A stretch of DNA of 64,000 nucleotides, from contig CDPCPM010000115.1 in assembly GCA_976551045.1 (NCBI GenBank), positions 8,122,001-8,186,000 of the forward strand, in the 5' to 3' direction. Shown piece by piece: positions 1 to 64,000 of the stretch (within the stretch, counting starts at the first letter, position 1; each line of letters starts with the position of its first letter). A program made the position numbers and the translations under genes. The DNA comes from Glaucostegus cemiculus (taxonomy: Eukaryota). The notes below the pieces were generated by a model, which saw only the letters and a list, made by a program, of their open reading frames with translations, was not told the origin of the DNA and searched no databases.

Positions 1-915
1 GTGGCATGAGATTTGGGAGAAAAATCAAAAAGTATGGAAAGAAATTCTAGATCATATATATTTATTAAAGAACCATTTGAAGGTCTGGCCAAATGCAGTA
101 TTTTTATGAAATCTGACGTTAACTGAAGAGATGTGTTTTAATTCATCATGAGCATTGTATTGTGAAAATCCGATCACATCTTTCACTCCATGGGTCATTG
201 TGACGGGAGTACAGTTCAGTACCCCTCCCGGTTAATCAAAAGAAAAACTTGGATATGCCTCCCCTTTAACAAGAGAAAGACGTGCATTTATGTGGATGCC
301 TTTTACACCATCAGGTTTCAAAGCCAATCCAGTTTTACAATGTAGGCAAGCAATTGTTCATTAACCAACCAGTTTTTTGTGATTTGCATGATATTTGGAA
401 ACACACCAGTGGTGGGGCTTTTGTCACTAACTTAAACCTTGCTTCAGAGCTGAACAAACTCTGTTCACACTCTTCTGTACACTGTTAACTTGCACTGTTG
501 TACCTAGGACCAGGCTCAGTCAATGAAGGTCAGCAGGTTAAGCATGCAAGTTGAGCCTTTCTTGAAACGTCTATATCTATAAATACCAGTACTTTCCTTC
601 AAGCCTTTTTTTACAGTTCTCTGGAATAGTGTCCTGCAACATTAATAGAATACCACCTGCAGGAAGTGATGGAATGCACACAGCAATGCCAGCTGAACTT
701 ATGTCTTTAATCGTTAGGCTATGCATGTAGATTTCACAGAAAGAAGTGGCAAACTTGCTTTTTTAACATTGGAAAGAAAATCCTTGTTACTTTTTCAGCC
801 TGTTAATAAATGTGTGGGGAATGCAAAGAAAAAATCATAAAGCTGCCCCTAGAATGTTTGGCAAAGAATGAATGGTATTGGAAAGATGGAGCAGTCTGTC
901 ATTTTGGAAGATATA

Positions 916-1819
<904 letters not shown>

Positions 1820-1995
1820 TAGATTAATCCCAGTCCATTGGGGGGGGGGAGGGGAGGAGTTGGGGGGAGGTTCTGATTAGTTGCAATTACAGCAATGGCA
1901 CTGAAAGGGAGCAGTAAGAAATCCTGGGACTCTTGGCTAGTGAGAAATGCAGGGTTTCCAATGTGGCAGTTCCAAGAGAGAAAACAATGGACGAA

Positions 1996-2290
1996 GGCAC
2001 AGTGGCACAGCTAGTAGAGCTGCTGCCTCACAGCTCCAGGTACCCAGGTTCCCCCGACCTCTAGTGCTGTTTGTGTGGAGTTCGCACATTCTCCCTGTGC
2101 CCCAGCTTCCTCCCACATCCCAAAGGCATGTGGTTTGGTGGAATAATTGGCCACTGTCCCTACTTTGAAGGTGAGGAGTGGAATTAATAGGAATGTGGGG
2201 AGAATAGATTACAGGAAAAAAATAGTGGGGAATAGGATTGCTCTATGAGCTGGCATAGACTCAACGGGTGGAATGGCTGCCTATATCATA
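1996..2290 (+). mobile_element. tRNA-derived SINE (HE1/V-SINE-like)
   Basis: GGCACAGTGGCACAGCTAGTAGAGCTGCTGCCTCACAGC head and GTGGAGTT-GCAC-TTCTCCCTGTG core shared with many copies in the window. Confidence 0.8.
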
Positions 2291-2584
2291 AAGAAATAGG
2301 GAATATAATCTCAGTACTAGGTCATCAGGTTCCAGAATTCAAGGGACTCATTGATACCATGCCAGTCTGTTCACCAAATGCTGGTGGTAGGAGCTTGAAA
2401 TTTCACAGGAGTTTCCAGAAGCTCTGGGTTTCCCGGTGGGCAGAGGCCGGAGCTGAGGGATCTCCCATGATTGCTGCAGGAAGTGCACTTTGGGAAGCAT
2501 ACAGAGGGGCACCAGGTCCATAGGCCACACATGGTGGGTTCAGACTCCTGGCTTAATATTCCTTGGGCAGTGTAGTGAAGGGAC

Positions 2585-2692
2585 AGCTGGGGAAACTCTG
2601 AAATGCTGGAAGAACTCAGCCAGTCAAACAGTCTCTGTGGAAAGAAAAACTAGTCAACATTTCAGGTCAGTGATCCTTCCTCAGAGCTGGGG
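2585..2692 (-). mobile_element. Penelope-type terminal repeat fragment with hammerhead-like core
   Basis: ATGCTGGA..ACTCAGC..GTCA..CTGTGGA motif. The - strand reads CTGAGGA..GAAATGTTGAC. Confidence 0.65.
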
Positions 2693-3399
2693 GCTTTTGA
2701 CAATTTTCCTTGGAAATGCCAGAATGGGTCAGATTTGCTGAGAAAGGCTTTAGATATTTTTATATGTTGTGACATTGTGGGCTTTTTAATAAGTTCCCTT
2801 TTTCCAGATTCAGCCGCTATCTGAATTTTTGGATAAGCCTTAGGACAAAAGAAAAAGAGATTAAATAATTGTCATTTAAAAACTACATTTCTATAGGCAG
2901 ACCATTCAATTCATACTGAATAATGGCATATGCTTTACTTTTTTTTGCTTAATGATCTATATCTTAGTATATATTTTTGATTTTTAATAGGATTAAATCA
3001 GATAAATATAAAGTGAGTTCCCAACACATTTGGTTGCTCTGTGATTCAGCAGTTGGTTAATTTTTTATTTCAGACAGCAACCTTGAACAACATCTGATGC
3101 AAGGACAGAGCTGTAGATGACTGACCAGCCCAAAATAGTGGGATAAGCTTTATAAACCTCTTCCCTCAACTGACATCCTGCAATCTTCATTCAGGATTTT
3201 GATGACTACTGTGGCTGTTTTCAGAGGCTCCTACTTTTCTGTGGGACATTCTGCACATGACAGTGATTTGTGCATTATCTGTTCTGGACCACATGCGAAT
3301 CAGAGTGTCAGTGTGACCAAATATTCATACCTGGGAGGCATTGTCAAGCTGAGAAGAATCATCTCATACCAGCGTACCACTCTGCTTCTGGACTACATA

Positions 3400-4495
3400 C
3401 CCTCCAGTCCCAAGCAAATTTCCACCATCCTCTGCCAATCCTAGACACCTTCCTTCAATCTTTGAGCACACTGTCCCAATTCCAGACCTCACCTTACTCA
3501 TCTAGAACAACCTCCACCAACTCTGGATCATCTTCTTCCAATCCTAGACCAATATCAGCTGAATCTAGACTGCTACCTTCCAATCCAAGGCCTTAGACCA
3601 CCTCCAATTATCTTAGACCAACTTCCACCAATCCTAGACTACTCTTCTCCAATCCAAGACCACTACCCTCCAGCACTAGACTAGCTTCCATCCACGCCAT
3701 AACATTTTCCTCCAATACTAGACCATGCTCCTCTAAACCTAAATCAGCCTCCTCCAAGCCCAGTTTTCTCCAATCCTACCCCTCATTCCACCAATTCTAA
3801 AATACAATCTTAGACCACCTTACTATCTATCCTGGGCTACAGTTGCAAACCATTTTACAGTGTTTCTGGACTATCCTCCTACAATCCTGAGCACTCCATC
3901 CAATACAATACCTCCACTCCCATCCCAGTCCAACCCAATCCTGGACAAACCTCCAATTCTAAATCACATTCCCTGACCTTTCTCAGCCACCTTCCACAAA
4001 CCTAAACCATCCTCTTCAGTTTCTAGATCTCAAGTTTCCAATTCTAGACTGACATTCACCAACATCTCCAATACAAGAACTTCCTCCTCATATCACTTCT
4101 TCCAAAATAAACCCGCAAGCCACCAATCCTAGATCGCCTTCCTCCAATCCTGGTCCAATCCTCTTTGGCTACGCTCCAATCTTGGGATACTTTCCTCTGA
4201 TCCCATACCCCTCTTCCAATCCTATTGTAAAGTCTTTCAGTCCTGGGTCACCCTCCAGCAATACCAGTAGACAGTTGTCCACCAACCCTACACCACCCTC
4301 CTTAAATCCTAGCCACCAAACCTCATTCCTAGACTTTTCAAATCCTCGGCCAACGTCTTCCCCTTATAAACCATGCTCCACCAACCTTAGATTACTTTCT
4401 ACCACCCTCCTGCTATTATGGACCAGCCTCCTCCTATGCTAGATCACCCTCCATCAATCGTGGATAACCATTATCCAATGCTAGATTGGCAACTC
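3400..4495. repeat. Degenerate C-rich minisatellite, about 20-bp unit (~TCCACCAATCCTAGACCACC)
   Basis: Recurring CCAATCCTAGAC/CCAATCC variants over about 1.1 kb, with strong C-over-G skew. Confidence 0.8.
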
Positions 4496-5924
4496 CAATA
4501 ATAAACACTGTTTTTAAAATAAGTGATTTGGAGGAGCAGGAGTTGGCAAAACCTGTTCCAATTGGCCCAAAATTGTACCTTCTGTGAGTTTGAAAATTTT
4601 AAGTAACTTCTGTGTCCTCTCATGCCACTGAGTTTCCCAACTCCAGCCACTGGGCATTGCAACCATCTCTGACATGAGTATTTAGATACAGAGACCTGGC
4701 TTGATGTACTCAAATCCAGAACTCTTGGAACTTATTTCAAGAAGAGTTCACAATGGACATGAAAATATGCAACAACAGATTAAGGGATAGAGTGAATTAT
4801 CTGTCTGGCAGCACACCAGTTGCTGGTGAGTCTTCCTAGACAGATGCATTCCTTTTGTTGTTAGCCCATGACTGATTTGGAGCAGCAGGAATTAGCAAAC
4901 AATGTTGGCAGGGCCAAAGCTGTACGATCTGCTTATGGTCAGAGATAAAACCTTTCAAAATGTTTAAGCAACATTTGCATATACTCCTGCCATTAATGTT
5001 TCTACAGTGACACTCCATATCACATCTGAAGTCAAGGGTTGGGGCTGTAATGAGTATTAAAGCTTTTGACTGAAATCCAGTTATAGTTTCAAGGAGTGTG
5101 AGTGTGAAATGTTGTGTTGATTCCCATGAATTCTTGGTGGAGGTAGAAATGTAGAGTGCAATAGAGTAAAATTCAGGGGTCTGGAGATGCCACTGCTTAC
5201 AAATCAGTTGAAAGCCACAAAATACATCCTTCCTCCTTTTGATTTCAGATCAAATGCATTTTAAATATAATTTAGAAAAAAAAGAAATTATATTTTCAGA
5301 AAAGAGATTCAATAAATTCCAGAGCAGTTGTTTACTGTTGGTTTTCCCACCCTGATCATATCCACTTGCCCATCAGCTGTCGGCCTCCATAGATATACAA
5401 TCAGTCCATCGGTAACAGTTAGCAAACAGCTTGCCCAGCCATAGTTTTTAGAAGTTTTTCCTTTGGCCTTTAAGGCAAACTAGAGAGAGTGAGGAGATGG
5501 AATGACTAATACCACTGCGATGCTGGCAACTTCCATCTTAATCGGGAACAGACAGGACAAATAGGATTAGTAGTGGGAGGAAGGACCCGCTTTGTGAAGA
5601 CCTTTTGTTCCTTGCACAATTGTCCATCCCTTGCTGAGCGCTCAGTAAATCCCACCGCAACTTTAAGAAGAAGTATTTGCAATTATATGCTGCCTTTTGC
5701 TTCAGGATGTCCTGAAATGCTTTGCAATCAGATAGTAGTCCAGAGACTTAGTAAAAAGATGTAGGCCAAGAATTCTGAGGCAGTTCTGCTCCACTCTTCC
5801 AGGTTCAGGGAAAAGATCTGATGACGTTATTTCAAAGAGTAGGCATCTATGCCGGTAGGAGAAAGGCAACGCATCTCTTGCTGCCAGTTGTACCTGCATG
5901 GGCAGCATTCTTGTAACATAGTCA

Positions 5925-6620
5925 CTGGGTTACGGAGTCAAGCTCCAGTTGAGAGCTTTGAGCACAGGTCTAGACTGTGACAAGGGAGTGCTCCACTATT
6001 GGATGAGATGCTAAACCAAGGTCCAACCTGCTGTTGGGTTGAAATAAAAGACCCCAATAGTACTACTTTGAGTAAGAGAAAGGGAATTCCTTTGATATCA
6101 AGCCAATATTTATATATTAAGCATCATGAACAGAAGTGATCTTGGATCTTGCTGAGCACAGGTTGCCTGCTATGTTTCATAAATCACAAGATAACAAGAC
6201 AAGGGAGCAGAAGTAGACCATTCAGCCCATCGAATCTGCTCCAAAGGGAAGGGGGGAGAAAGGGGGGGGAGAAAAAATTATTCTAACCCCAAATTCCAGC
6301 CTTACCTCCGTATCTCTTGATACCTTGACCAATTAGATATCTATCTATCTCCTTTTTGAATATCTCCAATGATCTGGCCTCCACTACCTTCTGTGGCAAG
6401 GAATTCCATAAATTCACCACCCTCTGGCTAAAGGAATTTCTCCTCATCTCTGTTTTAAACCTGTACCCTCTAATTCTAAGGTTGTGCCCTCTGGTCCTGG
6501 ACTCCCCCACCAAGGGAAACAGCTTGGCCACATAAGTAACGGTAACTACTCTTCAAATACACTGTTCTCTGACTAATACCTTGGCTGTAAGAAGTTTTTT
6601 TTGTCGTCCTAAATTCATGA
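5925..6620 (+). mobile_element. Deu-domain SINE (SacSINE1/AmnSINE-like), interrupted by a CR1
   Basis: GGATGAGATGCTAAACCAAGGTCC...AAAGACCCCAATAGTACTACTTTGA...GGATCTTGCTG resembles the recalled Deu domain. The tail resumes at about 6535 (AACGGTAACTACTCTTCAAA..TTGGCTGTAA). Confidence 0.6.
6187..6533 (-). mobile_element. CR1 LINE 3' end (5'-truncated, relatively young)
   Basis: ORF 6283-6531 LFPLVGESRTRGHNLRIRG..FSQRVVNLWNSLP is the CR1 ORF2 C-terminus, followed by a 3'UTR and tail. Confidence 0.9.
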
Positions 6621-6621
6621 A

Positions 6622-6835
6622 TGAAAGAAAACAGAAAATGCTGGAAGCACCCAGCAGGTCAGGCAGCATTAAGTTAGCTTAATAGCTTGGGTTAATTTAG
6701 TAACCCAAGTTAGCTTAAACTTGCAGGGAAGGTGGGGGATGGATGAATAGGAGAAAGGGAATATCTGTGATAAGGTGAGACCAGGGTTGCTGTGGAGGTA
6801 AGTTTTTATGCAATACAATGCAATGTGTTGACAAT
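6622..6835 (-). mobile_element. Penelope-type terminal repeat fragment
   Basis: AAACAGAAAATGCTGGAAGCACCCAGCAGGTCAGGCAGCAT; homologous to 56237-56436. Confidence 0.7.
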
Positions 6836-6929
6836 TGGAGGCAAGGGTACACGAAGGGAGAGGGTGAAAAATACTGAGTGAATATTCACATTGAACATTC
6901 AGAACTTCATAAAACTGTGTCATGGGCTC

Positions 6930-7110
6930 TTGAGAGAACAGAGAGGACCTTGGTTTGATATTTCTCCTAAAAGATGACTCCTCTGATGGAACAGCACTCC
7001 CTTAATACTGGACAGAATTATAGCCTATATTTTAAAGTCTGTGAAGTGGGACTTAAACCCACAATCTTCTGACTCAGGAACAGGAATACTACCAACTGTC
7101 CTAGGCTGAG
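6930..7110 (-). mobile_element. Deu-domain SINE 5' part
   Basis: GGACCTTGGTTT..CAGCACTCCCT..AACCCACAATCTTCTGACTCAG is the reverse complement of the 5925 family. Confidence 0.55.
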
Positions 7111-8022
7111 TTAGCACAATTCATGCAATCCTGAAATTACATAACCATTTAATTAATTTGTGGATTGCACTATGAATGTGCAGCACTGTGAATGTGCAGC
7201 GCCACATAAACTGAACCTTCAGATGAACTGAAAGCTCAATGGCACATTGTGAAAATGAAAGAGAAGGGTCACATGTAGGAAGCTGACGCAGGAGGAGGTC
7301 CTTCCAGTGGACCTTGCTAAACAATTGGATTGTGGCTACAGGACTCCGTCCCTTAACTCCTTCAGAACCCAAGACTCAATTGATCTCAGCTTTGAATACA
7401 CTCATTGAAAGTCTCGGGGTTAGGGAATTCCAAAGGTTCACAGCCTTTGGACCACAGAAGGGCAGTTCCATCTGACATCGGGCCAGTACTTATGAATCAA
7501 GCATCACCATAGGGAGTAGTTGTGGGATCTTGCTGTGCATTGATCAGCTGCCAAGAGTGCTCTTTATCTCTGCCTGGCTTTACTCACTCCTTATTCTGAG
7601 ACCATGCCTCTTAATTTTAGACTCTGTGGCCTGGAAAATAAATCTCAGACCCAAGGGAAGAAGGTTGAAGCAAGGCGACAAACACCTTTATGTTGTCCAA
7701 CAGTCTCAGCTGGATGACTGAAAACCCTTTTCAGATGTAACAGTAGTAATATGTTTGATAGAGAGTGAATGGTTATGGGAGTGGATAGGGAGATGTTTGG
7801 TCTAATATAATTTCTATCTGAAGCCTGAAGGGATTATGAGATGCAAGAATATCATCTGCATGAAGGTGGAATAAAATGACAGGCATCACTTTTAAGGCAT
7901 GGGAGCAGTTGGTTACATTGAAGAAGCTGTGGAGGTGGCCTCTGGTTTAGAGGCTATGTGGACTCGGTGTAATAAACTTCCAAGCTCAGGACCCATAAGC
8001 ATCTTCCCATTGAGAAATAAGA

Positions 8023-8553
8023 GGGGCAGCACAGTGGCGCAGCTGGTAGAGCTGCTGTCTCACAGATCCAGAGACCTGGGTTCAATCCCGACCTCCAGTG
8101 CCGCCCGTGTGGAGTTTGCATGCTCTCCCTGTGACCATGTGGGCTTGATACAGGTGCTCCATTTCCCTCCCACACCTCAAAGACGTGCAGGTTGGTGGAT
8201 TTACTGGCCGCTGTTAATTGTGAGTGTATGTAGTGAGTGGTAGAATCTGGGAAGGGTTGATGGGAATGCGGGAAGAATAAAATGAGATTAGTGTATGGTT
8301 AGTATAAAAGGGTCCTGAGGCAGGGACTCAGCCTGAAACATCAGCCTCGATAACACCTGATGCAAGGTCCTGCCCTGAACCATCGGCCATCCCCCTGCCT
8401 GCACAGATGCTGCTCTACCCACTAAGTTCTTCCAGCGGGTTGTTTTTTGCTCCGGAATCCAGTATCTGCAGTCGCTTCTGTCTCCATAGTGGTTGATGGT
8501 CCACACAGACTTGGTGGGCTGAAGGGCCTGTTTCCACGCTGCATCTCTCTGTG
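8023..8553 (+). mobile_element. HE1-like SINE containing a Penelope-type insert (about 8311-8486)
   Basis: tRNA head with A and B boxes (TGGCGCAGCTGG, GGTTCAATCCC) and a CR1-like tail GGGCTGAAGGGCCTGTTTCC. The body is interrupted by CCTGATGCAAGG..AGATGCTGC. Confidence 0.85.
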
Positions 8554-8645
8554 TTGCTAAATCATCTAGCAGCTATGACCTGTTGGAGTGAATTGTGAGG
8601 GGAGGGGTTGGTAGGTGGTTCAGCCAGACTTTGAGGAGAAGGTGG

Positions 8646-9425
8646 TGTTGTGAGAAATCAACATGGATGTCACGTGACAGTAATGACACTGACCCCCACT
8701 GACCAGAGGACAGCATTGCTCCTCCGATCGGAAGTGATACTACTGTCAATCAAGGTGCGGCTCCACCCACCCCTCAGGTGTGAGAGTGTCTTTTGACTCT
8801 GAACCTGTCTGACCAGCACCGTTTGTCTCTGAACTTGCTTGACCATTGGCTGTGGCAGAGACCCTTGTCCTTGACCTCCCCACTATTGGCTCCTTCAAAT
8901 CATAACAGTAAGGCTCCAGCCAGCCTCCCAGCACCATAAAAAGGGCTGAACCCCCTACCCCTGCCTCTTTTATGACCCCCGGGAGTAGTGAGACCACACT
9001 GCAGAGATCACTGGTAAGACTGCATCACCACATGGTCAGGAAGCGTTCTAATCAGACTCTGGGTAGTTTTAGAGCCAATGCTAGGGTGGGCCCAGCATTG
9101 AAGTGTTATATCCTGANNNNNNNNNNNNNNNNNNNNNNNNNNNNNNNNNNNNNNNNNNNNNNNNNNNNNNNNNNNNNNNNNNNNNNNNNNNNNNNNNNNN
9201 NNNNNNNNNNNNNNNNNNNNNNNNNNNNNNNNNNNNNNNNNNNNNNNNNNNNNNNNNNNNNNNNNNCTCTCTTGTGTTCGTGGTATCCTGTGTGAGTGAG
9301 TGTGTGTCTGTTCCCATCCATTCTGTCCCTGCGTTTGCCTTTGTGATTAAACTAGTTTTGATCTACAAAGCTGGTGTTTAGAGTCTTTGATCCTTAAGAC
9401 AGTGAAAGAACCATTTCACACAACA
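8646..9425 (+). mobile_element. LTR (solo or assembly-collapsed LTR retrotransposon)
   Basis: TGTTGTG...CACAACA termini, perfect 5-bp TSD GGTGG (8641-8645 and 9426-9430), TATA-like CATAAAAAG at about 8935, ATTAAA at about 9346. Confidence 0.85.
9117..9266. other. Assembly gap (150 N)
   Basis: Run of N. Confidence 1.
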
Positions 9426-11059
9426 GGTGGGAATAGGCCATTTTGGCATTAGTTTAGTGGAACATCTTACAGTTGAACATCCAGACTTGCAAGACTACCA
9501 CACCTCCCCACCTCCAACCAACGGTGTCCCAAAAGGCTGAAAGAAATAAGAATTTTATGATCACATTGAAGGCTCATTAACACCTAGAGATTCAGGGTCT
9601 GTACAAGAAGAATCAAGTTGCAGTGTTCTGGACATTGAATCATAGGGTTTGCGAAACAGGTGTAAAGTAGACCCATCATTTACTGTTGGGCTCACCATTT
9701 CCAACCTCGCCCCTTGTTTCTTGCCTGTCAAGGAACATTCCATCCATACTGCTGCACTTGCTTTTGTGAAATAATATGGTCAATAGATCCAGAGAGGAAA
9801 AAGGGTTGGGAGTGGGGGTGGGTGCAGAAGGAAGAAAGAGAGCCCAGAAACCCCCTCGCGGATACAGAGTCAAGGAGATGAACCAACAAATAGAAATCAG
9901 ATGGAGCAATCCAAGGGGAAGCTAGTTTGTCGATGGTGATCATTGTTCAAAAAAGCACTCCATGTTAGTGCTAGTATTTGGAATGTACCGAGAAGGGAAA
10001 AAAAGGACTAGTAAATGTCAGAAGTGCTACATATCGCCCTGTTAGATGTACATAAATAATGTTACATGAAAGAACAAACCCACCACCTTAAAGTTTTAGT
10101 TCAAGGGAACAGTACAAACCGTGAGCTTTGATGATGTACTTATACCCAATAATTGGAATCAGGTTTCAATGGAAGTCCTCCAGCTGCACTTTGTTATACC
10201 ATCGAATGCATAAAAAAATGCTCCATTTTTTGATAAAATGGAAACAGCAGCTGGAGCCATTTTAACTCTGTTATTTGCGAATCCAATAGGAGACGTAAGT
10301 GTGGCAAATGCTTTGAGGATTAATGGTGTCATAAGATGAATTAAAGACCATACTCTTGTACAGATTATTGATTTATTTAAATTGTAAATGGAAGTGGAGC
10401 ACAAACAAGTATGTAAAGAAGGTCAAGGGGAGGTTTGCGAAGTGTCAAATTAGTTAACAATATATGAGTTATTTTGCAATTGGATAATACATGTGTAGAC
10501 ACATGCTTTGAACACAGGAAAATGTTGGCACGACACTCCTGTGGCCAACTGTTGCCATCAGAGCAGATTTCTCCTCTGTCTGATGCTCACGCCAGCCCAT
10601 TTACACATTACACATTGCCACCATTACTTCCTCAATCTGCCCCAAAATTAACTGTGGTTCATCCCCAGAGACAGACATTCAATGTGTGCAGAAGGGGAAT
10701 CTCAGTGCTAGGATATTTCAAATCTATTCTCGATCCTTTTGAGAGTTTTGAGGCTCACAAGTCGTCTTGACCAATTTATTGCATTGACTGTACTTTTATA
10801 GTCGCTCCATAAAAACAACTCCTTCACACCACCCTCTACACCCATTCTTTCTTGCCTTACCCTTTTAAGGTGCTGCAGTGGGAACCCAGCCAGTTTTCAT
10901 CCCACCGGATCCCCCACCCTCCTGAAAACTGATCTGCCGATGAGTACTGACTGCAGGTTAATGAGTTGACTTAACCTTCCATCAAGTACCCATCCAGTCT
11001 ATGCCAGACTGGATGCTAAAGTCACAGTGCAGGAGGCTATAGATGCTCACCTCCAAGAA

Positions 11060-11160
11060 AAATGAACTGCTGGAACAACTCAGCGGGTCAGGCAGCATCT
11101 GTGGAGGCAAATGGACAGTCGACATTTCAGGTCAAGACCCATCACCCCTACCTGCACATA
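11060..11160 (-). mobile_element. Penelope-type terminal repeat fragment
   Basis: GCTGGAACAACTCAGCGGGTCAGGCAGCATCTGTGGAGG..GTCGACATTTCAGGTCAAGACCC. Confidence 0.7.
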
Positions 11161-11184
11161 GGTAAAAGAACAATTGAGATCCCA

Positions 11185-11312
11185 TGGTGGCACAGTTAGT
11201 GGAGTTGCTGCTGCATAACTCCAGCGACACAGGTTCAATCCCAACCTCCGGTGCTCTCTGTATGGAGTTTGCATGTTCTACCCTGTGAACTCACGGATTT
11301 CCTCCAGTTCCT
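11185..11312 (+). mobile_element. HE1-like SINE 5' half
   Basis: GGTGGCACAG..GGTTCAATCCC..GGAGTTTGCATGTTCT. Confidence 0.75.
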
Positions 11313-11319
11313 CCAGAGA

Positions 11320-11650
11320 CGTACAGAACACGTTCAGGCCCACTGAGTCTGCACTGACCATCAACCACCCATTTACATCAATCCCATTTTATTCTCCCCA
11401 CATTCCCATCAAATCCCTGCAGATTCTACCATCCATCTACACACTAGGGACAATTTACAGCAACCTACCTATCAACATGTCATTGGGATGTGGGAGGAAA
11501 CCAGAGTACTTGGATGGGGGGGCGGGGGTAAACAACACAATCACAGGGAGAACATGCAAACTCCACACAGACAGCATCCGAGGTCAGGATAGAACTGGGG
11601 TCTCTGGAGCTGTGAGGCAGCGGCTCAACCAGCTGTGCCACAGTGCAGCA
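11320..11650 (-). mobile_element. HE1-like SINE, near full length
   Basis: Reverse complement of the 8023 family (AACATGCAAACTCCACACAGACAGCA..CTGTGAGGCAGC). Confidence 0.85.
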
Positions 11651-12094
11651 ACATAAACATACCCTCAGCTGGCTGAGTATAGAGGGCAAATTGATCCCTA
11701 AAGCAGTCATGATGGCAGCAGCCAAAATATTTTACCTGGCTAGAGGCCACAAGTAGGGTTAGGAAAATTTATTAAATTGTTACCATAAACCCCAGGAGGA
11801 CATGCATTATTTGGAAGAAATTGAATAGAACACGGTCAGCAAGCGTCCAATCATATCACAGGAAAACTCCATGTTAAAGCTTTGCAAAGAAATTGAAAAC
11901 TGCATCAATAAGAGTATTTTCAGGCACTCACCATGAGGTAGTTTGCCTTTGACCAGAGGCTTCAAATATTCACCGTGTTTCCGAGAGATTGATTGAAACA
12001 GGACATTTTATTGCCAGAACTTTGAGCTGTTCCTTAGAGTCTGGGATAGGGATGGCACTGTTGGAGACTGGAGTACAGGGTGTCAGAATATGAA

Positions 12095-12133
12095 ACACAC
12101 ACACAAACACACACACACACACACACACACACA
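12095..12133. repeat. (CA)n microsatellite
   Basis: Directly visible, with one interruption. Confidence 0.95.
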
Positions 12134-13383
12134 GCACCCACATCAGGTAGGTGGAGTGTTGAATGTGTACATCAAGTAGGTGGTGTGTTAATTGTGTACA
12201 GGCCTTGCCTGTGTTTCCTACTGTGTTGTTTAAGTTCACAGCCGCAAGACAGTCGTTATTGGAGGCCTTCTTCACTTTGCTGGGTTCTCCCTGTGGGTCT
12301 CCCTGCACCCACTGATCCCACACCCATAGTCTGCTTATCCTGGTGTGGGAATGAATGCAGAATCTGCCAGAGCCGGATTGAGCGACACCCAGGGCTACGA
12401 GCTCCAGTTGCTGGAAGTGGGAGCATCTGAGGGAAAAGGGGTGGCCTCTTGCCACAAAACAAGGCTGCGTGAATTTCTATTGAGGACGGGCATTGGACTG
12501 AATTATAATGTTTCATGATAATGCCTATGTATATCTAAAATATAATGCCTCATGTGGTCAAATAGCCAGTTGATTATTGGGCAGGATCTAGTACCCTAGG
12601 TCACCAGCATCAGAAATGAAAGTAAAAAGGAGGCAGGTAATGTCAATAAAGGGGCTAAAACCACTCAAGGATAGCTTTAATCTTATTATATTGTAATAAA
12701 ATTAAAGCTATCCTTCAATCCTAATATCATATAACCAGTGTCGAAATTGAGTCTTTTAAATGGTTGGGAATAATCCCAAGGGATTTTAAAATGAGACGCA
12801 CATGTAGCCTTTATACAGCTTGGCAAACGCAGGACCGTGCTATCTCATACCACGGAAGACTGCGTGGTTTTGCAAGGGGAAATTTATTACAGGCTCATGT
12901 CCCAGAAAATGCATGACCAATGGCAAATGAATTTGTCGACAGAGGGGTCTAATCCTAAACTGATCCACTCGAGTTGTTTTAAGTTGTGTCAGTTTGTAAA
13001 ACAGCAGAAAGAAGTTGGGGAAGCCAATAGGAACCTTATCCATATATGGGGTGAATAGAGGAGCATATCAGTGATCCGCTGAGAGTGGGTGAATCATCAT
13101 CGTTTGGTTACAGCATGGGGTTGCGGTACATAAAAACTATCTGAAGGAGAAACGGCAGAAGAGGAGCAAGGAAAAAGGCCAGAGAGCTTCAATGTTTTTC
13201 ATAAGACTGGGGGAGCTGCCAGCATTGGCACTCGTGGGCTGTGTCAGTAACCTGGTGCATTGTAATAATTAAGGTTATTGATGCTGCTGTGTGTTTGAAC
13301 AGATTGGGGTTGGAAAACATGAAATAAACTCAGGGAAAGACTCCAAGCAAAAAATTTCCAACGTTCTGACTATAGAAACATTG

Positions 13384-14017
13384 TCACAGTGGTGCAGTTA
13401 GTAGAGCTGCTGCCTCACAGTGCCAGAGACCTGGGTTCAATTGGGTGCTGTCTGTGTGTAGTTTGCGTGTTCTCCCTGTGGCCACGTGGGTTTCCTCCAG
13501 GGGCTCCCATTTCCTCCCACGTCCAAAAGACATGTAGGTTGGTAGGTGAATTGACTATCATGGGCAGCACAATAGCGTAGCGGTTAGCGCGACGCTGTTA
13601 CAGCGCCAGCGATCGGGGTTCAATTCCCATCGCTGTCTGTAAGGAGTTTGTACGTTCTCCTGGGTCTGCGTGGGTTTCCACCGGGTGCTCCGGTTTCCTC
13701 CCACATTCTGAAAGACATACCGGTAGATTAATTTGGGGGGTTAAAATGGGCGGCGCGGACTCGTTGGGCTGAAAGGGCCTGTTACCATGCTGCAAACAAA
13801 CAAACAAACAAATAAATAAATTGATAAATTGCCCGTACTGTGTAGGAGAGTGGTGGAATCGGTGGTGGGGGTAGGGGGGTGTGGAGTTGATGGAAATGTG
13901 GGAAATTTTTTTTTTAAATCTGATTAATGCCGATTAATATAGGATTAGTAAGTGGGTGATTGATGGTCGGCATGGATCTGGTGGGACAAAGGGCCTGTTC
14001 TATAGCTTTATGACTCT
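13384..14017 (+). mobile_element. HE1-like SINE, host of a nested SINE
   Basis: Head at 13384; the body resumes at about 13825 (TAAATTGCCC) and ends in the tail ATGACTCTAT. Confidence 0.85.
13562..13820 (+). mobile_element. Younger CpG-rich tRNA-derived SINE (second family)
   Basis: GGGCAGCAC..TAGCGTAGCGGTTAGCGCG..GGTTCAATTCC head and (CAAA)n(TAAA)n tail; homologue at 36045-36296. Confidence 0.88.
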
Positions 14018-14574
14018 ATTGTCTATATGTATGAACTTGCTTGGTACACTGGATTTTATGTAAACCACAGCAAACCCTCCAGTCCTGCAGAATCTGAACA
14101 TGAGGTGCAAAAAGTTTGTGTTGGGTGTTAAGTTTGATAGCCTCTGGAAACAGGGGCATGGTTACAATGTATGATTGGCCCTCACCCATTTGAAGTAATG
14201 CAGGAAAGTTGTAAACTTCACTTTGGCTGCTGATGATCATGATTCCTGGGTGCCGTCTGTACTTGTCACTCACTGATTTGGTTGCATTCACCAACAGGGG
14301 GTCCAATTTACTCAGCATGCTTAAAAGCGGCATGCAACTTTTGGGGTCAAAGATGACTTGGCTCCCTCAAAGGGCAAAATGCCTGTGTGTGCACTCTTTC
14401 AACATGACATAGGTGTTGCACACAACCCGTCAGGCTGATAGGACCTGAAAATAAAAGGAACGTCCAGGGCAATTGCAGACCAGGCTCTGTGGCCTGTCAA
14501 AGATGCTTTGTGTGCAGATGTTGGATTAGGTGCATAATTGGAAAAAACACAGGGCGAGACAGAAATATAGTTCA

Positions 14575-14655
14575 CGAGTTCTGATGAAAGGTCTTCAGCC
14601 TGAAATAGATGCTGTCTGACCTGCTGAGTTTTTTTTCCAGAGTTTTCTGGGTTTT
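14575..14655 (+). mobile_element. Penelope-type repeat fragment with hammerhead-like core
   Basis: GTTCTGATGAAAGGTCTTCAGCCTGAAA..AGATGCTGTCTGACCTGCTGAGT. Confidence 0.65.
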
Positions 14656-14804
14656 TTTGGAATAGGAAATATAGATTAACTGGAAAAAAAAGGAAGGAAG
14701 ATTTCAATTAATTTAGCCGCTTTTAGTTAGTTCACAGCTTCAGAACATCCCAAGTGGTTTTTATACCTGATCAAAAACTTTCAGGAGTGTAGGCTCTAAT
14801 ACGA

Positions 14805-15030
14805 GTGGGAGAGCGAAGTGGGGGAGGGGTTTAGATGGAGAGAGAGGGAGAATGGGGAACTGTAGAGTAGGAGAAGGGAACATGGAAGGGCCAAGGAAAT
14901 GAGGGAGGGATGTCTGAGGGATGGGATAAGGCGAATGTTCTAAAGGAAGGAAGTTAGGGTTAGGGTAAAGAGGCTTGATGGAGGGAAGAGTTTAGAGGAG
15001 GTGAGGGATGGGGATGTGGTCAAGGGTGGT
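14805..15030. repeat. Purine (G/A)-rich low-complexity tract
   Basis: GGA/GGG/GAA-dominated sequence. Confidence 0.7.
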
Positions 15031-15314
15031 GTTTGTGTCCATATGCTCAGAGTGAATGTATTGGGGGGGGTGAAAGTAACATGTGCGTAGGCATCTATGT
15101 GTATTCAAGCTGCACTAGTGAAAGTTTCTGTGTACGGAATACAACTTGGGCGCATCTAGGGCACCCACCCAAGTATTATGGCATTGCACTTGAGGTCTCA
15201 GCAGAGAAGGTAGAAAGGAGGAGGGATGTCCTTTATCTAGAGGGCTCACATAGTGAAAGAGTACTGAAAGCAGATAGTCATGGAGATCAATGAACGCGGA
15301 CCAATTTGCAGTGC

Positions 15315-16641
15315 AACAAGCATTTGGAAAGGCAAGGACTGATTAGTCAACGTGGCTTTGTGCATGGGAAATTATGTCTTACAAATTAATTGACTTTTTT
15401 TGATGAGGTGACTGAGCGGATTGATGAAGGCAGGGTGGTAACATTGTCTACGTGGATTTTAGCAAGGCTTATGACAAGGTCTGGCATGGTTGGCTTGTCC
15501 AGAAGATCAGGTCACATGGGATCCAGGGTAAGCTACCTAACTGGATGAAAAATTGGCTTGGTGGTAGGAGTCAGAAGGTGGTAGTGGAGGGTTGTTTTTC
15601 AAATTGAAGGCCTGTGACCAGCAGTGTGCTACAGGGATCAGTGCTGGGTCCTCTGTTGTTTGTCATCTATGTTAATGGTATGGAAGAGGATGTAGGTAGC
15701 ATGGTTAGTTTATGGATGACACCAAAATTGGTGGTGTAGTGGGCAGTGAAGAAGGTTGTCTAAGATTACAACATAATCTAAGTGAGCTGGGCCAAGGAAT
15801 GGCAGATGGAATTTAACTTGGACAAGGGCAAAGTGTTGCATTTTTGGAAGTTAAACCAGGACAGGACTTACAAGGTATATGGCAGGGCCCTGGTGGGTGT
15901 TCTGGAACAAAGAGACCAAGGGTACAAGTACAACATACAAGTACAAGTCTTAAAGTAGCAACACAGTTAGACAGGGTGGTGAAGAAAGCATTTGGCATGC
16001 TTGCCTTCATCAGTCAGGACACTAAGCACAGGAATTGGAATGTCATATCACAGCTGTACAAGACATTGATGAGACTACACTTAGAATATAGTGTGCAGTT
16101 CTGGTTGCCGAACTATAGGAAGGATGTCATTAACCTGAAAAGGATCCAGAAAAAATCCATGAAGACTGGAGCACTTGAGTTATAAGGAGAGAATGGATAG
16201 GCAGGGGCTGTTTTCCCTGGAGGTGACCTGTTAGGGGTATAGAAAATCAATAGGGACATAGATAAGGTGAATGGTCACCCAGGGTAGGGGAGTCTAAAAC
16301 TAGAGGGCATAGGTTTAAGGTGAGAGGGAAAGGAGGGGAAGCAGGAAGAAGAGGAGGAGGAAGAGGAAGAGGTGAAGGAGGTGCAGGAGGAGGAAGAGGA
16401 GGGGGACATGAGGGGCAACTTTCCCATACAGAGAGTGTGGAATGAGCTGTCAGAGGAAGTGGTATAGGTGGGAACAATCACAATGTTTAAAAGGCATTTA
16501 AACAGGTTTAAATAGGAAAGATTTAGAGGGATATGGGCAAAATGCAGGTCAATGTGACTAACTCAAGTAGGCACCTTGGTTGGCATGGATGAGTTGGGCC
16601 TGTTTCTGTTCTGCATAACTCTGTGACTCTAATGACTCTAA
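15315..16641 (+). mobile_element. CR1 LINE ORF2 (RT) plus 3' end, decayed
   Basis: [44 protein letters not shown] and LYKTLMRLHLEYSVQFWLP motifs across frameshifts; tail CTCTGTGACTCTAATGACTCTA. Confidence 0.93.
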
Positions 16642-17469
16642 GTGGATAAGATGACTGTCAGAGTTGGCATGGCTCAGTGAATATTATCTCCTTCCAACTG
16701 CTTCAGATGTTCAGTTCACCCCCATACCGATGCCTGCTGGGCAGGACACATACCCAGCCTGCACTTGCTTCACAACACCTAGCACTGCTGCAAATCTCAC
16801 TCCCAAGTCTCAAATCCTGCAGGTACCGCTAGCTATCCCAACCTGACAAGCCGATCCTCAGGCTGATGTTAGATTCCATTCACAGAAAGGTTAGTGGAAG
16901 GTCAGACTTCTGCCACCGTGACTGTGGGTGCCTGCGTGCAAAAGGGCCTGTATACTGTCACACTGACACACAAACTGGTGCTCTAACAGATGACTCAAAT
17001 TCCTGAGGTTCTGCACTGGGAGAAGGACTGTGGCTCCCCAGGGCATGAATCAGCTCGATGTCAGCAGTCATATTCCAACTGCTGCCACTTTGCGAGTGTG
17101 CTCGCAGTGTTCTGAAAGTTGGCCAGGCGGCTCATGCACTCTAAAGCTGGACAACAGAACAGCTGAGGGTCGCTCTCCAAGCTCACCTGCAGATTCCTCA
17201 CTCAAAGTCACTATTCCTCCACGATCCGCTGCCTATAACTCAGGTAGTGTTTAATAGTTTAATAGCTTTAAAACAGTCATTGCAATATGGCATTATTTAA
17301 TTTATAAACTTGATTTGGATGTTTGTTTTGCATTTACTTTTGCATTGTGGCCAAGCGAGTGATGTTGTCGATCAATGATGGAGGGGCACTCGGGAGTGTG
17401 GGACTGCTGCTGAATGGGCAATTGGATTTATATCACTGACAGTGCATTTTAATTCCTGCATATCCCAGG

Positions 17470-17632
17470 CAGAGGGAATAACTGGAATTTTCTGCCCCAG
17501 AGGGATGTGGAGGCCACATCAGTAGGAGCATTTAAAGAGGAGGTAGGCAATTTTTGAGGGCTATGGGGAACTGGCACAGAGGAGGAGTTGAGGCTTAAGG
17601 GGCCTACTCCTGCTCCTATTGACATGTTCATG
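17470..17632 (+). mobile_element. CR1 3' fragment
   Basis: CTGGAATTTTCTGCCCCAGAGG..GGCCTACTCCTGCTCCTAT. Confidence 0.7.
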
Positions 17633-17654
17633 TGAACTATACAGGTAGTAGCCT

Positions 17655-17785
17655 CCCTACTGCTGCCTCCTCCTCCTTCTCTTCCTCATACTGCTTTACC
17701 TGTACTTCATCCTCCTCCCCCTCTTCCTTCTGCCCCCCTTTTCTTCCACCACCTCCTGCTGTCCCCTCCTCCTCCTCCTCATCTT
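17655..17785. repeat. (CCT)n-like low-complexity tract
   Basis: Degenerate CCT/CTT triplets. Confidence 0.8.
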
Positions 17786-18119
17786 TTAATCCACTTGCTA
17801 TTGCTGGGAGTGGGCTTGTCCATACAGAGGCTTTCAAGTCATGCTGGTTGGATGCTGTTGCTTGTGATTGACATCATGACCTGAGCATTCAGCAGTCTGA
17901 CAGTAGACGTTCACTACAGACATTAACACCTTTCACCAGGGTGGTGTGCAACATGATTTATGTCAGATCTGGGTGGTGCACTGCTGGTACCATTTGAAAA
18001 CCCTAAGGCCCTTCATGGAGTACAAAAAAGCAATACTTAAGGATGTTTTTAATTATTAACTAATTCATTTAGTAAATTAGCCACTTCTTGAAACAACTTC
18101 TTTTTATGCAGAAGCCTTG

Positions 18120-18335
18120 AAGCTAGCAGGGTATTTCGCAGCAGAGTGGTGCCTCACAGTTTCAGTGACACAGATTCAACCCTGATCTTGATCGCTGTCT
18201 GTGTGGAGTTTGCACATTCTCCCTGTGACTGTTGGTTTCCTTCGGGTACTTTATCCCAAGGATGTGTGGATTTGTAAATTAATTGGCTGCTATAAGTTAC
18301 CCATGGTGTGCAGGTGGGTGGTGGAATCTATGGGG
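18120..18335 (+). mobile_element. HE1-like SINE, decayed
   Basis: GCCTCACAG..GCTGTCTGTGTGGAGTTTGCACATTCTCCCTGTGAC. Confidence 0.75.
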
Positions 18336-19014
18336 TGTTAATAAGCAAATGCAACTTCACTCCCTCGCGACTTTTGCAACTTGAAGCAGTGATGCAAAGC
18401 ATCAAACACTTGGAGAAATGTAGCAATAACTTATGGAGGACAGGAGGCAGCAGCCCTAATGTTGCAGGCTGGCTCTGCTGTATGCCCCCATATTGCAATG
18501 CTTTTACTGGCAAAGAAGTTGATCCACTGGAACTTATTCCTATGGTAGGAAGTGGATTGGTGTGGAGATTGAGTGTTGGCAACACAAAGGTTCATCTTTC
18601 ATATTTGTTCATATTTTCAGTTTTGCCAAATTACATGGCTTTGCACTTATCTTACAGTACTTATTCCATATTAATAGTTTCTAATTACATTACATTGTCT
18701 GTGCATAGCTTTCAAAAATTATGAGCATTTCCTTTTCATTATAGATATATTCCATCTCAATCTTCCATCAACATAAATTTTAGTTTATTTCAAAACATTC
18801 TAGTCAGATCTCACTTAAGCTGAGCATTTTGTTGAGAAAGTTTGTAAAATCTACATTGTCAAAGTTCATTGTCCAAGCTTACACATGAGGAATGATAACT
18901 TACTTGAGCTTACTTCTAGAGGGTACCCACACATTGGGAACTGAAGCAACTGAGGGAGGTAAGCAGAGGCGAGACAAATGAACATAATGTTGGAACAATA
19001 AACGTCATTCCTTC

Positions 19015-19225
19015 TGAATAAGGACTCACCCACTTAACACTTAGCTGAGAATGAATTTCTTCTCCCAGAGTGAGATGAAATTTGGAATTCTCTTCCCCAG
19101 AGATCTGAGGAGGCTATTATCATTAAACATGTTTGAGGCTGACATACAAGGAATCAGGGACTCTGGGGAACAAGCAGGGAAGTGGAGCTCCTGGCAGACC
19201 AGGCCTGCTCCTGTTCCTATTTCTC
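19015..19225 (+). mobile_element. CR1 3' fragment
   Basis: AATTTCTTCTCCCAGAG..TGGAATTCTCTTCCCCAGAG..GCCTGCTCCTGTTCCTAT. Confidence 0.7.
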
Positions 19226-19539
19226 ACTCCAATGTTTTTAAGGTGTGGTTTTTAAGGTGTGGTTGGCAACTCACATACAAATCACACAGGTTCAGGAACA
19301 AGAATAGACCAGTTAATTACAAACAATGACAGAAAGTCTCTCTGTCCATCTGTGACACTGAGCTTTGCAACATATTCACCTAAATCCATGTGATTTCCTG
19401 GGAGAAGTTAAAATGTCCTCAGCCAGTTTATAATATGTAGTCCAGAAAATTTCTTTCCATCTCTTGAGGACAAAGAGGAAAGCTGCAGGTGTCCTTCGTA
19501 ATCTCTGGACACTAAGTCTTATGGAAGGTACATGCAATT

Positions 19540-19836
19540 GCAATGTATTCCACTTGCAGAAACTTGTTCAGTTGCTCATTAAAAGCCTGCAGCAAAGTCT
19601 GGCTTTTGACATGTTCTGCCAATTTCTTCCACAGTTCTCTTGTCCTCAACTATCCATTGATGTCCAACCTCTGGTTTATTCATTGCCACAGGTTCAAAAT
19701 GATCAAACTCTCTACCTTTCAGCATTGTGGTTACCTCACCTTACCAAATACTGCTGGTTCAAGAAGGCAGCTCACCATGATGGACAAACAGTAAATTCTG
19801 GCCTTAACAGCACCACCGACATCCCATGAACGAATT
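19540..19836 (+). mobile_element. LINE 3' end (same family as 33722-34790)
   Basis: GGTTCAAGAAGGCAGCTCACCA..CTGGCC..ACATCCCATGAACGAAT matches the reverse complement of about 33722-33830. Confidence 0.6.
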
Positions 19837-19984
19837 ACAGAAAAGCTTTTGATCTCATCTTGTCCTCCTTTCCCTATTTAGCTTGATTAATTATCCACCA
19901 CCATAACTACTTCCTTCCTAATTTCAGCCATACCACTGCCAGAGTGAAGAGAGTGAAGTCCCATTTTAAGACTGCAAAACCACA

Positions 19985-20200
19985 AGTAGGGACAGGTGAA
20001 GGTCATTCAGCCTGCTCCACCTTTCAACAGTATGTCTGATCAGAATCCACTTCCCTGCCCATTCCCCATGGCTCTCGACTCCCTTACCGATTAAAATTCT
20101 AATTACTTCAGTATTAAATATACCCAAGAATTCTGGCTCTACAGCTTGTGTGGCAAGGAGGTTCAGATTCATAGCCCTCTGAGAGAAGAAACTGTTCCTC
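19985..20200 (-). mobile_element. CR1 3' fragment
   Basis: GGTCATTCAGCC..CCCATTCCCC..CTCTACAGC..GGCAAGGAG..CCCTCTGAGAGAAGAA. Confidence 0.7.
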
Positions 20201-22189
20201 GTTCACTTAACTGGACTTTCTTGAACCCAGAGACAAACTATGATAGGAACATCCTTAACAAGGAATGCTCAAGTTGCATTTGATTCAGTTGTTTTTAATC
20301 TTGAGCAGCTTACAGTTCCCAGAGCTCAGTAAATTGGTGAGTGAAATGGATGCAAGTTAAAGCAGCAGCTCAGTTACTGTCACATCTGAATAAAAACACA
20401 CTCTCTTTAAGCTATTTGAATCTGTTCTTGCACCCACAACTGTTTCTCAGTTTACTTCTGACTGGAGGAATGCATATGATCACAAGGGGTCCTATTGTTC
20501 CGGTTAACAGAACAAGGAGCAGCTGCTGAGAATGGACTTACTGAGGTGGACTGGTGTGCACATGTTCAAGAGTATATCTAAGGCACACTCACAATGTGAT
20601 TGCAATAGTGGCTGGGCCACATGGCAAACTCAAACTGTTTAATGACTACCCTCTGCCTTGATCAAGTGCCAATCCATTTTAAAATCTGACTCAGAGCCCC
20701 ATACTTAACAACTTTGAGCCACACTATACAGTGTGTCTATATTAAAACTAAACCCTCTGCCCCTCAGATCCCCCACATTATACAAGGAAGAGCAGAGGTT
20801 TCTTGATGGCTGAACTTTTGAAAGTATTGATCTCAATATTTATCCCTGCTATAAAAGGACCATCATTTATTTCAGAGGACTTCACTGTGGCTAAATTGCA
20901 ACAGGAACTGTCTCTCTAAAATATTGGATTGGCTAAGGACATAACAGATGCTATAGACATCCAAGTTAATTTAAAGACATTCCTAAAGGTAAATATAGAT
21001 TGTAAACTTTGTGATTTCTTCATAAATGTTGTCAATACCCTCCATTTCCAAAAGCCTTGTTGGTGATGCTTAATAGTTTCTTCATTGATAGTATGAGTCC
21101 TTCTACCAATCTCCCCATAAGTAATACAAAACTAATATCATTCCCAGATTCTGACACATTGTCCTTAAACATAGCCATTAATTGGCTGCCTTCAATTCAT
21201 GATAAAAGTCCTGGATTACAACACCTGAAAGGAGAAATGTTGGGAAACTCCCTTAATGATTGCCTCCTCCTTTTCTATATTAATGTTGATCAGTATGTAG
21301 GAAGGTGAATTTCAAAAGCAACAGGATGTTTCTGGAAGTTTTTTTGAGAATATAGGTTTAGAATACAAATTGAGATGGAGCAAATTGCAAGGAACTCATA
21401 CTTAGAGTAAGCTATTATTCTTTGATTTTCCTCTTACCTTACACTAGTCCATTTGTTGTGGACAGTTCCACTAAGAACATTTTCTAATTTTAGCTCCTAC
21501 AATAAAAGCATACTCAGTTGATCTTCCTGTACAGTACCATTGCTCCCGCTTCAATGTGTTGGTTTTATTCAGGAAACCAAGAAGCATAAATTAGAATGCA
21601 AGAAGCTTGATAACTGAAGTGAGGTGTCATACCCCGGAGTAAATCAAAGAGCAGGATTTGCTACCGAAAGGCCACAAACTCCCACTGAAAGTCACAGGTT
21701 TTGTGTAATGACAAGTAGTTTGCCCTTGGAGCATTTAAGAGACCCGGATAATGCTCTGTCTCATTTTTATTTCAAGAGCTACAAATCCTTTTCCACACAG
21801 CCCAAGATTATCTTTATTGCTCTTCTTTGAATTTGTTTGATTGCATGAATGTACTTGTAAACCTATCTGACTTTTCAGGACCTCTAGTATTAGATAACAA
21901 GTAGCATAAGGACAAAGAGAAAACACTGCATGTTTGTTTATTAAATGTTCTCACTCTTGAATATCACATTACATTACTCTTAGTAATACATGCATTTGAA
22001 ATCATGAAGAAATGGATTAACAATTTGAAAAACTAGTGCTTTCATCTTCAAAAGGCACCAGGATCATTTGGAACATATCCAAAAATCCTTAAGAAAAGGG
22101 AGCTATGTCTTCCTGTGTTTACACTCTATTCAAAACAACACTAACAAGATTAGAAAAAGATTTGCTGATCTAACTTTCTAGAAAAAATT

Positions 22190-22900
22190 ATGTTGCTAAG
22201 AATTATATGCCTGTTAGCTTGATGCACAGAGTCTATTTTAAACAAACTTACTCTATATCTTTAGGGCTATAACACAATTTGCCAGTGATAGTTGTGGTTA
22301 GTTTTCATATGAGATATTTGGTATGGTGCAAGACAAGAGCCTCATGTCTAATGGAGTCAAAGCTCAAGAGACAAAGGAGGAAGTAGTAAATTGGATAATA
22401 GATTGGCTAAATAATGCAGAACAAAGGGTAGTGATCAATAACAGTAAGTTCCAAAGAGCAGCTGTGACTAAAGAATTATTTGAAGGTTCCTACTGCACCC
22501 TCTGCAACTCATAATATTTATAAGTGATCTTGATGAAAGTATTAAAAGTAAAATGTCTATTTCCAGATGACACCAAGTTGTGTGGAAATCTGGTCTTTGA
22601 AGGGGAGTGATGGAATTCAAGGAGTATAACCAAGCAGATGGCATGCAATGTAATGTATTTTTATACTGTAATTGTGAATATGGTTAAATTATAGATTATA
22701 TCATTAAATTGAATCAGGAAGAACATCTGGTTTAATAGTTGCATTTTCCACTGTTGCTTTGTCATCTTCCCGATGCACAGTGAATCCAGAATGTGGATTT
22801 TAAAAGGAGAAATTATTCATAATTGTGTAAGACTAGATGTGGAAAAAGTACCCAGTTGGAGTTAGAGTCAGTGGAAATGATACAAGTAAAGGCATCAGAA
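22190..22900 (+). mobile_element. Old CR1-group RT fragment
   Basis: AATTATATGCCTGTTAGCTTG (NY-PVSL), VVNWIIDWLNNAEQRVVIN and CCAGATGACACCAAGTTG (DDTKL). Confidence 0.65.
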
Positions 22901-23399
22901 GCAATTCTTGCTTTTAGGTAGCCTGGTGTGCAGACTTTGAATTTTAACAAAGCAACAAGTTCCAGAGCTGGTGGGGTGCGCTGCGCTTTTGTGGCTGGAT
23001 GTGAATGCTAGCTGGGGCTTCCCAAGGTGATTAGGATTGGCCTGCTGATTGGTGCAGGTTGGTCAAATGATACTCAAGGTAGAGTGGGACGGTGATCGGA
23101 GGCTGTGTGGATGGAGGTCAGGAATTCCGAATGGTGGTTGGGGGCAGCAGGTGACAATTAGAAGATTCAATGGCACACATAGGGGCTCAGGGGATGCAGA
23201 AAACATGGCTAGGACATGAAAACATCCTGGGTGGCAAGCACTTACCTCATGATCTAAACGCTTGTCTCCAACCTTAAAAAATTTGGCTGACCCAACTGCC
23301 TGCATTTGAAGGCTCAGTATCTTAGTACAAGTTATGTGGGAGGTCAGCAGGTATGGTATTCCTGCCCATAAGGACAGTCGTCAGACTTATATTAAAGTC

Positions 23400-23688
23400 A
23401 CAGAGACATACTGCAGTCCACCGAGCCTACGCCAACCATCAACCACTTTTTCGCACTCATCCAATTTTATTCTCCCCACATTCTAATCAACTTCCTCCAG
23501 ATCCTACCATTCATCTACACACTGGGATCAATTTACAGCAGCTAATCAACCCACCAACCTGCACTCCTTTGGGATGTGGGAGGAAACTGGAGCACCCAGA
23601 GGAAACCTCAGCAGTCACAGGGGAAACATGCAAACTCCACACAGACAGCATCCAACATCAGGATTGAGCCCAGATTTCTGGTGCTGCC
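23400..23688 (-). mobile_element. HE1-like SINE
   Basis: GGGATGTGGGAGGAAACTGGAGCACCC..AACATGCAAACTCCACACAGACAGCA. Confidence 0.85.
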
Positions 23689-23689
23689 A

Positions 23690-24085
23690 TAGAGAAGTTA
23701 CACAGCATGGAAAGAGGCCCTTCAGCCCAACTCATCCATGCTGACCAAGTTGCCTACTTGAGCTCATCCCATTTGCCTGCACTTGGGTCATGTATCTCTA
23801 AATCTTCCCTATCCACGTACCTGTCCAAATGTATTTTAAACATTGTAATTGCACCCACCTCTACAACTTCCTCTGGCAGCTCATACCACATACCACCACC
23901 TTCTGTGTGAATAACTTGCCCTTCACCCTTTAAACCTTTCCCCTGTCATCTTAAACCTATGCCCTCTATTTTTAGACTCCCCTATCTTGGGAAAGAGACT
24001 GACCATTCACCCTATCGACACCACCCATGATTTCATAAACCTCTATAAGGTTGTCCCTCAGCCTCCTGCACACCAGAGGGGGAAA
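23690..24085 (-). mobile_element. CR1 3' fragment
   Basis: Reverse-complement homologue of 16220-16620 (RRLRDNLIEVYEIMGGVDRVN). Confidence 0.85.
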
Positions 24086-24844
24086 AATTAGCATATCCAA
24101 CATATCTAGCAGCTCTACCAGCTGAATCACTGTGCCATCCTGCGTTAAATAAAGCTGACGTGATTCTTCTGGCCCAAGGTTAGTGCGGGCAGGGGTTATG
24201 GACAAGGCACAGTCCACACTAGCTCTAAAACCCACTCCCATTCTGAGTGAGAAAATGAGGGCTAGTAACCTCGTTACAATATCTTCTATGTTCCACCAAT
24301 GGTTTGGTCACAAAATCCTCATTCCCACCTTCACTGAAACCTGAAGTGGGCAAGTTCAGGATGGGTTGCTTTGCTTTGACGCATTTTTGTTTTGCAACTT
24401 AACTCCTGAATCAGCCCTGAGAAACTAAGGCCAGGAATTTCCTCCAAGTTGTTCTGACTCCAATGCATTTTGCCAGAGGTTCAGTGGAAAACCAGCTACT
24501 GATGAAGTTAAAACAGAAAAGCAGTTTCAAGGCCAAAACATGATTCATGATCAGGATAAGGAGCAAGTACCTAAATTTTAAATATAAGGAACTTTACAGC
24601 TGGAAATGGAAGAACAGATTCACTCCAAAAGAGCGTGGGTGACCAGCTCAGGAGTAATGGCAGGATCCTCTAGTACCGAGAGTTGAATGAAGGGTTTCTC
24701 GTGTGTGGAAATGTGAGCGCCCGTGCACAAGGCCAGGGCATCAAGAAGACCTGTAACGGCCAGCGAAGCAGGCTCTGCTATACAGGTCCTGTTGGAGGTA
24801 CAGCAGCCACACATGGATAGCTCCCACACATGCACTAATGACCA

Positions 24845-24978
24845 GCTCATCAAAAAAGGCAGCTTCTCCATCAGTGCAGCACTTCCTCAGTACCACACTG
24901 AAGTCTCAGCCTGGAATTCTGTTCTGGGGTGGACGTAGAACCCAAAGCCTCTGAGTCGTAACACCCACTGAGCCATAC
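24845..24978 (-). mobile_element. Deu-domain SINE 5' part
   Basis: CAGTGCAGCACTTCCTCAGTAC..GAACCCAAAGCCTCTGAGTC..CCACTGAGCCA; similar to 6930-7110. Confidence 0.55.
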
Positions 24979-25192
24979 ATGGTGGTAGGGGTGCATTTTG
25001 GATGCCTCCTTGCTTCCATACTGCTTTGAAGTTCTGAAAATGGAGTACTACATGCAACTTTGGTCTCCTCACACAAGAAGACAAAACAGTTCCGAGTCAG
25101 TGTGACATGGATTCACTAGACCTTTTCCTGGTATGAGGGAGTTATTCTGTGAGAAGAGATTGAGGTAAACTGGCCAATACATTCAGGAGTCC

Positions 25193-28100
25193 AGAACATA
25201 AGAAATAGGAGCAGGAGTAGGCCATCTGGCCTGTCGAGCCTGCTTCGCCATTCAACAAGATCATGGCTGATCTGGCCATGGACTCAGATCCACTTACCTG
25301 CCTTTTCCCCCATAGTCCTTAATTCCCCTAATAATGAAAAAGCTATCTAACTGTGTCTTATGTTCGATGAGGTAGCCTCTACTGCTTCCCTGGGCAAAGA
25401 ATTCCACATTGCAATCTTTCACCATTTAAATAATAATCTGATCTTCTATTTTTCCTTCTAAAGTGGATGACCTCATATTCACCAACATTGTACTCCATCT
25501 GCCAGACCCTCGCCCACTCACTTAATCTGTCTATGTCTCTGCAGATTCTCCGCATCCTCTACATGATTTGCTTTTCCAGTCAATTTAATGTCATCAGCAA
25601 ACTTGGATATGCTACACTCTGTCCCCTCTTCCTAATCATTAATGAGTATCGTGAACAGTTGCAGGCCCAGCACCAGCCCCTGTGGCACCCCGCTCACCAC
25701 TGATTGCCAACCAGAGAAACATGATTTATCCCAACTCTCTGCCTTCTATTGGTTAACTAATCATCTATCCATGTTAATAACTTATCCATAAAGTAAGGGT
25801 GTATGGAGTTGGGGTTAAATCTTTTATGCAGCACCTTATCAAACACCTTCTGGAAATTCAAGTATACAACATCCACCTGTTTCCCTCTGTCCACTGCACT
25901 CATTATATCCTCAAAAAACCCAGTAAGTTTATCAAACAGGGCCTGCCTTTCTTGAATCCATGTTGTGTCTGGAATGATGGAACCACTTCTATCCAAATGT
26001 CTCACTATTTATTCCTTAATGATAGCTTCAAGCATTTTCCTAACTACAGATGTTAAGCTAACTGGCCTGTAGTGTGCCTTTTGTAAACAGTGGTGTGACA
26101 TTTGCTGTCTTCCAATACACCAGGACCTGCCCAGAGTCCAGAGAATTTTGATAAATTATCACAAACGCCTCTACTATTCTTTCAGTACCCTAGGATGCAT
26201 CCCATGAGGACCAGGGAATTTGTCTACCTTTAGGGCCACTAGTTTGCTCACCACTACCTCTTCAGTGACAGTGATTGTACTAAGGTAGTGACCTCTCATC
26301 ACATCCATAACATCCTTTTGGCAATGTTAGACGTGTCCTCCACCGTGAAGACCAACACAAAATATCATTCAAGGCTTCAGCCATTCCCACATAACCGAAT
26401 ATTAATTCCCCCTCCTTATCTTCCAAGGGACCCAAGTTCACTTTAGCCACCCTTTTCCACTTTATATAATTATAAAAACTTTTACTATCTGTTTTTATAT
26501 TTTCTGCTAGTTTACCTTCATAATCTATCTTCCCTTTCCTTGTTGCTTGCTTAGTGGTTGTTTGTTGCTTTTTAAAGTTTTCCCAGTTTTCCAGTTTCCC
26601 ATTCCTCTTGGTGACTTTGTATGCATGAGCTTTTAGCTTGATGCCTTCTTTTATTTCCTTAGTTATCCAAGGCTGGCTCTCCCCACCCTTACTGTCCTTG
26701 TTTTTAACTGGAATATACTTTTGTTGAGAACGGTGAAAAATCTCTTTGAAAGTCTTCCACTGTTCCTCAACAGTCCCACCATATAGCCTGTGTTCCCAGT
26801 CTACGCCAGCCAACTCCTCCCTCATCCCATTGTAGTCTCCCTTGTTTAGGCAAAATACATTGGTTTTAAATCAAGCTAATGCACCCTCTATTTGTATGAG
26901 AAATTCAATCATATTATGATCATTCATTCCAAGAGGATCCCTAACTACAAGTTTGTTAATTTTACCTGTCTCATTGTACAGGACCAGATCTAAGATAGCA
27001 TTTTCCCTTGCAGGTTCACTAACATGCTGTTCAAGGAAGCTGTTACAGATGCATTCTTTGAAGCTTTCCTCAAGACTACCTCAACCAACTTGATTTGCCC
27101 GATCTATGTGGAGTAAAAGTCCCCCATGACAACTGCCGTTCCATTCTTACATACATCAGATATTTCTTGGTTTATTGCCTGTGCCACTGTAATGTTATTA
27201 TTCAGTGGCCAATAGACAATTCCCATTTAATACCTTCCCTTCACTACTCTTAATCTCTACCCAGATGGACTCAACTTTCTGCTCCCTAGATCTTGTATCA
27301 TCTCTCACTATCGCCCTGATCTCATTCTTAATTAAGAGCACTACTCCACCTCCCTTACCTTCCTGCCTATCCTTCCATATTACCTGATACCCTTGGATAT
27401 TTAATTCCCATGCATCTCCACCCTGCAACCACGTTTCTGTAATGGCCACTAAATCGTACCCCTTTTGTTTCAAATACTACAGGCATTCAGATAAAGAGCC
27501 CTTACACTCATTGTCCTTTTAGAATCCAGTAGCCTTTGTGTCCTTAGCACTTGACTTTTCTGGACTTCGCTTTTACTCTTCTCTTTTCCAACTTTTGCTA
27601 TGGTCTCTCCTTTGCTTCCCTCTGTCCTTCTGCATAGATTCCCATCTCCCTGCCATATTAGTTTAAGCCTTCCCTGTTACGAACCAGCAACAAAAGAAGC
27701 ACAATGAGTCATGATTCAGTGTTAAAAACTACTTTATTAATGGCTACTTATGATAATAAGTAAAATAAAAGTAAAAATGTTAGAATGTTAGAAGTAAAAA
27801 TGTTAAATCTTAAACATTAACCTCAAAAACGAAACTTGTAGTGTGTGTGTGACAAACTCCCAAACTCCAAATCCAGGAATAATTTTCAAAGTTTAGTTCA
27901 GCAAGCCGTAAAGTGAAACGTGAGCAAAGGCTTCTTCAGCAACCACCACTGACTGAAGACAAACTGTAGATGTAGAGAGAACAGAGGGTAATTGTGAAAT
28001 CCAAATGTTTCACTCTGAAACCCAAACGACACCTCAATGTCTACTCAGCAGTGAATACTCCACTGCATCTTCCTCACCCCGAAACTCAAATCGTGGCCGT

Positions 28101-28558
28101 CCACACAAATACCTGTCTCCTTCTGCAGGTCAACAACAAAGTATCTATTTCTGCCACCCCGAAAAGCATCCGAGATGTAGCCGTCCACACGAATACCTGT
28201 TTTCCTCTACAGAGGATTCCAACTGACTGCTTCAAAATCACCATTATGTCCTTTATCTTCTGTTGTCATAACCATGCCACACACACCACTATGCTCTATC
28301 TTAAAGGACATTCACCAATAGTAACCCAGTTCGTAACACTCCCCAACAGCAGTAGGAAACAATCCCCCTAGGACATTGATCCCAGTCCTGCCCAATGTAG
28401 ACCATTTGGTTTGTGTGGTCCCACCTCCCCTGAACCAGTTTCAATGCCCAAGAAATCTAAAACCCTCCCTCCTGCACCACTGCTCAAGCCACATATTCAT
28501 CCTAACTACACTGTTATTCCTACTCTGACTAGCACATGGCACAGGTAGTAATCCTGAG
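25193..28558 (-). mobile_element. Long CR1 LINE with internal deletions: ORF1 esterase end, APE endonuclease, RT and 3' end; interrupted by an LTR
   Basis: ORF 27198-27473 YDLVAITETWL..DRQEGKGGGVVLLIK (APE), 26280-26825 linker, 25757-26005 VDVVYLNFQKVFDKV (RT), tail at 25193. 28344-28558 translates to SGLLPVPCASQSRN..WLEQWCRREGFRF (ORF1). Confidence 0.93.
27675..28338. mobile_element. Solo LTR (664 bp) nested in CR1
   Basis: 10-bp terminal inverted repeat TGTTACGAAC...GTTCGTAACA; 5-bp TSD TTCCC/CTCCC. Removing it restores GTTTAAGCCCTCCCCAACAGC, comparable to 59322-59345. Confidence 0.88.
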
Positions 28559-30154
28559 AGATGAAATGAGGAATTTAAATTGTGATTTCTTCATGCTATA
28601 AATCATTCAATTTATTGGATAGATGCATTGCATAACTAAATACAGACTGATGCACTTAAAAAGACTTGAGTCGATTTTCTGGTCCAAAAGATGCAATTTC
28701 TGGAAGTAAGTGATCCCGTTGATGAGTGCCTATGGACATGATCCAGTGACTGAAGCAGCGCTCTCATTCCTCCAACTCCTCGCGCTGCTTCCCCCCCCAA
28801 CCCCCATCCAGCTCTTGTTTTACCCATAGTACAACATGAAGGTGCAGATCTGTCACATTGATCGGTATTTAGCTTGGTGTTGTTTTGCTTCTTCTGGTTT
28901 TGCAATTAGTCACATGCATGCGATTTAGCCCCTGTGACTGGAACGAATTCCTAATGAATTGGATTGTATAATTAACCATGGCTGGTCAAGAGAAATGATT
29001 TTAAACAAAAATTTCAGTCTGACATTCTCTCAAGAGGCCCTCTCCTTGAAGTTGGCAGCTTTTCTCGATAGCTTCAGGCACATAATTTTTGCACTGATGC
29101 CCAACTTGCATGGCCATTAAGGACACTAGAGGAGCTCCATACTTCTCCCTGCTGAGGAGAAGCTGATGTTTCACTGTATTCCATCTTAATTTCCATGAAG
29201 CCAAGTTAACACAGAATGCTCATGGGAGCCTTGGGGATGACCTTGTGGCTAGCTGTGCGATTGCCATTCCTCCCATGCCCATAAATAATTAATTCTGTAA
29301 AGGTAGGCTAAAAAAATTGCTCATGGTGCATTATGCCCCGGAGCGTCTAAATCATTGATGCCCACAACACGTTGTTGAAGAGACTGTTCTCTCAGGTTAT
29401 CCACATCATAGTTAGTTAGCAACTTAGATATTGACAAGGACAATGAGTCAGACAGATAAAGGGACCAGAGCGAAGTTTCTGACTTTGACCTTTGTCCAAC
29501 AGGAATATGATACTTGTTACCTGAATGGATAAGGACAAGTATTGCAAAGAGGCTGGAAAATTTGAACTAAAACTGAATGTTACAGTGGTAGTTGATAATA
29601 TCATTAGTCAGGATAGATACATTGCCTGTTCAGTGGTAGGGTTAAGTTTGATTCCTCTGTGCTGGGGAAACATTTTGGCGATTGTGTTACATACAGTATT
29701 TACTGTAAACAATAATCATTACTCTAAGGATCTCACCCCTTTAAGAATTGTGTCATGTGACTAATTACTAGTGGGCTGTAGCAAAGTTATTAGAAAATTC
29801 CAGAGGCAATGTATGATGACCAATCTACACATATTCTGAGCTCCTTGCGATACCTGTCTGTCAGTACATTCTATGATGAACTTGTTTAGGGCACACACAC
29901 TTCACAGTGCTTGAGGAGTAACAGCCAGAAGCATGGCCCACCTGGGAGACAGCGGCTAAAGCAGACGTAAGAATAAGGTTCTGCCGAAGGAGTTTGACGA
30001 ACCAAGGGCTGAAATAGATTTTGCTGCATATCAGAGGGAATAATCTCTGGAATTCTTGCCAAATTATCCCAAACGGCACACAACCAACCAAATAAGAGAG
30101 CTGAAGGCACAGCTTAATTCAGGGGCTTTGATTCATGGAACACGGGCAGCAATA

Positions 30155-30305
30155 CTAGAAAATAATGGAACGTCGGAAGCCAGTCAGCCAGCATCGGTGG
30201 AGAGAGAAGTTAATGCTTCACATCAATGACCTTTCATCAGAACTTGCTTCTCTGGTTATTATTTCCAGCATTTTTCTGTTTTATTTCATACTTCTGTTAT
30301 CTGCA
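30155..30305. mobile_element. Penelope-type repeat relic (short inverted arrangement)
   Basis: CAGCATCGGTGGAGAGAG..GACCTTTCATCAGAACT followed by TTTCCAGCATTTTTCTGTTTTTATTTCA. Confidence 0.6.
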
Positions 30306-30764
30306 AATATTTTGTTCTAGGAAAGAAAGAACTGTCCCACTTGGCCAAGCTCAGCTTAAAACAGAGTGGGACTAGATTAGCTAGTCTAAGAAATACAAAT
30401 TTAAACTGAAAAATAGAGAGGGAGTTCCTATTATAACAGTTCCTATTATCCTGTTATTATGTAGATATTTATAAATCCAGGGTAAAATAAACAAGGTAAT
30501 GATAAGCAGAGTGCAACAGGAAGAAGCTAAGGGTCGAATGAAAATGATGCATATGTAGTTCTTCCCATCTTTAGAAGATATGTCCCACCTTGTTAACACT
30601 CTGAGCCTTCACTGGGTGACGTCACAGCCCCTGGACTGCTGTCCCTGTTACCTGGGCATTATCAAATGCCACCTTGAGATTCAGTTTCTCATCGTGGAGC
30701 AGGCAGCTTTGAGCACACACAATCTAAGGGAACCTACAACAGCTCCTCCACAGCTGTACCATGC

Positions 30765-30885
30765 TCACAGTTTTCAGCAACCATCTCAAATTTGCAATAA
30801 AACCTGCAGCAGATTCATCTGGATGTTGAGTCCTGCTGTTAAACATGTCCTGTTGAATGTATGCAACAGTGGGGTGCTTGGAAGA
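30765..30885 (-). pseudogene. Decayed Gypsy-type gag fragment
   Basis: KHPTVAYIQQDMFNSRTQHPDESAAGFIANLRWL resembles the retrotransposon-gag motif F..R.Q...ES...F...LR.L. Confidence 0.5.
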
Positions 30886-31209
30886 TGGGGAATTCCTACT
30901 GTTCAACCATATTAACTAACTAACCAAGGTCTGGTCACCTGCTTAGCTGGAACAAGCAAGGTTGTCACCTTAAGATCTACAGGTGAGAGGAAAATGAACT
31001 TTTTCCCTTCAGGAATGTTACTTCCAATAAAAAATGGTTCTCTTCTTTCTATATGTTCATGCCAGGACTCAGCGGCACCATTGAAGAAGTCTACAGCATT
31101 AATTAAAGACTTCCTGATTCGTAATATAAAAGGCACAGTGGCTTACTTGCCCTGTTACTTGTACTCCACAAAACATTGATTCTGCCTCACTCTCACCGGC
31201 AACTAGAAC

Positions 31210-31242
31210 ATGGCCACAAAACCCCCCAAAATCTCACAAGGG
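31210..31242 (+). CDS. Hypothetical orphan spliced ORF, coding exon 1 (MATKPPKISQG)
   Basis: Strong Kozak context AACATGG; donor GGG|GTAAGC; upstream acceptor TTTTTCCCTTCAG at 31012. No homology recognised. Confidence 0.25.
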
Positions 31243-31628
31243 GTAAGCAAATTTGACTTCTAAGGAGACATTTTGCTTAACCCTCATTGCCAGTTATCAT
31301 GATAGCACCATTCATTATGCAAAGGAATAATACGCACACCAGACAGACCAATATGTTCACACCATGTGAGTGTGCTATTCCAAATGCTGTCAGTGCAATA
31401 GTATCCACAGGGTCCTTGTGCCCTGAGGTTACCACAATAACCTTTGATAAAGAATCTGCTAATTAACCTCTTCTAGCTCTCTACACAACAATCTTTTTCT
31501 CAAATTTTAAAATCTTTTTATATATATAAAAAAGAGCAGGCACCACTTAGTTTGAAAAGAATTCAGTTTATGTGGAGATTTATGCAAATATCTGTGCCTG
31601 GCTCTTCTGCTTGTGTGTTCTTAAACAG

Positions 31629-31776
31629 AGTATGTGCCTGTATGAACTCAAATGGCAAGGGACAGTTTCTGATGATGTGCCTTTATGGTTCTGTGTAGAA
31701 GTATCTTCATCAGGATTAACATACAACATCAGCACAGGACTGGTGAATCCAGATCAAGAATCCAATGAATCTCAAG
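31629..31776 (+). CDS. Hypothetical orphan spliced ORF, coding exon 2
   Basis: Acceptor TTCTTAAACAG, donor AAG|GTATGA, 148 nt open in phase 0 to phase 1. Confidence 0.28.
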
Positions 31777-32944
31777 GTATGAAATAAACATCTTTAGAAA
31801 AGAATTGCTCCTCTAAAGCAGGGCAAAGAGACAGCTGCATATAAATAGCTGAAGGAATCTGACTGGTTGGCCGCCAAACATGTGTTTTATTTTGGTTACA
31901 TAAAGTAGTATCTTGATATCATTAGCAACATCCTAGTGGCAAGTGCTTTAATTGTAGATTTGAAATGCCATGATTTGTGGTTGCTTTCAAATGACTTTTG
32001 AATAGAATGTTCCCATATGACTGTTTTACAGTATCTATATGGAATTTTGTAAAGTTTATCTGTCTATTGCCATCTTTTCTCAATCAATCGTATTGCTCTT
32101 CTCTCCTCCTGGCCTTTTATTGGGTTGTTATGTTAGCATTCACCACAACTGGCTGACATGAGGATTTGGGAATTTATCCGCAGAAGGAATAAATTTGCAG
32201 CACATACTTTGATCCCTCCCGATTTATTGATTTGCTCGCATCCTTTCGCAGGATCACTCACTCCAGGTGCATTTTCGTTTAAGGCCAGGCAGCATGAACT
32301 TAGATGTGGCCAAGGGCCAAGCTATGCCAGGCTGCCAGCCTCTGGGACAGGGAGAAGGACTGGCACCACCTGTTAAAGGTTTGCACTGACCAAGCTCAGG
32401 GCAAATTTGCAGGTGGAGATGTCACTGTTCTTTTTATTTTCAGCAGATAGTCAGAGGAGTATCCTAGAAGTTAGCAGTTCAAACAAGCCAGTGATTAAAT
32501 TTAATGATGTTCTTTTTGGCATTTATTTCTCTTTTTGCTTGCTGTTGAATATGTCTTTGTCAAAAAATAGTTTTTCCCAGTTCCTTGATTCTAGATGGCA
32601 AAATGGGTGAGTCGCCACATTCCAAACCTCCAAAACATCAGGAGAGAATGTAAGATACCCATTCGGTTACCATCCAGTGTTGACTCCTTGTTATGAGGAA
32701 CTACTCTCTCCCTTTTAGCTGAGAATAGGAGCTCAGCAGCAGGAACTTCACTGAGTTGTACAGTGTACGACACTCTAGGACCATAAAGAGTCTTATCACA
32801 CTAACAGTTGCTTTGAACTGGTACATAAGCGAGGCAGGAATAGAGGACAGGGCAACTGGTAATGATCGTCTTATTGAATGCTTCCAGATTCCAAGTTTCT
32901 TTAGAGGCCCCCCCACCCCCACAAAGGCTTTACTAGTGGGGGAA

Positions 32945-33227
32945 CCATCAGACTCAAGGACAGATTCCATCCCACTGTTATAAGACTATTAAATGGTTCC
33001 ATAATTTGATAAGATGGACTCTTGACCTCACAACCTACCTCGTTATGACCTTCCACTTCATTGTCTACTTGCACTGCACTTTCTCTGTAGCTGTGACACT
33101 TTACTCTGAATTCTATTGTTTTACCTTGTACTGCCTCAATGCATTGATCTGTATGAACAGTATGCAAGACAAGTTTTTCACTGTTCCTTGGTACAAGTGA
33201 CAATAATAAACCAATTCCAATTCCAAT
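32945..33227 (+). mobile_element. Rex1/Babar- or L2-like LINE 3' end inserted in a CR1 fragment
   Basis: Ends GTGACAATAATAAA(CCAATT)n. CR1 3' sequence flanks both sides (CTAGTGGGGGAA before, about 33228-33510 after). Family name from recall. Confidence 0.65.
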
Positions 33228-33512
33228 AAGGGGATGTAGCTTTTATCTTTAAGGCCGTTCATTTAAGACCGAGATATTGTAGAGATTTCTTCTTGTAGGA
33301 GGTAGTGAATCTCTGGAATTCTCTGCTCCAGACCGTTGTGGAAGCTGGATCATTATTTAAAGTGCAGGTGGGCACATTTTCGAAAGATCAGAGCTATGGG
33401 GAACTGGCAGAGAGGAGGAGTTGAGGCCTGGGGTAGATCGGCCATCATCATATTGAATGGCAGGGCAGGCTTAAGGGGCTAAATGACCTAATCCTTCTCC
33501 TTATGTTCTAAG
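33228..33512 (+). mobile_element. CR1 3' fragment
   Basis: GTGAATCTCTGGAATTCTCTG..GCTATGGGGAACTGGCA..; homologous to 17470-17632. Confidence 0.8.
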
Positions 33513-33721
33513 TAAGGCCTACAAACATGGCTTGAAGTGTCACAGTATCCCATGATTGCAGAATGAAGACAAATAGATACTTGATAATCCATTGAGCTCA
33601 GGAAGCATTTATGCAGGATTCAAGGAGTAAAATGGATGAGTAGAATCTAAGTCAGGGAGGACTGTGAAACGGTTGCACAAGGTCCATCAAAGACCGGAAA
33701 CTTGTATGTTGTCCTTTTTTC

Positions 33722-34790
33722 ATATTCATTCAGGGGATGTGGGCTTCACGGGATGAGCCAGCATTTAGGTGCACATCCCTAATTGCCCTTGAGAAGATGG
33801 TGGTGGGCCTGAATTGAACTGCTGCAGTCCTTGAGGTATGGGCATACCCAAAATGTGGTTATGGAGGCAGTTCCAGGATTTTGACTCGGAGACAGTGAAG
33901 GAACGGCGATATATTTCCAAGTCAGGATGGTGTGGCTTGAAGAGCAGCTTTCAGTTGGAGGTGTGCCCGTGCTTTTGCTGCCCTTGTCTTTCTGCTGGTA
34001 GAGGTGGTGGGTTTGGCAGGTGAGTTGCTGAAGTGCGTCCTGTAGATGTTACAGTCTGCTGCTGCTGTGCGTTGGTGGTGGAGTGAGGGTGGGGTGCCTG
34101 TCAAACAGGCTGCAATGCCCTGTATGGGGTCGAGCTTCTTGAATGTTGTTGGAGTTGCACTCATCCAGGCAAGTGGAGAGTATTCCATCACACTCCTGAC
34201 TCGAACCTTGTAGATGATGGACAGCCTTTAGGGAGTTATGAGGTGAGTTACTCACCACATGATTCCTAGCCTCTAACCTGCCCTTGTAGCCACATTGTGC
34301 ATATGGCTACTCCAGTTCAGCTTCTGGTCAATGGAACCCCCTCCCACCCCTAGTTATTGAGAGGGGGGTTCAGTGAGAGTAATGCCATTGAATGTCAGGG
34401 GTTAATAGCTGGATTTTCTCTTGTTGGATACCATCATTGCCCATCACTTGTGTGGCAGGAATGTCACTTGCCACCTATTGTCCAGGTCTTGCTGCATTTG
34501 GTTATGGATTCTTTCATTATCTGAGGAGTCACGGATGACGTTAAGCATTGTGTAATCATCAGCAAACATCCCCGCTTCTGACCTTACGACTGAAGGAAGG
34601 TTACTGATGAAGCAGCTGAAGGTGGTTGGGCCCAGGACACTACCCTGAGGAACTCCTGCGGAGATGTCCTGTGGCTGAGATGATTGATCTCCAATCACCG
34701 CAACCATCTTCCTTTGTGCTAAATATGATTCCAACCAGCAGAGAATTTTCCCCCGATTCTCATTGACTCCAATTTAGCCAGGGCTCCTTG
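33722..34790 (-). mobile_element. Non-LTR retrotransposon (CR1/L2 group), RT and 3' end
   Basis: ORF 34444-34734 AGVPQGSVLGPTTFSCFI..MFADD; ORF 33922-34191 MEYSPLAWMSA..KKLDPIQ. Confidence 0.9.
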
Positions 34791-34983
34791 TCTGCAGAAG
34801 TTTGTACGGAGTCCGTGATTATTGAAAGGTTAATATCCTGAATCTTACGTTTTTTAAATTCTTTTGTTACTAATTTCTATGAAATGTTATTTTATGTTTG
34901 TTTCCACACTGTTGGTTTGTAGAGATTTGTTTCACATCAACCATAGGGACACTTCTGTTTCCCAAGTCAGGCAGTCATCACTT

Positions 34984-35150
34984 ATAGAACATAGAAAAAC
35001 ATAGAACATACAACAACTGCAGCACAATTCAGGCCCTTCGGCCCACAGAGCTGTACCGAACACGTCCCTACCCTAGAAATTACTAGGCTTACCCATAGCC
35101 CTCTATTTCACTCAGCTCCATGTACCTATCTAATAGTCTCTTGAAAGACC
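34984..35150 (-). mobile_element. CR1 3' tail fragment
   Basis: (CATAGAA)n tail, then CAGGCCCTTCGGCCCAC. Confidence 0.8.
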
Positions 35151-36044
35151 GTTTTAGGTATAAAACTTGCCAGTGAGTGTCATCTGGTTACACCGCAGCA
35201 GACAATTTCCCAGATCAGCCCACTGCCACCTTCATCCAACAAACATACATTTGCATCTCCAGTAAGAACAGCAAATTAACAAGCCATCACAGTAATTGTT
35301 AATCCAAGGGCACTGAGGTCAACTGTAATGAGAGTTCTGCTGACATTGCTGAGATGGGTGAATTTAACAGGGGTCTAGGATTAAGCCAGGGGTATTTCCA
35401 ATCTGTATGGCACAGCAACTCACTAAACCATTCAGGCATCTCTATGACACTATAAAAGTAAGTAGACATTGAAGCAACGGTTTAAAGGTGGAAGCTTTAT
35501 ATTTGGGGAAGGATGAAGCCCTATTTCCTGTAAATCCATCAACGCATTTCCATGTTTGTTACATTCATATTTAGAGGAAACAATCATCATGATTTTTCAC
35601 TTTTTGTCATACCACCATTGAGTTTGTGGTGTAATATCTTAGTGTTGCAAACAATGCCTTTTATGGAGAGGACAATGGGATTCTGTAGGTTACCCATAGG
35701 CACAATTAGAGATTTATATAGTGGTAGGAATTGTGCAAGTATTTCACAATTATGTGAAGCCTTTCTGCACAGCCTTCCTCCTTTATACAGAATGTGCTGA
35801 GTAAGTAGTCCGGTATTGGCAATAGACAGAAAATCAGTTGTGCAGAACATGCTCTATAGTAATGCCAGCGTGTTGCACTCTGCCACCAAAATTCAGAACA
35901 GACTCTGGAAGTGAAGTAAGACATGCTACTGCTGCCAGATGACATATTCACTGTGGCTACCCAGGGATGAATTTCTAGACAGCAGTCTTGTCCATCATTC
36001 ATACACCTGGTCAATAGACAGGAATATAATGTGATTGTCAGCTT

Positions 36045-36296
36045 TTGTTTTAAACTTTATTTACAATGTGGTAACAGGCCCTTTTCGGCCCAATGAGTCC
36101 ACGCCACCCATTTTAACCCCCAAATTAACCTACCCGTACGTCTTTTAGAATGTGGGAGGAAACTGGAGCACCCGAAGGAAACCCATGCAGACACGGGAGA
36201 ACGTACAAACTCCTTACAGTCAGCGACGGGAATCGAACCCTGATCGCTGGCGCTGTAACAGCGTCGTGCTAACCGCTACACTATCGTGCTGACCCA
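36045..36296 (-). mobile_element. Younger CpG-rich tRNA SINE (second family)
   Basis: Reverse complement of 13562-13820. Confidence 0.88.
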
Positions 36297-36319
36297 GGGT
36301 TCTCTCCAAAATATTTACC

Positions 36320-36672
36320 TGAGTCAATGTGAGGGGAAAACCACCTTCTGCAAAGAGTGATTAAGATTTGGAACGCGTTGCCTGATGACACAGAGGTTAC
36401 ACATTCTGGTCTTCAAAAGAGAACACCCAAAGGGAAAAATAGAGTTGCAAGGTCCAAGAAAAGAGTGTGGCATTGATGTTAACCAAGATGCCCTCAGCTC
36501 TTCAATGGGCCAAATGTTCTCTTTCTGCACCAGGCTTATACTCTGTGCTTTGATTCTGTAAGGCTACGGACCAAATGAGGGCAATTGGACTAGTAGATAA
36601 ATACAATGGTCAACATGGTCATGGTGGGCTGAAGGGCCTGTTTCTGTGCTGTATGACTCAATGACTTTGATG
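36320..36672 (+). mobile_element. CR1 3' fragments
   Basis: TTTGGAACGCGTTGCCTG..; GGTGGGCTGAAGGGCCTGTTTCTGTGCTGTATGACTC. Confidence 0.7.
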
Positions 36673-36738
36673 TTTTCTGATTTAATACTTTTTTATCTTT
36701 ATTTTACCGTCTCATCATTTCTCTTTCTATCTCCACAG

Positions 36739-36800
36739 TAAATCTGTCTGGAGCTCTACAACAATGTGGCATGGAGTTCACAGATGTACTGGAATCTTGA
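36739..36800 (+). CDS. Hypothetical orphan spliced ORF, terminal coding exon (VNLSGALQQCGMEFTDVLES*)
   Basis: About 50-nt polypyrimidine tract ending CTCCACAG; phase 1 matches the 31776 donor; TGA at 36798-36800. Confidence 0.28.
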
Positions 36801-37899
36801 CAGACCAGGGAGCCGTTTTCCCACTTGAACCTTGGAATTAGATGTAAACCTGAATGAGGACATAAATTTGCACAAATCCCCACTCCTATAAAACAGCTAA
36901 GCTTGGTTATTCTACTGGGCTCTAATCCAGTCAGAATTAGCAGTAGAAAAATGCCCTTGAGATTTGAGTTGCAATAATCACTGGAAGAGTTTCACTGATT
37001 AATTTAAAGTCCTTGCCTTATCCTGCCTGCAGGGAACACAACTGCAATTGCAATATGAAGAACACATAACTAATGCCTTGCTTGTAAACTCTCAAACGAT
37101 TTCCATAAAAAAATGAAGAACGACCTTCATGTAGCAAGAAATAAGGAGCTAATTTTGGAAGTTTTCAACCTGTGGGCAATGGGACAGTGACATCTGCATG
37201 CAGGTCATCCATCCTTCAATCTTTGCTTTTCACTTCAAAAATGTCTTCACTTAATGTCCTGACAAAGGCCAGCAGATAACAAGGAAAAAACAATACATCC
37301 GATTTGGGATTGCTGAGCTCTGCATATTTTTCTTCCCATTGTACTGGAAAGGAATGGAAGTAGCATTTTATGTGCCTTTAAATATGCAGCAAGCAACTGT
37401 TTGTCTTTAATATTCTGATGGTACAGTGCAGTGGATTTATAAATTGGATTTTATTGGGTTTTTTATAGACATTTCAATCCAATTGATAAATTAGAAGCAG
37501 AAATGCCTCTCAGCTAAGCTCAATTCTCCTTTCCATTATTTTGTCTGCTGTGTACCTTTCAATTTCCTTTATTTATACTTGATCAACATTAACTTTTCTT
37601 CATGACACCTTTCCTTCAGCCTTTTCTGTTTATTTTGACTGTTTGAGGTTAAAGTGAGACCTTCAGGTGATATTTCAGTGCAGCAAGCGTGACTTGGTCA
37701 AGGGGGACATTGTACAAATTCCAATCCCGACAGCTAAATACAGAGCTGGCATTCACTTCTCCTGAGAGGTGTGTACTGAGGGATTCCAACAATAGATGGG
37801 ATGGGAGGTGTCTGTCAGGGCTGGCAGGTTGGGTAGTTTATGAGGTGGTGTGCTCCTTCCACTGTTTAAGTTGGGCTTCTGTGTGCTCCTAACCTAAGG

Positions 37900-38060
37900 A
37901 CTCAAGGTTCTCAATCCCTATCCCAAAAGCTCCTTCTCCACTTCGAGTGGTCAGGGGCCAGGGATTACCAGGAGTCGATGTTGCATTTCTTCAAGGAGGT
38001 TTTCAGAATACCATTGGATCTTTCCCTCCATCCAGATGGCAGTCTATTCCTGTAAGGAAG
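37900..38060 (-). mobile_element. RTE-clade LINE C-terminal fragment
   Basis: The - strand translates ..GILKTSLKKCNIDSW, similar to the recalled RTE C-terminal KDVLKASLKKCNI..SW. Confidence 0.55.
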
Positions 38061-38342
38061 GCCCAGTCACTCCCTGATAAGTAGGTGGACCATTGCATGG
38101 TTCATAGTTTTGAACCTTGCGCACACCAAGTCAGTGCCCTGGTACGAAGGAAAAATGTAACCAAATAATCCTAACAAAGGCACAACCACTGCAGTAATGT
38201 CAGCTCTGTGGAATGTATCCGATTTGAGCTGAGGCCAAGAAATGAAAAAAAACCCAAGAAGTGCTGTAAACTGCCACTTTGACCATCGCTGTAGGGACCC
38301 AGCTGTATCAGGATGATGGAAGAATCCCTGTGGTATTTTACT

Positions 38343-38690
38343 GCAGCGATGCAGCTGGTAAAGCTGCTGCCTCACAGCTCAGGCAACCTGGATTTGATTC
38401 TAACCGGTGCTGTCAATGTGGAGTTTGCACGTTGTCACTGTGACTGCCTGAGTTTCCCCCAGGTGCTCCGGTTTCCTCCCACATCCCAAAGACTTGCCGG
38501 TTGGTTGGTTAATTGGCCGGTGTAAATTGTGTCCAGTGTGTAGGTGAGTGGTAGGATCTGGAGGATGTTGAGGGAAATGTGAGGAGAATAAAATGGGATT
38601 AGTGTAGGATTAATGTAGATCGGTATTTGATGGCCAATGTGGGCTGGGTAGATCGAAGGGCCTGTTCCCATACTACTTGGCTCTTGTAAC
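38343..38690 (+). mobile_element. HE1-like SINE
   Basis: GCAGCTGGTAAAGCTGCTGCCTCACAGC..GAAGGGCCTGTT. Confidence 0.88.
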
Positions 38691-39804
38691 TCAAAGATAA
38701 ACAATGGCACTTTTATCTGACTTCCATATCCTGTCAGTGAGGCTAGGCTAACAATGTAAATCACAGTAGCCACAGTATTGGTTGGGTCAAGTACTTTGCC
38801 TTGCTTGGCTTCTGTTTGTCCAGATTATTTTGGCCAGACATGCTTTGTAGTTATGCGTTAAATCAAAGTTCCTGTCATATGTTAAAGTAATGACTAGCTG
38901 CAATAAAGTGGTTAAACCCAGCTTTTCCTCAGATTATGTTGTGAATAACTGGGGGTTGATCATGGGCAGACCCCCTGAGCACCTCATAAAACAGCATTAA
39001 TACTGAACTGAATCCACATCCAGGGCGAGACTCCCTATGAGTCTTGTTTCTGCATTTGGATTGGAATCCAGCAGCAGATTTATACCACAAATCTGAATTG
39101 ATGCAAAATAAAAAAACTCTTCCTCTAACAGGTTTTTTTGTTGCATTTTGTTCTAAAGTACCAATCCATTAAATTATTCCTTACTTTATAACCTATAAAT
39201 AGGAAACATTGTGGGAGTATATTAGTGAGTAGTTTTATATTGCAAACATATGTGAAAGCACAAAAACCACACACTTATTAAATACCATTTTTAAAGATTT
39301 TTATCACATCTTTTCTGACTGACTTAGTATTTTAAAAAGGCAATCTCACTCTTGTATGGAAGCTGTTGTTTCCAAAAACTGAGTCCTTTTTTCATGTTGT
39401 TTTGTAAAATTATATTTTTTGGACTTCTATCCAAGCCCCCAGTATTCTTTCCACAGCCTTCTGACGTGAGGGGAACATTATACAACATTGTACAAAGACG
39501 TTTTGCCCAACAATTAAGGGAGTTATTACCTCACCCCTGTCACAGCCTCCCCTTGCCCCTCACCCTGTCGATCTAGCAAAGATCGGTGATACTTTCTGGG
39601 AGATGTCTGAGTGAGAACTTTGAATGCACCTTATTGGAAATTACTTCATCAACAGTAGAGTTCCCAACTAAAGCACTATCCCAAGACAGAACCAGAGAAA
39701 AACTACGACACAGGAGATGATTCAGCCCATTGTGTTCATGATGGTCAATAAAGAACTACCCACCTCATCCCACCTTCCACCATTTGATCCAGACCTCTGC
39801 AGGT

Positions 39805-40003
39805 CACATGTTGGTAGGTTAATTGGTAACTGTAATTTGCCCCTGGTGTGCAGTGAATGGTAAAATCTGGGGGAAGTTGACGAAAATGTGAGAGAATAAA
39901 AAAGAATAAGATTAGTGTAAGTGGGGGGGTTGATGGTCAGCATGGAGCTGGTAGGCTGAAGGGCCTGTTTCCATGCTCCATCCCTCTATGACTTGATGAC
40001 TCT
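39805..40003 (+). mobile_element. HE1-like SINE 3' half
   Basis: GTTGGTAGGTTAATTGG..GAAGGGCCTGTTTCCATGCT..ATGACTC. Confidence 0.8.
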
Positions 40004-40004
40004 T

Positions 40005-41960
40005 TAAGTGCGTATCCAGTACTGTTCAAGTGTGATGAGGGTTTCTACCTCTACCACCCTTTCAGGCACTGAGTTCCAAACCCCCACCACACCCTGGGTC
40101 AAAATATCTTGCCTTATCTCCCCTCTAATCCTGTTATCAAATACTATAAATCTACGGTCCTGGTTTTTGTCCATCAAAATAGGCCCTTTCTATTTACTCC
40201 GTCTGAGCCCCAGAATTTTATACACCTCAATTAAGTCTCCCCTCAGCCTCCCTGTTCCAAAGAAAACAACATTAGCTTGTCCAGTCTTTCCTCATAGCTA
40301 TAATTTTCCAGTCCTGGCAACATTTTTGTAAATCTCTTGTGAATTCCAGTGCAATCACATCTTTCCTGTAAAGTGGTGGCCAGAACTGTATTCGGTACTC
40401 AAATAGTAGAGCCTAACTGGTGTTATATACAAGTTTTTGCTCTTATATTCCATGCCTCAGCTCAAAAAGGAAAATATTCAGAATACCATTTTAATCCGAC
40501 TTATTCACTCTTCATGTTTTCTTTAATGATCTGTGCATGTACACCTCAATGTCCCTCTGTTTCTCCACTCCATTCAATATCCATCCATTTATTGTCATAT
40601 GGTCAGAGAGTCGCACAGCACATTGTATATTTGCTTGCCTTGTTCAGCTCCCACAGGAACTACCTCACAATTCCCTGCATTAATTCCATTTGCCATTTTT
40701 CTTCCCATCTGCATAAACCACAAATATCTTCCAGCAGGCTAAAGCTTTCTTCTTTACAGTCAACAACATGGTCAACTTTTTATATTATCTCTTTATCATT
40801 TCCCCCACTTTTAGGCTCAACTCATTAATATATATATTGCAAAACAAAGGACCGACTACTGACTCCCTTGAAACCACTACAGTAACAGCTGTCGGATCCG
40901 GTTATTTTCAAATTTGCAGGTTCTTTCAGGAGTCCAGGAATGAGTTGAAAACAACTTAGTGCTTCACAAAGTTTTATTGGAAAAGTTTAAAACCAAGAAG
41001 CAGTCACAGACCACATGGCACTAGCTTTACTTCTAGAAGATGAGCCAAAACAAAAGGAACTAAAGATGAGCTAGGGCCGGAGGGGGAGGGGAAGAGAGCA
41101 ATAAAGTGATTAACAAAAAACTACACCTTTTATACCTGAGATAAGAGGTACTCCTTAGCTAACAATAGTCCAATCAGGAAACCTATGAGATACCTGTGGC
41201 CAAAATAACCGATGAAAAAACATATTTACCTGATGGACGAACAAATACGAAGCGGCCATTCCTTGTGCTGCCACTTGAGGTGTATTAAACACTATACATG
41301 TTTAAGAACTAATTAAAACAGTTGAATCCAACACAGCCTTCCAGACACATGAACACCCACGAACCAGGACCATTTGCTTCCTGCCACTGAGCCAGTTTTG
41401 AATCCAATTCACCATTCTCCCCTGGATCCTATGGACTTCTAATTTTGTGAGACCATGTCAAAAGTCTTGCTAAAATGCTGTAGAGTACATGAAATGCACC
41501 ACGCTCAATGAAACCCATTGATAAATCCTCAAAGAATTCAATCCAATTAATCAGATATGACCTTCTTTTAACAAATCCGTGTTGATTGTTCCTAATTAGT
41601 CTGTGCCTTTCTAAATGAAGGTTTATTCTTCCCTTAGAATAGATTGCAATAATTTTCTGTCCACTTAAGGTCTGTAATTACTTGGTTTATCCTGACCTAC
41701 ATTTTCAATTAATAATGAAATCTGAAATGTGAACAGTCCTCTAATTTCCCGGCACTACTCCTGTAGCAAGAAAGGATTGGAAAGTTGTAGTCAGAGCTTC
41801 CACAATTTCCTCCCTTGCTTCTTTTAACAGCCTGGGATATATTTCATTTGGACCTGGTGACCTACCCATTTTCCAAGGTGATAACCCTTTTAATATGTCC
41901 TAGTTTACTATATTTATCCTCTCCAATACTTCATACTCTTTTCATTTAACTGCAGCATCA
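40005..41960 (-). mobile_element. Decayed CR1 ORF2, interrupted by an LTR
   Basis: Reverse-complement CR1 signatures: TTCCATTTGCCA, GTCAAAAGTCTTGCTAAAAT (DFSKTFD), CTGTAATT (NYR), GGACCTGGTGAC (SPGP). Confidence 0.85.
40890..41333 (-). mobile_element. Solo LTR (444 bp) nested in CR1
   Basis: TGTCGGAT...ATCCAACA termini; perfect 4-bp TSD CAGC (40886-40889 and 41334-41337). On the - strand TATAAAA (about 41134) precedes AATAAA (about 40978). Confidence 0.88.
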
Positions 41961-42339
41961 GTATTTTCCTAGCTCTTTTTTCACATTTCCTATCCAAACA
42001 ATAAATATCTGATAATATCTTAACCAAAAATACAATGACCATTCAACGTCATACAATTAATTGGTCAATGAGACCACAGATAAATTGTTTGATGAGGGTA
42101 CAGGTATTTAAGGATCAAATGTATTAAAGGAAGGTACATTCTGAAAACGAATCATGCATTATTATTGGAGGTAATTTTCACCACATGTACAGAGGTTGCT
42201 TTAATTCTTCACTATTTATTTTGATTGTGGGTGATGCTTGAGGAAACCAGCGATTTCTGCAGTTCTCTGAAGCCATGAGCACTCTTTGTAAGTTGACAAG
42301 ATGGTTCCTTGGATCACTACGATCACTCACAAGAACTCA

Positions 42340-42750
42340 AAGCACAAAAAACAGGAGTAGGTCGAGGCCACGTGCCCCCTGTAGCCTGCCCCATTACTCA
42401 ATATGATCATGACTGATCTATGCCAGGCCTCATCTCCTCTGTGCCGGCTCCCATATCTGTCACCTCTTTAAATACCTCTAGTGATCCAGCCTCACAACCT
42501 CTGGGGCAGAGAATTCCAAAGGTTCACTAGCCCCTGCGAGGAGAACTTCCAACACACCTCCTGATCTTGTAACCATGTCCCCTCATTTGAGACTCTTCCA
42601 CTAGTGAAACATTTCCACTTCTAACTTGTCATGTCCCTTATATGTTTCAATAGGGTTACACTTAATTTTTCAGAAGTCCAAAGAACATTGATCTAACTTT
42701 TTCAGTAGTTCATGAAGGGACAACCTTCTCACCCCAGGAATTAGCCTTGT
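42340..42750 (-). mobile_element. CR1 3' fragment
   Basis: ACAGGAGTAGG..GATCATGACTGATC..GGCAGAGAATTCCA. Confidence 0.75.
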
Positions 42751-42879
42751 AAGTAAGCAGCCTTGTGATGGACAGGATATGGCACTCAAAGCTTAGTTCT
42801 GGGTCAACTACCAAGTTTGTTTGCTCCACCCATGCTGAGCGAATGAATGGGATAGGAGAAAGTGATAAAGGAGCTGAAA

Positions 42880-43360
42880 TGAAAGAAGCTGGAGGTGGTA
42901 CAGAAAAGATTCACAAGGATATTACCAGGAATGGAAGGCTTGACATATTGGGAGTAACTCGTTAGGCTGGGACTGTTTTTCCTGGAGTGAATAATGCTGA
43001 GGGATAACTTTATTGATATTTATCAAATCACAAGGGGTATGGATAAGGTAGTTGATCACAGTCTTTTTCCCATGGTAGGTGTGTCTAAATCTGGAGGGCA
43101 TATGTTTAAGGTGAGAGGAGAAAGGTTTAAAGAGGACATGAGGGGTATCTTTTTCACATAGAGGGTGGTGAGTGTGCGGAAGAGCTGCCAGAGGAAATGG
43201 TAGAGGTGGGTATAATTACAATGTTTAAAAGACATTTAAACAGGTACATGGATAGGTAAGGTTTAGAGGGATGTGGACCAAAAACAGGTAAATGGGCATC
43301 TTGGTTGGCATGAGTGAGTTGGGCTGAAGTTATATGATATATAACTCTCTACCTCTATGA
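42880..43360 (+). mobile_element. CR1 3' fragment
   Basis: CAGAAAAGATTCACAAGGAT..GTTTAAGGTGAGAGGAGAAAGGTTTAAAG; homologous to 16130-16640 without the GGA tract. Confidence 0.85.
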
Positions 43361-43417
43361 TTGCATTGATCCTGATTGGAAGAAATTTTCATTATGTTTC
43401 AGGCAGTTTGATAAGCA

Positions 43418-43792
43418 GAAAGATGAATAACACGATGATGCTGGAGGAACTCAGCAGGCCAGGCAGCATCTGTGGAGACAAGCAGGTGGTCACCGTTTCG
43501 GGTCAGGACCCTTCTTCAGGACTGAAGATAGGGAAAGGGGAAGCCCAATATATAGGAGGGAAAAGCAGAGCAGTGATAGGTGGACAAAAGAGGGAGGCGG
43601 GGTGGGCACAGGGTGGTGATAGGTAGATGTAGGTAAGAGATTGTGATAGGCAGGTGCGGGAGAGCAGATCCACTGGAGAATGGGTAAAAGGTAAGAAGAG
43701 AGAGGAAAAAAGGCTGGGAAAGGGAAGAAGAGAAGAAGCATGGTGGGGGGGGAGGTTTGTGAGGAAAGGGGGGGTGGGGATTAACTAAAGTA
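43418..43792 (-). mobile_element. Penelope-type terminal repeat, young copy
   Basis: Closely matches 46828-47205; carries CTGAAGA..GAAAC on the - strand. Confidence 0.8.
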
Positions 43793-46700
43793 CTTTATAA
43801 AATTTTGCCACAACAGTATTCTATCCACTTTTCTGATGGCGCATTTATTGAAGTGTTATGTATTGTTACAGGAGAAGAGCTGGCCAGTTACTTGCTTTCT
43901 ATAATTAATAATAATTAATGAGGTACCTTTCTAATGATAGTTGTATCTGAGTTGGAAGCCAGGATGGTTATCACCCTACTCAGTAGTCTGTTGAAAATAT
44001 ACAGTTCATTTTAATTGAAGGACATAACAAAAGCTTGGAGTGTGTGCTTGTGTCAAAAACTCAATTGAATTAAAGATGTTGCAGGAATTTGGTTTTGCTT
44101 CCTGTCATTGGTTGCTTGGGGATCGGAGCCTGATTTCCTCTCGGACCCTGCAAATATCCCAAGTTATGAAACTAAAATAGAAAATGCTGAAAACACTCAG
44201 GAAACCAGGCAGCTTCAGTGGAGAGACTTCTCAGGTTTGCAACTTTTCAGGTCCACAACCCCCCATCATTCCCAAACCATCACCTTGTTCTCACTGACAC
44301 CACAAGTAGTTACTATCTTCTCTGCACAAGCTCTTTCCTAGTCCTGCTCAGTGTTTGACTTTTGTTGGATTCTACTGTGGTTGCAAAATTTGTGAATTAC
44401 AGCAAAATTTACTAGGTTGAATAGGAACATGTTTATAATGTTGAAATACAGAAGAATATCCAAAGACTCTTCACAGCATTGCAAAATATAATGGTGGCCA
44501 AGGAAACAATAGGGTGAACATAGGTTATAAGGAGGGTAAAAGAGCAGAAGGAAATGACAGGTTTGTACAGGTTATTCCAGAAAATGGAGCCAGGTAACTC
44601 AAACTGATAACTCTTGGCATGGAGGGAGTGAGGGAGGCCAGGAAGGGGTCAAAGTTTGTGTCAAAGCTAAAGGCGACGGATGTGACTTTCCCAAATTTAG
44701 TTCCGTGAAATTACAGCTTATCCCAAGCCTGGGTGTTGGACAAAATATGGGAAAGCTGAGAGGCAGTGGAAGAGGCTGAGCCAATAGTGGAAATGTCTTC
44801 AGGTAAAACTGAGTCTGAAACCATGTCTCCAAGGGGCAGCCTGTTAGTGAGGATAAGAATGGGACCATGAGTGGATCCTCCCCAGGAGGGAAGAGAATCA
44901 GTTAGTGGAGGTGCGTGAGTTATAATCACCTGAGTGAAAACCAAGGTGATTATATGTATCGGGTTCAGCACATATCTGGCATCACTTCCACATAACAGAC
45001 ACATAATTATTTCTGCACTGCCTCCTTTTCCGAAGAGCCTGACATGGGATGAATACAGTGGGTCTTTGATTAACTCCACTCTGAACTTCCTTGGGTTAGC
45101 AGAGACTCCAGGGGAGGACCAGAATGGCCACGCCATGACAATCTTCAGTTGTATTCAGTTTTAAAGGGGCCTCCATCAGAGTTATCACGTGGTGCAGGAC
45201 AACTCACCACATTCCCCACCTATTCCCCCCTCCCCCCCTCCCTCACCACAGGTTTAAGACCATTGCAATGTTATGCAATTGAAAGTGGAGGTTAGGGATG
45301 GGAGGATCTGGAACTGGGAATGTACCTACACGAAGCATGATCATAGACAGACCACTCGACAGGATGCAAGTCTTTCTCACCAACAAGCCACGTCTACTAA
45401 CTTCCGCTGAGCTCCTGGGTCCACACAAGTTGCCCTGCTGGGTATGCAGCCGTGCCAGGAATTAGGATATCCTGGGATGCTTTGGAGGACAAAGTATAGG
45501 GGCTCGCTGAAGTTTATTTCTTTGCTGAAGTGATTACATGACCAGTTTCAGGTCTGTCAGCTGATATTCATGGTTGCATTGGTAATCAATTAACCAGGAA
45601 GTTTCCAGGTAAGGGATGGGACAATGGAGGAGCAGGATGGAAATTAGTTGGCAGTTTGAAGGAATTTTATTCTATCTGAGAGTGCAGTTCACTATATTTG
45701 CCGAGCCGTTATTAATTATCAGTGGTGGACTTCAAGAGAAACAGAACAGAAAGTTGTCAAACTCTATTTAGTGAAGTTGTAGAGCTGAAGTAAGAACGGA
45801 GCAACAAAAAGATCACAGGATGCAGAGAAAGAAAATCCAATAATATTGTTTATTTCTTTCTCTACTGCTTAAAGATGTTGTGAATCTGGATTTGATTTGT
45901 AACACCAAATATGATTCACTTCATTTGCTGTTTATTTGTATTCAACCAAAATGTGTTACAAATAGGAAGGAAAAAGTTTTGCGGAGTATTTTTCAGAAGA
46001 ACTAGGGTAATGGTATGACAATGGTTCCTGTTTACCACCATCCTCAGCCATCTGAAGCACACAGCCAACTCCAAATGCCTTCTCCCCTGTGCCGGCACAT
46101 GGCTGATTACATCCTACTTTAAACCTGGCACAACACCACAACGAATTACAGACTTCCAGCCTCGTACAATTATTGTTGATCTGTCGATGCAAAATTTACA
46201 GATGCTGTGATATTACTTATAGAAATAAATCCTATTATCAATGCCTATCTGATTGTGTGGTCTAATAATCCTGCATGCTATGTACTACTCAAAATACCAC
46301 AGAGTCAGCATTGAGTTACAACACATATTGCGGTTCAGATGATTTTATGAACTATCCAGACTTTGCTCTTGTGGTTAACAATTTTAACTGAGACCCTTGA
46401 TGTATCCCTGCCTTTTTAATGCACTGCAGACTGCCTCTTGTGCACTATGTATCATATATATCCATTACTGCTATTGATATTATCCTTACCATTCATGTTT
46501 CAAGGAAGAAAAGATTAAGCTTATGGAACGAAGACTTCTATAACTGTGATTGTGGCCCACCATTCCTCCTTGACCTCCCTGCTGGACTAAGCCATTCTCT
46601 CCCAATATCTCTCCTCAGATTTGGTGGGACTGCCCTCATATGGTGTCACCCTGTCTGTCCGCACTCTGCTAATACAACTCCAGAATAGGCATGCTTCCCA

Positions 46701-46799
46701 ATCCTGCACCATCACTACTTGGGAGACATTGTCTACAGGCAAATCTTCTATTGATTCTAAATTCATATCGTACCAGTCAGCTCTGCTATCAAACTAGAG

Positions 46800-47468
46800 T
46801 AACAAAGGACTGCAGATGCTGGAATCTAGAAGAAAAACATGATGATGCTGGAGGAACTCAGCAGGCCAGGCAGCATCCATGGAGAAAAGCAGGTGGTCAA
46901 CGTTTCGGGTCAGGACCCTTCTTCAGAACTGAAGATAGGAAAAGGGGAACCCAATATATAGGAGGGAAAAGCAGAGCAGTGACAGATGGATAAAAGAGGG
47001 GAGGCGGGGTGGACACAAGGGTGATAGGTAGATGTAGGTAAGAGACAGTAATAGGCAGGTGCAGGGGAGGAGGGGAGAGCCGATCCACTGGGGGATGGGT
47101 CAAGAGTAAGGAGAGAGAGGAAAAAAGGCTAGGAAAGGGAAGAAGAGAAGAAGCATGGTGGGGGGGGAGGATAGTGGTGAAAGGGGGTGGGGATTACCTA
47201 AAGTGGGAGAATTCCCTGTGTTGCCTCTACCAATCACCTCGCAGTCTCTTTTGCTATTTCCACTCTCCCCTCCTCCACCTGCCTATCACCCCTCCTCACC
47301 TGGATCCACCTGTCGTTGCCAGCTCATGCTCCACCTCTATCTTTCAGTCCAGATGAAGGGTCTCAACTCAAAAAGCCAACTGTTGGTTTCCCTCCACAGA
47401 TGCTGCCTGACCCACTGAGTTCCTCCCACATCTTGTTTGTTGCTCCAGGTTTCAGCATCTGTAGACTC
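46800..47468. mobile_element. Penelope-type element: - strand repeat (46800-47212) abutting a + strand repeat (about 47215-47468)
   Basis: TGCAGATGCTGGAATCT.. at the left and ..TTTCAGCATCTGTAGAC at the right are inverted counterparts. Confidence 0.8.
46896..46929 (-). ncRNA. Putative minimal type I hammerhead ribozyme (Penelope-associated)
   Basis: The - strand reads GUU-CUGAAGA-A-GGGU(CCUG)ACCC-GAAAC-GUU^GAC: core boxes intact, stem II present, palindromic ACGU helix III, 3-bp stem I. Confidence 0.65.
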
Positions 47469-48254
47469 TGATGCTGATTCCTCTTCATCATGTTTCACAG
47501 AGTAACTAGAGCACGGAAACAAGCCAAGGTGGGAAGGCATGGACATGGTGGGCTGAAGGGCCTGTGCTGTATGACTCGACGAGTCTAATCCCATTGGCCC
47601 AGCTGTCCCCACCAATGAGCATGGCAGAACAGGAAGAGGAAGTGGACAAGGCAGAAGAGGAGGAGGAGCCTATGCTGGTTCCCAGTTGAGCACTGCTATC
47701 AGTCCCACTCTGCGCATGTCCCTTGGCCTTCAGCCCAATCGGAAAGTGTCATGCAACAAGGAACTATGGCTGACCCTGCAAGAGACCCGGCAACAAAGTC
47801 CACGGCTGCTGCCCATGGGGCGATGGAGTTGGACAGGAGGGGTGACGTGCTGTGCTTGCAGGGAGTCTGGGGCTCCTCCAGACCATCCACTCAAAGGCAA
47901 CAGAAGCAGACAGCTGTGGAGTTCAGTGGCAGAAGCTGATACCCCGAGGGCAGGACTACAGAGCCGTGAGAAGTGTAATGATGTCACGGGGCAGCCATGC
48001 TTAGTCACTGTCCCAGCAATAGCGCCTCTAACCTCGGGCATTGCCGAGTGCAGGACCTTGGGGAAGGGCTGTTCCAATCTTACATAGGGCCTTGCGCAGA
48101 GGCTGGAGCCCAACCTTTCCGGCACGGAAAAGAAGGTGACTCCATTGGTCTACTTGAGGACCCAATGAGAGTGCAGTGTCTGACAACCCGTGACTCAGCC
48201 TTCGCAGTAGCTTTAACAAAAGTACAATGCCAGCTTAGACTGTTCGCATTATAT

Positions 48255-48580
48255 CAGAGTTATAGAGATATACAGCAGGAAACAGTCCATTCGGCCCAAC
48301 ATGTCCATGCTATCTATCGACATTCTACACTAATTCCACACTAATTCCATAATTCCCTCAACTCTCCCCAGATTCTACCGCTCACCTACACACTGGGGGC
48401 AAGTTACAGCAGCCAATTAACCTACCAACCTCTACGTCTTTGCGACCTGGGAGGAAATCAGAACACCTGAAGGAAACCCATGCAGTGATAATTCCACACA
48501 GACAGCACTCGAGGTCAGGATCGAACCCGGGTCTCTGGCACTGTGAGGCAGGGACTCCACTAGCTGCACCCCTGCATCAC
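48255..48580 (-). mobile_element. HE1-like SINE
   Basis: CACACAGACAGCACTCGAGGTCAGGATCGAACCCGGGTCTCTGGCACTGTGAGGCAG. Confidence 0.88.
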
Positions 48581-48847
48581 TGGGGCTGTGAAAACCAGTG
48601 TTCAAAAGTGCCGACAGGGTATCACAGCCTTCGGGCAAACTGGACTGAACCTGCTGTCAGCTTGTGGCTTGGGGCTGCATGAACATGCTGACCTCCCCCA
48701 GTGCTGTCAGGCCAGACCACTGAGAAGGTGCAGTCCAAAGCCAGGCCTTGTAGCCCAGAGCTCCTCCAGGCCATACTCCAAGGAGTTCAGCATTCAAGCC
48801 AGCGGCCTTTCACCGGCACCACTGCAGCCTGAGGGTAGGAGAGAAAA

Positions 48848-49010
48848 TGTCATGGAGCGGTACAGCACAGAAACAGGGTCTTTGACCATCATACCCTAGC
48901 CAACCACTGTACCCACCTACACTAATCCTGTTACCTTGAATTGGATTTATAGCCTTCTATGCCTTGGTGATTCAAGTGATTGTCTACTTGCTTCTTAAAT
49001 GTTGTGAGAC
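48848..49010 (-). mobile_element. CR1 3' tail fragment
   Basis: TACAGCACAGAAACAGG..TAGCCTTCTATGCCTTGGTGATTCAAGTG; reverse homologue of 63240-63390. Confidence 0.65.
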
Positions 49011-49173
49011 TATATTGTGAGAGAGTGGTGAGGAAGAGAGAAGCAAGGGGGATGAATAAGGCTGATTGATTTAGAGATTTGGTTTGCAATGACTATTTTG
49101 TGGTGCATTTTATTTTCGCCTTGTGGTCCAGGGATGGTCAGAAGCAGGGGGTGGGTTAGGTCTGGGGCAGTGA

Positions 49174-50271
49174 ATGGCCGTGTGGATTCAGAATTGGCTT
49201 GCCTGTAGAAAGCAGAGGGTTGTGGTGGAGGGGGTGCATTCAGATTGGAGGGCTGTGACTAGTGGTGTCCCAGAAGGGTCGGTTCTGGGACCTCTACTTT
49301 TCATGATATTTATTAATGACTTGGATGAGGGGGGTAGAAGGGTGGGTTAGCAAGTTTGCAGATGACACAAAGGTTGGAGGTGTTGTGGAGAGTGTAGAGA
49401 ACTGTAGGAGATTGCAGAGGGATATTGATAGGATGCAGAGCTGGGCTGAGAAGTGGCAGATGGAGTTCAGTCCAGAGAAGTGCAAGGTGATACACTTTGG
49501 AAAGACAAACTTCAAGGTGGAGTACAAGGTTAATGGCAGGATACTGAGTAGTGTGGAGGAGCAGAGGGATCTAGGGGTTCATATCCACAGATCACTGAAA
49601 GCTGCCTCGCAGGTGGATAGGATAGTTAAGAAAGTTTATGAGGTGTTAGCTTTCATAAGTTGGGGGATCGAGTTTAAGAGCCGAGAGGTAATGATGCAGC
49701 TTTACAAAACTCTGGCTAGACCACACTTGGAGTACTGTGTCCAGTTCTGGTCGCCGCATTATAGGAAGGATGTGGAAGCATTGGAAAGGGAGCAGAGGAG
49801 ATTTACCAGGATGCTGCCTGGTTTGGAGAGTATGGATTATGAGGAGAGACTAAGGGAGCTAAGGCTTTACTCTTTGGAGAGAAGGAGAATGAGGGGAGAC
49901 ATGATATAGGTGTACAAAATATTAAGAGGAATAGATAGAGTAAACAGCCAGTGCCTCTTTCCCAGGGCACCAATGCTCAATACAAGAGGGCATGGCTTTA
50001 AAGTAATGAGTGGGAGGTTCAAGAGAGATATCAGTTTTTCACCCAGAGAGTGGTTGGTGCATGGAATGCACTGCCTGGGGTAGTGGTGGAGGCAGGTACA
50101 CTGGTCAAGTTCAAGAGGTTGTTAGATAAGCATATGGAGGAATTCAAAATGGGGGGATATGTGGGAGGAAGGGGTTAGATAGTCTTAAGTGAGGTTTAAA
50201 GGGCAGCACAACATGGTGGGCCAAAGGGCCTGTATTGCGCTGTATTGTTCTGTGGTTCTATGGTTTCTATG
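49174..50271 (+). mobile_element. CR1 LINE RT and 3' end, young 5'-truncated copy
   Basis: [14 protein letters not shown], then ORF 49316-49909 SKFADDTKVGG..RPHLEYCVQFWSPHYRKD; tail (TTCTATGG)n. Confidence 0.95.
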
Positions 50272-50716
50272 AAATTCGTGTGTGTCTGGTGATGTTGTCA
50301 GTTGATGAGCTGTCCGCAGGCAGGTAGATCTGAAGAGGGCTGTCTACAATGATTCCTCCTTCCCTCCTCTTTCACTCCCCTCCTCTTTATGTTCTTGCTG
50401 GATGACTGCTGCGGAGAGCCAGACACTGATATGAAGAGGTTGGGCAGTGAACCACCAGGAACGTCCGCTGAGCTTTGCAGGGCTCCTTAAGGCAAATCAT
50501 CGAACACACCACTGGTTTGCTCATTGCATTTCCTGTGGTCTCACGGAGCCCATCTGAGCAGAAAGTCCTTCCTCCTCAATAGCCACTGTTTGGCTCAACA
50601 GAATGCTGACACCGTCCTGCATTACACCCCACATATCATCAGTCACCAGACGGGTCAAGCTTGCACAATCTTACTGGTTGTAATACATCTCTGAATTCAC
50701 ATGAGGTGCCCAGAAA

Positions 50717-51050
50717 GGGCAGCACAGTGGCACAGCTGGTAGAGCCACTGCCTCACAGTTCCAGTGACCCAGGTTCAATCCTGACCATGGGTGCTATCTG
50801 TGTGGAGTTTGCATGTGATCATGTAGGCTTCCCCTGGGTGCTCCTGTTTCCTCCTGCATACCAAGGACACGCGGGTTGGTAGTTTAATCGGCTGCTGTAA
50901 GTTGCCCCTAGTGTGTGAATGAGGGATGGAATCTGCGGGGAAGTTGATGAGAATGTGGGGAGAATAAAATGGGTTTAGTGTAAATGGGTGCTTAATGGTC
51001 AGCACAAATTTGATGGACTGAAGGCTTGTTTCCATGCTGCTTAACTCTTG
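50717..51050 (+). mobile_element. HE1-like SINE
   Basis: GGGCAGCACAGTGGCACAGCTGGTAGAGC..GGTTCAATCC. Confidence 0.9.
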
Positions 51051-52144
51051 TTAACTGAAACAGCACACAGAATTTTAAAAAAATATACAAAACATGGTAA
51101 ATGATGATAAAGCTCAATACCAACTGAAAGTGAGCTTGCAATTATGGCTTGGAAACATTACAACCATGTCCTGGAGAGGAAATAGCTAATTTATTGTCGA
51201 GGACTTGTATGCACTGCCTAATGAGTGCATTGACCCATTCACTTGGCCAATCAAGCCCCTGATTGTGGCAGTGAGCTCAGCCGCCTGAACACAGTGAAAC
51301 CATAATGTAGCACAAACTGAGAAAGTGCGGCTCAATTAACTAAAAGCAAAAGAAAAACTAACTTCAGATCATGAGGTAGAGTACAGTGCAGGCCCGTGCC
51401 ATGTAGGAGGTAATTGGCTTAACCCTAAATATATGGCTAAATCTGTTCCGCTGCCTGCTGCATTTCAAAGTCTTCTGCTGGATGACTTCAGCTGCATTGC
51501 GTGTGTGCTGAAACCCTGTATCTGAGTAAATCTCAGGCACTGCCAAACGCACTGGGAGGGAATATCAAAAATAGCTCTGCCTTTTGATCACAGATGTACA
51601 GCTCTTTGAAAACTTATAATTCTTCTCTGGAGCTTGGGATGTAAGCATCTCTTTTTTCCTCTTTGTTTTCTTTTTTCATCACTATTTAAACTTGGCAAAT
51701 TCTGAGCAGTGTTAATGAGGAATCCAGTCAGGGATGGATGATACTGAATTATCATTCTCTCAACGGGCATTGTGTGAAATGCAGTCTTGATTATTCTTTA
51801 GAGTTTTAAATTCATAAACAAACAAACGTGAAGAAACCTTTCCCTGTTGAATGTAGTTGGGCAAGTGTTACATTACTTGAATTTCAGGGGGGATCTGGTT
51901 TGATGTGTTAACGACACAACAACCAAGTGTGTGTTATTAGTCACAGCTACAAGTTAGAGTGCATGTTGCAGCCTTGCTATTTTTCAGGATATTTAGGTTT
52001 GTGTATTTGACTTATCCTGTCCTACTTCAGAGACGTTGAGAATACTTGTTAACTGCCTCAGCTGGATCAACTAACATAACACAGGAACACTGCCTCAATC
52101 AGCCTTCTGAGTCAATCCCACAATTCAAGTAAACACAAGGAGAC

Positions 52145-52452
52145 CCAGTGGTGCAGAAGGTAAGAGCAGCTCCTCACAGCTCCAGTCACCCAGGTTTGAT
52201 TCTAACCTTCCGATGCTGTCTGTGTGGTGTTTGCACATTCTCCCTGTGACCCAGCAGGTTCCCCCTGGATGCTCTGGTTTCTTCCAACATCCCAAAGTTG
52301 GTAAGTTAATTGTAAAAATCACCTTGAATATGTGGGGAGTTGCTATGTGAGAGAAAATAGGCTAAAGGAAAACGATTGGGAGGATGGGATTGATGGGATC
52401 ATTCTGAGAGCCAGTATACACTCAGTGGGCTGAAAGGCCTCCTTTCATGTCA
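52145..52452 (+). mobile_element. HE1-like SINE (variant tail as in 1996-2290)
   Basis: CAGTGGTGCAG..CCTCACAGCTCCAG..GCTGTCTGTGTGG. Confidence 0.8.
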
Positions 52453-52499
52453 TGTGAGAAGTTAGATCATACTAATCTGTACTTCAACTCCTTGGTTCC

Positions 52500-52762
52500 A
52501 TAATAATACCTTTGCCCAACAAATAAATTGACTCCCAATTAATGGCACCCCTCTGCAGCCTCAGCAGTGACGGGGAGAGAGCTACAGGGCTGCACTGTCC
52601 TTTGCATGAAGAAATGTTTCCTGACTTACCCCTGAACAGCTGAGCACTAATTTTAACTTCATACCCACTTGGTCTGGATTCTTCCACAAGAGGAAATAGT
52701 TGCTCTTTATCCGGCTAATCAAATCCTTTAATCGTCCTAAACACATCAATTAAATCACCCCA
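52500..52762 (-). mobile_element. CR1 3' fragment, old
   Basis: GGTCTGGATTCTTCCACAAGAGGAAATAG. Confidence 0.6.
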
Positions 52763-53629
52763 ACAGGAATACAAGCCTGGAGTAGGAATTCAAGCTGGGA
52801 ATCATTGTGAAATAAGCATGTTGGCCAGCCTTTGGTGTCTGTGATTCTGTTCCATTCTCCCTGGGACATGTGCCTGCAAGGGCTGTAGGGATCAAGTTGT
52901 GGTTGGATATGATGCCCCACATGATTAAACAGCCAATCGTCATTCACTACCTAATTTTACAGATGAACAATGGCTAATTGTCCCAAGTGTTACTGATGTC
53001 CACAGGCACTAGCCGAAGCTTGCAGTAAAGTATGGGCTTGAGGGTGGAAATGGAGGGAAGGGAACCATCTTTAGATAGAGTCACACACACACAGAGCAGA
53101 AACCTAAAGCTTTGTAGCTCTTTCGTTTGTTAGTCGACACTTTTTCCAGTAACAGGGGGTGATGTCCGCCTGACTTCATTACTTTCCAGTGCTTTCACCA
53201 GGAAAAGGACAACATGTTCCTGGGAAAAACAAACTTTGGCCAACTGTTTACTTAACACACATGATGATGTAAAACACACAAAGATGCACCATTGCCTCAC
53301 TTGCACACGGTGTCACTGCGGTGCCAATGACACATGCTTCTCATGCTTCCTTTTCTTTCCATCAAAATGGTTCCAAGGAAGGATACAACCCTGTAACATT
53401 TTCCTTCCATTTCTCTGGTTTCATTGCCCTGGAATTTTGGATCCTGTATTTTCATACGGAGTTCCATGTGTGTGGACAGGAGATTCAGTTTCCATCAGGT
53501 CGTGTGTTTCCTTTGTTTGAAAGCTTTGGGATTTTGGATCCCACACTTTGGATAGGGGCAGTATTTGTTCAGCAGTGTGGTGCGGATGTGTGTATTTGTG
53601 TTTAGTAGAGGTGGGGTTGAAAAATCATC

Positions 53630-54410
53630 AAAAAATCTACAATGCAGCGGGAGGTCATCTTCTCCATGCAGTCAGAGTAGACCTCGCCAACCTAATCCCA
53701 CTGACTGGTTCTACTTGCCACATTCTTCAAATGCACACCCAGGAGCTGTTTAATTGTGCTGAGGGTTTCTGCCTCCGCCATCCTTTCAGCCAGTGAGTTC
53801 TGGATCCTTACCGCCTTCCGGATGTTTTGTTTTCCCCTGTTCACCCCTCTAATCCGACTAATTCTATAAATCTATGCTCCCTGGTTTTTGACCTCTCCTT
53901 CCTGTTTACTCAAACCAGCCCACTCATAAGTTTATTCACCTCAATTAAATCTCTCCTCAGCCTGCTCTGTTCCAAAGAAAACAGTCCTAGATTATCCACC
54001 CTTCCCTTGTAACTAAAATGTTTAAGTCCTGGCAACATCTTGGTAACTTTCCTCTTCTTCCTCTCCAGTTCAAGCACATCTTCTGGTAATGTGGTGACTC
54101 AAACTGCACACAATCCCCCACCTGTGATCTAGATCCTCTTCTGTACACTTCTAGCATAACTTCCTTGCTGTTACATTACTTCCCTGGACTTATAAACAAT
54201 GGCATCCTATATGCCTTTTCACCCACCTTATTGATTATTCTTCTTTATTGATCTGTATGCATAAACTTCAAGTTCCTTCTGCTCCTCACACTGTTTCACC
54301 TCCACAAATGCATCACCTCACACTTCTCCGGAACAAATTCCATTTGCCAAGCTTCTGCCCAACGACCAGCTATGTCTTCCTGAATTCTAACACCTCCCTC
54401 CTCACTGTCA
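53630..54410 (-). mobile_element. CR1 3' fragment, decayed
   Basis: CACCTCAATTAAATCTCTCCTCAGCC, CAAACTGCACACAAT and AAATTCCATTTGCCA; similar to 40005-40750. Confidence 0.8.
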
Positions 54411-54429
54411 ACCTGCGTATGTTTAAGTC

Positions 54430-54752
54430 AGTGTGCATTTATGTGTGGGTGTCCATGGGTGTACTTGCAAGAGATTGTGTGTGTGTGTGTGTGCGTGTGT
54501 GTGTGTGCACATGTGCGCATGCACACGCATGTATATGTTCATTCATCTGTATGCATGCGTCAGTGCGTGAAGTATGTGCATGCATGTGTGTGTTGTGAGA
54601 AATATGTGTGCATGAGATATATGTGTGTATTTGTATATGTGTGTGTGTGTCAGTGCATGTATTTGTGTCTGTGTTTTGTGTCTGCATTTGGGTCTATATG
54701 TTTGCATGTGTGCAGTTATATTTTCAAATGTGAATGCGTGTGTGTATGTGCA
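54430..54752. repeat. (TG)n and degenerate alternating purine-pyrimidine tract
   Basis: Core (TG)n at about 54477-54507 within about 320 bp of TG/CA/TA repeats. Confidence 0.9.
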
Positions 54753-54870
54753 TCAGAATCAGAATCAATTTATTGTCACTTCTATATACACACTCAGCAT
54801 ACATGGAGGCGAAATACCGTACTCCACAGGTCAAGGTGCAAGTAACATTAAAGACAAAAAAAACAGTAAG
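54752..54870 (-). mobile_element. Rex1/L2-like LINE 3' tail
   Basis: The - strand ends GTGACAATAAATTGATTCTGATTCTGAT; it shares GTGACAATAA with 33198-33207. Confidence 0.55.
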
Positions 54871-55894
54871 ACACTGGAACCGCATTGACTTCAGTCTGCC
54901 AGTACAACGTGGCCCCCCAGAACCTCAGCAGTACATCTCCCGGACTCAGCACAACCACCTCTATATATGCATGTGTTCACATGGTATGGGTGCAACTACC
55001 GAAGTGTGTGTTTGCGGGCACACAGGGTGGAGTGAAGTCATATATCCACCAGCATTATTCATTTCCCCTGATCAAATACTTGGCAAAGACTTTTTGCCAC
55101 ATGGGACTGCTGACTCTTCGAAAAATCAGTTGAAGCGGAAATTCAGGACTTCAGATCTGAAAGAATCCCACACTTTTGAATCTGCTGCCTGATGCTTTAA
55201 CTGAGAGCTGACACAACATACCTGGAACGTACAAATGTTGGATGAGGGAAGAACATAGCCTACACAAAGAGCGGCAATAGTTGTGAAATGGTTAATAGCG
55301 CTGGAAGTTATAAGAAACAGACTTCCATTAAACAATGTGCATGGGTATATGTGAGAGAGAAAGTGGGCAAGAGATCAAAACTATGTTGCATACACATGGC
55401 CAGCTCACTATTTCATAAATAACAAAACGTTGCCAAAGGTATTTGTGATCAAAGCAGGACCGAATGTGGTAACAGGGCTGTGCATTCAGCACTGAGAGAC
55501 TGTTTAATGACCAGTTACCATTTCAAGAAAAGAAAGTGACTCTAATTCAAAACTAGCATCAGACACTTACATTTAAAATTTAATATTTATAATCTATAAA
55601 CTCCCAAAGATACTAGTGGCTTAGTTAAATGAAAGAAAGACAAGAAGAGTAAAGACCAAGCCCCAGCACCTATAGTTTAGGTAACACACAAGTTGACAAC
55701 TCACAACCTTATTTTCAATGCTTCACTTTCATGTTCATTAAGAGAGCGGATAAACCTTTAATCTCCACTTAAACAAGCAGAGATCTCCAGAGCACTGCAA
55801 CATCTCTAAAAAGTGTGCGTATAATTAGAAACAAATTCACTGTGGTCTCTCTTTCATATCCTTTCCCCTGCCCCTCCACTAAGAAAATGAACAA

Positions 55895-55985
55895 CTGGAA
55901 AACAGAAAATGCTACACATCAGGTCAAGCGGCATCTGTGGAGAGAGAGTGAGAGAGAGTTAACGACTCAGGTTGATGACCTTTCT
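55895..55985 (-). mobile_element. Penelope-type repeat fragment
   Basis: AAACAGAAAATGCT..CAGGTCAAGCGGCATCTGTGGAGAGAG..GTTAACG. Confidence 0.65.
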
Positions 55986-56236
55986 GCGCACTTTCTGTTT
56001 TATGCCAGAGTATCCATGTAAGAGCATCTGTTCCTGAAGCATAATCGCCCAAGACAAATAATTCTTCACTCCCATAAATAAGGTAACAGAGCAATGATGA
56101 TTTCAACTCCACTGACCAGATCATGACCTTGTTCCCTAGGGGTCCGGTTACATTTGACCCCATTGTACTTAATATAGTCTATATCCGTTTCCCAAACCTT
56201 TGCCAAGTCTGTGACTGGTGAAGAAGCACGGAAGTG

Positions 56237-57241
56237 AAATAAAAACAGAAAAGGCTGGAAACACTCAGCAGGTCAGGCAGTATCTGTGGAGGGAGGAACA
56301 GGGTTAATGTTTCAGGTCAGAGACATTTCGTCAGAAGTGAGAAACAGAAAACAAGTTAGTTTAAAGTTGCAGAGGAGGTCGGGGTGGGTAGGAGGGATGG
56401 ATAGAACAAAGGGAATAAGGTGAGGCCAGGTTGCCATGAGGATAAGTTGTAGAACTCCCAGTCTGGTGCACTGCGCTCGGTGTTCACAATGTGGTCTCCT
56501 CTACACTGGAGAAACCAAACTCGGACTGAGTGATCACCTTGTGGAACACTTGCACTCAGGCTGTGCTGGGGCAATCCTGAGCTTTCTGGTGCCTAACACT
56601 GTAATTCCCTGTCCCACTCCCACTTTGGCCTCATTGAGTTAGAGCCCCCAATGCAAAGTTGAGGAACTGCTCATCACCTTCCATCTGAACATGTTGCTGT
56701 TGTCTAGACTCAATAATGACTCCTCCAACTTCAGGTAACTCACTTTTTCTGTCCAAAGAGAACTCTCCATTTCTGCTGCAAGTCATCCATCTGTAACATT
56801 GGCTCAGTTTTTCTCTCTCTATTACTATAGTGGGACACACTGGACATGTACTATCATCTTCCATTTTGTGACTTGTTAAATTCCTTTCTTTGCATTCACC
56901 CTTTAGCTGCCCTCATTTCATTAGCTCTTGTTCTTTTTCTCACTCTCTAGCTGCCCTCGTTAACCCATTTGACCAGATGACCTCTTCAACTGATCCCCAC
57001 GGCAACCCTGACCTCACCCTATCACAGGTATTCCCCTTGCCCCACCCACCATTCCCCATCTTCTCTGCAACTTTCAGCCAACTTGTTTTCTCTCTGTCCC
57101 AGTTCTGACAAAAGTCTTTGACCCGAGATGTTAACTCTGTTTTTCTCTCTCTCTCCACAGATGCTGCCTGACGTTGCGTGTTTCCAGTATTTTCTGTGTT
57201 TATTTCAGATTTCCAGCATCTGTAGCATTTTAATTTTCATA
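56237..57241 (+). mobile_element. Penelope-like element: inverted 5' terminal repeat, GIY-YIG endonuclease remnant and 3' repeat
   Basis: LVHCARCSQCGLLYTGETKLGLSDHLVEH (about 56460-56550). 56237-56436 is the inverse of about 57000-57207. TSD CACGGAAGTG (56227-56236) and CACAGAAGTG (57242-57251). Confidence 0.88.
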
Positions 57242-57842
57242 CACAGAAGTGGCCTGGAGGTACGAAGTGAAGTTGGAATTAGCCTAAAATAAGATGAACT
57301 GTACCATCTGTGGCACAAAGGTAATTCTCGACCCTTAAGTTATAAAGTTGTGGGCTCATGCTCCAGGAATACTGGACTGTTGGAGATGCTGTCATTTGGA
57401 TTCAGGACTGGGCATTTTGCAGACAATCTAGTGTGACCAAATACTTGGCAAAGACTTTTTGCCACATGGGACTGCTGTCCCATGTGACATTGTTACTGTC
57501 ACTAGCCTGACCAGTTCTTTAGTTACTGTATAGCTGTACTAGGAGTGGGAAAGGGAAAAGACTGGAGAGTGGAAACTGGAGTAATGTCCACCAGTCCTTG
57601 ATCAGATTCCATCCCACGTCTCCAGCTTTGCAAATTCTTGCTGGTGGGGTGAGCAGACGTCCCCTCCTGAAATCCACCCGTCACCTGTTACATGAGGGGT
57701 GGCTGGAGATGTGCAAGGAATTCACAAGATTCTTACCTGAAGGCAGCTCTTGGCTTTATTTCAAAGCATTATTTGCTCTGGTAATTAAAATAAATATTTT
57801 TTTGATTTAAAAAAATGTTTATTATTTTTTAAAACATATATC

Positions 57843-58159
57843 CAGGCTGTCCCTGGGTAATTAACAACTTCTGTTTTTACAGCCATCCATAAGTCAATTT
57901 TGTCCATACGCAAGTCAGAAAATACGCAAAAGTCACTCAATATGGTAACCAGACCTCACAGTGTTGTAATGTATGGCATCAAAGAGAGGGAGAAAGAGAG
58001 TAAGGAAATTAGTTCTGCTATTAGTAGGAACAAATGTATGTACGTACTTTTGACTTCTGAATTTAATAATTAACCAATACCAATATAATAGTATTATGGG
58101 AGCTCATTTGTATGTATGGGTGTCCATAAGCTGGGCATTCATAACCTGGAGGTGATCTG
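57843..58159. mobile_element. Possible decayed Tigger/pogo-type MITE
   Basis: Loose inverted ends CAGGCTGTCCCTGGGTAAT and CATAACCTGGAGGTGATCTG|TA, with TCCATAAG repeated near both ends; weak. Confidence 0.35.
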
Positions 58160-58492
58160 TACAGGAAATACAATATAATCTTTCTTTACATTCTCTTACA
58201 ATGCATCAATGCTGCTTGCATTTTCTCCTGAAACAATACATCTATAAAGTGTTTGTTACACAGGACCCAGCCCCCCAGTGACCCAAAACTCTGATCCTTC
58301 CCCATAGAGCCTTTGCAGTGACAGCACTGAGTGTCAGTGTGTCCCTCAGCACATACTCCTGCACCCTGGAATATGGAATCTCCATCCACCTGGGAAAGGC
58401 TTCTCCAATTCCTAAGCGATATTTGCCGTGGTAGCACCTGTTTGCCATTTCCAGATCCCCCTTACATAGGAGGTGCCATGCACTAACTAGTA

Positions 58493-58803
58493 CATAGAAC
58501 GTAGAACAGTACAGTACGCTGCAGGCCCTTCAGCCCACAAGGTTGTGCCGACCTTTAAACCTCGCCTACGAGTATCTAACCCCTTCCTCCCACATATCCC
58601 TCTATTTTAAATTCCTCTATATGCTTATCTAGTAATCTCTTGAATTTGACCAATGTACCTGCCTCCCTCCACCACTGCCCCAGGCAGCGTGTTCCATGCC
58701 CCAACCACTCTCTGGGTAAAAAAACTTCCTCTGCTATCTCCCTTGAACTTCCCACCCATTACTTTAAAGCCAGGCCCTCTTGTATTGGGCATTGGTGCCC
58801 TTG
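58493..58803 (-). mobile_element. CR1 3' end
   Basis: Reverse complement closely follows 49960-50260; tail CATAGAACGTAGAAC. Confidence 0.9.
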
Positions 58804-59072
58804 GGACTATGTTAACAATTCAATACTATTCCTTTGAGACTAACTCCACTTGCTTCGCTCTGAACTGGAGTTGTACCATTCAGTTACAGGTCTGTCTACA
58901 GAGCAGGCCTCAGAGAATTTCATTGGCTGTACTCTGGGACTCTGCTATTTAATTCAATACTTAGAGTAAGTGATTGGGATTATTAGAATAAGTTGAATGA
59001 ACCACGTGATCTGTCGCTTCCCCCTTTAGTTCATCACCCAGAAGAGGTGTTACACTTTGTGGAACAAAGTAA

Positions 59073-59560
59073 TCAATAGACAATAGACAATAGGAGCAGA
59101 AGTAGATCATTCGGCCCTTTGAGTCTGCTCCACCATTTTGAGATCATGGCCAATCCTCAACACTCAACATCCCCCTCCTGCCCCGTCCCCACATCCCTCG
59201 ACTCCCCCATCCACAAGAAACCCATCCAGCTCCCTCCCGAAAGTGCCCAGAGAATTGGCCTCCACTGCCCCCTGAGGCAGCGCACTCCACAAACTCACAA
59301 CCTTCTCCCCCTACAAATTTAGTTTAAACCCCCCCCCGAGCAGCACTAGCAAACCTTCCTGCAAGCATGTCAATACCCCTCCAGTTCAGGTGTAAACCGT
59401 CCCGTTGGAACAGTTCCCACCTTCCCTGGAACAAATCCCAGTTATCCATAAACCTGAAGCCCTCCCTCTTGCACCATCCCCTTAGCCACGTATTAATCTG
59501 CCTAATCTTCCTATTCCTCTCCTCACTCTCACGTGGCACAGGTAGCAATCCTGAGATTGT
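59073..59560 (-). mobile_element. CR1 chimera: ORF1 (SGNH esterase) C-terminus joined directly to the 3' terminus
   Basis: ISGLLPVPRESEERNRKIRQINTWLRGWC..RDGLHLN (59324-59560); 3' end with (CAATAGA)n tail at 59073-59092. Confidence 0.9.
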
Positions 59561-59574
59561 CACCCATTGTAACA

Positions 59575-60845
59575 GATTGGCATTGATAAATACTTTCCAA
59601 TCCTCAGGCAGTGGCCCTATCTCCAAAGATTCCTCAAAGACCATAACCAGTTATGACAAATTTTGCTGTTCGTCCTTACATGAAGTTCACCTAGAGTTTT
59701 GTTCTTTTAATTTCTTCCACATTTCACTGGTTGGTTTCTTTGAGATATTAGCTCCTTTCAGTATCATTACCTCTTCCTGTGCTGTTGAGCTTGTCCACTG
59801 GGAACAGGTGAAGAACTGACTTAATATCCATCCTATCCTTTGGCACTGCATATCCAATCACCCTTATAAGCTTACACTAACTCTGCCCTTCTTTCACAGC
59901 AGGTTCTTTAAACATTCCCAAATGTTCTCATTCACCCTTTCCTCACCAGTTGCCCAATCCCCCTCTATCTGGATTTTGGATTTGTCCTGACCCACTGTTC
60001 TATCTGTAGTTCTATACTTCAGGAACAATCCCTTTATTTGCCCCAAATCCTTCAGTTGGTTTCCCCCAAATTGTCTTTAGCCCTCGTGTATTTCCCTCCA
60101 CTCTTCTCTACATACAGTATTTTGAGAAATAATCCTCTTTACTTTCACACCTTGCCCTTGTGTTCTCCATCCAGGTTCCTCAATTAACCGCAGCCAACCA
60201 CTGATCTATAGGATTTGGTATTACCTATATGCTCAATTATAAAGCCTAGTAGGTATTTTCTCAGCTTTCCGATATTAAACGTTAGTGCCTGCTCCCCTGA
60301 GTTTCTTTGTTCTTTTAAAGTATTAAAGTATCATGATTTGAAATGTTATAGTGTACATATTCGGTCTGCCTTTTCCTCTTCCTTAAATCTAGTTTATCTA
60401 TCTGTTCGAGCCATCTCCTGTTCACCATATCTGACTGTTTTTGTGTCTTTCATTGAATACTATGCTTCTTTACAAGTCCAGTTTTGTTCATTGCTCACTG
60501 TCCATTATTCTTATCCCTGCTGTTATATTCTTGTAATAGTGTCTGTACCCATTTAGCATCAAACAAAATAAAAGAGCACAAATTCAACACTTGATACATA
60601 CCGTAGCATTTGTTAAGCATTTCAATTTTTTTTTGCTATTTATTCTTTTATCTGGTCTTGTTTTCTTTTTATTCCACCAAGTATTTTTTTATATAATAAT
60701 TTATCTTTGTATTCCCTTTCTGCTTTGTTTTATTGGACTTAATTCCACTATGGTTACCGATTCTGAGGTCTTTCTGTTAAATGCTTGTCAAACCTTTCCT
60801 TGTTGGGTAAAGTCATTCTGATTCAGAAAGCTGGTGCGCTGAGTA
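59575..60845 (-). mobile_element. Very old CR1 ORF2 (linker and endonuclease) remnants
   Basis: VFEESLEIGPLPEDWKV at 59590-59644; degenerate homology continues (CCAGGTTCCTCAATTAACC). Confidence 0.55.
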
Positions 60846-61399
60846 ATCTTGACCCAATCCTTGCCTTTTAAAAATACCTTACTCTGCTGTTTAAAGGACT
60901 TAAGTATTCATTTAAATGTGTTGATGCCTGTGTAAGTATTCACATTTGTTGGGCTATCCATTAAATATTGCAAATATATATGGCTCAGGTCACAGGAGCA
61001 ATAATGGAATCGGCAATAGCTATTTCATATATTCCTAGCCTCATTTAATTTAAACCTTCAGGACGTTCCCTGAGTGGTTAATATTCTAAAATATATTCTA
61101 GTTCCTGAATTCTCTCTTTGTAATTTAACCCTTAGAGTTCACATATCACTCTTCTAATTTGACACTGAACTCCTCTTAAAACTGATAGTCCCTGGCTTTG
61201 GAGGGATCACACAGATCTAACCAGTGATACTCAGATGCAACATAATACCTGAGTTGGGGTCCAAACAGGACTTTGTATAACTGTAGCATAGCCTCACTTC
61301 CCTTGCATTAAAGGCCAGCATTCAATTAGCCTTGCTGATTATATTTGTACTTGTCCTGGGCTTACATGAACCCCCACATTATTTGTGTACAAACATGCA

Positions 61400-62492
61400 A
61401 TTTAAGAACAGGAGTAGGTCACTCAGTCATTCAAGTTTTCTACACTATTTAATTAAATAATGGCTGATCTGATTGTAATCTCAATTCTGCATTCCCATCT
61501 CCTCACTGTAACCCTTTACCCCTTGTTTATCAAGCATCCATCTCCCTCTGCCTTAGAAGTATTCAAAGACTCTGTTTCCACTGCTCTTTTGAGGAAGAGT
61601 TCCAAAGACTCACAGCCCTGAGAGAAAAAAAATGCCTCATTTCTAGCTTAAATGGGTGACTCCAAGTTCAAGATTCTCCCACAAGGGGAAAGATCCTCTT
61701 CACGTCCACTATGTCTAGATACTTCCAAGCTAATATATTTCAACTGTCACCTCTCCCTCTTCTAGATTCCAGCAGATACAAGCTGCTCCTGCTCAACCTT
61801 TCTTCTTAAGACAACCCATCCATTCCAGGTACTAGTCTCGTAAATCTTCTCTTAACTGCTTCCAACATATTAAAGTCCTTCCTTTAATAAGGAGATAATA
61901 CTATACACAATACTCCAGAGTAACTCTCCTAACCAATGTAACCTCCCTAGTTTTGTATTCTATTTCTTCTAACAATAAACAATAACACTTCACTGGATAA
62001 ATGTTATTACAAAGTATACTCTCTTCTGTACTCTGTCCTGATGAAGGATCTTGACCCAAAACATCAACCGTCTATTTCCTTCCATAGATGCTGCCTGACC
62101 CACTGAGTTCCTCCAGCAGCTTGTTTTTTGCTCCAGATTCTATCATCTGCAGTATCTTGTATCTCCATACTCTTCTACCTTTTGCCTACATTAACAACAA
62201 TTTGCTATAAGTTTGCTTATTTGCTCAGTTCATTGGTATATTTTTGCAATGTAATACTTCCATTTACACTGCTTACAATGGTGTCTATCTTTGTATCATT
62301 GGTAAACATGGATGTGTGACTTTCTGTCCCAATATCTAGATCATTTACAAATAAAGTAAATGTTTGTGCCCAATGCAGACCCATAAGAGATATCTTGCCA
62401 TTTTGAGTACCTGTCCATTACCCTTAGCCTCTGTTCAATATGCCTCAAGTTTAGCCAATGACCTCTTATGAGGGACTTTGTCCAACGCCTAA
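61400..62492 (-). mobile_element. CR1 3' and RT fragments, with a Penelope-type insert at about 62030-62166
   Basis: AAGAACAGGAGTAGGTCA tail and GGTAAACATGGAT..GGGACTTTGTCCAACGCC. Insert reads GTCCTGATGAAGGATCTTGACCCAAAAC..AGATGCTGCCTGACC. Confidence 0.75.
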
Positions 62493-63060
62493 AAGTCATT
62501 GGTGAGACCAAATTTGGAATATTGTGTGCAGTTCTGGTCGCCGAACTACAGGAAGGATGTCAGTAAGATTGAAAGAGTGCAGAGGAGATTTACTAGAATG
62601 TTGCCGGGTCTTCAGGAGTTGAGTTACAGGGAAAGATTGAGCAGGTTAGGACTTTATTCCTTGGAGCGGAGAAGAATGAGGGGAGATATGATAGAGGTTT
62701 ACAAAATGATGAGGGGCATAGACAGAGTTAATGCAAGTAGGCTCTTTCCACCTAGGTTAGGAGAGCTAACTATGAGAGGACATGGCTTTAGGGTGAAAGG
62801 GGAGAGGTTTAGGGGGAACATTAGGGGGAACTTCTTCACTCAAAGAGTGGTGGGAATGTGGAATGGGCTTCCATCTGATGTAGTAAATGCGGGCTCACTC
62901 TTAACTTTTAAGAATAAATTAGATAGATACATGGACGAGAGAGATCTGGAGGGGTATGGGATGGGTGCAGGTAAATGGAACTAGCAGAATAATGTTTCGG
63001 CACAGACTAGAAGGGCCGAATGGCCTGTTTTCTGTGCTGTAGTTTTCTATGGTTCTATGG
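62493..63060 (+). mobile_element. CR1 3' end, young 5'-truncated copy with an uninterrupted frame
   Basis: ORF 62499-62984 (161 aa) RPNLEYCVQFWSPNYRKD..FFTQRVVGMWNGLP; tail TTCTATGGTTCTATGG. Confidence 0.95.
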
Positions 63061-63074
63061 ATCTAGGTTAGTGT

Positions 63075-63400
63075 AGTCACTAAGAATCTTTCCCCCATGG
63101 TAAAGATGTCTAAAGCTCGAGGTCATTGGTTTAAGGTGAGGAGTAAGAGAGTCAGAAGGGATCTGAGGTAGTTTTTTTTCACCTAGAGGGTGATTGTAAT
63201 CTGGAACGCACTTCCTAGGGGAGGGGTGGAGGGAGAACCTCTCACAACATGTAAGAAGCATCTGGACAAGCACTTGAATCGACAAGGCTTAGTAGGCTAC
63301 CGACCAAGTGCTGGTAAGTGGGATTTGTATTTGACTGGCAGCACTAACATAGTGGGCTGAAGAGCCTGTTTCTGTGCTGTATGGCTCTATGACCCCATGA
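63075..63400 (+). mobile_element. CR1 3' fragment
   Basis: GGTTTAAGGTGAG..TTCACCTAGAGGGTG..TCTGGAACGCACTTCC..GCCTGTTTCTGTGCTGTATG. Confidence 0.85.
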
Positions 63401-64000
63401 CATAATATCAGTATCTTAACTTGCATGGGTTCAATTATCACATTGACAGGAGAGAGCTACGAGCAACCTTGACTGAGGAATAGGTCATATCTGCTTATGA
63501 AGATAAACGTTATCTGAGACAGTAAATCCCACCCCCTCTACCCCAATTATTAAGTTTCCTTTTGTACAGATGCAGGGAATGTGTTAATTCTTTCCTCAGT
63601 CATAGGTTGCCAAAAGATACTTAAATAACACCTTAAATAGTTTTTGATTCTGATGGCAATTTCTGCATCCTTTGGGGGAGGAAAGAGTCAGGTTAGAGTG
63701 TAAAATTTTAATCAAAGGCACTTAAGACATTCAGCTTTTCAGCTCTCGTGCTAATGCCTAAGGGCCAACAGTACAAAGACTTTATTCAGCCTGTGTCCCC
63801 TGTGTAATGTTTTCCCAGTTATTTTTTCAGCAACACTTGTATCTTAGTAAATCTTACGAGGGATCCAAAATGTAAAGCTAAACAGGCTGCGGATAACAAG
63901 CATATTTGAGAAAGTGCCATAAAAAAACCACAGCCAAGACTGTAGATCTGAGCACTAGAGTTTCTCATGCTGCACACTATACTTCTCAAAGACCCTGTTT

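What the first reader, a model, noticed from the sequence alone, without database searches (positions are those of the whole stretch)
59140..59305. CR1 3' end that looks ADAR hyper-edited (A-to-I) before reverse transcription
Seen: 59161-59280 has 59 C and 18 T in 120 nt, while the homologous CR1 end at 6301-6420 has 35 C and 42 T (hand counts). Aligned words differ mostly by T-to-C: TATCTCTTGA vs CATCCCTCGA, CTATCTATCTCCTTTTTGAA vs CCATCCAGCTCCCTCCCGAA, CCTTCTG vs CCCCCTG, ATTCCATAAATTCAC vs ACTCCACAAACTCAC. The element is on the - strand, so this is A-to-G on its RNA. The surviving T's are followed by C (12), G (5), T (1) and A (0), so UA and AA are nearly absent on the RNA strand. Established: ADAR prefers 5' neighbours U>A>C>G, and reverse transcriptase reads inosine as G. 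Inference: a germline genomic fossil of ADAR hyper-editing of a LINE RNA. The direction is opposite to CpG decay and to APOBEC G-to-A change. Caveat: the comparison copy belongs to a different subfamily.
Basis: partly seen in the sequence, partly recalled or inferred. Interest (0 to 1): 0.8.

Follow-up and report, generated by a model that had tools for sequence, protein, structure and literature searches.

The report
ADAR-edited retrotransposon founded a subfamily
About twenty scattered copies of a jumping gene in this genome share one dense patch of A-to-G changes, likely written into the RNA of a single ancestor by the editing enzyme ADAR and then copied into germline DNA and multiplied, which would show RNA editing becoming heritable and founding a transposon subfamily.

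Summary
The C-rich patch is real, but it is not a one-off fossil. The window holds a 5'-truncated copy of a non-autonomous CR1 derivative (esterase ORF1 joined to the last ~230 nt of its parent LINE). Twenty dispersed copies share its tail. Against 63 other copies, all 21 fixed tail differences are A>G on the RNA strand (21 of 40 A in 135 nt, 0 of 30 T); the 1.4 kb upstream shows 11 mixed changes. Editing by 5' neighbour: U 7/7, A 7/9, C 6/10, G 1/14, the ADAR order. The G's are old germline DNA: the CpGs they created decayed as much as older CpGs (about 19% vs 21%), while 0 of 269 reverted at other edited sites. The autonomous parent has A, and the changes wreck conserved ORF2 residues. Two single-copy A>G clusters elsewhere (L207, L242) show recurrence. 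Best reading: ADAR hyper-edited one source RNA before reverse transcription, and that copy became a master giving about 16 of 87 sampled derivative copies. The pairing partner was not found and no RNA run was available. Ten literature searches found no such case; a 2016 review calls the question undetermined.

The parts
59074..59565 (-). 5'-truncated copy of a non-autonomous CR1 derivative (full length about 1.6 kb: 5' UTR, esterase ORF1, last ~230 nt of the parent LINE); member of the edited subfamily (group C)
   Evidence: Copies at 93-97% to 59565; anatomy; empty site in organisms B and C joins 59073 to 59561 with 3 other letters, no target duplication
59319..59565 (-). 3' end of ORF1 (GDSL/SGNH esterase), stop at 59319-59321; a G run at 59329-59337 varies in length between copies and shifts the frame here
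   Evidence: ORF1 of full copy L022 hits Lipase_GDSL_2, E 1e-12; translations; alignment
59313..59313 (-). C>T marker just upstream of the junction, in 17 of 19 group C copies and 0 of 75 other derivative copies
59302..59307 (-). Junction of the ~2.8 kb internal deletion that removed nearly all of ORF2; 5-base microhomology, no GT donor, so not a splice
59164..59307 (-). Vestigial C-terminus of ORF2, recoded by the A>G changes: parent ...SLWNALPQRAVEANSLGTFKKELDRFLIDRGIKGYGDKAGTGY, window ...SLWSALPQGAVEANSLGTFGRELDGFLVDGGVEGCGDGAGGGC
59151..59285 (-). Edited patch: 21 A>G sites fixed in group C. On the + strand C at 59151, 59168, 59174, 59175, 59183, 59184, 59192, 59199, 59202, 59208, 59212, 59214, 59223, 59227, 59234, 59237, 59238, 59271, 59281, 59285; 59273 is back to T, as CpG decay would give
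59094..59150 (-). 3' UTR with predicted terminal hairpin, spared by the editing in group C (1 of 19 A in the last part vs 20 of 41 before it)
   Evidence: local fold
59074..59093 (-). 3' terminal short repeats (CTATTGT)n
   Evidence: shared by all copies

Best explanation
Twenty dispersed copies of a non-autonomous CR1 derivative share a 135-nt patch of 21 A>G changes that likely arose when ADAR hyper-edited the tail of one source RNA, which was then likely reverse-transcribed into germline DNA and became a master element. Shown: the changes are A>G only, on the RNA strand, clustered in the tail, ordered by 5' neighbour as ADAR is, derived from an A-rich parent, as old as the insertions, and carried by separate insertions. 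Inferred: the tail was double-stranded with an antisense CR1 tail (an inverted neighbour in a read-through transcript, or an antisense RNA); the parent's ORF2 protein copied inosine as G; the edits were tolerated because this element no longer uses the ORF2 remnant; the last ~80 nt stayed unedited because the reverse transcriptase needs them (weakest step).
For: 21 of 21 fixed tail differences are A>G; upstream 11 mixed, 2 A>G. A 21/40 vs T 0/30, p=4.5e-7; tail 21/60 A vs upstream 2/337, p=4e-17. 5' U 7/7, A 7/9, C 6/10, G 1/14, p=3e-5; ADAR1/2 order is U>A>C>G and long duplexes reach 40-50% conversion (PMC11019741, passages); here 52%. Without the 5 sites where a sister subfamily also has G: 16 sites, 5' G 1/14, p=3e-4. 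Parent A-rich with intact ORF2 end. CpGs made by the edits: 11 G>A plus 10 C>T in about 108, vs 0 of 269 reversions at non-CpG sites, matching 75/355 at older CpGs. 19 copies, 19 different 3' flanks, 5' ends from column 18 to 1367, both strands. Recurrence: L207, 33 A>G of 47 tail differences vs 3 of 46 upstream, single copy, nearest upstream relative unedited; L242, autonomous type, 19 A>G of 24, single copy. Controls: at most 2 T>C per tail in 95 derivative copies; best 150-nt run in 70 autonomous copies A>G 15 vs T>C 4, G>A 6, C>T 6. ADAR-family deaminase exons on 7 contigs.
Against: No duplex partner identified: folding 4 unedited full copies gave no long consistent helix over the patch (a fifth was mis-indexed); no full-tail inverted neighbour within 10 kb of 10 full-length group B/C copies, only a partial one beside L016. 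The 3' G preference is not significant (11/18 vs 10/22, p=0.36). L242 has a weak context (5' U 3/15, A 8/24, C 3/22, G 5/36). ORF1 variants are mosaic across all groups (91 of 105 site pairs fail the four-gamete test), so group C is not a clean clade upstream and the master cannot be named. Five of the 21 G's also occur in a sister subfamily. Short-read contigs confirm only the 5' end of the patch.
Confidence: 0.85

Rival explanations
1. Each copy comes from an independently edited RNA of one unedited source locus; no edited master existed.
For: Independent events hit many of the same adenosines: L207 shares 17 of the 21 sites.
Against: In 18 copies (L015 left out) 269 of 269 cells at the 15 non-CpG sites are G, and the only losses are at new CpGs. 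L207 and L242 differ from group C at many sites, as independent editing should. A non-editing marker at 59313 travels with the patch (17 of 19).
Confidence: 0.03
2. The G-rich tail was captured from, or retained from, another CR1 lineage that is natively G-rich.
For: A sister autonomous subfamily has G at 5 of the 21 sites; the family is mosaic. This may explain part of group B, where 4 of 7 G's match the sister.
Against: Group C carries none of the sister's other 12 diagnostic letters. The changes break residues kept in all autonomous copies translated (WN, FKK, GY). No donor appeared in five searches.
Confidence: 0.04
3. One edited copy spread its patch into existing insertions by gene conversion rather than by retrotransposition.
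For: Upstream alleles are mosaic in group C; L015, L024 and L116 carry partial patches.
Against: All 19 group C tails that reach the junction are derivative type although autonomous tails are far more common (1 of 30 unselected tails was derivative). Partial copies fit conversion in the other direction (L015 has the parent's letter inside its unedited tract). New CpGs are as decayed as old ones. The editing origin would stand either way.
Confidence: 0.04
4. A non-ADAR process: GC-biased gene conversion, reverse-transcriptase error under nucleotide imbalance, APOBEC or CpG decay read in the wrong direction, or an assembly artefact.
For: The net change raises GC; the middle of the patch was not covered by short-read contigs.
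Against: 0 of 30 T changed, against GC bias; polarity is A to G, against APOBEC and CpG decay; 15 of 21 sites are not CpG; 5'-G avoidance is not expected of polymerase error (own knowledge). Same letters at 20 loci on both strands, with CpG decay on top, and a 77-nt short-read contig carrying 4 edited sites and the marker with no mismatch, argue against artefact.
Confidence: 0.04

Closest known systems
APOBEC DNA editing of retrotransposons fixed in vertebrate genomes (PMC4866542, PMC3880073, PMC2873906; passages seen)
   Same: A host deaminase leaves a clustered, strand-biased, one-type change in a retroelement copy that is inherited.
   Different: Those are G>A made on cDNA; this is A>G made on RNA with ADAR context. 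PMC4866542 does not contain the word ADAR and filters for G>A over A>G; PMC3880073 found no G>A signal in lizard CR1/L2. Here the edited copy went on to found a subfamily.
ADAR hypermutation of retroviruses (RAV-1, avian leukosis virus, HTLV-2/STLV-3; as reviewed in PMC8586724, passages)
   Same: A>G clusters with 5' U/A/C preference pass through reverse transcription into DNA.
   Different: Exogenous viruses, partly in culture only; not germline, not a LINE, not amplified as a genomic subfamily. The primary papers could not be read.
A-to-I editing of inverted Alu and other repeats in RNA; ADAR1 restriction of L1 (PMC4982230, PMC5224506; passages)
   Same: Repeat RNA is ADAR's main substrate.
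   Different: Those edits stay in RNA; no editing was found in 2.5 kb of L1 RNA in HeLa cells. PMC4982230 states that a role for ADAR editing in Alu subfamily evolution 'has not yet been determined'.
Short internally deleted elements (SIDEs) from CR1, e.g. Persaeus from Zenon (PMC6740152, abstract only)
   Same: Non-autonomous internal-deletion derivative of a CR1 that amplifies beside its partner.
   Different: This one keeps the whole esterase ORF1; no editing is mentioned in that abstract.

Membership tests
ADAR hyper-editing signature | One change type, A>G on the transcribed strand | tested here: met
   21 of 21 fixed tail differences; 0 of 30 T changed
ADAR hyper-editing signature | Dense cluster with about half the adenosines changed | tested here: met
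   21 of 40 A in 135 nt; 2 of 337 upstream
ADAR hyper-editing signature | 5' neighbour order U>A>C>G | tested here: met
   7/7, 7/9, 6/10, 1/14; L207 7/9, 11/15, 8/13, 7/23; weak in L242
ADAR hyper-editing signature | 3' G preference | tested here: inconclusive
   11/18 vs 10/22, p=0.36
ADAR hyper-editing signature | Long double-stranded substrate over the patch | tested here: inconclusive
   No long internal helix; inverted tails lie beside some unedited copies (L022, L106) but none is tied to group C
ADAR hyper-editing signature | ADAR-family enzyme in the host | tested here: met
   26 exon matches to PF02137 on 7 contigs; paralogues (ADAR, ADAD, ADAT) not told apart
ADAR hyper-editing signature | Inosine or RNA-DNA mismatch seen in RNA, ADAR-dependent | not testable with these tools
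   No RNA holder listed
APOBEC-edited retroelement | G>A clusters on the element's sense strand | tested here: not met
   No fixed G>A in the tail; the parent is A-rich with intact ORF2
CR1 clade LINE (parent element) | Esterase ORF1 and APE-RT ORF2 | tested here: met
   Lipase_GDSL_2, Exo_endo_phos, RVT_1; architecture as in PMC13343379 (passages)
CR1 clade LINE (parent element) | Short-repeat 3' end, frequent 5' truncation, no long target duplication | tested here: met
CR1 clade LINE (parent element) | RT phylogeny places it in CR1 rather than L2 | not tested
Internally deleted non-autonomous LINE derivative (SIDE-like) | One shared deletion junction in many dispersed copies beside an autonomous partner | tested here: met
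   95 copies with the junction held; 13 of 100 listed junction-motif hits are the autonomous partner

The most novel reading that the evidence does not exclude
ADAR editing is a recurrent, heritable mutator of LINE-family elements in this germline: hyper-edited RNAs are retrotransposed repeatedly (at least three heavy events), and one became a master that produced about a fifth of its family, possible because the non-autonomous element no longer needs the ORF2 remnant while its 3' recognition region stayed unedited. This would be a first direct case of RNA editing creating a retrotransposon subfamily, and the edited versus spared positions would map what the CR1 reverse transcriptase needs.
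Probability: 0.65. Interest if true: 0.85.

Novelty: new variant of a known kind. Interest (0 to 1): 0.78.

Why it matters
A-to-I editing is usually treated as a change that dies with the RNA. Here it appears fixed in germline DNA and amplified. A review names the role of ADAR in retrotransposon subfamily evolution as undetermined (PMC4982230), and the genome scans whose passages were read looked for APOBEC G>A. The case gives a direct recipe: scan repeat families for sense-strand A>G clusters with 5'-G avoidance, in subfamily-diagnostic sites as well as single copies. It also warns that such a burst adds 17% divergence in one step (patch identity 83% to the parent type vs 95% elsewhere), which would mislead repeat dating. 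Amplified versus single-copy events offer a natural mutagenesis of the CR1 3' recognition signal.

Tried and rejected
One-off fossil: rejected. Splicing as the origin of the ORF1-tail join: rejected, no GT donor. Internal hairpin as substrate: no long consistent helix in 4 folds. Inverted neighbours within 10 kb of 10 full-length group B/C copies: only a partial one (columns 1494-1634) 2.2 kb from L016. Naming the source locus by shared upstream alleles: failed through mosaicism; L119 is closest to one group C branch, L098 to L207. A ladder B to C: unresolved; B shares 6 of 7 sites with C, which site preference could give, and 4 of 7 with a sister subfamily. A double-A>G pattern in the ORF2 end and its T>C mirror both gave 0; uninformative, since L242 was missed through one extra change. 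Sequencing runs: no RNA holder listed. The middle of the patch had no contig at 96% in any of 4 runs; the tool filters records, so this hole is no evidence. In one search the tail index was misplaced, so its per-copy tallies are not used; one search repeats them. The TA/TT-poor stretch at 47381-47500 and the G-rich stretch at 49100-49280 were read and look ordinary. Earlier findings: nothing in 3 look-ups. Two papers were not held.

Full report
Observation. The comparison copy at 6294-6425 is only 73% alike, so I replaced it with the element's own family.

What the element is. A search of the own genome (2.85 Gb) with 59060-59340 gave 18 other copies at 94-98% and a second tier at 89-92% (40 of 2,559 candidates scored). 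Longer copies are about 1.6 kb: 5' UTR, an ORF1 with a GDSL esterase, then only the last ~230 nt of a LINE. The autonomous partner has the same ORF1, an APE-RT ORF2 and the same tail; the derivative lost about 2.8 kb at a 5-base microhomology, with no splice donor. The window copy is 5'-truncated. Contigs of organisms B and C join 59073 to 59561, so the site is empty there, while a contig of organism A spans the 5' junction without mismatch. The label CR1 fits the architecture in PMC13343379 (passages) but no RT tree was made. That the host is a cartilaginous fish is a recalled likeness, not tested.

The changes. I held 95 derivative copies: 19 group C (with the window), 9 group B, 4 odd (L024, L116, L152, L207) and 63 others used as a column-by-column yardstick. 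All 21 differences fixed in the group C tail are A>G on the RNA strand, within 135 nt (window 59151-59285); the 1.38 kb upstream has 11 differences of 5 types. 21 of 40 A changed and 0 of 30 T (p=4.5e-7); 21 of 60 tail A against 2 of 337 upstream (p=4e-17). By 5' neighbour: U 7/7, A 7/9, C 6/10, G 1/14 (p=3e-5); the 3' G preference is not significant. Bass's review gives U>A>C>G for ADAR1 and ADAR2 and 40-50% conversion in duplexes over 50 bp (PMC11019741, passages). Two of the 21 sites are common as G among the 63 (column 1471 in 22, column 1496 in 18), so the founder may have inherited those two; one site (1534) was C in the parent and A in most derivative copies before becoming G.

Polarity. 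A tail pattern has 4,136 matches; 93 of the 100 listed are the plain A-rich form and 2 are group C. Autonomous copies end ORF2 with WNALP...FKKELDRFL...GY; the window reads WSALP...FGRELDGFL...GC. A sister autonomous subfamily differs from the parent at 17 tail sites; group C matches it at 5 (all G) and at none of the other 12. Leaving those 5 out gives 16 A>G with 5' G 1/14, p=3e-4.

Real and old. Six edits made CpGs. In 18 copies (L015 left out as partial) these show 11 G>A and 10 C>T in about 108 cells; the 15 other sites show 269 G of 269. Older CpGs in ORF1 of the same copies are 21% decayed (75 of 355), as in the unedited copies (284 of 1,368). So the G's were present when the copies inserted. 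A 77-nt short-read contig of organism A carries four edited sites and the group marker without mismatch; the middle of the patch was not covered, which the tool says proves nothing. That run may be the assembly's own sample.

A subfamily, not a fossil. The 19 copies have 19 different 3' flanks and 5' ends from column 18 to 1367; a twentieth is truncated inside the tail. Four more searches returned no further member. In a listing chosen by the junction and blind to the edits, 16 of 87 derivative copies are group C (my count). The all-or-none pattern means one event fixed in DNA and then copied. Against this tidy picture, ORF1 variants are mosaic through the whole family (91 of 105 pairs of 15 sites fail the four-gamete test, with little linkage at any distance), so the master cannot be named, and L015, L024 and L116 carry partial patches. 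Spread by conversion is unlikely, because every group C tail that reaches the junction is derivative type while 29 of 30 unselected tails are not.

Recurrence. L207 (G000:C4, near 460.6 kb) is a single derivative copy with 33 A>G among 47 tail differences (one may be the parent's letter) and 3 among 46 upstream; 5' U 7/9, A 11/15, C 8/13, G 7/23; 17 sites are shared with group C. Its closest upstream relative is the unedited L098, so it is probably independent, though a second round on a group C copy is not excluded. L242 (G000:C50, near 14.575 Mb) is a single autonomous-type 3' fragment with 19 A>G of 24 differences reaching into ORF2; its context is weak. Both were found by searches aimed at G-rich tails, so they give no rate. 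Controls: none of 95 derivative tails has more than 2 T>C; among 70 autonomous copies (some are duplicates) the best 150-nt run is 15 A>G (L242) against 4 T>C, 6 G>A and 6 C>T. Group B (7 of 7 A>G) may be a lighter event but overlaps the sister subfamily at 4 sites and is left open.

Mechanism. Shown: type, strand, cluster, context, polarity, age, multiplicity, and ADAR-family deaminase exons in the genome. Inferred: the duplex. Folding found no long internal helix. The patch lies wholly in the part shared with thousands of dispersed tails, and the three A's between junction and first edit all follow G, so the duplex may have begun at the junction. Inverted tails do lie downstream of some full unedited copies (L022 at 1.2 kb, L106 at 0.4 kb), but none is tied to group C. 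Inferred: the parent's ORF2 protein copied the inosine RNA in trans, reading I as G (established for reverse transcriptases, PMC5224506). ADAR acting on the cDNA strand would give T>C on the RNA strand, which is not seen. Weakly inferred: selection on the 3' end. Group C has 1 of 19 A edited there against 20 of 41 before (p=0.001), the unamplified L207 has 11 of 19 and loses the predicted terminal hairpin; but this is one event against one, L242 is also nearly unedited there, and a shorter duplex would do as well.

What is known. Inherited deaminase scars in retroelements are known for APOBEC G>A (PMC4866542, PMC3880073, PMC2873906; passages). ADAR hypermutation passing into DNA is known for exogenous retroviruses (PMC8586724, passages). 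PMC4982230 says a role for ADAR editing in Alu subfamily evolution has not been determined. Ten searches (listings and abstract starts, seven aimed at this question) showed no germline A>G-edited LINE or subfamily. The library lacks most subscription journals, Carmi 2011 was not held, and no supplements were read, so absence from print is not established.

Verdict. Observation confirmed; interpretation right about ADAR, wrong about level. The thing is an ADAR-scarred retrotransposon subfamily with single-copy sister events. Confidence 0.85, new variant of a known kind, interest 0.78.

Noticed in passing
L207 (G000:C4:459.5-460.8 kb): Single-copy derivative with 33 A>G in 222 nt of tail, reaching into the 3' hairpin region; its upstream part also has many transversions (9 G>T, 6 A>T in 1,020 nt), unexplained.
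   Followed up: yes
L242 = L245:1501-1853 (G000:C50:14574848-14575200): Single-copy autonomous-type 3' fragment with 19 A>G of 24 differences, including a run of five A's all changed to G in the ORF2 end.
   Followed up: yes
ORF1 part of 94 derivative copies (L001-L164, L207): Non-CpG variants are shuffled with almost no linkage even at 20-60 nt; the same alleles occur in autonomous ORF1. Template switching, heavy gene conversion or recurrent mutation; unexplained.
   Followed up: partly
L020, L021, L023, L025, L028, L075, L086, L088, L115 (group B); about 17 copies such as L022, L026, L119: Two further tail haplotypes made only of A>G changes (7 sites; 2 sites), mostly at group C positions: lighter editing events or steps of a ladder.
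   Followed up: partly
L022:70-303 and L106:6370-6514: Full-length unedited derivative copies with an inverted CR1 tail 1.2 kb and 0.4 kb downstream: candidate loci for duplex-forming read-through RNA.
   Followed up: partly
L204, L208-L214, L074, L078, L081, L084: Sister autonomous subfamily (dozens of copies) differing from the parent at 17 tail sites.
   Followed up: partly
window 59329-59337 and the same place in other derivative copies: The G run at the end of ORF1 varies widely in length in derivative copies (about 6 to over 20) but is short and stable in the autonomous copies seen.
   Followed up: no
5' ends of L007, L016, L109, L119, L129, L135, L139, L141, L151: Tandem duplications of 40-230 nt of the 5' UTR in several full-length copies.
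   Followed up: no
L031/L037, L032/L038, L033/L039, L034/L036/L040, L055/L056, L111/L153: Near-identical copy pairs: segmental duplications or redundant assembly; they inflate the control sets slightly.
   Followed up: no
window 58492-58804, about 49100-50262, 6182-6243, 6294-6425, 25204-25352, 28419-28559: Other CR1-like fragments: another tail family just left of the finding and at 49961-50262 (83% alike), older tails, and an ORF1 fragment.
   Followed up: no
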